The position numbers and the translations under genes are program-made. The notes under the pieces were generated by a model, which had not been told where the DNA came from, made no database searches, and saw only the letters and a list, made by a program, of their open reading frames with translations. Source: an uncultured cyanobacterium (GTDB lineage: Bacteria > Cyanobacteriota > Cyanobacteriia > CAKZMO01). From it: DNA of 64,000 nt. Of this stretch, positions 1 to 64,000 are shown piece after piece; the stretch's first letter is position 1; every line of letters starts with the position of its first letter. Location of the stretch: NCBI GenBank assembly GCA_963719515.1, contig CAVRCJ010000011.1:352001-416000 (forward strand), read 5' to 3'.

Positions 1-201
1 CCGAGTGAGGATATGTCAGAGGGGTCACACAGCGATTTCTCTTCCCCTCTTGATTCGGCTAAGAAACAGAGGCTTAGGGTGCAAAAGCTATTCGTTAGGA
101 AAACGACTTGAACCTTACGCGACCCTCAGCAGCAGGTCATTTAGCCCACCGTATCTTATCGGGACATCAAAATCAGATTTGAGTACAAGGATGATAACTG
201 T

Positions 202-1869
202 ATGAAAGCTCCTGTTATTGCAATTGGATTGGACGCCGCACAACCGGATGTTCTTGATAAATGGATGTCGCAAGGCTACCTCAAGAACATGAATCGGCTA
301 CGTCAGCAAGGCACCTACGGGCTACTCGAGAATTTCTCTGCTTTTAGCGCTGAGACGCCTTGGACTACGTTTGCGACCGGCTGTCGCCCTCACAAGACCG
401 GGTACTGGTCTCCGCTGAAGCTCAAGAACGGCTCGTACAGCGTCGAGACCCGTGCCGCTTACGAGTACGAAGAATTTCCCCCTTTCTATGCCCTGGGAGA
501 TGACTATCGAGTTGCCGTATTCGACGTGCCTCAAGTCCGCCTCAACGAGAAGATCAACGGGGTACAGGTTACCGCCTGGGGGGCCCACTCGCCGCAGGTT
601 CCCAGCAGCTCTTCTCCGCCCGAGCTGTTTCAGGAAGTCGTCCAAAAGCACGGCGCCCATCCCGGACTCCACAAAGATTATTCCGTGTGCCTTGATCTGA
701 AGGCAACCAACCGTCTGAGAGACGTGCTCAAAACAGGGATTGCCCGTCGCTCCGCAATCTGTCAAGACATCTTGCAGCGGGAAGATTGGGATCTGTTCGT
801 TACCGTTTTTGGTGAAGCGCATTCAGCGGGACACAACTTTTGGCAGCTCAGCCAGCCAGACCACCCCCTTTACGAGACGTTCAAGTCTAGCGTTTCGGTC
901 GACCCTATGCTGGAATGCTTTGAGGCAATAGATCAGGCCATTGGAGAAATGCTTAGCAAAGCCCCCGACAACGCTCGGGTGATCATTTTCTCCGCTCATG
1001 GAATGGGTCCCAACACAATGGACCTTCCCAGCACTACAATACTGCCAGAGTTTTTGTACCGGCTGAACTTTCCGGGCAAGGCCCAGCTCTTTAGCCGAGA
1101 TTCTGCGGATACTGAACTTCCGCCGCCGCTCCCCAAAATGGAAAACAACTACTGGGAGCGCCATATCTGGGGAACGAAGGAAGACTCCGACAAAGTGCGG
1201 ACATTCCTGCGTCGAAGAACCCCCAACAAGCTCTATCACTTCGTTGAGGGCTTTATCGATCCCGACCGTGAGGGTGAGATCATCTCCCCCTTCCGACTGT
1301 GGAAGAAGACCAGAGTTGTTCCTTTCCAGCCTGCGGCCTGGTACGCACCGCTTTGGCCAACCATGAAGGCGTTTGCCCTGCCTAGCTTTGCTGAGGGCTA
1401 CATTCGCATCAATGTGGAAGGCCGCGAACCCAACGGTATTGTGGCCCAGGAGGATTACGACGCCTACTGCAATGAGCTTGTCGAAAAGATTCGCCAGATG
1501 AAAGACGCGAGAACGGGTATCCCGATGGCGCAGGAGATTATCCGCATGCGTGAGTCTGCCATAGACGACGATCCGAAGCTGCCGGATGCAGACATCGTCA
1601 TTGTTTGGCAAGAAGAGTACGCTAGCGATTCAATCGAAAGCCCCGATGTAGGCCGCATCGGTCCGGTGCCGCACTATCGATCGGGAAGCCATCGTCCGGA
1701 GGGCTTCTTTATCGCTAGCGGTCCCGGCATCGAGCCTGCTTCCACCCTAGACGGCGGCCATGCCCTAGACATCTCACCGACAATCTTAGGACTGATGGAA
1801 GCCCCCATTCCAGATTATCTGGAAGGGAAGGCGCTCGATCTGCTCAAGGCGGAAGCGCCGGTCGGCTAA
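202..1869 (+). CDS. Alkaline phosphatase superfamily / type I phosphodiesterase-nucleotide pyrophosphatase family protein
   Basis: 555 aa; IGLDAA start motif, WTTFATG, HSAGH, FSAHG, GSHRPEGFFIASGPGI, DISPTIL. Confidence 0.8.
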   Translation: MKAPVIAIGLDAAQPDVLDKWMSQGYLKNMNRLRQQGTYGLLENFSAFSAETPWTTFATGCRPHKTGYWSPLKLKNGSYSVETRAAYEYEEFPPFYALGDDYRVAVFDVPQVRLNEKINGVQVTAWGAHSPQVPSSSSPPELFQEVVQKHGAHPGLHKDYSVCLDLKATNRLRDVLKTGIARRSAICQDILQREDWDLFVTVFGEAHSAGHNFWQLSQPDHPLYETFKSSVSVDPMLECFEAIDQAIGEMLSKAPDNARVIIFSAHGMGPNTMDLPSTTILPEFLYRLNFPGKAQLFSRDSADTELPPPLPKMENNYWERHIWGTKEDSDKVRTFLRRRTPNKLYHFVEGFIDPDREGEIISPFRLWKKTRVVPFQPAAWYAPLWPTMKAFALPSFAEGYIRINVEGREPNGIVAQEDYDAYCNELVEKIRQMKDARTGIPMAQEIIRMRESAIDDDPKLPDADIVIVWQEEYASDSIESPDVGRIGPVPHYRSGSHRPEGFFIASGPGIEPASTLDGGHALDISPTILGLMEAPIPDYLEGKALDLLKAEAPVG

Positions 1870-1908
1870 GGGCTAACCAGCGGGTAGGGCAGCATCCTAC
1901 AAATTGCG

Positions 1909-1957
1909 CGCGATCGCCGCGAGATTGACATCCTCGATCTCGCGGCGATCGCGTTTT
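1909..1957 (+). terminator. 17-bp perfect inverted repeat plus T-run; probable terminator
   Basis: CGCGATCGCCGCGAGAT (1909-1925) pairs with ATCTCGCGGCGATCGCG (1937-1953), followed by TTTT. Confidence 0.65.
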
Positions 1958-2017
1958 GAAGTGAAGGCGGCCTGCTACATTATGTATTGCCCATCCGCCA
2001 CCGCTGAACCGCCCTAG

Positions 2018-2950
2018 ATGACGCAATACCACGCCGCCACCGTTACCGTTCCTGCCACAACCGCCAACCTTGGCCCCGGCTTCGACTGCCTGGGGGCGGC
2101 GCTGACGATTTACAACCAGTTCACGTTTACGCGATCGCCCGGCTCGACGCTCCAGATTACGGCAGCTGGCCTGGATGCGAAGCGAGTCGCCCTGGACAGC
2201 AGCAATTTGGCCTACCGGGCCTTTCATCGGCTCTACCAAACCATTGAGCAGCCCTTACCCGCTATTCAGCTGTCTATTAAACTAAGCGTGCCGCTGGCGC
2301 GGGGGCTGGGCAGCTCTGCCACCGCGATTGTGGGCGGCCTGCTGGGGGCTAATGTCTTGGCCGGAGAGCCCCTCAGCCAAGATGAGATCATGGCGCTGGC
2401 GATCGCCCTAGAAGGGCACCCAGACAACGTCGTTCCGGCCCTACTGGGGGGATGTCAGCTGACGGTGTCAACCGCTGAGCGCCCGCTGGTCTGTCCGGTG
2501 GAGTGGCATCCGACGCTCACTCCCGTAGTAGCGATGCCCAATTTTGAGCTATCGACGGCGGTGGCGCGCAGCGTTCTTCCGGGGCAGTATAGCTTGGCTA
2601 GCGCTGTGTTTAGCGCCTCACGGGTGGGGCTTTTGGTGCGGGGGCTAGAGACGGGCACAGGGCCTTGGCTAGAGGCAGCGCTGCAAGATGAGCTTCATCA
2701 ACCCTACCGAAAACGGCTCATTACGGGCTATGACAGCGTGCGTGACGCGGCCCTTGAGGCGGGAGCCTACGGACTGGTCATCAGCGGCGCGGGGCCGACG
2801 CTGCTCGCAATTACCGCAACCGCAACTGCGAGTACCGTGGCTGAGGCGATCGCGAGCGTCTGGCGTGCCCATAACGTGAGCGCTAATGTCCTTTGTCCCC
2901 AGCTTAATTTTAGCGGAGCTCAACTTTCAGATTTGAAGCTACAGGTTTGA
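2018..2950 (+). CDS. thrB: Homoserine kinase
   Basis: PATTANLGPGFDCLG, PLARGLGSSA, EGHPDNV, ISGAGPT motifs. Confidence 0.96.
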   Translation: MTQYHAATVTVPATTANLGPGFDCLGAALTIYNQFTFTRSPGSTLQITAAGLDAKRVALDSSNLAYRAFHRLYQTIEQPLPAIQLSIKLSVPLARGLGSSATAIVGGLLGANVLAGEPLSQDEIMALAIALEGHPDNVVPALLGGCQLTVSTAERPLVCPVEWHPTLTPVVAMPNFELSTAVARSVLPGQYSLASAVFSASRVGLLVRGLETGTGPWLEAALQDELHQPYRKRLITGYDSVRDAALEAGAYGLVISGAGPTLLAITATATASTVAEAIASVWRAHNVSANVLCPQLNFSGAQLSDLKLQV

Positions 2951-3294
2951 TTCGATTTTGGTAACTTACTCAAGTTTTACCAATAATGGATAAGATTTTT
3001 GAAGTCGCCGCCGTTACAAATCGTGATGCTTGTTTTTAGATGGCACCCATAGGGTAATCGCCTGAAGCTAGGGTCGAAAGTAGCGTTTCTTTAAGATAGA
3101 CTTCATCTCTCTTGGGCGAGCCTAAGACAACTCAGGAAACGCCAAAGGAGTGCTGATTTTCTTAAGAATTTACCGTCGGTATATTAGCTTCAAGGTTTGC
3201 AATATATTCTTCTATCCTTTGTTTCAAAGGGTTTGCAGCTTGTCTCCGGGTTAATTTAGCGCGTCAGTATTAAGTCTTCTTGCGCGTAGCCTCT

Positions 3295-3417
3295 ATGACA
3301 AAAAACCTGCGCTTCAATGAATGTATGCAGTTTCTTCAGAACAGCGTTTCTCGAAACTGGCAACACAAGGAAAGAAAGGTATCGCAAGCGTTAGAAGTTA
3401 CTCCGTATCACTTCTGA
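3295..3417 (+). CDS. Candidate 40-aa small protein (MTKNLRFNECMQFLQNSVSRNWQHKERKVSQALEVTPYHF)
   Basis: Open frame ATG 3295 to TGA 3417 in the 540-bp gap; no obvious RBS; below ORF-track cutoff. Confidence 0.3.
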   Translation: MTKNLRFNECMQFLQNSVSRNWQHKERKVSQALEVTPYHF

Positions 3418-3490
3418 CCCTACCCACGGTACAAGACACACCGTACAACTGCTCCAAGTCAAACTAAGCGGCTATTCAGAACACGTACTA

Positions 3491-3805
3491 ATGATGAACT
3501 GGTACTCTCAACTCACACGACTCATCCTCGACTTCTACCGAGAAGATCCAGCCGAGCTGCGACAGCTAAAGGTGCTCCAATCTTGTCGGCTTACCCGCTG
3601 GTGGGGGACTCTGCGTATCCATTGCCCCAATAGCGACGTTGCTTACGCCATTGCCGAGCTCTCAGGTTTGTTGTGTGAGCCGATCTCACAGCTTCGGCTC
3701 GCTCAGGAGATCAAGCTAGTTGTCAACGGGAGCGTCGTAACAACGCTGTCGGTGCAAAAGCCAAGCTGGAGCCTTAGCCGTCGCAGCAGCGATCGCTTGC
3801 TGTAA
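3491..3805 (+). CDS. Hypothetical protein
   Basis: 104-aa ORF with ordinary globular composition; fills the gap before the DoxX gene. Confidence 0.7.
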   Translation: MMNWYSQLTRLILDFYREDPAELRQLKVLQSCRLTRWWGTLRIHCPNSDVAYAIAELSGLLCEPISQLRLAQEIKLVVNGSVVTTLSVQKPSWSLSRRSSDRLL

Positions 3806-3973
3806 GCATCGCTTTTAGGGTGACTCCCGCAAGACGGCAAGAAACTCATCTCGTCCTCATCTCCCCGACCGCAGCCCTACGTATCATAGGCGGTGAACCC
3901 CTTTTGGATGCAGTGACGATAGGTGAACACCTCGATCTGCGCCCAAGGCTGTGTAGATTACGAGGTACAGCAC

Positions 3974-4396
3974 ATGAAAGAATCTCCGTCTCGCCAAAGC
4001 TCTATTCAATCTCGTCTGCCGCTCGGACTCTTTCTTCTGCGTATCAGCATATTTTTGGTGCTGCTGATGTGGGCGATCGACAAGTTTGTCCGCCCTGAAC
4101 ATGCCGCCGCCGTATACGAGAACTTTTACGCCATCGGCGGCCTCAGCGGCGCTATCTTCTACATCATCGGCGCTATCCAGCTCGCCATCATAGTGCTGTT
4201 CGTCCTAGGGCTCTGGAAGCGGTGGACCTATGGCCTCGTGCTGTTTATGCATGCGGTCTCCACATTTTCAGCTTTCAGGCAGTACTTCAATCCATTTCAA
4301 GATCCAAACCTGCTGTTCTTTGCGGCCTGGCCCATGCTTGCGGCCTGTTTTGCGCTGTTTTACCTCAAAGACTGGGACACGATGTTTTCGCTATAG
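3974..4396 (+). CDS. DoxX-like membrane protein
   Basis: Four hydrophobic segments; LLRISIFLVLLMWAIDKF motif; ATG at 3974 chosen. Confidence 0.75.
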   Translation: MKESPSRQSSIQSRLPLGLFLLRISIFLVLLMWAIDKFVRPEHAAAVYENFYAIGGLSGAIFYIIGAIQLAIIVLFVLGLWKRWTYGLVLFMHAVSTFSAFRQYFNPFQDPNLLFFAAWPMLAACFALFYLKDWDTMFSL

Positions 4397-4429
4397 AGGC
4401 ATTTCTGTAGGTTTTCAGCCCTAACTTGC

Positions 4430-5797
4430 TTAACGCCCTAGCTGGTTAGGAATATCCTGACAGCCCCCCGGAACGGTTGCCCGGCTGCCAGATCCGCACC
4501 AGGCGCAAATGTAGCGGCGCTGCAGGTCCGAAAGGCGCTTTACCTCGCTGAAGTTTGCATTCTCCACTACGGCTCCGGTGCATTCTCCCGTCTCATAGTT
4601 AGGGGCCTGGGTGCGCGATCGCGGCGATGCCGTTTCGACGCTGCCGTAAAACAGCCGTGCCCCCATAAGGTCAGCTTCTTGCAGGTTGGCCTCATACAAA
4701 ATCGTCCGCGCTAGGTTAGCCTTCACCAAGTCGCAGCGGATCATGTTGGCCCGCACCAGGTTAGCGTCGCTGATGTCGGTCCAGCGCAGGTCGGTTCCCA
4801 TCAGGTTAGCCGCCGCCAGCATCACCCCCAGGTCGATCACCCGGATACCGTAGTCCCGATCTTCCTGGTAGCCCCCCATGCCATCCAGCATGGCGCGACC
4901 CAGGTGGCGATCGCGCCGTAGTGGAGTCAGCAGGCGGGAGCGGGAGAGAAACCGCACGATTTTGGCCTTTCCGGGAGCATCGACGCTGCTGAGGATGGCC
5001 GCCGTGCGGCCTTCGGCGATCGCCCGCTCTTGGGGCCAGTCTTCCAGCAGCCCTTCCGCATCTAGCACCAGCTCAGAGATGCCCTGAAAGTAGGCGTCGA
5101 TGGTCTGCTGCTGGGTGATTAGGTTTTGCTGAATGGTGAGGTCTTTAGAAATCACGTACTGCCGCCAGGCTACGTAGACGGCCAGAACCGCAATCAAGAT
5201 TTGGCCCAGTGCCCCAAAGAGGTCGCCAATGGCCCCGATGGCATCCCAGTTCAGGTCAGCGAATAAGGGCTGCAGCCACGCGCCAACCCCAACTAATCGC
5301 AGCAGCGCTATAGCCGCGACGGTAATGCCCAGAATGGCAACGGTAAGCGATCGCTGCTGGGGCGAAATCAGCTCTGACAGCATCGGCTGCAGCAGCACCC
5401 AAGAAATGCGGAGCGAGACCAGCAGCGCCACGATGGCCCCGGTAATGACGAGCCACGGGGTGTCGAAAACTGTACCCAGCAGCATAATGCCGATAGACAG
5501 CAGGACAATGAGGCTGCCTGGCGGAGCGGCAGAGGTCGTCATCCGCCCTACAGACGAGGGGGATGCGGCAACCGGCGATGCTGATGAGGCGACTGCTGGC
5601 GATGTCGATAGGGCTGTGGTGTCAGAGGCTGTGGTGGAGCTAGCCTGCGTCAGAGCGGTATCAGCACCGTTAGCCGCAGGCGCGCGGTGACCATTGACCA
5701 ACTCACCAGAGCCCTCACCCATGCCGGGGGCTGAATAGTCATCCTCTGTGAACCGTTCAGATGAAAGCGCGTCGGGGTCAGAGGGCATGGCAGGCAC
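4430..5797 (-). CDS. Membrane protein with C-terminal pentapeptide repeats
   Basis: Several TM helices, then A(N/D)Lxx repeats (ANLMG TDLRW TDISD ANLVR...). Confidence 0.88.
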   Translation of the reverse strand: MPAMPSDPDALSSERFTEDDYSAPGMGEGSGELVNGHRAPAANGADTALTQASSTTASDTTALSTSPAVASSASPVAASPSSVGRMTTSAAPPGSLIVLLSIGIMLLGTVFDTPWLVITGAIVALLVSLRISWVLLQPMLSELISPQQRSLTVAILGITVAAIALLRLVGVGAWLQPLFADLNWDAIGAIGDLFGALGQILIAVLAVYVAWRQYVISKDLTIQQNLITQQQTIDAYFQGISELVLDAEGLLEDWPQERAIAEGRTAAILSSVDAPGKAKIVRFLSRSRLLTPLRRDRHLGRAMLDGMGGYQEDRDYGIRVIDLGVMLAAANLMGTDLRWTDISDANLVRANMIRCDLVKANLARTILYEANLQEADLMGARLFYGSVETASPRSRTQAPNYETGECTGAVVENANFSEVKRLSDLQRRYICAWCGSGSRATVPGGCQDIPNQLGR

Positions 5798-5987
5798 GTA
5801 GGGGGGAAATTGGGGACGTTGATGAATTGAGTCAGGCGGTAGGGACTGGCATCACCGAGTCCGGAGAGGCAGACGTGAAGCCAGGAACGCCGAATCTAAC
5901 ATTGCAGGCATATCCTCACCTCAAGGCCGTTAAGCAAGATTGTCAAACTTGCGATAATAATTATGGCAACTTTAGCTCTACACCGCT

Positions 5988-6407
5988 ATGTACCATGTGG
6001 TCTACGACGGCAACTGCAACCTCTGCGTCAATCTCGTCCGGGCGCTAGAGACATTAGACCAGGGCCAGCGCTTCCGCTACATCCCAATGCAGGATGATGA
6101 GGGATTGGACCCGCTGGGCGTTACGCCCCAGGCCTGCCAGCTGGGCATGATCCTCATCGACGCGGACCACCCTGAGCAGCGCTGGCAGGGCAGCGACGCC
6201 GCCGAAAAGATTGGGCAGGTTCTGCCCCTTAGCCAGCCGCTAGTGGCGGCCTACCTAGCGGTTCCGGGGCTCAAGCCGATGGGCGATCGCTTTTATGAGC
6301 AAGTGCGCGACAATCGCTACCAGATTTTCGGAAAGCGATCGCAAGTTTACCAATCGGCCTATCCGGTTCAAGATGCCGGTGGCCCTAAAGGCCCCGGCGC
6401 AAGCTAA
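5988..6407 (+). CDS. DCC-family thiol-disulfide oxidoreductase (DUF393-like)
   Basis: N-terminal VVYDGNCNLC motif and C-terminal YEQVRDNRY. Confidence 0.88.
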   Translation: MYHVVYDGNCNLCVNLVRALETLDQGQRFRYIPMQDDEGLDPLGVTPQACQLGMILIDADHPEQRWQGSDAAEKIGQVLPLSQPLVAAYLAVPGLKPMGDRFYEQVRDNRYQIFGKRSQVYQSAYPVQDAGGPKGPGAS

Positions 6408-6502
6408 ACCTCATCATCTTTCCAAACCACCCTAACCCCAGCTTTGCACAGGCTTAGAGACCGTATTATGATGCAGATAGGCCATAAACTTTTGTAAAGC
6501 CA

Positions 6503-7111
6503 TTGACTTTAGCACAAGACCCCCATCCCGCCACAGGGCTTCCGGCGACTTGGCACGCCCTGCGCCCCCACTGGCAGGGAGATCAGTCCATCGTGAAGAC
6601 CGGCCTGCCCCATCAGCAGCTCGCCCCCCCTTGGCAAATCCTTCTTTTGGGCGATGGCTCCCCCACTCGGCACCTACAGCTGCTGACGGGAGAGCCTACT
6701 GAAGTCGACGTGATTGACATGTCTGCGGTCGGACATGACCTCGACGGAGCCCCCGACCTAATTCAAACCGTTCCAGGACCCCGCGTGCGCCGCCAGGTGT
6801 GGCTCAGAACGGCGTCCGGGCAAAGGCTCGCCTACGCCACGTCTTGGTGGGAAGCGAGCCACGTTGACGATTACCTGCAAAATCGCTCTCTGCCTATCTG
6901 GGCCAGCCTAGCCAAGCTGCGAACCGAGCTGTACCGGGACGTACGCGGCGTTTGCTACGGCGAGTCGGCGGTGCTAGAGGAAGCTTTGGGTGAGCCCGGC
7001 CCCTTTTGGGGCAGGCATTACCTATTTTGGCACCACGGTCAGCCGCTGACGCTGATCTATGAAGTGTTCTCGCCCTATCTAAGCCGCTATCTTGGCCCCA
7101 CGTCTTTCTAG
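6503..7111 (+). CDS. Chorismate pyruvate-lyase-like protein (DUF98/Ycf21 type)
   Basis: LLLGDGSPTRHL, RRQVWL, LAYATSWW, PLTLIYEVFSP. Confidence 0.85.
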   Translation: MTLAQDPHPATGLPATWHALRPHWQGDQSIVKTGLPHQQLAPPWQILLLGDGSPTRHLQLLTGEPTEVDVIDMSAVGHDLDGAPDLIQTVPGPRVRRQVWLRTASGQRLAYATSWWEASHVDDYLQNRSLPIWASLAKLRTELYRDVRGVCYGESAVLEEALGEPGPFWGRHYLFWHHGQPLTLIYEVFSPYLSRYLGPTSF

Positions 7112-7129
7112 AGCAGGGCAAAGCTTTCT

Positions 7130-7702
7130 CTAGAAGCTGTTTTCGCCCCGGCGCGCCCCAGACTTAAGGAACAGGTTACGAGCACCGTCGTTTTCATAGA
7201 CGCATTCAACTACGGGCGCGCCATTGGTCTTGTCTAAGTCTCCAATAAAGCCAAAGGTGTTCATGCGCTGCTTGCACTGACGCACGTCCTGGCTAGTGAC
7301 CAAATCTCGCTGCTCCAAAATAGACCAGTTGTTGCTGCGCAGGACGCATCCCGGCTGCATCAGCGGCTGCGAGATAAACACCTTAAACGGGTTGAGGGTC
7401 ACAAACGCCCGCAGGTCTACGGCGATCGCCCCTGCCCCGTACTGGGCGCAGATCTCGGGGTTGGCGACGCTCTCGTCAATGGCGACTCGGGTGGCGACCG
7501 TCTCGTCTGAGAAGTTGACCGACGAGCCAAACAGCGCCCCGAGACCAATGCCAATGACCAGCGCCGCCCCCAGAATCGCTAGGGTCGTTGAACTCAGAAG
7601 ACCGCCCACTGACTTTTTCCCCGGCAGCGCGCGCTCTTCTGGCTCGTCGTAGCGATCGCTGTAGCGGGAGGGACGGAGGGGAGGTTTGGGTTTACGGGCC
7701 AT
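7130..7702 (-). CDS. DUF3172-type conserved cyanobacterial membrane protein
   Basis: One TM; NPEICAQYGA, TLNPF, QPGCVLR..NW, CKQRMNTFGF. Confidence 0.8.
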   Translation of the reverse strand: MARKPKPPLRPSRYSDRYDEPEERALPGKKSVGGLLSSTTLAILGAALVIGIGLGALFGSSVNFSDETVATRVAIDESVANPEICAQYGAGAIAVDLRAFVTLNPFKVFISQPLMQPGCVLRSNNWSILEQRDLVTSQDVRQCKQRMNTFGFIGDLDKTNGAPVVECVYENDGARNLFLKSGARRGENSF

Positions 7703-7811
7703 AGCTATCTCGCTGGAGACGTCAAAAAGTGACAGAATAAAGAGTATCGTAACGTATGTTTACATCACAGTGATTTCGCAATCTTCCCGGACGCAGCGCC
7801 AAGGGGCTCAA

Positions 7812-8612
7812 ATGCCTCAGCGGCCTGATTCAATTTCGCTCCCCGTAATTCTGGCCGACAGCCTCACAGTCTTTTGGGGAGACTGGCTAGATCTAAAGGT
7901 CCGCATTCCGCAGATTGCCGCCTCAGGGTTGGTGTCACCGCTGATCTATATTTTAGCGTTCGGGTTTGGACTGGGAAGCGCTATCGACCAGGCGATTGAC
8001 CCGCCTGCAGGCGAAAACTACCTTCAGTTTATTCTGCCGGGAATGGTAGCGCTGTCTTCGATGACCATTAGCTTCGGTGGCACAACATTCTCCATCTGCG
8101 GCGAGCGCCTTTACAGCAAGACGTTTGAGGAAGTGCTGCTGTTTCCAGTCCATCCCCTCTCGCTGTTTTTGGGCAAGATGCTAGCTGGAGTAGTACGAGG
8201 GCTGATGACCTCAGGGTCGGTCATCGCCATTGCCCTAATCGCCACTGGCCAATGGCAGTTCGTCAGTCCGCTGTTTCTACTGATTTTGGTGCTCAACTGC
8301 GCCGTGTTTGCAGGGTTAGGGGTGATTGTTGGGCTCAACGTCAAATCTCTAGAAGGGGTGAGCCTGCTCAACAACTTTTTAATTGTGCCTATGTCGTTTT
8401 TGGGCGCAACGTTCTTTTCTCCTGAGACCCTGCCTTTGGTCCTGAAGGCAGTGGTATATTGCCTGCCGCTCACCTATACCAGCGTCGGCTTACGGGCAGC
8501 CGCCTATCTGCCGCTAGCTGAGTTTCCCTGGTACAGCATTCCCGTGCTGCTGGCGATCGCCATCCTGCTAGGGGCGCTCGGCGCGTATCAGTTTGCCCAC
8601 CAGCGGGATTGA
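7812..8612 (+). CDS. ABC-2 type transporter permease
   Basis: YLQFILPG, multiple TMs, PMSFLGATFF, PLTY; start codon uncertain. Confidence 0.88.
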   Translation: MPQRPDSISLPVILADSLTVFWGDWLDLKVRIPQIAASGLVSPLIYILAFGFGLGSAIDQAIDPPAGENYLQFILPGMVALSSMTISFGGTTFSICGERLYSKTFEEVLLFPVHPLSLFLGKMLAGVVRGLMTSGSVIAIALIATGQWQFVSPLFLLILVLNCAVFAGLGVIVGLNVKSLEGVSLLNNFLIVPMSFLGATFFSPETLPLVLKAVVYCLPLTYTSVGLRAAAYLPLAEFPWYSIPVLLAIAILLGALGAYQFAHQRD

Positions 8613-8718
8613 GCCGTAGCTCTCACTCACTCCAACCTAGCGCTACATCTCGGCTATTTTTGATAGTCTAGATAAGCTCATTCGTACATCACTGCCACAT
8701 ACCTGTCAGCATCCGCCC

Positions 8719-10284
8719 ATGGCCTCCGACGACATCCGCGCTACGCGACTTAAAAAAGCCCAGCAGCTTCAGGAAAAGGGGCTCAATCCCTATGCCTATC
8801 GCTGGGAATCAACCCACGGCGCGGCGGAGCTTCAGGGCAAATACGCCCACCTAGAGCCTGGAGAAGAAGTCGAGGATGGAGTGGCGATCGCCGGGCGGAT
8901 CATGCTGCGGCGAGTGTTTGGCAAGCTGGCCTTTTTCACGCTGCAGGACGAGACGGGCACGATTCAGCTTTACCTGGATAAAAAGACCATCCAGGCCGGG
9001 ATGGCGGAAGTGGACGAAGCGGCCTTCAGCACCCTGAAGCAGCTCACCGACGCGGGGGATATTTTAGGCGTAAAAGGGACAATAAAGCGCACCGACAAGG
9101 GGGAACTGTCGGTGAAGGTGAGCCACTACCAAGTGCTCACCAAAGCGCTGCTGCCCCTGCCCGATAAGTGGCACGGGCTGACGGACGTGGAAAAGCGCTA
9201 CCGCCAGCGCTACGTCGACTTGATCGTCAACCCTGACGCCCGCCAGACTTTTCGCCGCCGCGCGCTCATCACGGCCGCTATTCGCCGCTTTCTAGACCAG
9301 CGGGGCTTTATTGAAATCGAAACGCCCGTGCTCCAGACAGAAGCCGGGGGAGCCGAGGCCCGCCCCTTCATTACCTATCACAACACCCTGGATATGGCGC
9401 TGTACCTGCGGATCGCCACGGAGCTGCACCTGAAGCGGCTGGTGGTAGGGGGCTTTGAAAAGGTGTTTGAGCTGGGGCGCGTGTTTCGCAACGAGGGCAT
9501 CTCGACGCGCCACAACCCCGAATTCACCACCCTGGAGCTCTACCAGGCCTACGCCGACTACCACGACATGATGGCTCTCACCGAGACGCTGATTGCCCAA
9601 GCGGCTCAAGACGTCTTGGAAACCACAGAGATCACCTACCAGGGAGAAGCCATCGATCTGACGACCCCCTGGCGGCGAGTGACCATGCACGAGGCGGTGC
9701 AGGAAAAAACGGGCGTTGATTTTGGCCAGTTTGACTCTCTTGAGGAGGCTAAATCCGCCGCCGAGGCCGCAGGCATCCACGCCAACGACTGCCCCAGCGT
9801 TGGCCATGTCCTCAATGAGGCCTTTGAGCAGGCGGTGGAAGAGACCCTCATTCAGCCCACCTTCATCACCGACTACCCAGTGGAGATTTCACCCTTGGCC
9901 AAGCCCCACCGCAGTAAGCCGGGTCTGGTAGAGCGCTTTGAGCTTTTCATCGTCGGTCGGGAAACCGCCAACAGCTTCTCCGAGCTAACAGACCCCGTCG
10001 ACCAGCGGCAGCGGCTAGAAACCCAAGCCGCCCGCAAAGCCGCCGGAGACTTAGAGGCCCAGGGGGTGGACGAAGACTTTTTGACGGCGTTGGAGTACGG
10101 CATGCCCCCCACGGGCGGTCTGGGCATTGGCATCGATCGCCTGATGATGCTCCTGTGCGACAGCGCTAGCATCCGGGATGCGATCGCCTTTCCGCTGCTG
10201 CGCGCTGAGACGACGGCAGAGCCTAAGCCCGATGACTCTAGGCCTGATGGAGAGACTGGCCCTAGCACCCCCGAGGCCAACTAG
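8719..10284 (+). CDS. lysS: Lysine--tRNA ligase (class II)
   Basis: [46 protein letters not shown]. Confidence 0.98.
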
Positions 10285-10286
10285 GA

Positions 10287-10912
10287 TGCGGTATCGTCTC
10301 TGCCCCTGGCTGCTGCCGCTGCTGCTGGCCTCAGCCTGCGGCTCTAAAACCTCCATCGTCTCCCTCAATCCCCCTCGAGCGGTCCCCGCCCCCAAGGTAG
10401 AAAAATTTCCTGACCCTCCGCCTCAAGAGACCGCCCAACTTCCCGAGGATGTGCAAATCTATCGGGATGAAGACGGCATGTTTGCCCTGGCGCTGCCTAA
10501 AGACTACAAGGCGGAGAGCGGAGAGCAGGGGATGACCTTCACGTCAGCCGACAGCGGTTTTAAGGGGGAAATTGGCTATGCCTCTATCGACTCAGACAAG
10601 CCCCTCACCTCAGCCCAGCTTGAGGAGCGCCTGAAGCGATCGCTGCAGGAAAGCTTTGTGGACGTCTCCTGGGAGCAGGGCAGCGCCGAGAAGCAGTCAG
10701 ACGGCAGCTTGCGGCTGAGCTGGAAGGGACTTAATAGCGAGGGACAGCAGCTCGACGCCCTCAGCTTTATTGAGCAGCACAGTGGCGTAGTCTATACCCT
10801 GACGGCCTACGGCATTGAAAAGCCCTACAAAGACTACAACAAGGACGCCCGCGTAATTGCCGGAAGCTACGTCGTTCGTGAAAGTAAGCCTGCTTCAGCG
10901 AGCAAGCCCTAA
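10287..10912 (+). CDS. Putative lipoprotein (possibly PsbP/DcrB-like fold)
   Basis: ATG 2 nt after lysS stop; signal peptide with lipobox LASAC; fold is inference. Confidence 0.7.
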
Positions 10913-11352
10913 GTGCGCTGAAGCAGCACAACGCCAGTCGTCAAAAAAACAACGCCCACGATACGCCAAGCGCTAATCGGATGGACCGGAAAGCCTACCA
11001 ATCCGAAATGATCTAGCGCGATCGCCGCCAGCATTTGCCCCGTAATGATCAGCCCAATCATCACCGCCGCACCAAGTACGGGGGCCAGAACAATAGTCGC
11101 CGTTAAGTAAACGGTCCCAAGTAATCCACCTAGCCACAAATACCACGGAATCTGTGATAAGCGGCTAAATGCGGGCAAGGGAGCTTGAACCAATGTTGTA
11201 GCGAGCATTAGGGCCGCTGCCCCGAACGTGAACGAGACAGTCGCCGCTAAGAGGGGATGGCCGAGGGCCTTAGCCAGCTGAGCGTTGATCCCCGCCTGTA
11301 TCGGCAGTAGGGTTCCTGCCGCGATTGCAAGCAGGAGGAAGAGCCAGTACAT
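10909..11352 (-). CDS. DMT family (DUF606/YdcZ-like) transporter
   Basis: PIQAGINAQL, WLGGLLG, GQML..LDHFG motifs. Confidence 0.9.
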   Translation of the reverse strand: MYWLFLLLAIAAGTLLPIQAGINAQLAKALGHPLLAATVSFTFGAAALMLATTLVQAPLPAFSRLSQIPWYLWLGGLLGTVYLTATIVLAPVLGAAVMIGLIITGQMLAAIALDHFGLVGFPVHPISAWRIVGVVFLTTGVVLLQRT

Positions 11353-11433
11353 TGAGCAATTCTCGGGTTGTGGTGACGTCTTATGGTGACGCACCAGCGC
11401 CAAAAGCGCAGCAAGTAGGTGATGACCTAGCGA

Positions 11434-12006
11434 CTAATTAGACACCTCAGCCATCTCAATCACCTGACCCTCCCAGTCCTTCACCAAAAAATTGAGCGGC
11501 TCTTCCCGGCGAATTTTATGCTTGACCCCATGGGTCTGGACGCGCATCAGCACCTGCTCTAGGCAGGCACGGTCAAAGCACACGTGCCGCTGACGGTCTT
11601 TGTTGCCAAGGTTTGCCCCCGACACCACGTGGAGCTGCGTATTTTTCTTAAGCTGATACCACAGTCCATCTGGGGCATTGTAGGTAGCGCCGCTAACCCC
11701 GCCACCCATATAGAGGGGGTCAACCGTAGCGCCCAGGGTTTGCTCGTAGTTGTAGTAATAGTGCAGCGGCACGTCAGCGGCTTGCAGCGCCAAGATATCT
11801 TCGTAAAAGCGGCGGGCTACCTCTAGATCCGACACCATCAAAGTGTAGACCTTAGGGGCGCTGGTCAAAAACATCCACATCGCGCCGGCATAGGCCACCA
11901 GCAGCATGACCATGATGCCCTGGGTAGACAGCAAGCTGTCGATGGGAAAAGCCGCAAGCATAACCGCAGAAGATAGTGACATGGAACCGCTTGTGTTTGA
12001 GACCAC
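11434..12006 (-). CDS. Glyoxalase/VOC-like domain protein with N-terminal TM
   Basis: VSDLEVARRFYEDIL, RHVCF, FLVKDWEGQVIEM. Confidence 0.8.
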   Translation of the reverse strand: MVSNTSGSMSLSSAVMLAAFPIDSLLSTQGIMVMLLVAYAGAMWMFLTSAPKVYTLMVSDLEVARRFYEDILALQAADVPLHYYYNYEQTLGATVDPLYMGGGVSGATYNAPDGLWYQLKKNTQLHVVSGANLGNKDRQRHVCFDRACLEQVLMRVQTHGVKHKIRREEPLNFLVKDWEGQVIEMAEVSN

Positions 12007-12062
12007 TAGTGGCGATAGAGGGAGATAAATAGAGTATTAAACTTTATTCTACCAATCTTCCT

Positions 12063-13032
12063 CTATGACCTGCTCAATGACTCCTTTCGCTGTAGCCAGC
12101 CCAAGATCAGCTCATTTACGCGCTCGGGGTACTCATCGTGGGGACAATGTCCCGTGTTGGGAATGCTTTCGAATGCGACCTGCTCGGGCTGCTCTGCGCT
12201 AGGTCCTGGTAGATGGCCGCACCGGCAGATCGGGGTCCAAGGGATCTGCTTCTCCCCAAAGCACCAGCAGCGATTGCTGAATCTGAGGCAGTAGGTCTGC
12301 AGGGCGCGGACCGGGGGGTGCAGAGAGAATTGAGGCAAAAACCGCTTGGGCACCGGGGTCGCAGGAGGGCTGATACAGGATGTCAATCAGCTCGTCGGTA
12401 ACGGCTTCGGGGTTGCAGTAGACCTGCTTAAGCGTACTGCGCAGACGCCCCTTGCGGCGCACCTGATTGAACATCAGGGGACCAAACGCCGGGGAGCTGA
12501 CGATTCGGGTGAAAGTGCCCATGACGAACCGCAGCGGCGGCGGCAGCTCTTCGGGTCGGTGGTTCAGCCCCCCTGCGCAGTTAAGCAGTACCCCGCCTGA
12601 GGCGATCGCCGGGTGGTGGGCCATTAGCATCAGGGTCAAGAGCCCGCCAATGGAGTTGCCCACAAATACGGCGGGCCGCTGCACAATCTCTTGCCAAAAA
12701 TCAGCCAGCATCGCTTCCCACAGCTCTAGGCTGTAGCTCTCAGCGGGCTTATCCGACGCGCCAAACCCCAACATGTCTAGGGCAAACACCTGGTAGCCCT
12801 GCGCCAGCACGGGAATATTTTTGCGCCAGTGGCCGATGGAGGCCCCAAACCCGTGGATGAGCACCAGCGGCTCACCTTGGCCTGCGATCGCATAGCGGAT
12901 CCGGTGTCCCCGCCAGGTCCAGTCGAATTCCTGCCAGCTGCGGGGCTGGGGTTGCCCACTGGAAGATGGCTTGCTGGGAAACTGCACGCCGGAAGACTGA
13001 GTGCCAGATTGCACGCTGGGAGATTGAGTCAC
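12063..13032 (-). pseudogene. Alpha/beta hydrolase, frameshifted near the 3' end (pseudogene or sequencing error)
   Basis: HGFGAS and GNSIGG in ORF 12199-13032; the catalytic His segment GHCPHDE lies in another frame (12063-12386); indels at about 12240, 12227 and 12198. Confidence 0.85.
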
Positions 13033-13080
13033 GGGGCCTTAATTTAATAACGTTACATTTCTTTAATTCTACGACACTTC

Positions 13081-14142
13081 CTAAAGGGAGGCCGAGGCCG
13101 GATCGCCGTACAGCTGCATCACCCGCTCGATTCCCAAACGAGACTCAGCTTTAAGCGTGAGCGGCGAGCTGTGGCCTTGGTCGAGGTGCTCCGCCGCCGC
13201 GCAGCCAATCATGGCGGCGTTGTCGGTACAGTAGCGCAGCGGCGGGAACAGAACCTGAATGCCGTGGGGCTCAGCTGCCGCGTTCAGCTGCCGCCTCAAC
13301 TCGCTGTTGGCCGCCACGCCCCCGCCCACGGCGATGGTCTTCAAATCGTAGTCCAAGGCGGCGGCAATCGCCCGCTTGGTGAGGGCGCGGGCGACGGCAT
13401 TCTGAAAACTGGCCGCAACGTCGGCGATCGGCAACGCCTCTTCCTCAGCCTGCAGCCGCTGGGTCAGCCGCAGCACCGCCGTCTTCAGGCCGCTAAAACT
13501 GGAGTCGTAGGGATGAAAACCGCCCTGAGGCAGCGAGATATTGCCCTCCGGCAGCGCAAATCGCCGGCTGTCGCCCTGCTGCGCCAGCTTATCGATAATT
13601 GGTCCGCCCGGGTAGCCTAGACCCATAAGCCGCGCCACTTTGTCAAAGGCTTCGCCTGCCGCATCGTCTCGGGTCCGCCCCAGGGTGACATAGTCGCCGC
13701 AGCCCTTCACCTGAATCACGCTAGTGTGGCCTCCCGATACCAGCAGACACACAAACGGCGGTTCAAAAGTGGGGTCTGCAAGGTACGAGGCGTAGATATG
13801 TCCTTCGAGGTGGTGGACCCCTATAAACGGCTTATTACGCATCATCGCCAGAGTTTTAGCCGCCGTCACGCCCACCAAAAGCGCGCCCACCAGCCCCGGC
13901 GCACAGGTGGCGGCGATGCCGTCAATCTCGTCCCAGGTTGCAGCAGCCTCCTCTAGGGCTTGGGCGATCGCCTGATTTAGCGTTTCCACGTGCTGCCGTG
14001 AAGCCACTTCAGGCACGACGCCGCCGAAGCGAGCGTGGATTTCAATTTGGCTGGAAACGATGCTGGCCTGGACATTACGATTCTCAACGATTGCAACGGC
14101 AGTTTCGTCACAACTTGTTTCGATTGCTAAAATTTTTGCCAT
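13081..14142 (-). CDS. tsaD: tRNA N6-threonylcarbamoyladenosine synthesis protein TsaD
   Basis: [55 protein letters not shown]. Confidence 0.97.
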
Positions 14143-14383
14143 TTGCTCACCCCTATCCTGTAGGGTAGAAAATCAGCAGGACGCTTTTCAGTGCTGGATT
14201 ATAGCCAAGGTTACAATCAGCAAGATTACTTCGCAAACGGGCTTCGAGCGGTCTTGACACCAACGGAAGCCGTACGCCAGAAGCTACATTCGGCGAAGGG
14301 CGCTGCACAATTCAAGGCGATCGCGCGAACTCCGCTTTTGAATTGCTTTATACATGTTGCGTGTTATTGAGGAAAACGAATCT

Positions 14384-14869
14384 ATGCGTCAATGTTTTGC
14401 TGCTATCTTAGCGCTTTGCCTCTGGCTTGGCGTTGCTGCGCCAGCTTCTGCCGATGTGGCTGGCCTAACTCCCTGTGATCAATCTCCAGCGTTTCAGGCG
14501 CGCGCGGCCAACGCCAGCACGCCTCAAGCGCAGCGCCGCTTCGAGCTATACGGTGCCTCCAACGTACTGTGTGGACCCGAGGGTCTGCCCCACCTGGTGG
14601 TAGATGGAAGCCTCGATCACGCGGGTGAATTCATTATCCCGAGCATTTTGTTTCTGTATATTGCCGGCTGGATTGGCTGGGCAGGTCGCGCTTACCTAAT
14701 TGCGGTTCGCGACGAGAAGAAGCCGGAAGAGAAGGAAATCATCATCGACGTACCTTTGGCGCTGAGCATCACGTTGGCCGCACTTGCTTGGCCAGCGACA
14801 GCGCTCAAAGAGTTTCTCAGTGGTGAGCTTGTCGAAGCTGAGGAAAACATTCCCGTTTCCCCTCGATAG
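14384..14869 (+). CDS. psaF: Photosystem I subunit III
   Basis: Signal peptide, [42 protein letters not shown] end; GAGG RBS. Confidence 0.97.
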
Positions 14870-14918
14870 TCTTCTGCTGTGCTAAGTCCCCTCGATGTAT
14901 TTCCGTTAGGAGTTTTTT

Positions 14919-15041
14919 ATGGACAACTTTCTTAAGTACCTGTCTACGGCCCCTGTCATGGCCACAGTGGCTACTTTCATCGCAGCCGGAGTTTTAATCG
15001 AATTCAACCGATTTTTTCCCGATCTGCTGTTTCACCCCTAA
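14919..15041 (+). CDS. psaJ: Photosystem I subunit IX (40 aa, absent from ORF track)
   Basis: Translates [48 protein letters not shown]; follows psaF. Confidence 0.97.
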
Positions 15042-15111
15042 TAGAAGCCTGCTAGCGGGTTACCCCATCAACCGATGAAGGGGAACTGGGTTTAGCGATC
15101 GCTCTTCTACT

Positions 15112-15146
15112 AAATGCCCCGGCACTTACTCTGTGTCGGGGCATTT
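15112..15146. terminator. Hairpin between convergent psaJ and clpB; probable bidirectional terminator
   Basis: AAATGCCCCGGCAC ... GTGTCGGGGCATTT. Confidence 0.7.
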
Positions 15147-15188
15147 GGCGTATTTGAGCAGTAAGTACAAACGGGCCGCTTCTGGCCT

Positions 15189-17984
15189 CTACACCGCCTT
15201 AACGATGTCACCATCGTGACTGCTGCTGTCGCTGAACGGATTTTGGGGCGTCTCTAGCTCTACAGCAAGCTCAGGTACCGTATCGGGAGCGGGAGCGAGC
15301 GCGGAGCTCCCGTTAGTGACCTCTGCGGAGGCCTGCTTATGGGTAAAGCTGAGGCTTGTGCCGTCTAGGTCGACCAGGATAGTATCCCCTTCATCAAACG
15401 CGTTCTCTAAGATCTTGGTTGCCAAGGGGTTTTCCACCTCTCGCTGGATGGCTCGCTTCAGCGGCCTAGCCCCATAGGCGGGGTCGTAGCCCGCTTCAGC
15501 AATGTGGTCTTGGGCCGCTGCCGTTACCTCAAGGCCAAGCTTTTGCTCTGACAGCAGCTTGTGAACCCGGTTGAGCTGAATGCCCACAATTTGCCGCAGT
15601 TCGTCGAGCCGCAGCGGATGGAACAAAATTAGGTCGTCAATGCGGTTGAGAAACTCGGGTCGAAAGTGCGATCGCAGCGCCACGAGCACCCGCGATCGCA
15701 TTTCTTCGTACTTGGAGTCGTCGCCCGACACGTCTAAGATGTGGTCGCCGCCGATGTTGCTGGTCATCACAATGACGGTGTTGCAGAAATTGATCTGACG
15801 CCCTTGAGAATCGGTGACCTGTCCGTCATCCAGCACCTGCAGCAGGATGTTGAATACGTCCGGGTGAGCCTTCTCCACTTCGTCTAGCAACAGCACGGAA
15901 TAGGGGCGGCGGCGAATCGCCTCTGACAGCTGCCCGCCCTCCTCAAAGCCCACATAGCCCGGAGGCGCACCCACCAGCCGCGATACGGCGTGCTTCTCCA
16001 TATATTCCGACATGTCGATACGCACCAGGGCATCGCTGGAGTCAAACAAAAACTCGGCGAGAGTGCGGGCCAGTTCCGTCTTACCGACGCCCGTCGGCCC
16101 CATAAACAAAAATGAGCCAATAGGGCGGCTGGGGTCCTGCATTCCGGCCCGCGCCCGACGAATGGCGGCTGATACCGCCGCGACGGCCTCATCTTGGCCA
16201 ATGACGCGCTCATGCAGGTGAGACTCCAGCTGCAGCAGCTTTTGCCGCTCCGACTCCAGCAGTCGGTTGACGGGAATACCTGTCCACTTGGCCACGATTT
16301 CGGCGATGTCGGCTTCGGTCACCTGCTGGCGAAGCAGCGCTGCGCCGCGAGATTGGATGTCAATCAGGGCCGCCTCTTTGTCCTCTAGCTCCTGATGGAC
16401 CGCCTCTAAGCGGCCGTACTTGAGCTGAGCCGCCGTGTTGAGATCGTAGTCGCGCTCAGCTTTTTCAATCTGGTGCTGCAGCTGCTCTTCTTCTTCCCGC
16501 AGCGCCTTGATTGTGTCTCGGGTCTGCTTTTCCGAGTCCCACTGAGAGGAGAGGCGATCGCGCTCAGTGGTGAGCTCGCTTAGCTCACCGGTAATTCGCT
16601 CCAGCTGGTTTGCCAGTCGGTAGCTGCCTGAGTTGTCGCCGTTGTCCTCCCCCTCTAGCGATCGCTTCTCCATTTCCAGCTGCATTAACCGCCGCTCGAC
16701 GGTTTCTAGCTCTTCTGGCTTGGAGGTGTTCTCCATCTTCAGCTTGGCCGCCGCCTCATCCACAAGATCGATAGCCTTATCGGGCAAGAAGCGATCGGTG
16801 ATGTAGCGGTCGGAGAGCTTGGCGGAGGCCACCAGCGCCGCATCGGAGATGGTGACGTTGTGGTGGGTTTGATAGCGGTCTTTGAGGCCCCGGAGGATGG
16901 AGATGGTGTCGTCGACGCTAGGCTGACCGATGTAGACCTGCTGGAAGCGCCGCTCTAGCGCTGCATCCTTCTCGATATGCTTGCGGTATTCATCCAGGGT
17001 AGTAGCCCCGATACAGCGCAGCTGCCCTCGGGCCAGCATCGGCTTTAGCAGATTACCCGCATCGACGTTGGTCTGCCCTGCCCCGGCCCCAACGACGGTG
17101 TGCAGCTCGTCGATGAAAAGCACATACTGGCCATCAGAGTCAGTGACCGCCCTGAGCACAGACCGCAAGCGGTCTTCAAAATCGCCCCGGTACTTTGCCC
17201 CCGCCACCAAGGAGCCCATGTCGAGAGAAATCAGGCGGCGATTTTTGAGGGATTCGGGCACATCGCCATTGACCATGCGCTGGGCCAGCCCTTCGGCGAT
17301 CGCTGTTTTGCCGACGCCGGGTTCGCCAATTAGCACAGGGTTGTTCTTCGTGCGCCGCGAGAGCACCTGAATGACCCGGCGGATCTCCTCATCGCGGCCA
17401 ATCACCGGGTCAAGCTTGCCCGCTGTGGCCTGCTCGGTGAGGTCACGGCCGTATTTTTCTAGCGGGTCGTCTTGCTCTTCTTTGGCGCTCTTATTGCTGC
17501 TAGGCTCATCAGGGGCCGCCGCCGCCGCTTCTGTCTGCCGCTGCTTGCGCAGCTCCATCGCCGCCGTCTCTAACCGACCCAGGTCAATACCGGCGTTGCG
17601 AAACAGCCGCCGCCCGATGCGCTCATCCCGCGAGAGCGCTAGCAGCAGGTGCTCATCGTCAATGACCTCGGCGCTGAGGTTGTGGCGAACGTTGTCAGCG
17701 CGGTCTAGGAGCTGGTCTAAGGAGCGGCCTAGGTAAAGCTGATCGCCATCGGCAACCTTGGGCTGGCGCTGGGCATAGGCCTCTATCTGCTTTTCAAGCC
17801 GTTCTGTGTTCACTCCCATGAGGCCCAGCAGCTGACTGGTAAAGCTGTCTTTCAGCTCCAGCAGCGCGATCGCCAAATGCTCAACCTCCAGCTGCTGCTG
17901 ACGAAAGCGACGAACAATGTCCTGTGAGTTGACAATGGCGTCCCAGGCGCTATCTGTGAACTTGCTCGGGTCAGTTGGCTGCAT
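15189..17984 (-). CDS. clpB: ATP-dependent chaperone ClpB
   Basis: Two AAA+ modules ([16 protein letters not shown]), coiled-coil middle domain, GARPLKR. Confidence 0.97.
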
Positions 17985-18165
17985 ATCAAGTGGGGCGAAG
18001 GATCAGGGGAACAGAACGAAAAGCCTTTGTTCTCAGTGTAACAAGGGAGGGGAGCAGGACGCATTGGCGCAAAATCTCGAGTCTTCTACCGTTGTAGGGA
18101 AGCAGACGCTGGGGTGTATTTGCTAGAGCAGATATAGTTAAGCATTAGAGAACTTGGGAAAAAGT

Positions 18166-18585
18166 ATGGATAAGCGTTCAGCAGAGTCAGAGCAAGATCG
18201 AGATGCGGCCATCGGGCAATCGTCCCAGCCGCAGACAAACATCAGCGTTGGCGAGCATACGGCTGGCAGTGACCCTGATGGCCTCAGCGCTGATGTCACC
18301 CCGACTTCTGACATCACGCCGCCCGGATCACAGTCAGAAGCCTACATTGCCGCCGGCAAGCCTACCACCGGGGGAGATACCTTCTCTGACCAAGGTCAGG
18401 CCAAGGTGGTGGGAGAAGAGGCTGTTGGGGGCACAACGCCGACGCCAGGCCAAAATGTGGTGAGTGAACTTGGCGAGGCCGTGGGTATGACCTACCCCGA
18501 TCGTCAACCCGTTGCCGGGGTGGAAAAGATGCAGGAACGAGACGACAAGCGTTGGGAGCTTGACCCCGACTCGTCAGACGCTTAA
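18166..18585 (+). CDS. Acidic low-complexity protein (DUF6335-like)
   Basis: GEEAVGGTTPTPGQNVV..LGEAVG...RDDKRWELDPDS motif; family name from recall. Confidence 0.7.
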   Translation: MDKRSAESEQDRDAAIGQSSQPQTNISVGEHTAGSDPDGLSADVTPTSDITPPGSQSEAYIAAGKPTTGGDTFSDQGQAKVVGEEAVGGTTPTPGQNVVSELGEAVGMTYPDRQPVAGVEKMQERDDKRWELDPDSSDA

Positions 18586-18641
18586 GAGGCCTATTTCGAT
18601 TGGGCTGTAGGGTATGGGGGCCAGCCCTGAAGACAAATCCT

Positions 18642-19406
18642 CTACAGGGCTGGAGGTAACCCCGGCAAACTGCGCAGGTGCCCATCTTCTAAGTAGGCGA
18701 TATCGTCAGCAACATCTCGAATACGGGAATCATGGGTGACAATCAGCACCGTGCTGCCCTCTTCTTTGGCGAGCCGCCTTAAGAGGGAGATAACCGCATG
18801 TCCGCTCTTAGAGTCAAGAGACGCCGTGGGCTCATCCGCCATGATGATCGGCGGGTATCCTGCCAGGGCGCGGGCGATCGCCACCCGCTGCTTCTGCCCG
18901 CCAGAAAGGCTACGGGGATAGGCGTTTGCCCTGTCTCCGAGGCCCACTTGGTCCAATAGGTCGTAGGCTCTGCGGTTGGCCTGGCCCTGCTTGCCCTGCA
19001 GCTTGAGAATCACCTCCACGTTTTCCACCGCCGTCAGCGCCGGGAACAGGTTGAATCCCTGGAAGATGAAGCCGATATTGTGGAGTCGATAGTCCGCCAG
19101 CTTGCTGCGGGACATGGTCGTTATTTCTTGGCCCAGCATCTTGACGCTGCCCGAAGACGGCGTTAGAATTCCACCTAATATTGAGAGCAGCGTGGTTTTG
19201 CCTGAGCCTGACGGCCCCATCAGCAGCTGAATTTCTCCCGAATTGACGGTCAGGGAGATGTCGCTGAGAACCTGGCGAGTTTGTTCCCCCGTCTTGTACT
19301 GCATCGACACCTCTGAGGCAGCGAGCGCAACTCGACTATCACCCACCGGCTTGAGCAACTTCTTCTGAGGAGCAAGCTGCTGATCATTACTTAATTGAGC
19401 CGTCAT
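18642..19406 (-). CDS. ABC exporter ATP-binding subunit (DevA/LolD-like)
   Basis: GPSGSGKTT, LSGGQKQRVAIARAL, ADEPTASLD, VTHD. Confidence 0.93.
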   Translation of the reverse strand: MTAQLSNDQQLAPQKKLLKPVGDSRVALAASEVSMQYKTGEQTRQVLSDISLTVNSGEIQLLMGPSGSGKTTLLSILGGILTPSSGSVKMLGQEITTMSRSKLADYRLHNIGFIFQGFNLFPALTAVENVEVILKLQGKQGQANRRAYDLLDQVGLGDRANAYPRSLSGGQKQRVAIARALAGYPPIIMADEPTASLDSKSGHAVISLLRRLAKEEGSTVLIVTHDSRIRDVADDIAYLEDGHLRSLPGLPPAL

Positions 19407-19682
19407 TTAGAAACCGTATGACACATCAGTTGTGCGAGGGCAGGGAAGAAACGAGTCTGTACAGATAGAAAACTCTGTCAAGTGCAATTGTAAACAATTA
19501 CGCTTGGTCTGTTACGAAACTCTACCAAGTCTTTACTAGACTTGCGAGGGCGCTTCTATTTAGACTAGCGAGCTATTTGGAAGTCAGGCTGTATCGCGGA
19601 ATACAGCAGATACAGGCAGCTGCAGATTCAGCGATGTCCTAAGCGCCTGCGGCTTTTGAAGAGCATAGCCCGGTTCCTCAAT

Positions 19683-19749
19683 TGTAAGCGACTGTCTGGT
19701 GTAAGCGACTGTCTGGGGAGCGACTGTCTGGGGAGCGATCGCCTGCTGG
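19683..19749. repeat. Short degenerate tandem repeat (core AGCGACTGTCTGG x3, fourth copy containing HIP1)
   Basis: TGTAAGCGACTGTCTGG x2, GGAGCGACTGTCTGG, GGAGCGATCGCCTGCTGG. Confidence 0.85.
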
Positions 19750-19806
19750 CCTTAACAATCGAAAGTTACTTGAGCCTCTAGCCCGGCATTGTGACTTAGA
19801 TTGGCG

Positions 19807-21054
19807 TCACGCCTTGAAGACGATTGCTGGATCCACCTTGGTCACCTTTTGAATGGCGAATAGGGCTGACCCCACGCACATGACAACCGTGATTCCCAAA
19901 ATTCCCGCCGATACCGAAGGCGTAATTAATATCATGATGCCCTGGGTGGAAAAGGTCCAGGCTCCTAGGCCGAGGCACAGCAAGATACTGGGGATGTAGC
20001 CCAAAACTGCCATCCACAGCGCCTGCTCAATGATGATGCCGTAGATCATCCGGTCGGAAGCGCCCATCGCCTTCAAAGTGCCATACTCCCGAATATGGTC
20101 CGATACCGACGAGTAGAGAATTTGGCCGACAATCACGATGCCGACAATCATGCCGACAGCAGCCCCAAGGCCCAAAATGAAGCCAATGCCCGTCCGCAGC
20201 TGCCAGTAGCGGCGAGTGGTGTCCAACATCTCCTCTTGAGTTAGCGTCTGCGCCTCTGGAAACGCCTCTTCTAGACGCTGCTTGAGCTGGTCGATGTCTT
20301 GACCGGCCTCAGCTCGAATTAGTACATAGGAGATTGGGTCAGAAATAGCGAGGGGCTGACGCTCCGGAACCGCATCCTCATCGGCCTGGGTGTAGATGGT
20401 GGTGCACTGCAAATTCTCCCCGCCGGGCCGGACATCGCAGGAAACGCTTGAGGTCAGTCCGGCTGTGGCATAAGCCTTAGCGTTCTCTAGAGACGTGAAA
20501 ACGATGGTGCTAGAGGCAATCGACTGGGTATCGCGGGTGAGGCCGACCAGAGTCGCCGATGCCGAGCTAATTTCACCGCTGTCGCCGATGCCGCTCAGCT
20601 CCAAAGACTTAAGATTGGTCGCGTCGGTCATGACGCTAAACGGTTTGCGAATATCGGCCAGATCGCCCTGCACCACCTGGCCAGGCCGAAAGAGGCTCCC
20701 ATTAGGAGAAAACCCCACCACGCGCACCGTCCCGATTTTTCCCTCTGGCCCTCGCCAGCGGCCACTGGCGAGCACCATGGCCTCGGCGATCGCCACACCG
20801 TCTATTTTCTTTGCCTCTACCTGGATCTCCAAGGGAACGCTTTGGGTCAGCTCAAAATGAACCATCTCCTCACCCGTCAGCCAGATATCGGCGCTGGAAC
20901 TCTCAATGAGCCGAGTGGTCGAGCGGGTAAAACCCTTGAGAATACCGAGCTGAATCGTCACCAGGCTGACGGCAAACATAATGCCCGCTTGAGCAACCAG
21001 AAACCGAGGAATATCTTCGAATAAATTTTTGCGCGCGATGGAAACCATAGCCAA
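19807..21054 (-). CDS. ABC exporter permease (DevC/FtsX-like)
   Basis: N-terminal TM, periplasmic domain, EYGTLKAMGAS, C-terminal DPAIVFK. Confidence 0.9.
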   Translation of the reverse strand: MAMVSIARKNLFEDIPRFLVAQAGIMFAVSLVTIQLGILKGFTRSTTRLIESSSADIWLTGEEMVHFELTQSVPLEIQVEAKKIDGVAIAEAMVLASGRWRGPEGKIGTVRVVGFSPNGSLFRPGQVVQGDLADIRKPFSVMTDATNLKSLELSGIGDSGEISSASATLVGLTRDTQSIASSTIVFTSLENAKAYATAGLTSSVSCDVRPGGENLQCTTIYTQADEDAVPERQPLAISDPISYVLIRAEAGQDIDQLKQRLEEAFPEAQTLTQEEMLDTTRRYWQLRTGIGFILGLGAAVGMIVGIVIVGQILYSSVSDHIREYGTLKAMGASDRMIYGIIIEQALWMAVLGYIPSILLCLGLGAWTFSTQGIMILITPSVSAGILGITVVMCVGSALFAIQKVTKVDPAIVFKA

Positions 21055-21250
21055 AGGGGAGATTAAGTTTGGTCTCCGTCAGCACAAGGGGGAGAGTAGA
21101 TGCAGAAGAAGAGAACCGTTTGCCCTTGTAGTATATCGCTAGTCTTTTAATGGACAGTGTGCAAAAGCGCCACACCTGTAGGCAGAAGAGGCGGTGAAGC
21201 TGTCTACCCTGATTGAAAGAGATTGCGTGCTCACTGTTGAGGAGTAGGAT

Positions 21251-21454
21251 ATGAAGCGCCTATTAACTGCGGCCATCACCGTAACAGCGATCGCTGCCTT
21301 TACATCTTCTGAGTCAAGGCACCTGTCTACTCGAGGCGATGACGATGTCTACGTCGCGAGTAGACAGCACAGCGTGACCTGCAAGATGCAGGAACAGGCC
21401 TCTACGCTATCGCTTCGCTTTGTTCCAGAGTGGTGCATCTATAGGTCACGCTAA
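21251..21454 (+). CDS. Candidate small secreted protein (67 aa)
   Basis: GAGGAG RBS 6 nt upstream of ATG; signal-peptide-like MKRLLTAAITVTAIAAF. Confidence 0.5.
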   Translation: MKRLLTAAITVTAIAAFTSSESRHLSTRGDDDVYVASRQHSVTCKMQEQASTLSLRFVPEWCIYRSR

Positions 21455-21505
21455 CTTTCACTGCGGTGATGGCCGATCGCTTTCCGGCGTTTCCGCTACA
21501 TCAGA

Positions 21506-21943
21506 TCAAGAGGCATCTTCCGTATCCTCGCCGAAGCGAGTGACATCAGATTCATTGAGGTATTCTCCGTTCTGCACCTCAATAAGCACCAGAGGAATTA
21601 CGCCAGGATTTTCTAAGCGGTGCGGTGTGCAAACAGGCACATAAGAGGACTGGTTGGTACAAATTAGAGTTGTGTCCTCTCCGCAAATAACGCGAGCGGT
21701 GCCCGAGACGACGATCCAATGCTCGCTTCGGTGATAGTGCATTTGCATGCTGAGGCGCTGCCCTGGTTTTACCTCAACCCGCTTTATTTTGTAGCCTTGG
21801 CCCTCCTCTAAGACCGTGAAAGAGCCCCAGGGTCTAGATTCGGTGGGGCGACGCGTCCCGGCAGCGTTACTAGAAGACTCTGGAGGATGGAGCGGCACGT
21901 TTTGCTTGTCTGACGATTCGGCAGAGTTTAGGGTATTAGTCAT
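21506..21943 (-). CDS. Cupin protein, mannose-6-phosphate isomerase type II C-terminal-like
   Basis: RPWGSF, RLSMQMHYHRSEHWIVVSG, HRLENPG, EVQNGEYL. Confidence 0.9.
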   Translation of the reverse strand: MTNTLNSAESSDKQNVPLHPPESSSNAAGTRRPTESRPWGSFTVLEEGQGYKIKRVEVKPGQRLSMQMHYHRSEHWIVVSGTARVICGEDTTLICTNQSSYVPVCTPHRLENPGVIPLVLIEVQNGEYLNESDVTRFGEDTEDAS

Positions 21944-22219
21944 GGTGCTAGCCTAAAGCGACAGGCGTTGCCATCGAGGGGACGTAGGGATCTGATGTAC
22001 AGCGCAACTATAGCTGATTGTATACACAATTCAGTTCACAATTAGTTTGCTGTAGCCTGAGGTAACCAACTCAGCGCCATAGTCTGTAACATTGACAACA
22101 AGGTGTAGAATCGCTTGAAGATAATGTCTAGGGGTGAGTTTCAAGGTTGTCTTGATAAGCTGATACACCATTCTGTGCCCGTTGCCAGCCTCTACTAAAG
22201 ATATATAACGTCTTCCCTT

Positions 22220-24196
22220 ATGTCTGACGCCATTCTTGATGTTCGCGATCTGCACGTTCTCTTTAAGCAAGACAGCCAGAACATCAAAGCCGTTGACGGT
22301 ATTTCCCTAAGCGTCGCGCGAGGGCAAACCCTGGGCATCGTGGGGGAGTCGGGATCCGGTAAGTCTGTAACGGCGCTGGCCGTTATGGGCCTTGTTCCTT
22401 CACCCCCCGGAGAGATCAGCCAAGGGGAGATTTACTTCCACCCGGCAGCGCCACAGCTGGGGTCCATCAACCTGCTGACCCTCTCGGCCAAACAGCGCCA
22501 GACCTTTAGAGGGGGAGAGATCTCAATGATTTTCCAGGAGCCTATGAGCTCCTTGAACCCGGTTTTTACCTGCGGATATCAACTGATCGAGGCCATTCGC
22601 CAGCATGAGACCGTTTCAGTGGCGCAGGCCCAAGCTCGCGCCGTTAGCTTGCTGCAGGAGGTCAAGCTTTTACCCTCTGACGAGCAGCTTCGCCAAAGCT
22701 GCGTCGATGAGCGGGCCTTAGATCGCCCCCAGCAGCCCGCCGACGCTGATATCGAAGCCTATATTACCGCTCGCCAGCAGGCGCTGTTGGCTCGCTTCCC
22801 CCACCAGCTCTCCGGCGGACAGATTCAGCGGGTGATGATTGCCATGGCGATCGCCTGCAATCCGGCGCTGCTGATTGCCGACGAGCCCACCACGGCCCTC
22901 GACGTGACGGTGCAGGCCAGCATTCTCAGCCTCCTGCGGGAGCTGCGCGATCGCCGGGGCATGTCGATGATTTTTATCACCCACGATTTGGGCATCGTCG
23001 CGGAGATTGCCGACACCGTGGCCGTCATGTATCAGGGGAAGATTGTGGAATATGGCTCGGCGCTACAAATTTTCGCCGATCCGCAGCATCCCTATACGAA
23101 AGGACTGCTGGCCTGCCGCCCTCGACCCGACCAGCAGCTGGCCTGCCTGCCGACGGTTTCTGACTTTATGGAAGTGACCACCGACGTCAATGGAGAGCCG
23201 GTCATTCAGGAAAAGCGCCGTGACCTGCAAGAGGTTTTACAGGCTAATGCCGCTTCAAATGCCAGTGGCGCTTCAAACAATAGTTCAAACGCCGGTTCAA
23301 GCTTCGCTTCAGAGCAGAGATCTACAGCAAACGGGGCCGCCGCCCAGCCGCTCCTAGACGTTCAGAATCTGCGCGTGGGATTTCCGGTTAAGGGTGCGTT
23401 TGGGCAGGTGGAGCGCTACGTGATGGCGGTTAACGACGTCTCCTTTCAGGTATATCCCGGCGAGACTTTGGGGTTAGTGGGCGAGTCGGGCTGCGGTAAA
23501 AGCACCCTAGCGGGCGCTATTCTCAAGCTGATTCCCGTGATGGACGGCAGCATTACCTTTATGGGTCGTTCCGTAATGCAGCTGGGGCGAAAGCAGCTGC
23601 GGCAGCTACGGCGGGAGATGCAAATTATCTTCCAAGATCCCTACAGCTCCCTCGACCCCCGCATCTCCATTGGCGAGGCCGTGATGGAGCCGCTGCTAAT
23701 TCACCGGCAGGGCAGCGGACGGCAGCGGCGGCAGCGGGTAGCCGAGCTGCTAGACCGGGTAGGGCTTAATCCAAACTGCGCTAGGCGCTATCCCCACGAG
23801 TTTTCCGGTGGCCAGCGGCAGCGCATCTGCATCGCTCGGGCACTAGCGCTGCAGCCCCAGTTCATCATCTGCGATGAGTCGGTCTCTGCGCTAGATGTAT
23901 CGGTCCAAGCTCAGGTGCTCAACCTGTTGAAGGGCATCCAGAGCGAGTTCGGCCTCACCTATATTTTCATCTCCCATGATCTGGGGGTCGTCAAATTTAT
24001 GAGCGATCGCATCATGGTGATGAATCAAGGGCGCGTTGAGGAGATTGGTCCCTCGGAGCAGGTCTACCGCTCTCCGAGCACGCCCTACACGCGTCAGCTG
24101 ATCGCCTCTATTCCTACGGGCAGCGTCGAGGAGATTCAGCGGCGTCAGACCCATCGTCAGGCCCAGCAGGCCCAGCGTCAGGCGGCGCGGTCTTGA
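22220..24196 (+). CDS. Peptide/nickel ABC transporter, fused double ATPase
   Basis: GESGSGKS and GESGCGKS Walker A motifs; PHQLSGG/PHEFSGG; HPYTKGL. Confidence 0.93.
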   Translation: MSDAILDVRDLHVLFKQDSQNIKAVDGISLSVARGQTLGIVGESGSGKSVTALAVMGLVPSPPGEISQGEIYFHPAAPQLGSINLLTLSAKQRQTFRGGEISMIFQEPMSSLNPVFTCGYQLIEAIRQHETVSVAQAQARAVSLLQEVKLLPSDEQLRQSCVDERALDRPQQPADADIEAYITARQQALLARFPHQLSGGQIQRVMIAMAIACNPALLIADEPTTALDVTVQASILSLLRELRDRRGMSMIFITHDLGIVAEIADTVAVMYQGKIVEYGSALQIFADPQHPYTKGLLACRPRPDQQLACLPTVSDFMEVTTDVNGEPVIQEKRRDLQEVLQANAASNASGASNNSSNAGSSFASEQRSTANGAAAQPLLDVQNLRVGFPVKGAFGQVERYVMAVNDVSFQVYPGETLGLVGESGCGKSTLAGAILKLIPVMDGSITFMGRSVMQLGRKQLRQLRREMQIIFQDPYSSLDPRISIGEAVMEPLLIHRQGSGRQRRQRVAELLDRVGLNPNCARRYPHEFSGGQRQRICIARALALQPQFIICDESVSALDVSVQAQVLNLLKGIQSEFGLTYIFISHDLGVVKFMSDRIMVMNQGRVEEIGPSEQVYRSPSTPYTRQLIASIPTGSVEEIQRRQTHRQAQQAQRQAARS

Positions 24197-24903
24197 GCTA
24201 GGGTACGCATTTCGCCGCCTTTTTGAATCATGTTGCCCACCATGGCCATCAGCGCGTCTACTTTACGCGATCGCCACTCGTCGATTAGGCTCACGGTGGC
24301 GGCATAGCCATAGCGGCGCACCATGGCCTCTTTTAGGTAGGCAGCGTGGCGCTCTTCATCTTTGGCGACGCTCTCGATTCCGGCTCGGGTGCTGTCCATG
24401 TCGGGGAGACCTTTAAGCGCCTGCGCCATGCGGTGAAAGTCTTTGCAGGCGTCAGCTTCTAGGATGTAGGTGCTGGCGAAGAACACAGGCCATTCAATGC
24501 GCTCGGGCTTCAGGTCTTCGCGGCTGAAGCCTCGGTAGAAGCCGTCCATGAAGGGGCTCCCCTGAGATGAGGATTTTTCTGCTTTAACGTCTTTTGGTTT
24601 CGCTTCAGCCTGGGCCTTAAAGTCGATGACCTCCTTATCCATTTGCTTCAGCGCGTTGGCGAAGATCTGACCGTGGCGGCGCTCGTCGCTGGCGTGGATG
24701 GTGAGCTTTTCGGCGAGCCACTCGTCTCCCTCAGCTTTGGCGCGATCGCGCAGTTTGGTCAGCATGGGAACGGCCCCGGATTCGGCAAGCTGAAAACCGG
24801 CTAAGACATTGGGGCGGGTCTTGGAGTCGCGAATTTGACTGGCCAATAGGTATGCCATTGCACCTGAGCCAACAAGGTGTAGGACTGGGGTTAAAGGCGT
24901 CAT
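24178..24903 (-). CDS. Ferritin-like diiron domain protein
   Basis: Paired DERRH and DEERH (ExxH) motifs plus AES and LEAD glutamates. Confidence 0.85.
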   Translation of the reverse strand: MTPLTPVLHLVGSGAMAYLLASQIRDSKTRPNVLAGFQLAESGAVPMLTKLRDRAKAEGDEWLAEKLTIHASDERRHGQIFANALKQMDKEVIDFKAQAEAKPKDVKAEKSSSQGSPFMDGFYRGFSREDLKPERIEWPVFFASTYILEADACKDFHRMAQALKGLPDMDSTRAGIESVAKDEERHAAYLKEAMVRRYGYAATVSLIDEWRSRKVDALMAMVGNMIQKGGEMRTLAQDRAA

Positions 24904-25177
24904 AGGATATTGAGGTGAGTAAAAGGGGATTGCTAAGCTAACCTGCCCGTCGCGCTGGGGTCAGGTAGCTATTGATATGCTAATGCGATCGCGAGGTTTT
25001 GGCTCGTGATTGAGTCTTCGGGAGCGATCGCTGGCTCAGCTAGCTCGTTTGGGGTATGACCGTAATAACCACGCCTTGGCGGTAAGGGCCAAAACGTGAT
25101 AGGAGAGACAAGAGCGCGTAGGTTATGCCTGTTCAATTCAGCGGTTACCGCTCACCTACTTTACAAGACACTTTGCT

Positions 25178-25834
25178 ATGGATGCTCCATCTCCGACTCA
25201 AGTCTTGATTGTCGAGGATGATCCGATGATGCTTCTAGGTCTTGAGCAGTCCCTATCCTCTCAAGACGACATTTCGGTCATCGGGCAGGCCAAGGATGGC
25301 TATTTGGCGGTCAAAGAAGCTGAGCGGCTAAGTCCAGACGTTGTGGTGATGGATATTGGGCTGCCTAGGCTAGACGGCATTGAGGCAACAAAACGCATTA
25401 AGGCCTCAATGCCAAACATTCACGTGATCATGCTGACGTCCCATACTTCCGAAACTGAAATTATTGGCGCGCTATCGAGCGGTGCTGATGCTTACTGCGT
25501 AAAGGGGACCTCGGTCACTGGGCTACTGACGGCGATCGCTGCAGCTCGTGAAGGAGCAAGCTACTTTGATCAGCAGGTGGCCCGCACCGTCATGGATCAC
25601 CTGCGGCCTCCTGTCGAAAAAGATAGAGTTGCTGCGATGGGCCAACTCTCTCAGCGAGAAATGGACGTTTTGAAGCTTATGGTCGAAGGCTACAGCAATC
25701 CAGAAATTGCGAGCAAACTGTACCTAAGCCCTAATACCGTAAAGACCCATGTTCGCGGCATCATGAACAAGCTAACCGTCGATGACCGTGTGCAGGCTGC
25801 GGTTACGGCGCTACGGACTGGCATTTTGAAGTAG
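25178..25834 (+). CDS. NarL/LuxR-family response regulator
   Basis: VEDD, MDIGLP receiver domain; LSQREMDVL..SNPEIASKLYLSPNTVKTH HTH. Confidence 0.95.
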   Translation: MDAPSPTQVLIVEDDPMMLLGLEQSLSSQDDISVIGQAKDGYLAVKEAERLSPDVVVMDIGLPRLDGIEATKRIKASMPNIHVIMLTSHTSETEIIGALSSGADAYCVKGTSVTGLLTAIAAAREGASYFDQQVARTVMDHLRPPVEKDRVAAMGQLSQREMDVLKLMVEGYSNPEIASKLYLSPNTVKTHVRGIMNKLTVDDRVQAAVTALRTGILK

Positions 25835-26131
25835 CGGCCCGCAGGTCTAACTGGAGATCGTGTATATTAGCGCTCCCTCCTATTACTCTGCGCAATTTTC
25901 ACTTGAGGAGCCAGTAAGGTCAACAAAGTGCCGAATCTATTTATACAGATAAAATCAAGGTTACTAATGTAGGCAAAGCTTTTCAACAGGGCGCTGACTC
26001 CCTGTAAGTCCAGGGACAGAATACTTCCAAAAGAAAGTCATCATCAATTGGGTTAAAAGTAACTTCCTTCCACTGCACTCCCACTGAGAGGCTGAGCGAT
26101 TCTCAAACAGTGATAGTTGAAGCCCGACTTG

Positions 26132-26255
26132 CAATAGTCCGGACACTTTTCTGGGCAAGCGCTGAAACTATTGATTTCTCGTTAGCCGAGCTGCTGTAGA
26201 AGAGGCCTGAAACCCGCATTCCACTGTTAGCCACCGAAAACTGTCCGGAGTGTTG
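26132..26255. mobile_element. 124-bp miniature inverted-repeat element (MITE)
   Basis: Terminal inverted repeats 26132-26151 and 26236-26255 (17/20 match); flanking direct repeat GACTTG at 26126-26131 and 26256-26261. Confidence 0.85.
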
Positions 26256-26447
26256 GACTTGATTACTACAACAATTTTACCAACATACCGGCCAGCAACC
26301 TAGGCTTGAGGTCAGACATTCCTCCTAAGAGACTTAGACAGTCTCCAGACTGTCTCCTCGAGGGTTCAAATCAATGCAGCAAAGCGAAATAGCCTTCTAC
26401 GGCTCCGCTTTTCCGCAGCCCGCGAACTAACGCAGAATTTTTTTATT

Positions 26448-26530
26448 TGTTCGGTACCGTACAGACTCTAGGAAAGTCTAAAGCCGTTATGATCCACAAA
26501 CTATTTAAAATCTGTACGGTATCGTACAGA
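26448..26530. promoter_or_regulatory. Two related palindromes matching the NtcA box (TGTA-N8-TACA and a GTT-N8-TAC variant)
   Basis: TCTGTACGGTATCGTACAGA at 26511-26530 and TGTTCGGTACCGTACAGA at 26448-26465. Confidence 0.55.
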
Positions 26531-27389
26531 CATCGGAAAGGTTAGAGCGATTGACAGTCCGAGAACTATTTACTGCATCCAAACGTCACTACTCTTTCAA
26601 AGGGAAACTACAATAGGGTGTAAGCACAGTCGATGCGCAATATTTGCAGGGAATTGGGCTCAAACGATTACACACAGGCGCTTTCCATACTTTCAAGGAG
26701 CACTTGTGCCTCGCTCATAACTCTCGTTCTACTGCTTTATCAAAGAAGCGTCTTACGAGCCGCAGCAGAGGGAGCCCCTCCTTGCGCCCTAGCGGTGGCA
26801 GATCAAGGAGAGCGGGGAATCACCCGACAGCATGATGTTTTTTATTGCCGTGAGATGGAATAATGGGCTTGGCACAGTAAAAATCCAAACGCTCGTTATG
26901 GAAAAACAGTAAGCAGGCTCCGCACCACCAAAGCCCTAATGGTGTACAAGAGATTGGTAATTTTCAGCACAATCTTCGTATCGCTCAAGCAGGTTTTTTG
27001 TGGTTGTCCTTGTCCGCTCTAGCGAAGGGCAAGCCACGTTTACGCTGTTTACAGAACGAACCTTGAAGATCACGACAAATAGACCGTTTGTGATAGGTCG
27101 CTCGATGAACTTTGAATCCCAAAATGATTCAAGACAGGAAGATAAAAAAACTTGCTATGATGGTCAGTGTACTTTCACAAACTTGCTTCGCAACATTTTA
27201 AGTGGCCTGCTTGAGCTAAGTGGTCTATTTGGGGCTACGCTGCTTTGTCACAACGTCTAAGTTTCGGCGGTGTGTACGGGAGAGGTTATAGAGCTGTGCT
27301 ATCTCGGTAGCTTAATAGCTTTTAATCTGGATTACTCAGCATGGTGCTGGTATCGTTTGTAAGTCAACTTCGCTCTTTTCGTAAAATGT

Positions 27390-27785
27390 ATGAACTCCTT
27401 TGAAGACATTTATCAATTTTTTCGTAATCCTCCTCCCTTTTACCTAAACAAGGAGCTCGCGGTCTGCTACGTTCTAGCCGTTCTCCTAAAGAACGACTCC
27501 TATGGAACTGAGCTGATCCAGATGCTGGAGGCCAACTATCCGTCCTATCGCCTCTCAGACACTGTCTTGTACAGCGCTCTGAAGTTTTTGGAAGACAAGG
27601 CCGTTATTACCGGGTACTGGAAAAAGGTGGAAGGACGGGGTCGCCCGCGCCGCATGTACCAGGTCTGCCCGGAGTGGCAAGACGAAGCCGGCGAGCTCGC
27701 TGAGCTTTGGAGTGAGTACATCAGTCGACACGCGACGATAGCTTCTTCAGGTAGCGGCAAAGCTGCTGCTGCAAAGGAGGGCTAA
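27390..27785 (+). CDS. pex: PadR-family regulator, circadian period-extender Pex
   Basis: FEDIYQFF.NPPP.YL.KELAVCYVL, SYGTELI, RLSDTVLYSALKFLE, GRGRPRRMY. Confidence 0.88.
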   Translation: MNSFEDIYQFFRNPPPFYLNKELAVCYVLAVLLKNDSYGTELIQMLEANYPSYRLSDTVLYSALKFLEDKAVITGYWKKVEGRGRPRRMYQVCPEWQDEAGELAELWSEYISRHATIASSGSGKAAAAKEG

Positions 27786-27815
27786 TAATCCTTCACTGCT
27801 CGCGTGAGCCTGTTT

Positions 27816-27849
27816 TCCCCCCTTGGAGCCATCGTTCTCCAAGGGGGGA
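27816..27849. terminator. Perfect 13-bp hairpin between convergent genes
   Basis: TCCCCCCTTGGAG / CTCCAAGGGGGGA. Confidence 0.75.
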
Positions 27850-27874
27850 CTTCAGTTAGGCATTTTTAAGCATT

Positions 27875-28789
27875 TCAAGGATCAGAGGCCGCAGGGGAGG
27901 CCAAGCGTGATAGAGCCGACAGCGCTGCGGTATAGGTCGCTCTTGAAGCGTCAGCCACGGTCTCGTGGTTGGCCTCAGGAACGATCAAGATAGCCTTGGG
28001 CTCAGAGGCAGCTTGGTAGAGCGCTCGTCCCATAGCGCAGGGAACGATGTCATCTAGCTCACCATGCGCAAAAAGCTTTGGCATGGGCAGTCGCCTTTGA
28101 GGGTCAGCAGAAGCCCTGCGCACCTTGCTGAGAGAATCGAACCGCTGCGTTATAAGCCAGTGCGTTGGGAATAGCCGAAGATGCGGCTTCTGAGCCGCCA
28201 TCGCTTCTATGGTAGTGAAGCTGCTCTCCACCACTAGGCAGGCTGCATCTGGGTGGTAACTGGCAAGCTCAACGGCGATTGCCCCGCCGAGGGAGTGACC
28301 GTAAATCATAATCGAGGCCGGAGAAATATCGCGCTCAGCAGTCAGGTAGCGCCACATTGCCTCGGCATCCTCGTACACCCGCTGCTCATTCGGAAAGGGT
28401 CCTTCGCTAAGCCCATAGCCCCGGTAGTCGGCAAGCAAAACGGAAAATCCAAGCTGATGCAGCCGCGCTGCCCGCCTGATATTGTCGCCGATGGTGCAAG
28501 CCTGACCATGAAGCAGTAGGGCGACCCCTTGGCCCGGCATACCAGAAGGTGCCGGAATCCACCAGCCGTGCAGGGCATTCTCTGCATCGGGCCAAAGGGA
28601 AATCCACAGCGTGTCGTAGTCTAAACCCTGCAAATCAGGCGTTGCAGATAGAGTCCGAACGGGGGCGAAGACCATTTGCCGTTGACGGACATAGAGGTAA
28701 AGGCAGCCTCCGGCATAAAGTATACCTATGAGCACCATGCCTATGGCTACGGCCTTAGGGAGTAGCCCCATTGAGGTAGGGAAAAGCAT
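27875..28789 (-). CDS. Alpha/beta hydrolase (ABHD13/BEM46-like)
   Basis: N-terminal TM, DYRGYG, GHSLGG, HGELDDIVP, NH. Confidence 0.9.
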   Translation of the reverse strand: MLFPTSMGLLPKAVAIGMVLIGILYAGGCLYLYVRQRQMVFAPVRTLSATPDLQGLDYDTLWISLWPDAENALHGWWIPAPSGMPGQGVALLLHGQACTIGDNIRRAARLHQLGFSVLLADYRGYGLSEGPFPNEQRVYEDAEAMWRYLTAERDISPASIMIYGHSLGGAIAVELASYHPDAACLVVESSFTTIEAMAAQKPHLRLFPTHWLITQRFDSLSKVRRASADPQRRLPMPKLFAHGELDDIVPCAMGRALYQAASEPKAILIVPEANHETVADASRATYTAALSALSRLASPAASDP

Positions 28790-28792
28790 GGC

Positions 28793-30241
28793 CTAAAGTG
28801 AGGGCGATCGCTGCTGCCAATCCGTGGCCTGCTCGTAGGCATGGGCCACCTGCAGCACCGTTTGCTCCTGCAGCACACCACCGATGATCTGCAGGCCAAT
28901 AGGGAGTCCTGCCTTATCAAACCCGCAGGGCAAGCTGAGCGCCGGAAGTCCGGCCAGATTAACGGGAATCGTCATCAGATCCAGTAGGTACATGCTCAAA
29001 GGGTCGCTCTTCGCCCCCGCCTTGAAAGTCGTGGTGGGGGAAGTGGGGCTAACCAGCACGTCTACCTGCTCGAACGCTTTCTCAAAGTCTTGCTTGATTA
29101 GCGTTCGGACTTTTTGCGCCTTGAGGTAGTAAGCGTCGTAGTAGCCCGCCGACAGGGCATAAGTGCCAATGATAATGCGGCGCTTGACCTCAGGGCCAAA
29201 GCCTTCCGCTCGCGTCTTCATGTACATCTCAATCAGGTCTTCTCCCGACTCGTCACGGAAGCCGTACCGGACGCCGTCGTAGCGAGCAAGATTGGCCGAT
29301 GCCTCCGACGGGGCAATGATGTAGTAAGTGGGGAGACCGTAGCGGAACCGAGGGCAGGAAATCTCCTGCACTTCAGCGCCCATATCCTTAAGCTGAGCAA
29401 CCGCGTCGTTGAAGGCCTGCTCAACGTCCGGCTCTATTCCTTCGCCCAGAGTCTCTTTGATAACGCCAACTTTTGTTCCGGGGGCAAGCTCGGGCTTGAG
29501 CTGGGCAGCGTAGTTGGGGATGTCGACCTTGAGGCTGGTGGAGTCTTTGGGGTCGTAGCCAGCGATCGCTTCGAGCAAAATTGCCGCATCTTCCACGGAG
29601 CGAGTTAGCGGACCAATTTGATCGAGGGAAGAGGCGAAGGCTACCAGGCCGTACCGGGACACCAAACCATAGGTGGGCTTCATGCCGACCACGCCGCAAA
29701 ACGAGGCAGGCTGACGGATAGATCCCCCGGTATCCGAGCCTAGAGCGATCGCGCATTCTTGCGCCGCCACAGCCGCTGCCGATCCGCCGGATGACCCGCC
29801 GGGGACCCGCGCTAGGTCCCAAGGATTGGCCGTTACCTGAAACGCCGAGTTTTCTGTTGAGCTGCCCATGGCGAACTCATCTAGGTTTGTCTTGCCTACC
29901 GTAACTGTCCCGGCGGCTGCGAGCCGCGTGGTGACGGTAGAGTCGTAGGGGGGAATGAAGTTCTTTAAAATGCGCGAGGCGCAGGTGGTGGGAATGCCCT
30001 GGGTGCAGATATTATCCTTAATGCCAATAGGAATTCCGGCCAGCGGCCCTAGCTCATCCCCCGCCGCCAGCTTGGCGTCAATGTTTCGGGCCTGCTGCAG
30101 CGCCTGCTCCGGTGTGAGGTGAAGAAAACTGCGGAGCTTTGGCTCTAAGGCCTGAATGCGATCGAGCGCGTCTTGGGTAATCTCGACGGCGGAGCGCTCT
30201 TTGTTGACGAGCTGGGTATGCAGGTCACGGACGGATGCCAT
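28793..30241 (-). CDS. gatA: Asp/Glu-tRNA amidotransferase subunit A
   Basis: [46 protein letters not shown]. Confidence 0.97.
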
Positions 30242-30327
30242 CAAGGAACCTCTCTACGGACAAAGTACTGCGCGGGCAAATGGGTTTGCCGGACCCATTT
30301 ACTCTAATCCATCTTGGCGCATTTCGA

Positions 30328-31962
30328 CTAACCAAGCTGGGTTGAGGCAGCGCGGACAGGCGCTGTCCCAAAATCTGCTGCGTCGATCTGGTCGCGGGTG
30401 ACGCCCGCCAATAGGGCGATCGCATCTCCTGCGGCTCGAATCAAGAGGCCGCTGCTGCGGGTGACCAGTCTGAGATCGTTGAACGACAGGTCCACCGGCA
30501 TCGCCAGCTGGTCTAGCCCCGTCTGGAAATCCTCAATAATATCGAAACCTGCCGCCGGCTGAAGCATAAAGGTATCTCGCCCTGCCCCTCCCATCAGGCG
30601 ATTGCGGCCTTTCCCACCTAAGAGCCAATCGGCACCGCCCCCGCCTACCAGCAGGTCGTTACCGAAGTCTCCCAAAAGCTGGTCCGCCCCCCGCTGTCCC
30701 ATCAAGCGATCGCCGCCGCTATTGCCCACTAAAATATCATCACCATCACCGCCATAAAGGTCGTCGTCTCCCCCCCGACCCCGTAGGAAGTTATTGCCTG
30801 AGTTTCCGTACAGCGCGTTGTCGGTACCCCGGCCGGTGCCGTCGAGGTCGTCTTCTCCGCCCAGCACAAGATGCTCGAATCCCATCGGCAGGTGGAGCGA
30901 GATCAGCGATGCTACTATGTCCAGCTCTGTACCGTCCTGCTCTGCTTCAGCGCCCAGTGCTAGGCCGTCGTCAACCTGCCCTACGAAGTGGAGCGTTACC
31001 CCGTCTCCCTCAAGGCTAGAGATCTTCCAGATATCTTCGGCTTGGGCAGCGTTGACCACGCCTTCGTGCAGTCCATCCTCCTCAAGGTCTCCCCGATCGC
31101 CGATGCGATCGCGGGGAAACTGGGCCAGCACCCAGGGCGTGGCGCTGTCGGTAGGCCGCAGGTAGCGCTCGAAATCTCGGTAGACGTCAATCACAGCGCC
31201 GTGGGCGTTGTCGGCATCGAAAATGCCGCGTAGCCCTTTTAGATCGACCACGAAGGAGGTCTCTGCCGTACCCGCCTGCTTGTTGTCCCCGGCAATGCCG
31301 GTTTGAAATAGGTCGTCCTCGGCCACAAAGGCGAGGGATGTCGCCTGGGAAAACGCGGCCACGGGCTGCCGCCCATCGGTTAGGCCATCAATATCGTAAT
31401 CTTGGGCCGGGAAGGCAGGGTCGAGGGCAACCAGATTTACCGCGGGGTGAGGCGAGGCTGGGTTGGGCGACGGGGGAGCTAGGGCTTGGGCAATCTCAGC
31501 GGCCACATAACTCCCCAAGCTGTGGCCCACCAGGGTGAGTGAGGTCAACGCCAAGGGCTGCAGCTGCTCTGTGGCCCAGCCCGCTACAGCTTTAATTCGC
31601 CTCGCGGGGCTAAAGGGAGGCAAACTGCCGACGGCGGCCTCCCCCCAGTCGAGAAACAGCACCCGCTTTCCGGGGGCGGCGGTCTGTTGGGCTAGCTGGT
31701 CCAGGCGAGGGTAAAGTTCCTCTAGGTCGGCGGCTCGGTCGGGAAGCAGGTTTCGCCGCCCGTGAATGATGAGTACGGTTTCGAATGGAGCAGGTTCTGG
31801 CAGTGCAGGCTCCGACAGGGCGGGCTCCGGCGCTGGCCCGCCGTCTAGAGCAGGGTCACGGGGAGTACTGTAGTCCCAAAGCCGAATGGGAAACGGGGCA
31901 GCCTCCCCGTCATCGGCTGCCGCGATCGCGTCAAGCGCAATCAGTTTTGGTGCTGTCTCCAT
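30328..31962 (-). CDS. Lipase-like alpha/beta hydrolase with C-terminal RTX calcium-binding repeats
   Basis: IIHG, GHSLG, ALDPA; GGxGxDxL nonapeptides; DIIEDFQTGLDQL tail; no signal peptide. Confidence 0.82.
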   Translation of the reverse strand: METAPKLIALDAIAAADDGEAAPFPIRLWDYSTPRDPALDGGPAPEPALSEPALPEPAPFETVLIIHGRRNLLPDRAADLEELYPRLDQLAQQTAAPGKRVLFLDWGEAAVGSLPPFSPARRIKAVAGWATEQLQPLALTSLTLVGHSLGSYVAAEIAQALAPPSPNPASPHPAVNLVALDPAFPAQDYDIDGLTDGRQPVAAFSQATSLAFVAEDDLFQTGIAGDNKQAGTAETSFVVDLKGLRGIFDADNAHGAVIDVYRDFERYLRPTDSATPWVLAQFPRDRIGDRGDLEEDGLHEGVVNAAQAEDIWKISSLEGDGVTLHFVGQVDDGLALGAEAEQDGTELDIVASLISLHLPMGFEHLVLGGEDDLDGTGRGTDNALYGNSGNNFLRGRGGDDDLYGGDGDDILVGNSGGDRLMGQRGADQLLGDFGNDLLVGGGGADWLLGGKGRNRLMGGAGRDTFMLQPAAGFDIIEDFQTGLDQLAMPVDLSFNDLRLVTRSSGLLIRAAGDAIALLAGVTRDQIDAADFGTAPVRAASTQLG

Positions 31963-31965
31963 AGC

Positions 31966-32877
31966 CTAGCGGGGGTAACGCTCCATCAGCAAACGCACCT
32001 GCTCAGCGTGATAGGAGCTGCGGGTCAGCGGCGAAGACACCACCTGCAAAAAGCCCATGTCTTCCCCCGCCACTCGCCAGGCGTCAAACTGCGGCGGCGG
32101 GACAAACTCCGTCACCCCAAGATGCTTTTGCGTGGGCTGGAGATACTGCCCGAGGGTCAAGATGTCGCAGTCTACCCCCCTCAAATCCGCCATCGTCTGG
32201 CGGACTTCTGCGTCGGTTTCCCCCAGCCCCACCATGATGCCCGACTTACTGTAAACCTGAGGCCTAATTTGGCGCGATCGCTGCAGCAGCTCTAAACTGC
32301 GCTCGTAGCTTCCCTGAGGTCTGACGCGGCGATAGAGGCGAGGCACCGTTTCGGTGTTGTGGTTGAGCACCTCGGGCGCAGCCTGCAAGATGGTCTCCAA
32401 AGCCGCCCAGTTACCGCACAGATCAGGAATTAACACCTCAATGGTCGTTTTCGGCGACAGGGCGCGAACGGCTTCGATGCAGCGCACGAACTGGGCCGCA
32501 CCGCCATCGGGCAGATCGTCCCGGTTTACAGAGGTGATCACCACGTGGTTGAGCCCCAGGCGGCGAACCGCCTCCGCCAGCTGAGTCGGTTCGGCTGGGT
32601 CTAGAGCTTGGGGCACTTTCTCGAAGTCAATATCGCAGTAGGGGCAGGCCCGGGTACAGGCTGGCCCCATGATTAGAAAAGTGGCAGTGCCGCGGCTGAA
32701 ACACTCGCCAATATTGGGACAAGACGCCTCTTCGCACACGGTGTTGAGGCTCAAATCGCGCAGAATATCTTTGACGCTACCGACTCGCTCCCATTGGGGG
32801 GCTTTTACCCGCAGCCAGTTTGGCTTTGACGCTTGAACCACAGTGTCTCGTTTTACCATCACTTCTGTGCCTATCAT
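31966..32877 (-). CDS. lipA: Lipoyl synthase
   Basis: [26 protein letters not shown]. Confidence 0.97.
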
Positions 32878-32908
32878 AACAACCGTCTTTAGGCCAGACG
32901 TAGATCAA

Positions 32909-32942
32909 AATAAAAAGCACACCGCCAATTCGCAGTGCGCTT
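32909..32942 (-). terminator. Probable rho-independent terminator
   Basis: On the minus strand AAGCGCACTGCG..TGGCGGTGTGCTT followed by a T-run. Confidence 0.6.
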
Positions 32943-33011
32943 AATACCAACTTGACGAAACTTTGCGGTCTAACTGAATACTGACCAATCTAGACTGCTC
33001 AACGCTACCCT

Positions 33012-33413
33012 CTAGTTGCCCAGCAGGCGCTTCAGCACTAGCCGGTCCGTGGGAGCGAGCTGCTGATAAGATTCAGCGGAGCGAGCCCGTTCGATTAATG
33101 CCTTCAGCCTGTCGCTCGCGTGGTTGCGACCGTGCTCAATGGCAGCCTTACGCCGCTCCGTTTTGCCTACGAACTCTTGGGTCAGCTCCAAGCCATTGAA
33201 GATTGCGAGGGAGGCCGACTCAGCACTCAGAATTGCCCGGTCCAAGTCGAAAGGAAGAGCCACCTGACCAATGGAAGCGATTTCAGCAGTCTGCTCGCCC
33301 AAAGCGCCGTTGCCCATCAGGTCGTCGTCAGCGATGACGGGGGCTGCGATCGCGGGGCTAGCGACGGTAAGGGCAATCAGAGCAGCTGCCAGTAGAGCCT
33401 GTAGCCGCTTCAT
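33012..33413 (-). CDS. Secreted hypothetical protein (paralog A)
   Basis: Signal peptide MKRLQALLAAALIALTVASPAIA; C-terminal domain shared with the neighbouring gene. Confidence 0.8.
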   Translation of the reverse strand: MKRLQALLAAALIALTVASPAIAAPVIADDDLMGNGALGEQTAEIASIGQVALPFDLDRAILSAESASLAIFNGLELTQEFVGKTERRKAAIEHGRNHASDRLKALIERARSAESYQQLAPTDRLVLKRLLGN

Positions 33414-33589
33414 CAAAGGAGTAAGGAGAGCCATTAATTTCAACAAATGTTTTTTGTATCGTTATGTATCAATAATATAACAGAAATATTAAGAAATCAA
33501 ACAACTCGTTTACTCGGCGGGCTATTTGCCGGCGTAGAAACATATCGAAGGCGACTCAGCGCCCTCGGAGTGCGCCCTCGGAGTAAGCT

Positions 33590-33991
33590 CTACTCAGACG
33601 CCTGGGACCCAGAGAGTCGTTTTAGGGTCAGCTGGTCAGTATTTGGAAGCTCGTCGAGAGAATCAGCAGCCTCCGCTCGCTTCAGTAGCCCCTGAAGACG
33701 CCCAGTTGCGCGGTCACGGCCATGCTCAATGGCGGCGCTGCGGCCTTCCGTTTTACCTATCTTTTGCTGAGTTTTTTCCAAGCCTTGGTAGATGGCGTCC
33801 GTAGCCTTCTCGAGCGTAGGGGTTGCTTCCTCTAGAGATAAGGATTCGTTAGGAGACGCTTGGGCCAAAGCTACGAGGGCCGTCCCGCCAGCGGTACTTG
33901 GTAATGGCCCATTGGCGGCGATCGCTCCTCCGGCGCTTCCAAGCCATAGCAGCGCCAAGCCGAAAGTCAGGGCTTTAACACTACAGATCAT
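33590..33991 (-). CDS. Secreted hypothetical protein (paralog B)
   Basis: Signal-like MICSVKALTFGLALLWLGSAGGAIA; shares GKTExRxAAIEHGR...TDxLxLKRL with paralog A. Confidence 0.8.
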   Translation of the reverse strand: MICSVKALTFGLALLWLGSAGGAIAANGPLPSTAGGTALVALAQASPNESLSLEEATPTLEKATDAIYQGLEKTQQKIGKTEGRSAAIEHGRDRATGRLQGLLKRAEAADSLDELPNTDQLTLKRLSGSQASE

Positions 33992-34137
33992 CTCTCGCCC
34001 TACCGCTGTTAGGGTAGACAACAGAGTCAAGACACAGCCGCAGGATTCTCGCCACATAGTCAAAGCCGTAAGGATACGCTCCTAGGCTATCGGGAGCGCT
34101 GGGACTGTAACGTCGTTCGAAGGGTAGAGTCTAGCCC

Positions 34138-35217
34138 ATGATGTCCGATTCCGAACTGATGCAGCGCTGCTTGCTGCTGGCTCAGCGAGCCGCCGGGCAG
34201 ACGGCCCCTAATCCTATGGTGGGGGCACTCGTCTTACAAGATGGCGAGATTGTCGGGGAGGGGTTTCACCCCGGTGCAGGCCAGCCCCACGCTGAAGTGT
34301 TTGCCCTCCGAAATGCTGGCGCTAGGACGCAGGGCGCGACAGTCTACGTCAATTTAGAGCCCTGTAATCATCAGGGGCGAACTCCCCCCTGCACGCAGGC
34401 GTTAATCGATGCTGGAGTCGCCCGGGTGGTGGTGGGGATGGCAGATCCCAATCTTGAGGCGAGCGGCGGGGCTGAAAGACTGCGGCAGGCTGGAATCAAC
34501 GTGAGCGTTGGAGTCGAGGAGGCCGCCTGTAGGCGGCTCAACGAGGGGTTCCTGCACCGCATCGCCTCGGGGCGAGCTTTGGGAATCTTGAAATATGCCA
34601 TGACGCTCGACGGCAAAATCGCCGCAACGGGGGGCCACAGCAGCTGGGTGACCGGAGAAGAGGCGCGATCGCGAGTCCATCGGCTGCGGTCTACCTGCGA
34701 CGCGGTGGTAGTGGGCGGCAATACCCTCCGCCACGACAACCCGCGCCTGACGACCCACGGACTGACGGCGCATCAGCCCCGCCGGGTGGTGATCAGCCGC
34801 AGCCTGGACCTGCCCGAAGAGGCCAATCTGTGGAACGTGGCCACGGCCCCCACGCTGGTGTTTACCCAAACGGGGACTCAGCCCAATATCCAAGAGCGGC
34901 TGAGAGCAAAAGGCGTCACGGTGGTCGAACTCAACCCGCCGTCTCCTGCCGCCGTGATGGATTCTCTCACCCAGCAGGGCTGCCTGACGGTGCTCTGGGA
35001 GTGCGGTGGCACCTTAGCCGCGCGGGCGATCGCCGAGGGCGTGATTCAAAAGGTGATGGCCTTTATTGCCCCAAAGATCATTGGCGGACCTACTGCCCCA
35101 ACGCCGGTCGGCAACCTAGGTCTAGAAAAAATGACCGATGCGCTAATCCTAGAGTCAGTCCAGTATCAGCGCATCGGCCACGACTATCTATTAGAAGGCT
35201 ACTTACCCAAGCAGTAG
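34138..35217 (+). CDS. ribD: Riboflavin biosynthesis deaminase/reductase
   Basis: PNPMVG, HAEV, LEPCNHQGRTPPC, TLDGKIA. Confidence 0.97.
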   Translation: MMSDSELMQRCLLLAQRAAGQTAPNPMVGALVLQDGEIVGEGFHPGAGQPHAEVFALRNAGARTQGATVYVNLEPCNHQGRTPPCTQALIDAGVARVVVGMADPNLEASGGAERLRQAGINVSVGVEEAACRRLNEGFLHRIASGRALGILKYAMTLDGKIAATGGHSSWVTGEEARSRVHRLRSTCDAVVVGGNTLRHDNPRLTTHGLTAHQPRRVVISRSLDLPEEANLWNVATAPTLVFTQTGTQPNIQERLRAKGVTVVELNPPSPAAVMDSLTQQGCLTVLWECGGTLAARAIAEGVIQKVMAFIAPKIIGGPTAPTPVGNLGLEKMTDALILESVQYQRIGHDYLLEGYLPKQ

Positions 35218-35332
35218 CAAGCCAAAAACCTTCGTTTATGCCGGAAAGCGGAGGTTCTGAGTAGAGCAAGCGTCGCTTCCCAAACGGGTTTTGTTCAGAC
35301 TGGCTTTGGCTTAGAGCAGTAAAGCGAAAGGT

Positions 35333-35497
35333 CTAGTCACTCTCGACCTCAACCTCAGTCTCTTCCCCTTCAACGACGGGCTCTTCAATACCAGGATCAG
35401 TGTCTACTTCTACCTCGGTTTCTTCAGGCTCGCTGCAAGCGCCGACTAGTAGAGTAGCGCCCAGGACGAACGGCAGTGCCAAATAGCGTAGTTTCAT
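35333..35497 (-). CDS. 54-aa acidic lipoprotein (absent from ORF track)
   Basis: MKLRYLALPFVLGATLLVGAC|SEPEETEVEVDTDPGIEEPVVEGEETEVEVESD; AAGGAG RBS; lipobox. Confidence 0.85.
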   Translation of the reverse strand: MKLRYLALPFVLGATLLVGACSEPEETEVEVDTDPGIEEPVVEGEETEVEVESD

Positions 35498-35660
35498 CTT
35501 ATGTTTCTCCTTGAAAGTATATCAACATGACAAAAATCATGCTTCTAAGCTTTGCAGAGCTGAGGAAATTCTACGTCCTACCCGAGGAATAGTTCTGCAG
35601 AACCTTAATCTTCCCTGAGATTGGTCTAAAAATAGATTGAGAAAACGAGCTTCACGCGGC

Positions 35661-36146
35661 CTACCGATACAGGTGCTTGACGTAGACGCGGTCACACCGC
35701 TGGGTTTCGACACCCGCAGCGAGGGTATACCCACTGCGCTCATAGAGGGCGAGCGCCCTTTGGAGCACCGTCGCCGTCTCCAGCCAAACTTCTGAGAAAC
35801 CTCTTTGCGCCGCCGCGCTCTCCAACGATTGCAGCAGCAGGCGGCCTACCCCTTGGCCTCGGGCCTCAGGCAGCAAAAACATTTTGCGCAGCTCAACGGC
35901 CTGCTCTCCTCGGGAACAAGGGTGATAGCCGCCGCTGCCAACAACTCGGTCGGCCTGCTCGACCACCCAAAATTCTCCCCCCGTTTCCCAGTATGCCGCT
36001 TCAACCTGAACGGCGTCGTGGTCCGCCCCATCAGCCTCAAAGCCAAGATCAAATTCCTTGAGTACCGCTTCGACGAGGGCGGCAACCGGGCGGCGATCGC
36101 TGGGCCGCCAGTCTCGAATCACAAATCCTCGGTACCGCTGCTGCAT
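35661..36146 (-). CDS. GNAT family N-acetyltransferase
   Basis: ELRKMFLLPEARGQGVG, ALALYERSGY. Confidence 0.92.
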   Translation of the reverse strand: MQQRYRGFVIRDWRPSDRRPVAALVEAVLKEFDLGFEADGADHDAVQVEAAYWETGGEFWVVEQADRVVGSGGYHPCSRGEQAVELRKMFLLPEARGQGVGRLLLQSLESAAAQRGFSEVWLETATVLQRALALYERSGYTLAAGVETQRCDRVYVKHLYR

Positions 36147-36185
36147 AACGCCTAGCCTAGTCGCATCGCAATCTCGGCCAAGTCT

Positions 36186-36800
36186 CTACCAGCCCACCGT
36201 AGAAAAGAAAGGCCGAGACTCTCTAGCCACCTGCTGCTGCTGGTCAGAGAGATCAAGCGCAGTCTTACCGTCTTCTTGGTTCAAAAGGCGAGACTCCGCG
36301 CAAAACGAAGCGGTGCTAAATCCACCGAAGCGCGTAACGGTGCTGGTGCGAAACCGCATGTCAGGGCCGACAAAGCGGAACCGCTCGACAGAACTCATGG
36401 TTTCGTAATCCGTGGTCAGAATCATATTGTCTTGGTCATCGACCTCATAGCGCCCTACAACCGGCACGATCTCTGCATAGCCGCGCTCTCGCAGGAGTCT
36501 GCCCTGTTGGGGGTTGCCCTCGTCGGGCACCAGCGCAAATACAGTAGTTCCCTGATGGTTTTCACCTTCCTTGTCCCACGCCATGGATCCCTCCCAGGCG
36601 ACGTAAGCCCCTCCAATCGCTAGCGTTGGGTCTACGTCATGGAGCTGGCAGATCTCAACTACTTTGGGGTGATCGGAGGGGTAGGTCTCAACTTGAATTT
36701 CCGAATCGCCAGTTTCTGAGCGCCGGAACGGTAGATGGTGAGTCGTTCGCTGCGATCGCCACCGCCCTTCACTCAGGCGGAAAAAATCCATTACGTCCAT
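36186..36800 (-). CDS. cpcS: Phycobiliprotein lyase CpcS/CpeS type
   Basis: FFRLSEGRWRSQRTTHH, LLRERGYAE, ERF, SFCAESR. Confidence 0.9.
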   Translation of the reverse strand: MDVMDFFRLSEGRWRSQRTTHHLPFRRSETGDSEIQVETYPSDHPKVVEICQLHDVDPTLAIGGAYVAWEGSMAWDKEGENHQGTTVFALVPDEGNPQQGRLLRERGYAEIVPVVGRYEVDDQDNMILTTDYETMSSVERFRFVGPDMRFRTSTVTRFGGFSTASFCAESRLLNQEDGKTALDLSDQQQQVARESRPFFSTVGW

Positions 36801-36952
36801 AGTGCCTTAGAAATACGTTGATGTGATGAACAGATACCAAACGGGAGCGGCTTGCCTACAACGTCCTGGGCTCAGGGTAGAACCAGTACGCGCTATAGAC
36901 CCGCCGCTCCCGCGTCAGAAAGCTTAGGCTTGGGAAGACAAACCCAAATCAG

Positions 36953-37696
36953 CTAGGACTTCTTCCGGTAGGGAACCTTCGCCATGTAGTCCAGATTAGA
37001 CGCCGCGACGCGAGGGGTCGTATCGTTTTGAGCCTTGAGGCTACGGGCCATATCTAGATACAGCGAGGGAGCGCCAGCTTTTGCTTGCTTCTCTTGAGGC
37101 GTAAACCGGCGTACCTGGTTTTGCCAAACGATCTGAGGGAAGCCTAGAATGCCTCTATAGTACTCATCGTAGCGAGGAGACTTGATGTTAAAAGGACGCT
37201 CGCCTTCGGTGCGACCCGGGAGAATCCGGCGGCGCTGGTACGGCACGATGTTGTAGCCGAAGTTTTCCATGTATTCATCGGACTGCAGCAGGGCATCTAC
37301 GAAACCCTGTAGACCCTTGGTGCCGATGACGATAGACCAGGCAATTTTCTCCCGCTCGTTGTAAGGATCGCGGCCCAGAGCGCGCTGGATGCACTGCTCT
37401 ACAAAGCGATAGTTGTTGTTCTTCTCATAAAAGCTGTTTCTGAATGTCTCAGAGAGCATTAGACCTCGGATGAAGTCTCGCACGGTAATCTGACCGTTAC
37501 GCAGCTGGGACTCCAGAATTTTCTCCCGGTCCCACTTGAACGCGTAGAAAAAGAATTGACGGTAAGCAGAGTTAATCAGAGCGTCGATGTCAGATTCTGG
37601 TCGAACGCCCATGGGCTGCTCGTCACCAGGAACCTCGTATCCTTCGACACGCTGGTTTTGACTGCTTGGAGAGTAGCTCAGCAAAGGAAGCGCCAC
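36953..37696 (-). CDS. cpcG: Phycobilisome rod-core linker CpcG
   Basis: [40 protein letters not shown]; no hydrophobic tail, so not CpcL. Confidence 0.95.
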
Positions 37697-37934
37697 TTTA
37701 AAACCTCCGAAATTTTACGAAATCTTACGAAATTTAATCTTAATGATAGAGGAGTCTCGGAACCTAAAAGATCTGAATCTGATAAATTCACATAGAGCTT
37801 AACAATCAGTCACAAGTATTAATGAGACCCCTGCTGTTGCAGGCGGAACACCGCGGACGGAACGCCGCCGACAGAATATCGCGCACATTGGAAATGCCGC
37901 AGATACGTCAACACCGTAACTGTAGCAGGCTGAG

Positions 37935-38705
37935 CTACCGCGGTAAGTTTATTTTTGGGACGACATCCCGCGCCCGGACAACGTTGCCAATGATAGCGAT
38001 CGCCGGCGCTGAGAACTCGGTTTCAGCCACCTGAGCCACGATGGTCTTCAGAGTTCCCACTAGCTCTTCCTGCTCGGGGCGCGTTCCCCAACGAATGAGG
38101 GCAATGGGGGTGTCCGGGGGGCGAACGCTCTGGATCTGCGCTGCGATGTAGGCTAGGTTATGAATACCCATATAGATGACGACGGTCTCTGCGCCCTGGG
38201 CGATCGCCTGCCAGTCCACCTTAGGGCGATATTTCCCTGCCGCCTCGTGCCCAGTGACAAACGCCACCGATGAGCTATAGCGGCGGTGGGTGACAGGGAT
38301 ACCCGCGTAAGCTGGGGCGGCAATCCCCGCCGTGATACCGGGCACCACTTCAACCGAAATGCCCGCCGCCACAAGGTCTTCCATCTCTTCCCCACCGCGC
38401 CCAAAGACAAAAGGATCACCCCCTTTAAGCCGCACGACGATGGCGTGGTCCTGAGCCTTTTGAATCAGCAGCTGTGTGGTGTCAGTTTGCTGCAGCGAGT
38501 GGCGTCCCCGACGCTTTCCGGCATCGATACGTTCCGCCGCAGGATTAGCCATGGCCAGAATAGCGGGGCTAACTAAGGCGTCATAGACGACGACATCCGC
38601 ATGCTCGAGCAGAGCTTTACCTTTGAGCGTAAACAATCCTGGGTCTCCTGGCCCTGCACCGACGAGGTAGACTTTACCGACTGGGTTACCTGTTGAGGAT
38701 TGCAT
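37935..38705 (-). CDS. cobA: Uroporphyrinogen-III C-methyltransferase
   Basis: LVGAGPGDPGL, RLKGGDPFVFGRGGEE, VPGITA, IPVTHR. Confidence 0.95.
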   Translation of the reverse strand: MQSSTGNPVGKVYLVGAGPGDPGLFTLKGKALLEHADVVVYDALVSPAILAMANPAAERIDAGKRRGRHSLQQTDTTQLLIQKAQDHAIVVRLKGGDPFVFGRGGEEMEDLVAAGISVEVVPGITAGIAAPAYAGIPVTHRRYSSSVAFVTGHEAAGKYRPKVDWQAIAQGAETVVIYMGIHNLAYIAAQIQSVRPPDTPIALIRWGTRPEQEELVGTLKTIVAQVAETEFSAPAIAIIGNVVRARDVVPKINLPR

Positions 38706-38839
38706 GGAAAAGTTATGAGTGGGTTGTAACTTGCGAAGTGGATCAGCCTTCGTTCGGTCCCCTATCCCCGGCGCAAAAAGACCGGACTCAGGGTCCTCTA
38801 GAGTTAAAGGGCGAATACAGAGCACTATCAAAGGCTGGA

Positions 38840-39586
38840 CTAAAGGCTCACAAACTCAGCAATAAGTCCCTCAAACCCAGCACTCTCACTCAAAGTCGGA
38901 GTTGTGCAAATTTCTAGATTAGCGAAGACTTCTCGCAGCTGCTGGACCTGCTGCGCGATCGCTTCTGTAATCCCCCCTGGGAACAAAAAGTACGGCAAAA
39001 CCGTGATACGGCGCTGTCCAGCCCGAACGAAATCGGCAACTTGATCCTTAAGCTGCGGCAGGGTAGACCAGTAGGCCAAGCTTGCACCCAATTGATCTGC
39101 GATCGCGATTGCGTCCTGCATACTTCCGGGGCGGCGACTGCCATGGGATAGGATAATTCGGGCAGCGGGCGCTGCAGGCTGGGCCGCTTCGCGGGTTTGA
39201 AAAAGCTGCTCTAGAGTCGCTCTCATCAGCGGCGATCGCCCCAGATGGGGGGTAAGCTGCACCGTTACTGCCGCAGGGAGTCGGCTCTGGGCCAGCGCCA
39301 CCTCCTGAGGGACGTCCTCGATCACATGCACCCCCGCCAGTAAAAACAAGGGCACCACATGCAGACGCATCGGGACTTGAGGAAGGTGGCTAATCTGCAA
39401 AATTTGCTCATGAAGCGGGCGATCGGCGCATTCTAAAGCCGCCGTTTCAATTAGGGGTGGGGACGCGCCGCGAGCTGACAGCCGCTGGGTGAGCCCATGG
39501 GCAAGCTGCGCTACGGCTTGGGCGGGCCGCGGATCGCGGCTGCCGTGGATGACCAGCAGGAAAACGTCGCGGGGAGGCACAGTCAT
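38840..39586 (-). CDS. cbiX: Sirohydrochlorin chelatase (CbiX/SirB, two-domain)
   Basis: HGSRDPR, PLFLLAGVHV, second HGSR, PYFLFPG. Confidence 0.88.
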   Translation of the reverse strand: MTVPPRDVFLLVIHGSRDPRPAQAVAQLAHGLTQRLSARGASPPLIETAALECADRPLHEQILQISHLPQVPMRLHVVPLFLLAGVHVIEDVPQEVALAQSRLPAAVTVQLTPHLGRSPLMRATLEQLFQTREAAQPAAPAARIILSHGSRRPGSMQDAIAIADQLGASLAYWSTLPQLKDQVADFVRAGQRRITVLPYFLFPGGITEAIAQQVQQLREVFANLEICTTPTLSESAGFEGLIAEFVSL

Positions 39587-39714
39587 AGGCGAAACAAGCA
39601 GATTAGAGGATTGGGGCTATATCTAGGGTAGCGAAATCCAGGGTAGCGAACGCAGCCCCTTGTCGGTCCAATGGGACACTGCGGAAAAACTTCCGGTGAG
39701 CGCGATTTGCGGCG

Positions 39715-40203
39715 TTAGGCTCTCACATAAAGCGACAGCTCGTTCCATAAGGCCGGAAACTGAGTCCGAATGGGGTCTGCTTTGGCGATCGCCATATCTC
39801 GGTAGTCAAACCCGGGGGCGACGGCCTCACCCAAGAGGCCATAGTCTCCCGATTCTAGGACGGCGGCTTTCCAGTAGCCTCCGGGGACCAGCAGCTGAGG
39901 CACCTCGCCCTGGGCGATGTCCAAGCCAAGCTTGATTTTGCGCAGGGTACCCTCGGGGCTAACCAGGATATAGGTGACGGGCGATCCGGCATGAAAGTAG
40001 TGCATGATGTCGGAGCGGTTTTGGTGCAGATGGTCGATGGGGCGATCGTCGGTGAGCAGGTAGTAGATGGAGGTCATCACCGCCCGGGTCGCTCCCTCTC
40101 GCGCTGTTGTCAGTTCGTCCGTAGCGCGGTAGGTCTCTGAAAAGTAGCCGCCTTCGACATGTTCAACGAGCGATAATGCGTCAATCCAGCGCTGTTTATC
40201 CAT
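39715..40203 (-). CDS. Cupin, DUF985 (Cupin_5) family
   Basis: HVEGGYFSET, TSIYYLL, EAVAPGFDYRD. Confidence 0.92.
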   Translation of the reverse strand: MDKQRWIDALSLVEHVEGGYFSETYRATDELTTAREGATRAVMTSIYYLLTDDRPIDHLHQNRSDIMHYFHAGSPVTYILVSPEGTLRKIKLGLDIAQGEVPQLLVPGGYWKAAVLESGDYGLLGEAVAPGFDYRDMAIAKADPIRTQFPALWNELSLYVRA

Positions 40204-40634
40204 AGATTCAACTCAAGCTATTTTGAAGTCCTACTTGAGTACAGTAGACTCAATCGAAGAGTAGCCTGTGACCGCAACGGCTCGCAAGACGGCCAGTGAA
40301 ATAGTAAAGGAGAGAGGGATGGGATTTATAGAACGGGCGACAACAGCTGCACTGGGCATTGCCCTTGCCGCTGCCGGCAGCCTTGGCGTTAGCAGCACTG
40401 CCTCAGCCCAAAACCAGGATTTCAGCCAGGTCGAAATTGAGACGGTTCCGGTGGCGGAAGACATCTATATGCTGCTGGGAGAAGGGGGGAATATTGGCGT
40501 GCTGGTGGGAGAAGACGGCGTCTTTTTAACTATTAGACAGGAAGTCCCGCGCTGTATGCGCAGCATCAGCGTCGGGATGAAAGGCGCGTGAGCCGTAGGC
40601 GAACAATTAAGGGGTAGTGCGTCACCCCTTAAAA

Positions 40635-40643
40635 TGCTATAAT
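40635..40643 (+). promoter_or_regulatory. Extended -10 promoter TGCTATAAT for tnpB
   Basis: TGn-TATAAT ends 6 nt before the GTG at 40650. Confidence 0.6.
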
Positions 40644-40649
40644 CGAGGT

Positions 40650-41906
40650 GTGTTGACCTTGAACTACTCCTACCGAATTTATCCGTCTCTTGAGCAGGAA
40701 GCCCGCATGGTCTGTTGGCTTAAGATTTGTCGTGGCGTCTACAACTATGCGCTGCGACGAACGAAAGGACTGGATAAAGTCGAGAGGCTGTGCGGCTAAT
40801 GCCTGCTCGCTTCAGTCGGAGTACATCATGGCGGCAGATGCGCCATATCCTGACTACTACAAGCAGCAAAATGCGCTGACTGCGGCTAAGAAGGTTTTTC
40901 CTCACATGAAAGACGTGCAGTCTCAGGTGCTTCAAGAGCCTATTCGCAGGGTAGAGGCAGCATTTGCTGCGAGGAAGGAGAGAGGTCACGGTTTCCCCCG
41001 CTTCAAAAAGTTTGGGCAGTACCGCTCGTTCCTCTTTCCGCAGTTCAAGGAAAACCCGGTGATGGGTAGCCAAATCAAGTTGCCTAAGCTGGGCTCTATG
41101 CGCATCGTTCTGCACCGCCCTATCCTTGATGGGTTTGTGGTAAAGACGGTACGCATCATCAAAAAGCATTCGGGGTGGTACACTACCCGATGCATTAAAG
41201 CCGATGTCAATGTGCCTGAGGCTGTTCCCGTGGGCAGAGTATCGGCATTGACGTCGGGCTCGAGTACTTCCTGTCCACTTCCAACGGCTTGCAGGTAGAG
41301 CGCCCGCGCTTTTTCGGTAAGCTGCACCGCAAGCTTAAATTGCTGCAACGCAGACTGAAGAATAAGCAGCGGGGCTCGAATAACTGCGCCAAGCTGATTG
41401 GAAGAATTGGACGGGTACATGAGCAGATAGCAGCATGTCGCCTTGACTGGCAGTTCAAGCTGGCCCACAAGCTTTGTGACCAGGCCCAGATCATCTTCGT
41501 GGAAGACCTTGACTTTCGCATCATGGCGAAAGGGATGCTGGGTAAACACACACTCGATGCTGGTCTGGGGCAATTCGTGAACCAGGTCTTGCCGTGGGTG
41601 TGCTTCAAGCGCGGTGTCTATTACGAAAAGGTTGACGCCTACGGCACCTCTCAGGAATGTCCTGATTGCGGCGCTGCGGTCAAAAAGTCCATAGGCGATC
41701 GCGTTCATCGGTGTCACGAGTGTGGGTCGCTCAAACCGAGGGATATCGCCGCTGCTCAAGTCATCAACGCCCGTGGAATTTCGGGTATTCAAATTGCCTG
41801 TGGAGCCGAGGTAGCGGGGATGTGGGAAGCCATATCTAGCCAACTGGCTGCGAAGCAGGAAGCTCATCGGGTGACCGATGAAGCCCGCGCTCTATCCGTA
41901 GGATGA
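40650..41906 (+). pseudogene. tnpB: RNA-guided endonuclease TnpB with two frameshifts
   Basis: YRIYP..YNYALR HTH; GFPRFKK; GIDVG (RuvC I), VEDL (RuvC II), CPDC..CHEC zinc finger, RDIAAA (RuvC III); +1 indel near 40758, -1 indel near 41238. Confidence 0.93.
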
Positions 41907-41943
41907 GTGTCGGGAGTATTCACTAGACGATCAGTTTGCGCCG
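41796..41943 (+). ncRNA. Predicted TnpB omegaRNA (right-end scaffold plus flanking guide)
   Basis: Known architecture of IS200/IS605 right ends; GCCTG...CAGGAAGC segments and terminal hairpin; guide would begin at 41924; 5' boundary approximate. Confidence 0.6.
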
Positions 41944-42654
41944 CTGACCGAGAAGATTCTGGCGGCAGTTGAAGAAGTTAGCGACGAGCCTGTCCGCTTT
42001 TTGATCAACACCCACTGGCACTTTGACCATACGGGCGGCAACGAGAATCTGGGCAACGCGGGCGTCATGATTGTGGCCCATGACGAAGTTTATACCCGCA
42101 TGAGCATGGACCAGTTTATTGACGCGTTCCAAATGGAGGTTCCAGCATCTCCCCCGGCCGCACTCCCCAGCTTGACCTACAGCGACACCATAACCTTCCA
42201 TCTCAACGGCCAGACGGTTCACGCGTTTCACGTGGCCCCGGCTCATACCGACGGTGATACGGTGATTCACTTCCCCGACGCCGATGTCATTCACGCCGGG
42301 GACATCTACTTCAACGGCCTCTATCCGTTTATCGACACCTCTAGCGGCGGCTCCCTCATCGGTATGGTTCGTGGGGCAGAACAGATTTTGGCGCTGGCTG
42401 GAGATGAGACCCAGATTATTCCCGGTCATGGCCCTTTGTCTAATCGCGCAGAGCTAGAGGCCTATCGGCAGATGCTGGGGAATGTGCGAGTTCGCACCGA
42501 GCGGGCTATAGCCCAAGGCCTTACTCTAGAGGAGTTCCTCGCCTCAGACCCGACAGCCGACTATGACGACGCCTGGGGGCAAGGCTTTCTCACCCCTGAG
42601 CAGTTTCTCACGATTGTCTATCAAGATCTCGCTGAGTAATGCTGCAGGGCATTA

Positions 42655-42771
42655 GAGCCGAGTCGCGCCCTGCAGCACTGGTAAGCTGAGTAGCGCCCTG
42701 CGGCACTGGTGAGCCGAGTCGCGCCCTACGGCACTGGTAAGCTGAGTCGCGCCCTGCGGCGCTAGTGATAA
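42655..42771. repeat. 28-bp tandem repeat, about 4 copies
   Basis: GAGTCGCGCCCTGCRGCACTGGT(AAGCT/GAGCC) units starting at 42660, 42688, 42716, 42744. Confidence 0.9.
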
Positions 42772-43094
42772 GAGCGCATCCGGCCCATCATTGCGCGAGA
42801 GCCCACAATGCAGGCCATTGCTAGCCCCAAAATGGGCACGATGGAAAACTCGCGTGATCGGGTCTGAGGAGGCTTTTTGGCGATGGGCTGGGTGAGCGGC
42901 GTGTAAATTTGCTTGGGCTCGATAACCAGAACTGGGGCGTCGCGGTGACGCGCCAGCATAACGACGTCTGGGTGCAGCAGCAGCGCTAACCCTAGCCAGA
43001 AAAGCAGCATGGTGAAAAACCAGGCGCTAGTCCACAGGGCTAGCGGATGGGCCAGCATCCAACGGACTGCTAGGGGCGATTTAGAGTGATGCAT
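42762..43094 (-). CDS. Hypothetical membrane protein
   Basis: 110 aa with two hydrophobic segments. Confidence 0.6.
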   Translation of the reverse strand: MHHSKSPLAVRWMLAHPLALWTSAWFFTMLLFWLGLALLLHPDVVMLARHRDAPVLVIEPKQIYTPLTQPIAKKPPQTRSREFSIVPILGLAMACIVGSRAMMGRMRSYH

Positions 43095-43233
43095 GACTTT
43101 CAGGAGGGGGAATCACAGCTGATGCAAAGCTTCAGCTGCGCGATCGCTTACGGGTCACCTACAAATACAGCGCCGGCGAGGGACATTCCATAAGGAAGAC
43201 CGGGTTAGCGCTACCCCTATTATGAAGAGTGCC

Positions 43234-44283
43234 CTACGAATGGCGATCGCCCGCGAGGGTGATTAAGCGATGTACTAGCTCGGGAAACGAAACCCCGGTG
43301 TTGCCCCAAAGAGTGGGGTACATGCTGGTCACGGTAAAGCCCGGTAGGGTATTTATTTCGTTGAGCAGCACTTCGCCCGTGGCCTCAACGTAAAAGAAAT
43401 CGACCCGCGCTAGCCCAGCGCAGTCTAAGGCCTGAAAGGCCTGAATGGCCCTCTGCTGAATTAGGGTAGCGATCGCCTCTGGAAGGGGAGCTGGAATCAG
43501 CAGCTGAGCCTTGCCTTCAGTGTATTTGGTCTCGTAGTCGTAAAAATCAGCGTCGAAGGTAATTTCCCCGACCACCGAGGCTTGGGGATTGTCGTTGCCC
43601 AGCACAGCGCACTCGACTTCGCGGGCCGTCACCCCCGCTTCCACAATTAGGCGGCGGTCGTAGCTCGCGGCGCTGTCGAGGGCGGCCTCTAGCTCATCGC
43701 GCGATCGCACCTTAAACACCCCCACCGATGATCCCAGGTTGGCAGGCTTAATAAAGCAGGGATAGGGCAGCGCTGACTCAATGCGATCGCAAAGCTTGGG
43801 GAAAATGCAGGGGTTAGACCATACCTCCTCTCGGGTCACCGCCAAGTAGTCCACTTGCGGCAATCCCGCCTGGGCAAAGGCACTTTTCATCGCCAGCTTA
43901 TCCATTCCCACCGCCGAGGCGAGAATGCCAGGGCCAACGTGGGGAACGCCCATGAGCTGCAGCAGGCCTTGGATGCTGCCGTCTTCACCGTTGGGGCCGT
44001 GGAGCACGGGGAACCAGACGTCTATGGTGGTAGCTTCGTCGGGAAAGCGCCACAGGCTCCCCTCCGTGAGAGATAGGGGTGGTGCGCCTGCCTCAAGCAC
44101 CGGCTGAGAGGCTTCCGGAGACTGCCAAACGCCGTTTTTTTGAATGTAGAAGGGGAGAACCAGATAGCGATCGCGGTTGCTGTCGTCATTTAAGGCGCGG
44201 GCAATCGCCTGGGCTGAGCGGATGGAGACTTCGTGCTCGCCTGACTGTCCGCCAAATAGCAGTCCAATACGCTGTTGTTCCAT
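43234..44283 (-). CDS. ddl: D-alanine--D-alanine ligase
   Basis: [47 protein letters not shown]. Confidence 0.97.
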
Positions 44284-44371
44284 GGTGGCCCTCGTCTTGC
44301 GGCTACAACTATGCCGCTACTTTATCACCTAGAGGCGCTGCGATTTAACCACGATTGGTGGCCTCTTGGAG

Positions 44372-44947
44372 CTATGTTTGGCCGCAGTCCTCAGCACTTT
44401 TGCCGGAGTTCAAGCCTCCAATCAGCGAGCGAATGATGACGCAGCGATAGGTATTAGAGTTTTGGGGCGTAACCGTCAGGTAAATGGGCAAGTCGCTGAT
44501 ATCAATTCCCCGGTCGAGATCGAGGCCACCGTTAGCGCTAAACCAAATCTCCGTGATTTCTTCCCCAGCGCCGTTTTGCGCCGTAAAAACGAGCGAATTG
44601 GCATCAAAATCACCCTCGGCTAGCGGAACTCCGTCAGCCGAGCCATCTCCCGGATAGTTGATGGTGTTGTCTGTCGGGTCGAACTCAATAGCGCGATTGC
44701 TGCGGAGACGCCGCGCTTCGGATTGAGTTTGCCGGACGCCCTGCAAAATCTGGTCGCTGGCGCGCTTGGCCTTTTGACGATTAGCAAAAGTCCCCCAGCC
44801 TGGAGCCGCGATCGCGGCTAAAACGCTGACGATGGTAACTACAATTAATAGCTCAAATAACGTGAATCCTGAGTCGCTTTGCGAGCGCATTCTAGCCACA
44901 GGTTGTCTCCTGGAAATTGGGTCATCGGTAGGGGTAGACTGAAGCAC
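44372..44947 (-). CDS. Type IV prepilin-like protein (FimT/GspH-like; HpsD position)
   Basis: GFTLFELLIVVTIVSVLAAIAAP; alternative ATG start at 44890. Confidence 0.88.
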   Translation of the reverse strand: MLQSTPTDDPISRRQPVARMRSQSDSGFTLFELLIVVTIVSVLAAIAAPGWGTFANRQKAKRASDQILQGVRQTQSEARRLRSNRAIEFDPTDNTINYPGDGSADGVPLAEGDFDANSLVFTAQNGAGEEITEIWFSANGGLDLDRGIDISDLPIYLTVTPQNSNTYRCVIIRSLIGGLNSGKSAEDCGQT

Positions 44948-45895
44948 TCAACTCGGCGTTTTATCGAGCGTACCTCGGATAAAGACCCGAGTCTCAATAG
45001 GCGGCAAGAAGGTATCTTCTCTCATCAGGCCTGAGCGCTGCACTGCATTACCCCGCAAAGACAAAACGACCTCTTGGTTTCCAGCGGTTGTGCCAGGTTC
45101 GCTTATGCAGGCATAGAAACTTCGAGGAACAGCGCCGCTAGGAGTCAGCTGGTAGGTGGAGCCTGTGACTGTTGGACAAGACGGATCAACCCCCGCCGCC
45201 AAACTACCATTCCCATCGTCTACAAAGTCAGCAAGCAGCTCTGGCTCAGAAAAAGCTGGCGTTGAGCCATCAGGGGGCCAGTTTTTAAAGTTCGCTGAAC
45301 CGCTTTCAAACGGACTTACGTAGCCAGTAGCAGCAGCGTCAGCAATTGACATGTCTGAGCGAAAAATACCGGCCTCTCCGACGATAGCGGTGAGCGGATT
45401 ATCGGGATCATCGGGGCCATCATCGCGAGCCCCCAGAGAATAGACCACAAGAGAATAGGAGCTGCCGGCGAGGCAAGGGAGATTAGTTGGCGGGGGGTCA
45501 GCTGTGCAAGCGGTTGACTGAACCGCTTGAGGAATGGGCTGAAGCCGCCAGAATGCTAAGATTGGCGTCATTCCCGCTGGCAGATTGAGATTCCAGCCCC
45601 CCGAGCCCTCACAGTCTGCCGCTGTACCATCAAGGCAGTCAGCGTCATAAGCAAATACAGCCTGCTTGAGTTCTGACTCCATATACGTTAGCGCTAGCTG
45701 CATGTCGCGCTGAGTTTCTGTGCGATCGCTCTCTCGCTGATCGGTTTTGAGAACCTCAATTGCTAGGTACATCAGCCCCGAGACAATCCCTGATGCCAAG
45801 ATGATAGTGACCAGGAGTTCAATTAATGTGAACCCTTTTGAGGCGCTCTTAGAGGCGCGAGGCAGATGTCGTAGGAGCAGCGTGACGGCAGACAT
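44948..45895 (-). CDS. Type IV prepilin-like protein (PilW-like; HpsC position)
   Basis: GFTLIELLV prepilin motif; PILAFW and LRGNA segments. Confidence 0.85.
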   Translation of the reverse strand: MSAVTLLLRHLPRASKSASKGFTLIELLVTIILASGIVSGLMYLAIEVLKTDQRESDRTETQRDMQLALTYMESELKQAVFAYDADCLDGTAADCEGSGGWNLNLPAGMTPILAFWRLQPIPQAVQSTACTADPPPTNLPCLAGSSYSLVVYSLGARDDGPDDPDNPLTAIVGEAGIFRSDMSIADAAATGYVSPFESGSANFKNWPPDGSTPAFSEPELLADFVDDGNGSLAAGVDPSCPTVTGSTYQLTPSGAVPRSFYACISEPGTTAGNQEVVLSLRGNAVQRSGLMREDTFLPPIETRVFIRGTLDKTPS

Positions 45896-45988
45896 AAGTT
45901 AAAACCCTAAAGCGGCGGCACAGAGAAACGGCCTGAAAGACGGGAGACAAACCATGAGTCGCTTCGAAGACCAGCATGAAAAATCGAT

Positions 45989-46720
45989 CTAGGTACATTC
46001 TCCAAGATCGAGATATTGACAGACAGAAAGGTCGCGATCGCTCCACACAAAGTCGGAGTAAAGAACGGCCAAAGGTCGCCTTTGCTGGTTGCCTAAGCCT
46101 GTGGTGTACCGCAGCGAGGCCTCTGTCGTCTCAAGTTCGCCGAGATTAGCGGCGGCGGAAACCGCATAGACCCGAACCCCCATACGAAACTCATTGAGCT
46201 TATCAGGTTCCGCGAGATTGGCGGTCCCTTCATCTCTGAAGGTTTGCATCAAAAAATCTGCTTCGCAATCGCCGTCTATATCCACGGGAAGCGCGAACTG
46301 AGCGCCGGGAAGCGCCGTTCCAGAAAACGCATCGCAGCTAGAATTGGTAGATTGAAGCTCATCGTGAAGGTCCGTAGGAGCGGCGGCGGCGGCGATATCA
46401 TCCCCCACGTCGGGCGGTAGAACCTGACCCTGCAAGAGGTTACCATCGCCATCTACTCCTGTGACAGACTGGCGCTTCTTTTCGATCAGAAGCCGCACCC
46501 TGTCGACCTCCCCCTGGGCGACCTTCAGGGCCTGCTCAGCGCGTCGATTTTGTACCCGCGTTGCCGCAGAGATAAACAGTGGTGGAGTAATCAGCAGGCC
46601 TGTTACCCCAACAACGGTGATAGCGACCAAGCATTCAACCAGGGTCAACCCCCGATCACCAGTCTTGACGGCGATCGCATTAGGGCGATTCTTGTTCCAG
46701 TGGCGATACGGCGGACGCAT
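45989..46720 (-). CDS. Type IV prepilin-like protein (PilV-like; HpsB position)
   Basis: GLTLVECLVAI, ATRVQNRRAEQAL. Confidence 0.85.
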   Translation of the reverse strand: MRPPYRHWNKNRPNAIAVKTGDRGLTLVECLVAITVVGVTGLLITPPLFISAATRVQNRRAEQALKVAQGEVDRVRLLIEKKRQSVTGVDGDGNLLQGQVLPPDVGDDIAAAAAPTDLHDELQSTNSSCDAFSGTALPGAQFALPVDIDGDCEADFLMQTFRDEGTANLAEPDKLNEFRMGVRVYAVSAAANLGELETTEASLRYTTGLGNQQRRPLAVLYSDFVWSDRDLSVCQYLDLGECT

Positions 46721-46772
46721 AATCTTCTCCAGCTAGCGGCTCATAACGGTTAGAAAAAGACGAGAGCTATCC

Positions 46773-49700
46773 TCATTCAGGAGGGCAAAAACTGTCGTTG
46801 CCTGCAACTTGGCGGCAAAGCTGCGCAATGTAAGGATCGTCCAGCGTTGGTTCGCTGTAGAACTCGCTTCGAGCGGGCGTTGTCGATGCAAATCGACTTG
46901 CAATCGGAGCGGCTGGCACGTACTGAAGCGCGACATCGTATCCCCAGAGGCGATTGGGCGGATTGTAATAGGGAAATCTGTCTCTAGGATCTGTCGGCAC
47001 AGCTTCCGGTTCCCAGACCTCTTGGTCAAAGGGAGCGGTGGCAGCCGCGCTAAAGTTCAGCTGATAGAAGGTGCCGGACATAGAGAGGTCAACGTCATCC
47101 CAGTCTTCAATGAAGCGAGGGAAATTGTGTAGGCCGCCATAGGGCTGATTTAGGCGAGACGGCACGATCCCGCTAATCACGCTGAGGTTGACAATCTGCT
47201 CAGCAGCAGGGGTTATACCATTCTCTTCTTGAGCAAAATAGTTTCCGGTGTAGGGAGTGTCAGCAGCATCGACTGGGTTACCGTTCCTGTTGATGAAGAT
47301 CGGAGACTCCGAGTCGAAAGAGTTCTGACGTCGCCAGTCACCCGGATTGGTTCGAGGTCGGTTTTGGTTGAGGTAAGAGGTGTGATCGCCTGCGCAACCA
47401 TATCGACCCATCGCGTCAGCACCTAAAGTTACCGTGTTGTTTTCACCTGCTGTGAGAAAGCCGTCTTCAACGCTGCCATCGCAAAAGTCTGACGACAGAA
47501 TAATAACGGCATCAGCGAGAACTTCCGTTGGCCGCCAGTCATCATTGCGGGGATTAGCAAACCTGTTGTCTGGGGTTGTACGGGTATAGAAGTTGTCCCA
47601 GGTTGGGTTTAGCCTTTGGGTAAACTCTTCCAGCTGCTCAATCACACCCGGATCGTCCACGGTGGGTCCACGGTGCAGGTTGAAGGCCCCTCGGATGTAG
47701 ACGCTGTTATCTGCAATAAACGATACGCCTCGACCGAGGTCACCAGTTCTCTTCAGCGTAGCGCCGTTGGTTAGGCGAAAGCCATAAGAACGTCGGTCGG
47801 GATCGGAAACAAAATCGACCGCCTTCATGCTGAATCCCTTGTCAAGGAGCAGCGGATCGGTCGAGGCCGTCAGCGCGCTCCCATCGGCGTGGGTTTGGCA
47901 GGTTGCTGGATTGCCTTCTAGAGTGAGGTAGTCGGCACAAAGGGGAGCACCGGCAGCTGCCGGTCGAACAATAGCGTCTTCCCGTACGGCGTCCTCACGA
48001 AACGCAAAGACAATGCCGCTGAGCGGAAGCCACTGCTCGTTAGGATCAGCAAAGAAAGAGGCCTCTCTCAACAGATCCAGGTCAATATCGAGGGTACGCA
48101 CGCTCATCCGCTCGCGCCCGTCGTAAGGTGCGGCATCCTTGAAGGGTACTGGCCAAGTTTCAGAACCAAGCGACCCTACACCGCAGGCCTCATCAATACA
48201 GCGAATCAGCGCCTGTTCGTTAGAGTTAGGATTAACGGGCGCTACATCAGGCGCTGCCGCCTCAAACGGACCCGCGGCGATCGGGGTAACCCAGCCCGAT
48301 CGCAGGCTCTCCTGTGGCGCTATAGCGACGGTGTCTACGTTGTTGAGCAGATCAGCTGTAGGAGACCCGGCAGCAACAGGAGTCGTCCTCTGGTAAAACA
48401 GTCCTCCGTTTTGAGCGCTGATGTATGCATCGACCGCGCCATCTCGAGTCTCATCGGCTGTTTCGGCCAAAGCAGTGATGTCACCCGGCGGAAATAGCGC
48501 TCGCAGAACAGGATACTTTGGTCCATCAGCACAGAGCATTTCCATGCTTGCGTTGACGTAGGGCGTGCAAGCGTATGTGCTGGGCCCTGCAGCAAAGCCG
48601 TTGAGGCGATCGCGATTCACCTGCTCTTTGTTGGCAATCACGCGAGCGATCGCCAGCATGTTATTGGTAACGCCCGTCGCTGCGTCAGAGTCAAGCCCAT
48701 TCCACTGCTCTAGCACAGTGATGAAGGCTTCTGCAGGGTCGCCCGCCGCGAGGGTCACTCCTGTTGGGTTGACGGCGGTGAGAGCTGATAGGCGAGTAGC
48801 CAAAGTGGTGATGGCGCCGTCTTCGACGCTGCCGCCATCACCGTACTCGGTATTGACCAAGAGCGGACTTGCATCTGCTCCAACCGGATTAAACCGGTTC
48901 AGGTAATCGATGTTGTAGGCTAACATTCCCAAAGTGCAGGTAGCCGTATGTAGCGTCGTCTTGTCGGCAGGGCTCAGGGCAGCGTATGTCGTACCCCCGT
49001 CAAGCAGAGCGGTGACGTTACGGAGCACTGAAAAATCTCCCCACATCGACATCAACGGGTAGGGATGAACAACATCGTCTTGAATAGGCGTGAAAGAGGG
49101 TGCTCCGCCATTGGGGTCACCCGCAAACTGAGCTAGATTCCGCAGCGCGATGCCTAAAGGCTCTACGCTGCCCACGACGGTGGCAAAGTTTGCACCGTAG
49201 GGAAAATCAAACTCCCACCCGTTGGTGCCACGACCCGTAAAGAAGTCAGTAAGAATCGCCTGTGATACTATGGCGCTGCGAGGTTCAATGATTTGCAGCG
49301 CCTCAAAGGTAGCGCTATCTTGCAGCGTCTTTGCCGTACCGGGGTGAACCGTCGTCGCCAGGCAAACCCGAGGAAGGTCGCCATCGCCGCCAGCGCTAGT
49401 GGCGTGATAAATTGCCGTCGCCTGGACAGCCGCCAAATTGTCGGCAAGCGTCCGGCGCTGACGGGTTTCGTGGCACCCCAAGTTACTCGTCGGGGTGCAT
49501 TGCTCAAAGGGATAGAGAGGCTCAGCAGTTGGACCAGTGGGCGTCCATCCGTAAGGGTCGCCAAGCTCTAGCCGCTGACCCACAACAATCCGCATGCCCT
49601 CATTTCTAGCCCGGCGTTCCCAGTAGCCATCAAGACCCACGTTTGTATCACCTGTCAAACCTGGGTTTATGAGCTGCAGATCCGCCGTAGGTGACCCAAC

Positions 49701-51263
49701 TGCCGTGACCTCAACACCTGAGTAGCGGGGCTGCGGCCCCTCTCGGTTGTCTGCGCGATAGGAGTCTCCAACCAGCGGCTGGTCTTCAGACCGGCTGAGA
49801 ATACGCTCCTCAATCTCCGGCGTCGCGTCATCCGTGTCCCAAGCTGGATTGCGAAAGGCCCCCGCATCCTCGACATTACGAGATACCGAAACGCCCTCTG
49901 CCAAAAGCCTAATGGGATCTAAGGCAAAGTCAGCTTTGTCTGGCGCGTCGTTTGCCAGAGAGTCAGTTTCTTCGTTCAGCTCGGGAGGATTCACCCGTGG
50001 ATTTTCTTCTCCAAAGATGTGAACCAAGGACGTCTGCGCAAAGTCTGCGTCAACGACACGACCGTTGATGACCTGTCCCTGGAACGCAATCCCACCGTTG
50101 TCAGCTAGCTCAGGCTCACCCAGCGTGATCTCAGAGTCAGATTTAGAGGTGTTTAGGCAAGAGTTTGTGGAGCTGATGAGAAAGGCTCTAAAAGGTCTCG
50201 ACCCGTCTCCCCGGTTACCCTGACCTACGATAAGGTTGCCTTCAGTGTGCATTGCACCATTCCAGCGAAACTGGGGACCGGGAAAGACCTCAAGGTCATT
50301 ACGGAACCAAGCTCCCCACTTGTTCCCCTGCTCGACCTGCCGGTCCTGCTGAAATTCTAGAGTTGCGATCGTCGCGATCGCGCTGGCAGTCTCTAAGGTG
50401 CCGTCGATGTTCACCGCGCCCGGAATAGCGATCGCATTCACCTGAAAGTTCTTACTCGGGTTGGTCCCGGCAACCTTGAACCATCCCTCCTCAACGGCAC
50501 CTGCCGTTCGATTGGCGCAGGCGTTGCTAGATGCCGCTGTCGAACTGAGAGGACCATTCTTGACCTGTAGACTCTCTGCCCTGTTTGCAACGGCTACATC
50601 GGTTCGATCGGATAGATCGTTAATATCGTTGGGCGTCTGAAAGACGAGTGAATAGGCAATCACGGTATCGGGTCCGTCGACACCATCGGTGTCAACCGGA
50701 AACTGCCAGGCATTGTCGTTTGTTGCTGGATTGCCGTCTAGGTCGATTCGAGTTTCATCCTCGAATTCATAAGGGCTAACCTGCGTAACCCCATCCTCTA
50801 AAGTAGGCGTAAAAGGCTCAACGGTCAGAGTGCCGCGAGGTTGGCCGTCATTGGCCATCATGCCAACCAGAAAAGTTTCCCCTGGAGTACCGCTGGGGAG
50901 TCTGTCGTCTTGGCTAAAAAGATATTCCAGCTTGGCCTTCGCCCGGTCAATGGCTGGGGTCGCCGCGTTGTAGATCACCTGCTGCTGGCGATCGCCAATA
51001 GCCTGGGTTGTCCGGGTAAAGGTGCGGAGCGAAATCGAGCCCACCGTCAGCGTTACCACCAGCAGCAAAAGCACCACCGTCGGCAAAATGAAGCCGCTCT
51101 GGGCGCTGGGCTGAGCAAGCCGTCTCGGCAGCACGAACAAGAGCCGAAGCAGCAGGCGGGCGATCGCCCCACCGACTCTAGAAAAGACATTGCCCCGAGC
51201 CGTTTGTCCGGACCGACGGGGTGAGCCCTGCCGGGGGGTGTGACGACGCCTACGAATTGACAT
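46773..51263 (-). CDS. hpsA: Hormogonium polysaccharide protein HpsA (large PilX-like protein)
   Basis: 1496 aa; GFILPTVVLLLLVV, NAATPAIDRAKAK, NKWGAWFRNDLE, GGLHNFPRFIEDW, RLWGYDVAL; followed by three pseudopilins. Confidence 0.82.
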   Translation of the reverse strand: MSIRRRRHTPRQGSPRRSGQTARGNVFSRVGGAIARLLLRLLFVLPRRLAQPSAQSGFILPTVVLLLLVVTLTVGSISLRTFTRTTQAIGDRQQQVIYNAATPAIDRAKAKLEYLFSQDDRLPSGTPGETFLVGMMANDGQPRGTLTVEPFTPTLEDGVTQVSPYEFEDETRIDLDGNPATNDNAWQFPVDTDGVDGPDTVIAYSLVFQTPNDINDLSDRTDVAVANRAESLQVKNGPLSSTAASSNACANRTAGAVEEGWFKVAGTNPSKNFQVNAIAIPGAVNIDGTLETASAIATIATLEFQQDRQVEQGNKWGAWFRNDLEVFPGPQFRWNGAMHTEGNLIVGQGNRGDGSRPFRAFLISSTNSCLNTSKSDSEITLGEPELADNGGIAFQGQVINGRVVDADFAQTSLVHIFGEENPRVNPPELNEETDSLANDAPDKADFALDPIRLLAEGVSVSRNVEDAGAFRNPAWDTDDATPEIEERILSRSEDQPLVGDSYRADNREGPQPRYSGVEVTAVGSPTADLQLINPGLTGDTNVGLDGYWERRARNEGMRIVVGQRLELGDPYGWTPTGPTAEPLYPFEQCTPTSNLGCHETRQRRTLADNLAAVQATAIYHATSAGGDGDLPRVCLATTVHPGTAKTLQDSATFEALQIIEPRSAIVSQAILTDFFTGRGTNGWEFDFPYGANFATVVGSVEPLGIALRNLAQFAGDPNGGAPSFTPIQDDVVHPYPLMSMWGDFSVLRNVTALLDGGTTYAALSPADKTTLHTATCTLGMLAYNIDYLNRFNPVGADASPLLVNTEYGDGGSVEDGAITTLATRLSALTAVNPTGVTLAAGDPAEAFITVLEQWNGLDSDAATGVTNNMLAIARVIANKEQVNRDRLNGFAAGPSTYACTPYVNASMEMLCADGPKYPVLRALFPPGDITALAETADETRDGAVDAYISAQNGGLFYQRTTPVAAGSPTADLLNNVDTVAIAPQESLRSGWVTPIAAGPFEAAAPDVAPVNPNSNEQALIRCIDEACGVGSLGSETWPVPFKDAAPYDGRERMSVRTLDIDLDLLREASFFADPNEQWLPLSGIVFAFREDAVREDAIVRPAAAGAPLCADYLTLEGNPATCQTHADGSALTASTDPLLLDKGFSMKAVDFVSDPDRRSYGFRLTNGATLKRTGDLGRGVSFIADNSVYIRGAFNLHRGPTVDDPGVIEQLEEFTQRLNPTWDNFYTRTTPDNRFANPRNDDWRPTEVLADAVIILSSDFCDGSVEDGFLTAGENNTVTLGADAMGRYGCAGDHTSYLNQNRPRTNPGDWRRQNSFDSESPIFINRNGNPVDAADTPYTGNYFAQEENGITPAAEQIVNLSVISGIVPSRLNQPYGGLHNFPRFIEDWDDVDLSMSGTFYQLNFSAAATAPFDQEVWEPEAVPTDPRDRFPYYNPPNRLWGYDVALQYVPAAPIASRFASTTPARSEFYSEPTLDDPYIAQLCRQVAGNDSFCPPE

Positions 51264-51601
51264 AGCGGCTCTCGCTCTCGTTAATAGATGACAACCGATT
51301 CACGCATGAGTGCTAACATACCCAACCTTAAGAGAAATCTTTCAGGGCGGCAGCAGAATTACTCAAACAGGATTGCGAGGTCGTCCTAAAACAGTTCAAG
51401 CTAATCATAGCGAATTTAATTTGACGAGCCGGCTACAGGAATGCGCCTTCATGCATGTCACTTTAAGCACATTCTCCCTTCAGTCTAATCAAGCAAAGCT
51501 TTACAGCGTTTATCACCCGAGTAGAGTGTGGATGGCTGAGATGCGCCTCCGTGTTGTTAAAAATCATTCTTGAACAAAATCCACCCCGGAGCCAACCCCC
51601 G

Positions 51602-54382
51602 ATGGACCTCGTGCTCTGCCACACAACCGCCGACTTCGACACCCTCGGTGCAGCCGTAGGGGCAACGCGCCTCTATCCAGGTGCCAGACTGATGCTCACG
51701 GGCGGCGCTCACTCAACGGTGAGAGAATTTCTCGCCCTACACCGCGACGCCTACGCCATTGCCGAGCGCCGCGCCGTCGATCCAGACGCCATCCAGCGGC
51801 TAATTGTCGTTGATGCCTCCCGCCGCGATCGCCTGGGCAGTGCTGCGCCTTGGCTCGATTTGCCCCAGGTCACCACGATTGTCTATGACCATCACGGGGC
51901 CTCTCTAGACCCGGACTCAGACTCAGGTTCAAGCCGAGATGCATCAGAAGGCGCGATCGCCGCCGCAGAACTGCACCTAGAGCCCGTCGGGGCTGCCACC
52001 ACTTTAATTGTCGAGGCGCTGCAGCGGCAGCAGGTGCAGCTAACGGCGGCGGAGGCCACCGTCATGGCCCTTGGCATCCATACCGACACAGGGTCGCTCA
52101 CCTTTGACCACAGCACGGCTCGGGACGCAGCGGCGCTGGCCTGGCTGATGCCCTGGGTCAGCCTCAACGTGATTGCAGAATACATCAAGCCTGAGGCTTC
52201 GCCCGCGCTGCAGGCGCTGATGCCTGACGCGGTGCAGCAGGCCGAGACCGAGCAGGTCAATGGCGTAGCGCTCACGGTGGTGCGCCTCGACCTCGAAGCG
52301 CAGGTGTCGGGGTTGTCGAGCCTGACGGCGCAGCTGCTGTCTCAGCTAGAGAGCGACCTGCTCATTCTCGCCGCTCAGTATCCCGCCAAAAAAGAGAGCC
52401 GACTGGTTTTAATTGGCCGGGTACAAGGCGGTCTATGGGGGCCGCAGCTAGAGGGCGTGGACTTGGGTCAGCTGTTTGCAGCTTATGGCGGTGGCGGGCA
52501 CCCTAAGGCCGCTGCCGCTACCCTCAAGGGGGCCAACCGGGAGGCAGTGCTCAAGGCGCTGCTGGGCCAAATCCGGCAGCAGTTGCCCCAGCCCATGACC
52601 GCCCGCGAGCTGATGTCGTCTCCCGTGCGAACGGTGCGCCCTCAGGTGAGCGTTAGCGAGGCCCAGCGCATTGTACTGCGCTACGGTCACTCGGGCCTGT
52701 GCGTGGTCGATGAGGCCGACCAGCTGGCAGGAATCATCTCTCGCCGTGACTTAGATTTAGCCTTACACCACAGCCTCGGCCACGCCCCCATAAAGGGGTT
52801 CATGACCACGGCCCTCCAGACAATTGTTCTAGAAACGACCGTGGGCGACATTGAGGCCCTGATGGTGCGCCACGATATCGGGCGTCTCCCGGTACTCGAC
52901 AAGGGTCAGCTCGTGGGCATCGTCACCCGCACCGACGTCCTGCGCCAGCTTCATCAAACCCAGCGCGATCGCATTCTGCCGGCAGGCTGTCCCCATCTCG
53001 CGCCGCCCCAGGTTTTACAGCAAATGCTGCGCGATCGCCTCAGCCCGGCGGTCTGGACAGTGCTGCAGCTGGCAGCACAATCGGCGCAGCAGAGGGGATG
53101 GCAGCTGTATGTCGTGGGAGGTGCGGTGCGAGACGTGCTGCTGGCGGCGTCGGGGCGGGTGCTGGCCCTAGAAGACATTGATCTGGTTGTTGATGGGTTT
53201 CATAGGACTCCGGGTAGTGCTAACGCCAGCGGCGCTGGCGTCGAGCTGGCCCAGGCGCTGCAGCAGCAGTACCCCGGGACGAAGCTACAGGTGCATGGCC
53301 AATTTCAAACCGCTGCCCTGCTGTGGCATCGCCACCCCGAGCTTGGCTCTTTGGGGCTAGACATCGCCACCGCCCGCACCGAGTTCTACCCCTACCCTGC
53401 CGCTAATCCTGAGGTGGAGGCCAGCTCCATTCGCCAAGACCTCTACCGCCGCGATTTCACCATCAATGCCCTAGCTATTCAGCTCACCACCCCGCGCAAG
53501 GGGCGACTGCTCGACTTTTTTGGCGGCCAGCGCGACCTCAACCAGCAGCTCATTCGGGTGCTGCACCCTAACAGCTTTATCGAAGATCCCACCCGCATCT
53601 TCCGGGCCGTTCGCTTTGCCGTGCGGCTGGGCTTTCAGCTAGAGGCGCAGACCGAAGGCTATGTCCGCCACGCGATCGCCAGCGGCGTCTACCAGCGGGT
53701 GCAGGCCGAGATAGACGTGACCCCCGCCCTGCAGGCCCGTCTGCGACGAGAGCTGAAGTATTTGCTCGAAGCGCCCTACTGGCGCAGCGCCGTCCAGATG
53801 TTAGGAAGTCTGGACGCTTTGAAATGCCTCCACCCCTCTCTATACCTTTCTCCTGGCCTGTGGTGGCAGCTAACGCTGGCTCATCGTGGACTAGCTCGGT
53901 TTGACCAAGCGGGGCAGCTGGCGCATTGGCACGTGATGCTAGAGGTCATCCTCGCCCACGTCCCCCCGGCAGACCGCTATGATGTTGCCGTCCACCTCCA
54001 GCTTCCGGCAGAGGCCCTAGAGCGTCTCCAGCAGCTGGGCGCGGTGGAAGATCAGCTGACGCAGTCTTTGACGCCCAACCTGCAGCCCAGCGAGATTTAC
54101 CGGCAGCTCCAGCCCTACGACACCGCCTTACTGGTACTGGTTTGCGTCAGAGTCTCGCGGCCCGTGCGGCGGCTCATCTGGCGCTACTTGACGCTGTGGT
54201 CAGCCCTGACGCTGCCCCTAGGCGGCAACGATTTGAAAGCGATGGGCTACAAGCCGGGGCGACAGTTCAAAACGATGCTGGATCAGCTGCGCGACGCGGT
54301 TCTCAATGGAGAGGTGATAGGAGCGGTGCATGCCCGTCAGTTTGTGCGCGATCGCTTTGAGCCAAAATCGTCCACTCTTTAA
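51602..54382 (+). CDS. tRNA nucleotidyltransferase with DHH/DHHA1 and CBS domains (probably A-adding type)
   Basis: DFD, DHH, GGGGH; two CBS domains; VGGAVRD, DIDL, DLYRRDFTINA, EDPTRIFRA. Confidence 0.92.
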   Translation: MDLVLCHTTADFDTLGAAVGATRLYPGARLMLTGGAHSTVREFLALHRDAYAIAERRAVDPDAIQRLIVVDASRRDRLGSAAPWLDLPQVTTIVYDHHGASLDPDSDSGSSRDASEGAIAAAELHLEPVGAATTLIVEALQRQQVQLTAAEATVMALGIHTDTGSLTFDHSTARDAAALAWLMPWVSLNVIAEYIKPEASPALQALMPDAVQQAETEQVNGVALTVVRLDLEAQVSGLSSLTAQLLSQLESDLLILAAQYPAKKESRLVLIGRVQGGLWGPQLEGVDLGQLFAAYGGGGHPKAAAATLKGANREAVLKALLGQIRQQLPQPMTARELMSSPVRTVRPQVSVSEAQRIVLRYGHSGLCVVDEADQLAGIISRRDLDLALHHSLGHAPIKGFMTTALQTIVLETTVGDIEALMVRHDIGRLPVLDKGQLVGIVTRTDVLRQLHQTQRDRILPAGCPHLAPPQVLQQMLRDRLSPAVWTVLQLAAQSAQQRGWQLYVVGGAVRDVLLAASGRVLALEDIDLVVDGFHRTPGSANASGAGVELAQALQQQYPGTKLQVHGQFQTAALLWHRHPELGSLGLDIATARTEFYPYPAANPEVEASSIRQDLYRRDFTINALAIQLTTPRKGRLLDFFGGQRDLNQQLIRVLHPNSFIEDPTRIFRAVRFAVRLGFQLEAQTEGYVRHAIASGVYQRVQAEIDVTPALQARLRRELKYLLEAPYWRSAVQMLGSLDALKCLHPSLYLSPGLWWQLTLAHRGLARFDQAGQLAHWHVMLEVILAHVPPADRYDVAVHLQLPAEALERLQQLGAVEDQLTQSLTPNLQPSEIYRQLQPYDTALLVLVCVRVSRPVRRLIWRYLTLWSALTLPLGGNDLKAMGYKPGRQFKTMLDQLRDAVLNGEVIGAVHARQFVRDRFEPKSSTL

Positions 54383-54456
54383 AAAACATTTAAGCTTTTT
54401 GAAGTATCGTAGGAGAACTGTAGACTTTGGTCGTAAATTGGGCATTGGAGAGGACT

Positions 54457-55101
54457 ATGGCTAAGCCTCGGTACTGGATACCTCTGTTGTTTGGCGCTAG
54501 CGCTGCAGTAGCAGGACTGGGCGGGGGGGTTATAGGTACGGTGCTGGCAAGCAATCCTGAGTCATCAAACGCCTCCACGCTGGCCCAAGATCTGTTGGGG
54601 AGCGAGCAGGCCTTTCCGCCCTCTGACAACTGGCCCGGCGAGACCTCTCGCCCCGTTCGCGATGTGCTCTTCGAAGACGTTCAAGAAGAGTGGACCGCTG
54701 CTCCCACCCCCTCCCGATCCAGGCAGTTTGAGACCTGGACCTCTGATACGCCCGTTACGGAAGCTCGATCGCGGAGCGATTCAGAAGAGGTGTCAGACGT
54801 CGCAGATGTCGCTGCGGATTCGGAGCTAATGATTCGATCCGACATCAACTTAGGCGAAGATTTGGCGTGGGAAGACGCTCCGGCAGCCGTTACAGCTGGG
54901 CAGTTGCTCAGCGAGGGAGAGCCAGAAGACGCCTCTCCAGTCACGACCACTGTGGAAACTATCAAGCCCTCAGCAGCTCATGTCGACACCCGTATTGACG
55001 ATAGTGGCGCAATTCGCATAGAGCCCTCTGCTGAAGCTTTTGAGGATAGCACCAGGAGTAAGGTAGACCGCATTGATAAAGGCAACAGTTCAATCTTTTG
55101 A
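54457..55101 (+). CDS. Hypothetical protein with N-terminal TM and acidic disordered tail
   Basis: GAGAGG RBS; EQAFPPSDNWPG motif. Confidence 0.7.
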   Translation: MAKPRYWIPLLFGASAAVAGLGGGVIGTVLASNPESSNASTLAQDLLGSEQAFPPSDNWPGETSRPVRDVLFEDVQEEWTAAPTPSRSRQFETWTSDTPVTEARSRSDSEEVSDVADVAADSELMIRSDINLGEDLAWEDAPAAVTAGQLLSEGEPEDASPVTTTVETIKPSAAHVDTRIDDSGAIRIEPSAEAFEDSTRSKVDRIDKGNSSIF

Positions 55102-55151
55102 ATGGGGCTGGCGGTTACGCCTCACCGAACTACGCCTTACTGAATTGCGCC

Positions 55152-57575
55152 TTACTGGCGGTCAGTAGGAGGGTCAAGCCACGTGAGGTTATCCACGACG
55201 GCGCTGTGTTCTGCCGAATAAGCCGATAAACCTTTAATCACGTCTACGTTGTAGAGCCTCAGGTAGTTCCAGTAGTTTTCGAACACGGACTGAACATACC
55301 CCTTAGTTTCAGAGAAAGGAATTTGAGTAATGAACCGGTCGGGGTCAGAGGTGTCAAAGCGGGTAATCCAATCGGCGACGCTGCCTGGGCCAGCGTTGTA
55401 GCTGGCGACCGCGTATAGAGAGTTGTCGTCGTACTCTTCGTGGGTGTAGTTGAGATACCAGGTTCCCAGCCGAATGTTGTCCTCGGGGTTAGTGAGCTGG
55501 TAGTCTGACAGCCCTATCTGGTTGGCAACCCACTCCGCCGTAGGGGGAATCACCTGCATTAACCCCTTCGCCTCGGCGCTTGATTGAATATCCGTCTCGA
55601 AGCGAGATTCCTGACGAATCAGGGCGGTCACTAAGAACGGGTTGAGCTTATGCTCCGCTGACCAAGTTTCAATTAAGGGCCGGAAGGGGAACGGATATAG
55701 CCCTCGCCAGTAGGCTAGGGAGCGGCGAGCATCAGCGTCGCTAAATTCATCCGTGCTCTCGGCCCGCCAGTCTAAGCTAGAGAGCATAAAAATCCCCTCT
55801 AGGTTGTCGCCAATCCCCAGCCGCAGTAGACCATCGGTCATCTGCTGCGCGACGGTAGGCCGCACGGGGTGATCGTACTCGACCTGCCAGAGCGCCCAGG
55901 CGTCTTCGTCTTGGCCAAGCTGGTAGAGCGCCTGCAATGCCTCCGACCCAGCAGGTAGAGGCGATCGCGCCACATTAGGAGCTAGGGCAGGCTGCTTGTA
56001 GCGGGCGGTGGTGAAATCTCCAACGTCCCACCCTAAGATAGTCGCCGATCGCCAAGCATAGTAAGATTCGGGGTACTGCTTAAGGACGTATTCCAGCGCC
56101 GTTTTAGCCTCCTCCGCTCTTCCCAGCTGATCGGCCCAGCGTCCCACCCAAAAGGCCGCAGCAGGGGCATATTCGTTCTTAGGATTTTGCTTGACCACCT
56201 CGGTAGCCCACTGCCACGCCGTCACCAGATCCCCTGCCTGAGCCGCCTGCTGAGCTTGACTCCAGCGCAGCTCTGCTGCTGTATCTGAGTCGCCGTACTG
56301 CTTGAGAATGGACTCGCGGGCTTGACGGGCCGACTCTGGGCTGTCGAGGCTCCCCAGGACCTCTGCCCGGACCTGCAGCGCTTCAGCAGCCCGGTCGGGG
56401 AACGCCTGGATAATCCGGTCGGTGTAGGGCAGCGAGTCTTCTAGCTTCACCAGTTTCGAGAGGTGCAGCAGCCCTTGGGCGGTCTCCTCGGCCTCGGGGA
56501 ATAGGCGGTTCAGGGCTTGGTAACGGCTGATGGCGGTATCTCGCCGGTCGTCCAGGTGAGCCCCACGAGCGGCCCGGTATAGAGTCAGCGACGTTTGGGG
56601 AGCCTTGGCGTAGGCCTGCCCGGCGCTGCCGTAGCGCTGCATCTCCCAGTAGCCAAACGCGATCGCTTCCCAGTCTTCCGGCTGGAGGCGATCGGCATAG
56701 TCCTGGGCGAGCCGGTCGAGGATGGCTTCCGATTCGGGCAGGTAGCGAGCGTGGCGAGTCAGCAGCAATAGTTTCTCGGGCTGGGCAGGATTTTTGGCCA
56801 GGGAAGCCTGCACCCAAGCCACGGTGCGGGGATGGGCGGGGAAATCTTGGATGGCCTGCTGCAGGTAGGCGGGGTCGGGGGGTTTGCTATCCGTCTGGGC
56901 ACTGTTTGCTTCGGCGCTGCCCGCTTGAGCGCTGTCTCTAACGCTATTCAAAGACGCTTGACCCGCAGCAGCTTGACCCGAAGGCGTATTGCCGGCAGAA
57001 GTGCTGCCTGCAGAAGCATCACCCTCAGCGGTATTGCCCAAAGCGTAAAGCGCTTCCGCAGCGGCAGGGTGGTCGCCGTGGCGCTTGAGCAGCGTTTGCC
57101 AGGTCTCCTCAGCGGCTTGAGTATCTCCCTGCTGAGCATAGGCCTTGGCCCGCTGCACCAAGACGTAGGGAGCTAGCACCGGATAGGTCTGCTCTAGCTT
57201 CTCAAGGTTGGCCAGTGCAGCCTCTGCGTCGCCTTGAGCTAGCAGATCGCTCGCCAGCAGATAGCGGGCCTGGAGGCGATCGCGCTTGGTAACCTTGGGT
57301 GTGCTGGCTTCGGAGGATTGAGTTCGGGGAGATTTGCCCTCTGCGATCGCTTCCAGCGCTGGGCGACGCTCTTCAGGGGACTGCAACGCCAATGCCGCTG
57401 TGGCGCTGGCGTTGGCATTTTCTAAAGCGTCTTCTAGGCTAGCATCTAGGGACTGCTCGGCAACCCCTCCGCCTGTGCTAGAGCGCCAGAGGGCGATAGC
57501 GGTTGACCCGACTAACAGCAGTCCGAGACCGACGCCTGCTGCCATCAGCAGACGGAGCTTATTCTTTCGCCCCAT
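55152..57575 (-). CDS. Soluble lytic transglycosylase with TPR repeats
   Basis: IRQESRF, GLMQV, ASYNAGPG, ETKGYV. Confidence 0.93.
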   Translation of the reverse strand: MGRKNKLRLLMAAGVGLGLLLVGSTAIALWRSSTGGGVAEQSLDASLEDALENANASATAALALQSPEERRPALEAIAEGKSPRTQSSEASTPKVTKRDRLQARYLLASDLLAQGDAEAALANLEKLEQTYPVLAPYVLVQRAKAYAQQGDTQAAEETWQTLLKRHGDHPAAAEALYALGNTAEGDASAGSTSAGNTPSGQAAAGQASLNSVRDSAQAGSAEANSAQTDSKPPDPAYLQQAIQDFPAHPRTVAWVQASLAKNPAQPEKLLLLTRHARYLPESEAILDRLAQDYADRLQPEDWEAIAFGYWEMQRYGSAGQAYAKAPQTSLTLYRAARGAHLDDRRDTAISRYQALNRLFPEAEETAQGLLHLSKLVKLEDSLPYTDRIIQAFPDRAAEALQVRAEVLGSLDSPESARQARESILKQYGDSDTAAELRWSQAQQAAQAGDLVTAWQWATEVVKQNPKNEYAPAAAFWVGRWADQLGRAEEAKTALEYVLKQYPESYYAWRSATILGWDVGDFTTARYKQPALAPNVARSPLPAGSEALQALYQLGQDEDAWALWQVEYDHPVRPTVAQQMTDGLLRLGIGDNLEGIFMLSSLDWRAESTDEFSDADARRSLAYWRGLYPFPFRPLIETWSAEHKLNPFLVTALIRQESRFETDIQSSAEAKGLMQVIPPTAEWVANQIGLSDYQLTNPEDNIRLGTWYLNYTHEEYDDNSLYAVASYNAGPGSVADWITRFDTSDPDRFITQIPFSETKGYVQSVFENYWNYLRLYNVDVIKGLSAYSAEHSAVVDNLTWLDPPTDRQ

Positions 57576-57662
57576 GGGTTATCCAGATACGCAACTCGGC
57601 AGGCTGCCTGATTCTAGCGCATGGCTTGGTCAACCCACTTGCAGAGTCATAGGGGAAGCCGC

Positions 57663-59402
57663 CTATTGGGAGGAGGGCCGCAAGGCAGCAGCAGTCTCAA
57701 CGAGAGCATCGTACTTCGGCGAGCCTTCCTGATAGATATTTTCCAGGGCACCCCAGCTGCCCCATTTGCCCGGATCGCTGACGTCAGAGAAATGGACGAA
57801 TAGGCCGCCCACCTGGTCGTACCATTGCGACAGGTAAGTTTTGTAGACCTCCCCCATGCGCGGGTCACGGTTAGCGGCAATGAATAGGTCCACAACAGCG
57901 CGGTTGTTTTCCATGCCGTTGTGCAGCGGCGCGAGATGTTGCCCCCCTTCATAGGCCACCAGCATCAACCCTTCGTCCTCAGCCAGCGCAACGTAGTCCG
58001 CCACCCAGTCAAATGAGCGCTGTAGCGCTCCCCCTTCATCGCCCTCCGACAGGGCGCCTCCCGTCGTGATCTCCTCAAACAGCCGGTCTAGGGCTGCCGC
58101 TTCGCCGTCGCGGACCCAGGTCTCCAAGTCTGTCTTCACAGCATCCTTGCCCAGCGGCAGTCCCACGTAGGGAGCGATGGCGATCGCATCAATTCCGGCC
58201 TCGCGGTTGGAGAGCCCTGCTGAGCGCAGGTAGTCCAGGGACTTCTCAGCGGTCCAGGCGTTCGCGGCCTGAGCGCCCAACACCCCCACCACGCGATCGC
58301 GCTCCCCTTCAAAAACCTCATCCCAAATCTGCAGCACCTCGGCGGTGCGCTTCCCGAACCACAGGCGGCTGCGGGTAAATTCGTCCTCTCTTGAGTCAAG
58401 CTGTTGACCTTGGGCCACGGCGTAGCGCTGCTGGTCAAACTGACCATTCCACACCTCGTTAGAGAACTCGACGTAGAGGGGTAGGTCAGGGGCGAGCTGC
58501 TGCCGCACGTAGCGGGCAAAGTTCCGCACGTAGTCGTCCGTGGCCTGATGGGGCATGGTGAACCAGGGCGATTGCTCTAGGCGATTAGCCAGGTCCACCA
58601 TCACCTCCACGGGAACGCCGCGGCGAGCATAGGTGGCGTCAGCAGGCCGAGGTCGCTCTTCCCAGCCGCTCTGGTCTGAGTTATTGGTAGCCATCCAGTC
58701 CATAAACCGCAGCACGGCGTAAGGCCGAGTTTTGTCAAGAAACACGGGGTTAAAAGGCTCCTGTTCAAAGGAGGCCTCGTACTCTGCCGGGACGACGCGA
58801 ATGTTGCGAATGTAGTCGTCTGGGTTGGTGTCTGTAATCTGGAGGTGAATGCCCTGGTCAGAAGGCGTCACGTCGATGACATCTCTGCCGGGGCGAGACT
58901 TGTCAAGTCGCTCAGCGTCAAATCCATAGCGCAGCGTTCCCTGCCCCTCGTACAGCACCAGGTACTCGCCACCGGGATAGTCTTCGACGCCGCGAAACAG
59001 CAGCGTTCCGGCGCGGGTGTAGGTCAGGCCATCGGACTTACCGGGAAGCGATCGCACCCAGCCCTGCTCGTCGAGATCGAGCCGGTCTTCTTCCCCAGTG
59101 CTCCAGCCCTCGCAGTCGGGGTCGGCGTCATCGCACTGGGCGACCCAGGGGCGAGACGACTTAAACCCGTCGACAAACGGCATTTGGGTGGACCAGTCCG
59201 CGATACCCGTCAGATTGGTGCCCAGCTGGTTGGTGCCGGGGGTCTTACCAGCAGGGTACGCGGCCACGGCGGTGGATGTGGAGAAGTCTTGAGGGCGAGA
59301 CGATTGGCTTTGAGAGGAAGAGGGAATGAGGTGACAACCGACGGTGAGCAGCAGCGTCGCCGCAAATCCGATCAAGGCCGTGAGGACTGTCGATCGCTTC
59401 AT
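57663..59402 (-). CDS. Lipoprotein, putative glycoside hydrolase (TIM-barrel type)
   Basis: Lipobox LTVGC; LRFMDW, EFSNEVWN, AYEGGQH, WGSWG. Confidence 0.7.
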   Translation of the reverse strand: MKRSTVLTALIGFAATLLLTVGCHLIPSSSQSQSSRPQDFSTSTAVAAYPAGKTPGTNQLGTNLTGIADWSTQMPFVDGFKSSRPWVAQCDDADPDCEGWSTGEEDRLDLDEQGWVRSLPGKSDGLTYTRAGTLLFRGVEDYPGGEYLVLYEGQGTLRYGFDAERLDKSRPGRDVIDVTPSDQGIHLQITDTNPDDYIRNIRVVPAEYEASFEQEPFNPVFLDKTRPYAVLRFMDWMATNNSDQSGWEERPRPADATYARRGVPVEVMVDLANRLEQSPWFTMPHQATDDYVRNFARYVRQQLAPDLPLYVEFSNEVWNGQFDQQRYAVAQGQQLDSREDEFTRSRLWFGKRTAEVLQIWDEVFEGERDRVVGVLGAQAANAWTAEKSLDYLRSAGLSNREAGIDAIAIAPYVGLPLGKDAVKTDLETWVRDGEAAALDRLFEEITTGGALSEGDEGGALQRSFDWVADYVALAEDEGLMLVAYEGGQHLAPLHNGMENNRAVVDLFIAANRDPRMGEVYKTYLSQWYDQVGGLFVHFSDVSDPGKWGSWGALENIYQEGSPKYDALVETAAALRPSSQ

Positions 59403-59451
59403 GGGTATCCAGTTTTTTAGACGTGAGCGGTAGTGCCCCCCTTTCTGGGCG

Positions 59452-60063
59452 TCAAATCGACTTTGGCTGAATAATTCGCGCGGGGATGCCGACGGCGGTC
59501 GCCCGGTCCGGAACGTCGCTCAACACGACGGCGTTTGCCCCGATGTTGACGTCATCTCCAACCTGGATACGCCCAAAAAGCTTCGCACCTGCCCCGATGT
59601 TGACCCGTTTACCCAAACTAGGTGCGTCAAACGGGCGGTCGACATGGCGTAGTCCCAGGGTGACCCCCTGGCGAATGATGGAGTCATCTCCGATGGCGCA
59701 GTAGCCGTGAATCACGATATTGCTTTGATGCTCGACGATGACCCGCCGCCCTAGCTTGACGGTATAGGGCAGCTCGATGCCGTAGGTATTGCGCACCTTA
59801 CGATACAGCGATCGATACAGAATGCTGAGCGGTGCCCGCAGGACTTTAGGCTTCACCTGCATGCGCCAAACGCCAAACCGATGAACCGCGACGGCTCGAA
59901 ATCCAGGTAGCGTCCAGTCTTGCCCGTGGGCAATCCAGTCCTCCCGGATCATCCCCCACAGGCCGAGGGGCAGCGGATCGGGGTTACCTACTTCAGGGTC
60001 GGGAGTCGTTGATGCGGAGGGCTGCGGCTGAACGTCCGCTACTGTTTGCTCGTGTGCTGTCAT
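59452..60063 (-). CDS. Hexapeptide-repeat O-acetyltransferase (CysE/WcaB-like)
   Basis: IGDDSIIRQGVTLG, VNIGAGAK, IGANAVV, AVGIPAR. Confidence 0.88.
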   Translation of the reverse strand: MTAHEQTVADVQPQPSASTTPDPEVGNPDPLPLGLWGMIREDWIAHGQDWTLPGFRAVAVHRFGVWRMQVKPKVLRAPLSILYRSLYRKVRNTYGIELPYTVKLGRRVIVEHQSNIVIHGYCAIGDDSIIRQGVTLGLRHVDRPFDAPSLGKRVNIGAGAKLFGRIQVGDDVNIGANAVVLSDVPDRATAVGIPARIIQPKSI

Positions 60064-60534
60064 AGCTGCTTATCTCGCATGGAGGGCGATAGGGATAGTG
60101 GTCGAGTTGACGATGAGAGGGGGCCGGCGATCGATTATTTGGATCAATTGTTTGAATCTTGATCGCCGAGTACCTGACTACCGAATACCAGTCAAAAGAG
60201 ACCCGCACCGATTTTTGTAACCCATTCTTACCCGAAACAGCGGCAAAACCGCCATGTTGCTGTCTTCTTTATGGCGATTTGTCATTAGGCTCCATTTACA
60301 CGGTCAAACGTTTAGCTAGGGTAAATATTGGCGATCGCACCCAGGCAAGCCAAGGTTCGGAGTGATACGGTTTTGTTAGAGCTGCTGATCTGCGCAGGCT
60401 TAATCTCGGTGCACTCTGGAAATTTCTGCGCGCATGTCTCTGTGAGGCCTGTGCCTGCGTGCGCTCAAAAGTGCCGGCAAAGGGTCAGCGTCAATCTTTT
60501 ACTCTCGCTAACCTCTAGATCCCTAACATCGCTT

Positions 60535-61530
60535 ATGAACTGCCTTGGAGTCGTCGCCATTGGCCGTAATGAGGGCCAGCGTCTCGTTCAATGCCTGGAC
60601 TCACTTCGCCAGCAGCTTTCTGACGGAATGCCGGTTGTTTACGTTGACTCGGGGTCGACGGACAGTAGCGTTGAAGAAGCCCGACAGCGCGGCGTTGACG
60701 TGGTCGACCTCGACCTTTCTGTCCCCTTTACGGCGGCGCGGGCCCGCAACACCGGCTTCGAGCGCCTCATGGAGATTTCGCCCGACCTTGAGTTTGTTCA
60801 GTTCATCGATGGAGACTGCGCGATTGCAGAGGGCTGGATGGCCCAGGCGCAGGCCGTGCTACAAAGCCAGCCGACGGTAGCCGTGGTCTGCGGGCGCCGC
60901 CGAGAGCAGTACCCAACTCAGTCGATCTACAACCAGATTTGTGATGTGGAGTGGGACACCCCCGTAGGGGAAGCGGATGCCTGCGGGGGAGATGCGATGA
61001 TGCGGGTGGCCGCGTTCAAGCAGGTGGACGGGTTTCGGCAGAGTCTAATTGCCGGGGAAGAGCCTGAGCTTTGCGTGCGGCTACGGCAGCAGGAGTGGAA
61101 AATTTTGCGCATTGACGCCGAGATGACCTACCATGACGCCCGCATGTTTCGCCTGTCGCAGTGGTGGAAGCGATCGCGGCGGGCGGGCTACGCCTATGCA
61201 GAAGGCAGCTGGCTCCACGGCGGCAGTCCCCAAAAGCACTGGGTGCGGGAAAGCCGCCGCATTTGGGTTTGGGGGCTGGCCATCCCGCTGCTCAGCCTAC
61301 TGCTGGTGCCCTTAACAAACGGCTTTAGCCTACTGCTGCTGCTGGTCTATGGCCTGTCGGCCTATCGGGGCTACCGGCACACCCGCCAGCGGGGATTCCC
61401 GGCCCAAACATCGTGGCTGTATGCCCTATCCTGCGTTGTCGCCAAGTTTCCAGAACTCCAGGGACAGCTGAGCTACCACGTCAACCGGCTGCTGGGTCGG
61501 CGTCAATCGATCATCGAGTATAAATCTTAA
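60535..61530 (+). CDS. Glycosyltransferase family 2
   Basis: IGRNEG, VDSGSTD, ARARN, FIDGD, AGEEPEL; C-terminal TMs. Confidence 0.92.
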   Translation: MNCLGVVAIGRNEGQRLVQCLDSLRQQLSDGMPVVYVDSGSTDSSVEEARQRGVDVVDLDLSVPFTAARARNTGFERLMEISPDLEFVQFIDGDCAIAEGWMAQAQAVLQSQPTVAVVCGRRREQYPTQSIYNQICDVEWDTPVGEADACGGDAMMRVAAFKQVDGFRQSLIAGEEPELCVRLRQQEWKILRIDAEMTYHDARMFRLSQWWKRSRRAGYAYAEGSWLHGGSPQKHWVRESRRIWVWGLAIPLLSLLLVPLTNGFSLLLLLVYGLSAYRGYRHTRQRGFPAQTSWLYALSCVVAKFPELQGQLSYHVNRLLGRRQSIIEYKS

Positions 61531-61748
61531 CACTCATCGGCGATCGCCCTGAGGCTACGACTAGTCTAAGGGGAGCTCCTATACCCGCCCCCGCAAAAGG
61601 TCGCATCCTCCTGGGGGTAGTACCGCTCACTGATATACGGGCAACCTATGGGAGAGTACTTCAATACTGACTCGGCCTGAAGCCTGAGTACTGGCTCGAC
61701 CTTCAGGCTGAGTAAACCACCCATCCGAATTTGCTACGATAGCTGGCT

Positions 61749-63317
61749 ATGCTACCTTCACCCCACTACAGCAATGTTGACTCTGATTACAGTCTGCTTC
61801 AGGCGTTCATGCCCGAGAACAGCCTATCTGGCCCCCTCGCAGCTGTGGCGCCAACCTCGTTTCAACAGCTCTATCCTGCAGGCCTAGATTCCGCGTTTGG
61901 CGCGATAGACCTCTCCGCCGATACAGCATTCGCGCCAGCCCTATCGGCGATAGTCCCAGGTCTAGAGACAACCGCCGTAACGGACCTCGCGGGCAGCCTT
62001 CCCGAGGGCGATATCAACGCCGCTGCTGGACCTGGGGCTGCTGGACCTGGGACCGCTGGGACTGAGGCTACTGGACCTGAAATAGATCCACCGATTGACG
62101 TCCTGCCCGATCTGACGGGCCTTACCAATCAGCCGCTTATCGGAATTATCGACACGGGGTTCCCCCCAGATATCTTGACGCTCGGGTCAGTCGTGTTTTT
62201 AGGGAGCGATCGCATTGATGCCGACAGCAACCCCCTGGTGCTACTAGAGGACTCGGTGCCTGAAGCGCTAGCGCCCGAAATGCTAGCGCTTGAAACAGTA
62301 GACCCCAGCATCTCAGCAACAATCTCGGGCTATGCAGCCGAGATTGTTGCGGCACCCGATGGCGCAGAACCCCTATGGCTAGGGCGGGCAGACGGATTAG
62401 AAACCTGGGCCGCGTCGCTGATTGAATTTGTCGACACCTCGATTGCTCTAGGATTTGATAGCGCGGTGGTCAGCCTGAATGTGGATTTGGTTGAGCCTAA
62501 TATTCCTGGGCTTGATGCTGGGCTTGATGCGGCCTCACCAGATACCGCTGTCATTTCAGACCCAGCACTCGACGTCTTTTCCAGCGCTGCCGACACCCCT
62601 GATTCTGTCGTCCCGAGGTCGCAGCTGACGCTTGTCGAGCAGGTCGCGCTCAATTATGCCCGTCAAAACAATGTGCTCATCGTCCTACCAGCGGGGGATA
62701 CGACCTCACCCTCTAGCTTCGTTGAAGCGACCCTACCGTTTGACAACGTAGTTACGGTGGGCAGCGCGCCCGATACGCCGCCGCTGAGCTACGGTGACGG
62801 CATTGACCTGCTGACCTCTGGGGAGAAGCTAGCGCCCGCTCTAGAGGCTAGTATTTCGGTGACGGAGGATGGTTCAACCAGTGCCGCTTCAACGAGTACC
62901 GTCTCAGCCAGCGCTGACCCACTTCTCGCCCCGCATCACGATACAGAATCTTCCCTATCGAGTAGCGCAGCGACGGGAGAAGGCGATTTCGTCCTCCTTC
63001 CCAGCGCCGTCCTTGCGGCAGCGCGAGTCACAAGCGCGATCGCCCAAATTTGGAGCGTCAATCCAGACCTCAGCACGCTACAGGTAATCGATACCCTGGT
63101 GACAACCGCTCTCCCTACAGGGGTCCCACCAAATCTGACTCCCGAAGAACCTGATGACGCTCCGCTACTGGAGCCTGGACGCCTAGACCTAGAAACGGCC
63201 TTAGCCACAGCGCCAACGCTAGAAGGCGAAATCTATCTCCCCGAGCCAATAGCCTTTGAGTCATCTGTAGTTTTTGCTGCAGACTTTACCGCAGCCTCAA
63301 GCGACGTTCTAGGATAG
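61749..63317 (+). CDS. Acidic subtilase (S8)-like protein with a degenerate active site
   Basis: IGIIDTG, YARQNNVLIVLPAG, NVVTVG, SYGDGIDL, IWSVNPDLS..QV, GRLD; no HGT or GTS motif. Confidence 0.75.
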   Translation: MLPSPHYSNVDSDYSLLQAFMPENSLSGPLAAVAPTSFQQLYPAGLDSAFGAIDLSADTAFAPALSAIVPGLETTAVTDLAGSLPEGDINAAAGPGAAGPGTAGTEATGPEIDPPIDVLPDLTGLTNQPLIGIIDTGFPPDILTLGSVVFLGSDRIDADSNPLVLLEDSVPEALAPEMLALETVDPSISATISGYAAEIVAAPDGAEPLWLGRADGLETWAASLIEFVDTSIALGFDSAVVSLNVDLVEPNIPGLDAGLDAASPDTAVISDPALDVFSSAADTPDSVVPRSQLTLVEQVALNYARQNNVLIVLPAGDTTSPSSFVEATLPFDNVVTVGSAPDTPPLSYGDGIDLLTSGEKLAPALEASISVTEDGSTSAASTSTVSASADPLLAPHHDTESSLSSSAATGEGDFVLLPSAVLAAARVTSAIAQIWSVNPDLSTLQVIDTLVTTALPTGVPPNLTPEEPDDAPLLEPGRLDLETALATAPTLEGEIYLPEPIAFESSVVFAADFTAASSDVLG

Positions 63318-63334
63318 CCCTTTAGCGCCATCCC

Positions 63335-64000
63335 CTACGGCATCACCGTTTGACAGCGCGAGTGGGCTGAAATGTGCTGGGCGGATTCGGGCGTATGCTT
63401 CAGCAGACCGTACTCCAAGCCCTCTACTACCGCCTGGTAAGAGGCATCTAGAATATTGGTCGAGACGCCTACCGTAGTCCAGCGCTGCTGCCCGTCTCCC
63501 GACTCAATGAGAACGCGGGTTTTTGCTGCGGTGCCAGCGGCTCCGTCGAGAATCCGCACTTTGTAGTCTAGTAGCTGAAACTGAGCGATCGCCGGATAGA
63601 AGCGCGCCAAGGCTTTACGCAGGGCAGCGTCGAGGGCCGACACCGGTCCATTCCCCTCAGCGACTTCTAGCAGGTCTTGATCTCCAACGGTCACCTTTAG
63701 CGTGGCCAGGGAATTGCTGTGCCACAGGTCGGCGCTAGGGGCAACTTCGCAATGCACCTGAAATCCTTTTAGCTCAAATAGGCAGTACCGCTCCCCAATT
63801 GCCCCCCGCATTAGCAGCTCGAAGCTAGCCTCCGCCGCCTCAAACTGGTATCCCCGGCTCTCTAACGTCTTGAGCCGCTGCAGAATCTGCCCACAGGCGG
63901 GGTCCTCCCGCTCAAGCTCGATACCAAAGTGACGGGCCTTAGCCAGCACGTTGCTCAGCCCCGCCTGGTCGGAAATCACGATACGGCGCTGATTGCCGAC
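63335..64000 (-). CDS. cimA: Citramalate synthase, C-terminal part (runs off the window edge)
   Basis: GNQRRIVISDQAG, GYQFEAAEASFEL, EGNGPVSALD, DYKVRIL, WTTVGVS. Confidence 0.88.
   Translation of the reverse strand, partial: VGNQRRIVISDQAGLSNVLAKARHFGIELEREDPACGQILQRLKTLESRGYQFEAAEASFELLMRGAIGERYCLFELKGFQVHCEVAPSADLWHSNSLATLKVTVGDQDLLEVAEGNGPVSALDAALRKALARFYPAIAQFQLLDYKVRILDGAAGTAAKTRVLIESGDGQQRWTTVGVSTNILDASYQAVVEGLEYGLLKHTPESAQHISAHSRCQTVMP

Follow-up and report, generated by a model that had tools for sequence, protein, structure and literature searches.

In the window, by which we mean the whole stretch of 64,000 nucleotides analysed, a gene for an MBL-fold metallohydrolase is interrupted by a mobile element of the IS200/IS605 type. 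The features of the locus, numbered by position in the window, are:

40319..40529, + strand: 5' part of the MBL-fold metallohydrolase gene, 70 codons and 1 nt, delimited by comparison with a congener.
40525..40529, + strand: TTTAA target site (TnpA cleavage site CL and predicted TnpB TAM); TTAA precedes 15 of 15 left ends with the guide AAGT.
40530..41923, + strand, that of the host gene: tnpB-only IS200/IS605 element, non-autonomous, 1,394 nt, 83-93% identical to 11 aligned sister copies.
40542..40545, + strand: left-end DNA guide AAGT, which covaries with the flank and lies at the foot of the hairpin as reported for IS608 (PMC3201880).
40545..40577, + strand: left-end subterminal hairpin, intact (z -2.6 for 40530-40600); tnpA-bearing elements have the same stem.
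40635..40643, + strand: extended -10-like motif TGCTATAAT upstream of tnpB, a possible promoter of its own judged by its letters.
40650..41906, + strand: tnpB pseudogene with frameshifts of +1 near 40757 and -1 near 41230.
40867..40869, + strand: codon for Gln73, by profile alignment the equivalent of Ser56 of ISDra2 TnpB, reported to contact TAM position -1 (PMC10097598); Gln marks the TTAA type.
41774..41923, + strand: predicted omega-RNA scaffold overlapping the 3' end of tnpB, with conserved pairs and an approximate 5' limit.
41880..41923, + strand: right end with guide GAAG, hairpin and terminal TCAC, placed by sister and family right ends.
41924..41943, + strand: predicted guide, by the family rule the host sequence to the right of the element.
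41924..42639, + strand: 3' part of the hydrolase gene, containing HWHFDH and, by homologue comparison, no stop or frameshift.

A preliminary description of the locus had claimed that deletion of 40530-41923 restores an MBL-fold reading frame with an HWHFDH motif, and that neither half of the host gene contains a stop or a frameshift. Both claims are correct. The segments 40319-40529 and 41924-42639 join to an ORF of 927 nt (308 codons, 308 aa) without internal stop, which reads GVFLIDDQFAPL across the joint, has HWHFDH at 42013-42030, is clean in both halves when compared with its homologues, and is 79% identical in amino acids over its whole length to the uninterrupted gene of a congener (G004). 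Deletions with shifted ends are equally in frame at this locus, so the reading frame by itself cannot fix the ends of the element. These were set independently by the sister copies, which have TTAA or TTAG before their first base and finish in GAGTATTCAC, and they are supported by the residue at the joint, which is Ile in 104 and Val in 14 of 118 hydrolase homologues. The left flank TTTAA and the right end TTCAC that had been proposed are supported.

The host protein matches Pfam Lactamase_B (PF00753) above the cut-off and shares the HxHxDH motif of the MBL-fold metallohydrolases. Among the NCBIfam matches listed it stays below the cut-off of every family, all metallo-beta-lactamase models included, and an assignment to the class B metallo-beta-lactamases, the resistance enzymes, was rejected (62 bits against a cut-off of 100 for the core model). 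The first ~30 residues read like a signal peptide (basic N-region, hydrophobic core, A-S-A). The homologues are ~303 aa long and carry an N-terminal extension, and the relatives of the protein are cyanobacterial. Directly 3' of the stop codon lies a tandem repeat of ~28 nt (window 42655-42770), of which 56 nt are missing in a contig of one sediment run (X4), likely a copy-number variant. Further along the window, at 44372-51263 on the - strand, successive genes whose products have prepilin-like N-termini lie next to one for a 1,496-aa protein; by inspection this looks like a minor-pilin cluster.

The element has the anatomy of the IS200/IS605 group: subterminal hairpins with 4-base guides are present at both ends, and it is inserted 3' of a fixed AT-rich motif without target duplication. 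As the preliminary description had it, tnpA is absent and tnpB is broken, by two frameshifts; what remains is the tnpB-only (IS1341-type) form of the group. The arrangement resembles that of IS608 from Helicobacter pylori, in which four-base guides 5' of the hairpins are reported to match the cleavage sites (PMC3201880; here AAGT/TTAA and GAAG/TCAC), whereas the hairpin sequence and the target differ and tnpA is lacking in the present copy. In the hairpin of the right end a private C-to-T change at 41908 creates a G-T pair, found in 1 of 114 right ends of the family, and as DNA this hairpin has -8.8 kcal/mol with the G-T pair against -12.1 without it; the change is harmless as RNA and may weaken the hairpin for TnpA. 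A consensus promoter scan of the + strand called nothing, the TGCTATAAT motif included. A long open frame runs antisense over tnpB (- strand, window 40986-41867, 293 codons), and one of 425 codons is found in a sister copy (L127:285-1562, - strand); both are probably shadow frames.

The pieces of the tnpB pseudogene match HTH_OrfB_IS605, OrfB_IS605, Cas12f1-like_TNB and guided_TnpB, the last above its cut-off for the C-terminal piece. The two frameshifts leave this copy no intact ORF with the RuvC catalytic residues, and its private substitutions number 17, of which 7 are synonymous and 10 non-synonymous. The best structural match is TnpB of ISDra2 from Deinococcus radiodurans (8h1j; Z 23.8, rmsd 5.9, 340 aligned), a match which speaks for the fold only, as the structure model has a pLDDT of 68.8 with residues 37-64 below 50 and the fold search gave no residue pairs. 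The two proteins are ~24% identical, and the elements differ in target (TTTAA here, TTGAT in ISDra2) and in the lack of tnpA here. A single-sequence alignment to ISDra2 TnpB missed the residues before 84; the profile alignment covered them and aligned the TAM-reading helix, with Y52, S56, K76 and Q80 falling on Y69, Q73, S91 and Q95.

At the 3' end of tnpB, 17 of 29 predicted pairs of the omega-RNA scaffold show two-sided changes among 11 sequences, and the right end is by this comparative evidence a conserved, structured omega-RNA-like fold. Many sisters (e.g. L127:1493-1642) have a 24-nt expansion in the loop of the right-end hairpin; the stem is kept and the loops vary. That TTTAA may be the TAM for TnpB of this element type is supported indirectly by the covariation of residue 73 with the flank, described below. 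When the whole genome was searched at five stringencies for other TTA[AG]-plus-seed matches to the predicted guide 41924-41943, none was found.

The genome holds many relatives of the element, with 81 TnpB-domain and 14 Y1-transposase matches. A scan with the hairpin pattern gave 107 left and 114 right ends, which form 103 pairs, mostly gene-less minis of 380-460 nt. In the IS608 arrangement the fourth base of the guide takes part in pairing. Here the guide follows the flank: AAGT stands with TTAA at 15 of 15 left ends, AAGC with TTAG at 89 of 89 and CAGC with a TAG-ending flank at 3 of 3, under a pattern which restricted the guides and flanks that could be found without tying the one to the other. 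Four gene-less elements of 422 nt (C11:290360, C10:332124, C10:325086 and C13:184535) combine this left end and TTTAA flanks with another right end, and at C6:143686-143750 there is a near-palindrome of ~65 nt whose two left-end-like halves lie on opposite strands.

The preliminary description had suggested that tnpA and intact tnpB genes with the same end hairpins be looked for in the genome. Three elements of 1.8 kb carry tnpA with HUH and Tyr motifs and share the hairpins of the present element; all three are of the TTTAG type, and a search by length among the 15 AAGT left ends gave no autonomous TTTAA-type element. In six sister copies tnpB is open over 425-449 codons; four of the six are of the TTTAA type, and one of these four is changed at a conserved column. 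The factors which would be needed in trans for excision and surveillance are thus plausibly encoded in the genome. A similar population is described for ISGst1-5 of Geobacillus stearothermophilus (Meers, bioRxiv 10.1101/2023.03.14.532601): many tnpB-only copies and gene-less minis share their ends with a few tnpA elements, the DNA guide co-varies with the target motif, the right flank serves as guide and the donor joint is scarless. The present case differs in that tnpB of this copy is frameshifted, that it is known from sequence, and that two target types (TTAA and TTAG) occur within one tnpB clade of 87-97% identity.

Other genes are split by the family as well. An ABC-transporter gene is interrupted by a gene-less element of 392 nt (C3:185815-186206) 59 codons from its end, with clean halves. 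At C14:174266-175684 a sister element with a broken tnpB splits, on the opposite strand and 20 codons from the end, a gene which by inspection is probably that of an ECF sigma factor; it adjoins a gene for an RskA-type anti-sigma factor, and both sigma halves are clean. Restoration of an ORF upon deletion of the element was rejected as a mark of a special site: with a threshold of at least 150 codons after deletion it was seen for 10 of 103 elements and for 41 of 600 controls with mismatched flanks, which is near chance. Of the 103 occupied sites, 6 fall within a restorable ORF of 200 or more codons, and a crude ORF mask holds 45% of the TTTAA and 52% of the TTTAG sites of the genome, a comparison whose two sides use slightly unlike criteria and which overlooks genes decayed since the insertion. 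Genes are depleted of the family, and genic insertions look purged, as is expected if insertions are knockouts.

The hydrolase gene is accessory. It is present in 15 of 301 genomes of the class and 3 of 17 of the family, and no paralogue was found in this genome. Four of the 14 other copies in the class are broken (one stop, two internal deletions and one truncation), and the copy of a congener (G003) is also broken. The insertion site is uninterrupted in all of the best 80 GTDB relatives, a set biased to whole genes, and reads TTTAA in 2 of these 80; the same insertion was not found in the GTDB relatives, the congener G004 or the class genomes.

Four sediment runs of one study contain the stretch and were examined as contigs; no RNA run is among those listed as containing it, which is silent on expression. 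The filled right junction is bridged without a difference in two of the four (41878-42047 in run X1, 41876-42211 in run X2), so the insertion is not an assembly artefact; no bridging contig for the left junction is among the matches listed. The empty joint 40529/41924 was not observed among the four joints listed for these runs, the contigs having a depth of 5-7 and dropping rare variants, so that rare empty alleles could escape. Loose ends at 41926 were considered as an empty allele and discarded, as they come from another organism (19 differences and 4 gaps in 134 nt). The exact right-flank pattern gave 18 matches in the JGI metagenomes, none from this species (17 distant homologues of 35-53% identity and 1 unmatched). 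Runs X1 and X2 also contain a second strain, 93-97% identical over window 40132-40437 and 42018-42981, whose contigs cover the flanks, outside the insertion site. At 42018-42254, where this strain is ~93% identical, 19 of 20 differences could be placed and give 17 synonymous against 1 non-synonymous codon difference, which indicates purifying selection on the hydrolase gene for most of the divergence of the strains.

The element and its host gene have decayed to different extents. Besides its two frameshifts, both private and shared by none of the sisters in which they were sought, tnpB has 9-10 private amino-acid changes, where nine close full-length sisters have 0-4 private non-synonymous changes. 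The host ORF deviates at none of the 131 columns that are conserved in 90% of the 118 homologues and has no indel; it has 5 residues unseen in the homologues, which themselves have a median of 1 and a mean of 2.4. Had the element decayed in place neutrally, a host gene so clean would be expected with a probability of ~0.007, or 0.07 if only three of the changes are counted as decay. A clean host with a decayed tnpB means either that the copy arrived already dead or that the host gene is still selected. The preliminary description had taken the clean halves to suggest a recent insertion or continued selection. The asymmetry between tnpB and host gene speaks in its favour, and the recent arrival of a dead copy is the part we retain, whereas continued selection is not favoured: since the hydrolase gene can be dispensed with and the data show no empty allele, the pattern is best explained by a copy that moved in when already dead.

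The reading which we regard as probable is that a decayed tnpB-only IS200/IS605 copy interrupts an accessory MBL-fold gene as a passive knockout, and not as a selected switch. TnpA from another element would have bound the end hairpins and pasted the copy 3' of a TTTAA chosen through the left-end DNA guide AAGT. The copy most likely came recently and already decayed, which would be why the host halves are still clean, and it would persist because the hydrolase gene is dispensable. Rare excision by TnpA acting in trans could still occur and would leave the gene exactly as it was before. The empty allele would in turn be cut by intact Gln73 sister TnpBs carrying the omega-RNA of this locus, so that the site would tend to be filled again from another copy of the chromosome, and such surveillance would bias the site to OFF, as at every family copy with intact ends. 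We presume that the host chromosome is multi-copy, which would strengthen the drive back to OFF. Such a return to OFF would amount to selfish retention and not to switching controlled by the host. For related systems it is reported that TnpA in trans excises without a scar and that TnpB cuts the donor joint, upon which recombination restores the element (Meers, bioRxiv 10.1101/2023.03.14.532601), and that purified TnpB can process supplied RNA (PMC10278001).

An improbable alternative, which keeps some weight, is that the copy is an old fixed relic, inserted with a working tnpB, decayed in place and now poorly mobile because of the G-T pair in its right end, with a host gene that stayed clean by chance. 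The signs of decay are all unique to this copy, the right-end change (1 of 114 ends) among them, and the five host residues unseen in 118 homologues would also fit an old insertion. It is the 0 of 131 changed columns and the lack of indels in the host gene which speak against such an age, at the probabilities of ~0.007 to 0.07 given above.

The preliminary description had gone further and proposed a special, RNA-guarded ON/OFF switch, in which trans TnpA would make ON cells, trans TnpB would police them and selection on the ON cells would keep the host halves intact. We think this very unlikely. Candidate trans TnpA and TTTAA-type TnpB genes are indeed in the genome, the host halves are cleaner than tnpB, and the 17 synonymous to 1 non-synonymous codons of the second strain count against a knockout; moreover, excision of ISDra2 with TnpA in trans is reported to restore a split gene at 2e-3, with a roughly tenfold increase upon UV (Pasternak, PMC2806898). 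Yet scarless exit and a flank-derived guide are general IS200/IS605 traits and thus no sign of a special switch, and other genes are split in the same way. The hydrolase gene belongs to the accessory set and is often lost, the low-depth contigs and the JGI pattern scan show no empty allele, and the insertion was found in no other genome searched (the biased set of the best 80 GTDB relatives, and G004). Without restoration by TnpB, excision would also remove the element permanently, and the states would therefore not cycle under host control. Among the papers listed in a literature search none dealt with IS605 phase variation.

We give hardly any credence to IStron-like masking, with the element spliced from the host mRNA and the gene still expressed: the orientation of the element with the host gene, the exon-like exact rejoining and the clean halves would suit it, but the 120 nt from the left end to tnpB are too little for a group I core, no Rfam intron or other RNA reaches the gathering score in the window or, within 40300-42200, an E of at most 5, group I splicing uses U and G where here the 5' flank closes with A and the element with C, and the sister copies share the same layout. 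In IStrons (described in bioRxiv 10.1101/2023.11.20.567912) a TnpB element likewise lies in a gene whose halves rejoin exactly; in contrast to these, no group I intron is present here and hence no RNA-level rescue.

The locus itself carries little weight: here the mobile family most frequent in the genome has likely knocked out an enzyme that the cell can do without. Of possibly wider bearing is the covariation of target type and TnpB sequence in the clade to which the element belongs. Among 13 copies of the clade in this genome (one, missed by the pattern, was added by hand) residues 69-74 are YYKQQN in the 8 flanked by TTAA and YY[DA]QKR in the 5 flanked by TTAG, and residue 73 (Gln or Lys) tracks left-end guide and flank in 13 of 13. 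A comparison of 7 TTAA with 4 TTAG copies, leaving out one deleted and one divergent copy, gave 44 fixed columns, 21 at 40535-40632 (the left end) and 23 at 40851-40948 (the TAM-reading helices), and none elsewhere. Between these two islands the present copy carries, by eye, a patch of the TTAG type. In the ISDra2 structure Ser56, on which residue 73 falls in the profile alignment, is reported to contact TAM base -1, while Lys76 reads G and Gln80 reads A (PMC10097598).

The association of residue 73 with left-end guide and flank extends to other cyanobacterial genomes. From 69 outside loci, 24 with the family hairpin and 20 with a callable boundary, Gln73 was found in 12 (11 TTAA, 1 TTAC) and Lys73 in 8 (all TTAG), so that 19 of 20 agree; of the four uncalled loci two look spurious and two are Gln loci with the flanks TTCAG and CTTGA by eye, one possibly a further exception. 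In a tree of residues 110-385 (32 rows, no mixture model) residue 73 is not clustered, with 9 changes against a shuffled mean of 10.4, and it agrees with the flank in 7 of 7 independent pairs (p 0.016). Across 19 outside loci the two types are told apart only by columns 73 and 97 and, at the C-terminal edge, 391 and 395. The left-end guide and the codon for residue 73 are 320 nt apart, so the swapping of one old module could account for part of this pattern, and real TAMs are reported to be relaxed in some cases (PMC11043419, PMC13639567).

On balance we lean to the view that the clade flips repeatedly between TTAA and TTAG through a matched last base of the guide (AAGT or AAGC) and TnpB residue 73 (Gln or Lys), selection holding guide base and residue in register as recombination exchanges the DNA that separates and surrounds them. 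The guide base would be read by TnpA through base pairing, and residue 73 would read TAM base -1. TnpA and TnpB have been described as reading one motif through unlike chemistries, and their co-evolution has been proposed (PMC11043419; bioRxiv 10.1101/2023.03.14.532601). In the available part of a review (PMC13639567) engineering of the TAM is described at K76 and Q80 only, and the accessible part of a TldR preprint (10.64898/2026.09.22.753285) concerns other residues; a literature search, with subscription papers (e.g. Xiang et al. 2024) and supplements outside its scope, found no report of a Gln/Lys to A/G rule. If the view is true, the family would contain a natural one-residue code which couples the specificities of transposase and nuclease, and a ready rule to retarget TnpB; since natural elements that are almost the same in sequence differ in a single guide base and in the residue contacting TAM base -1, the coupling is testable by a single swap.
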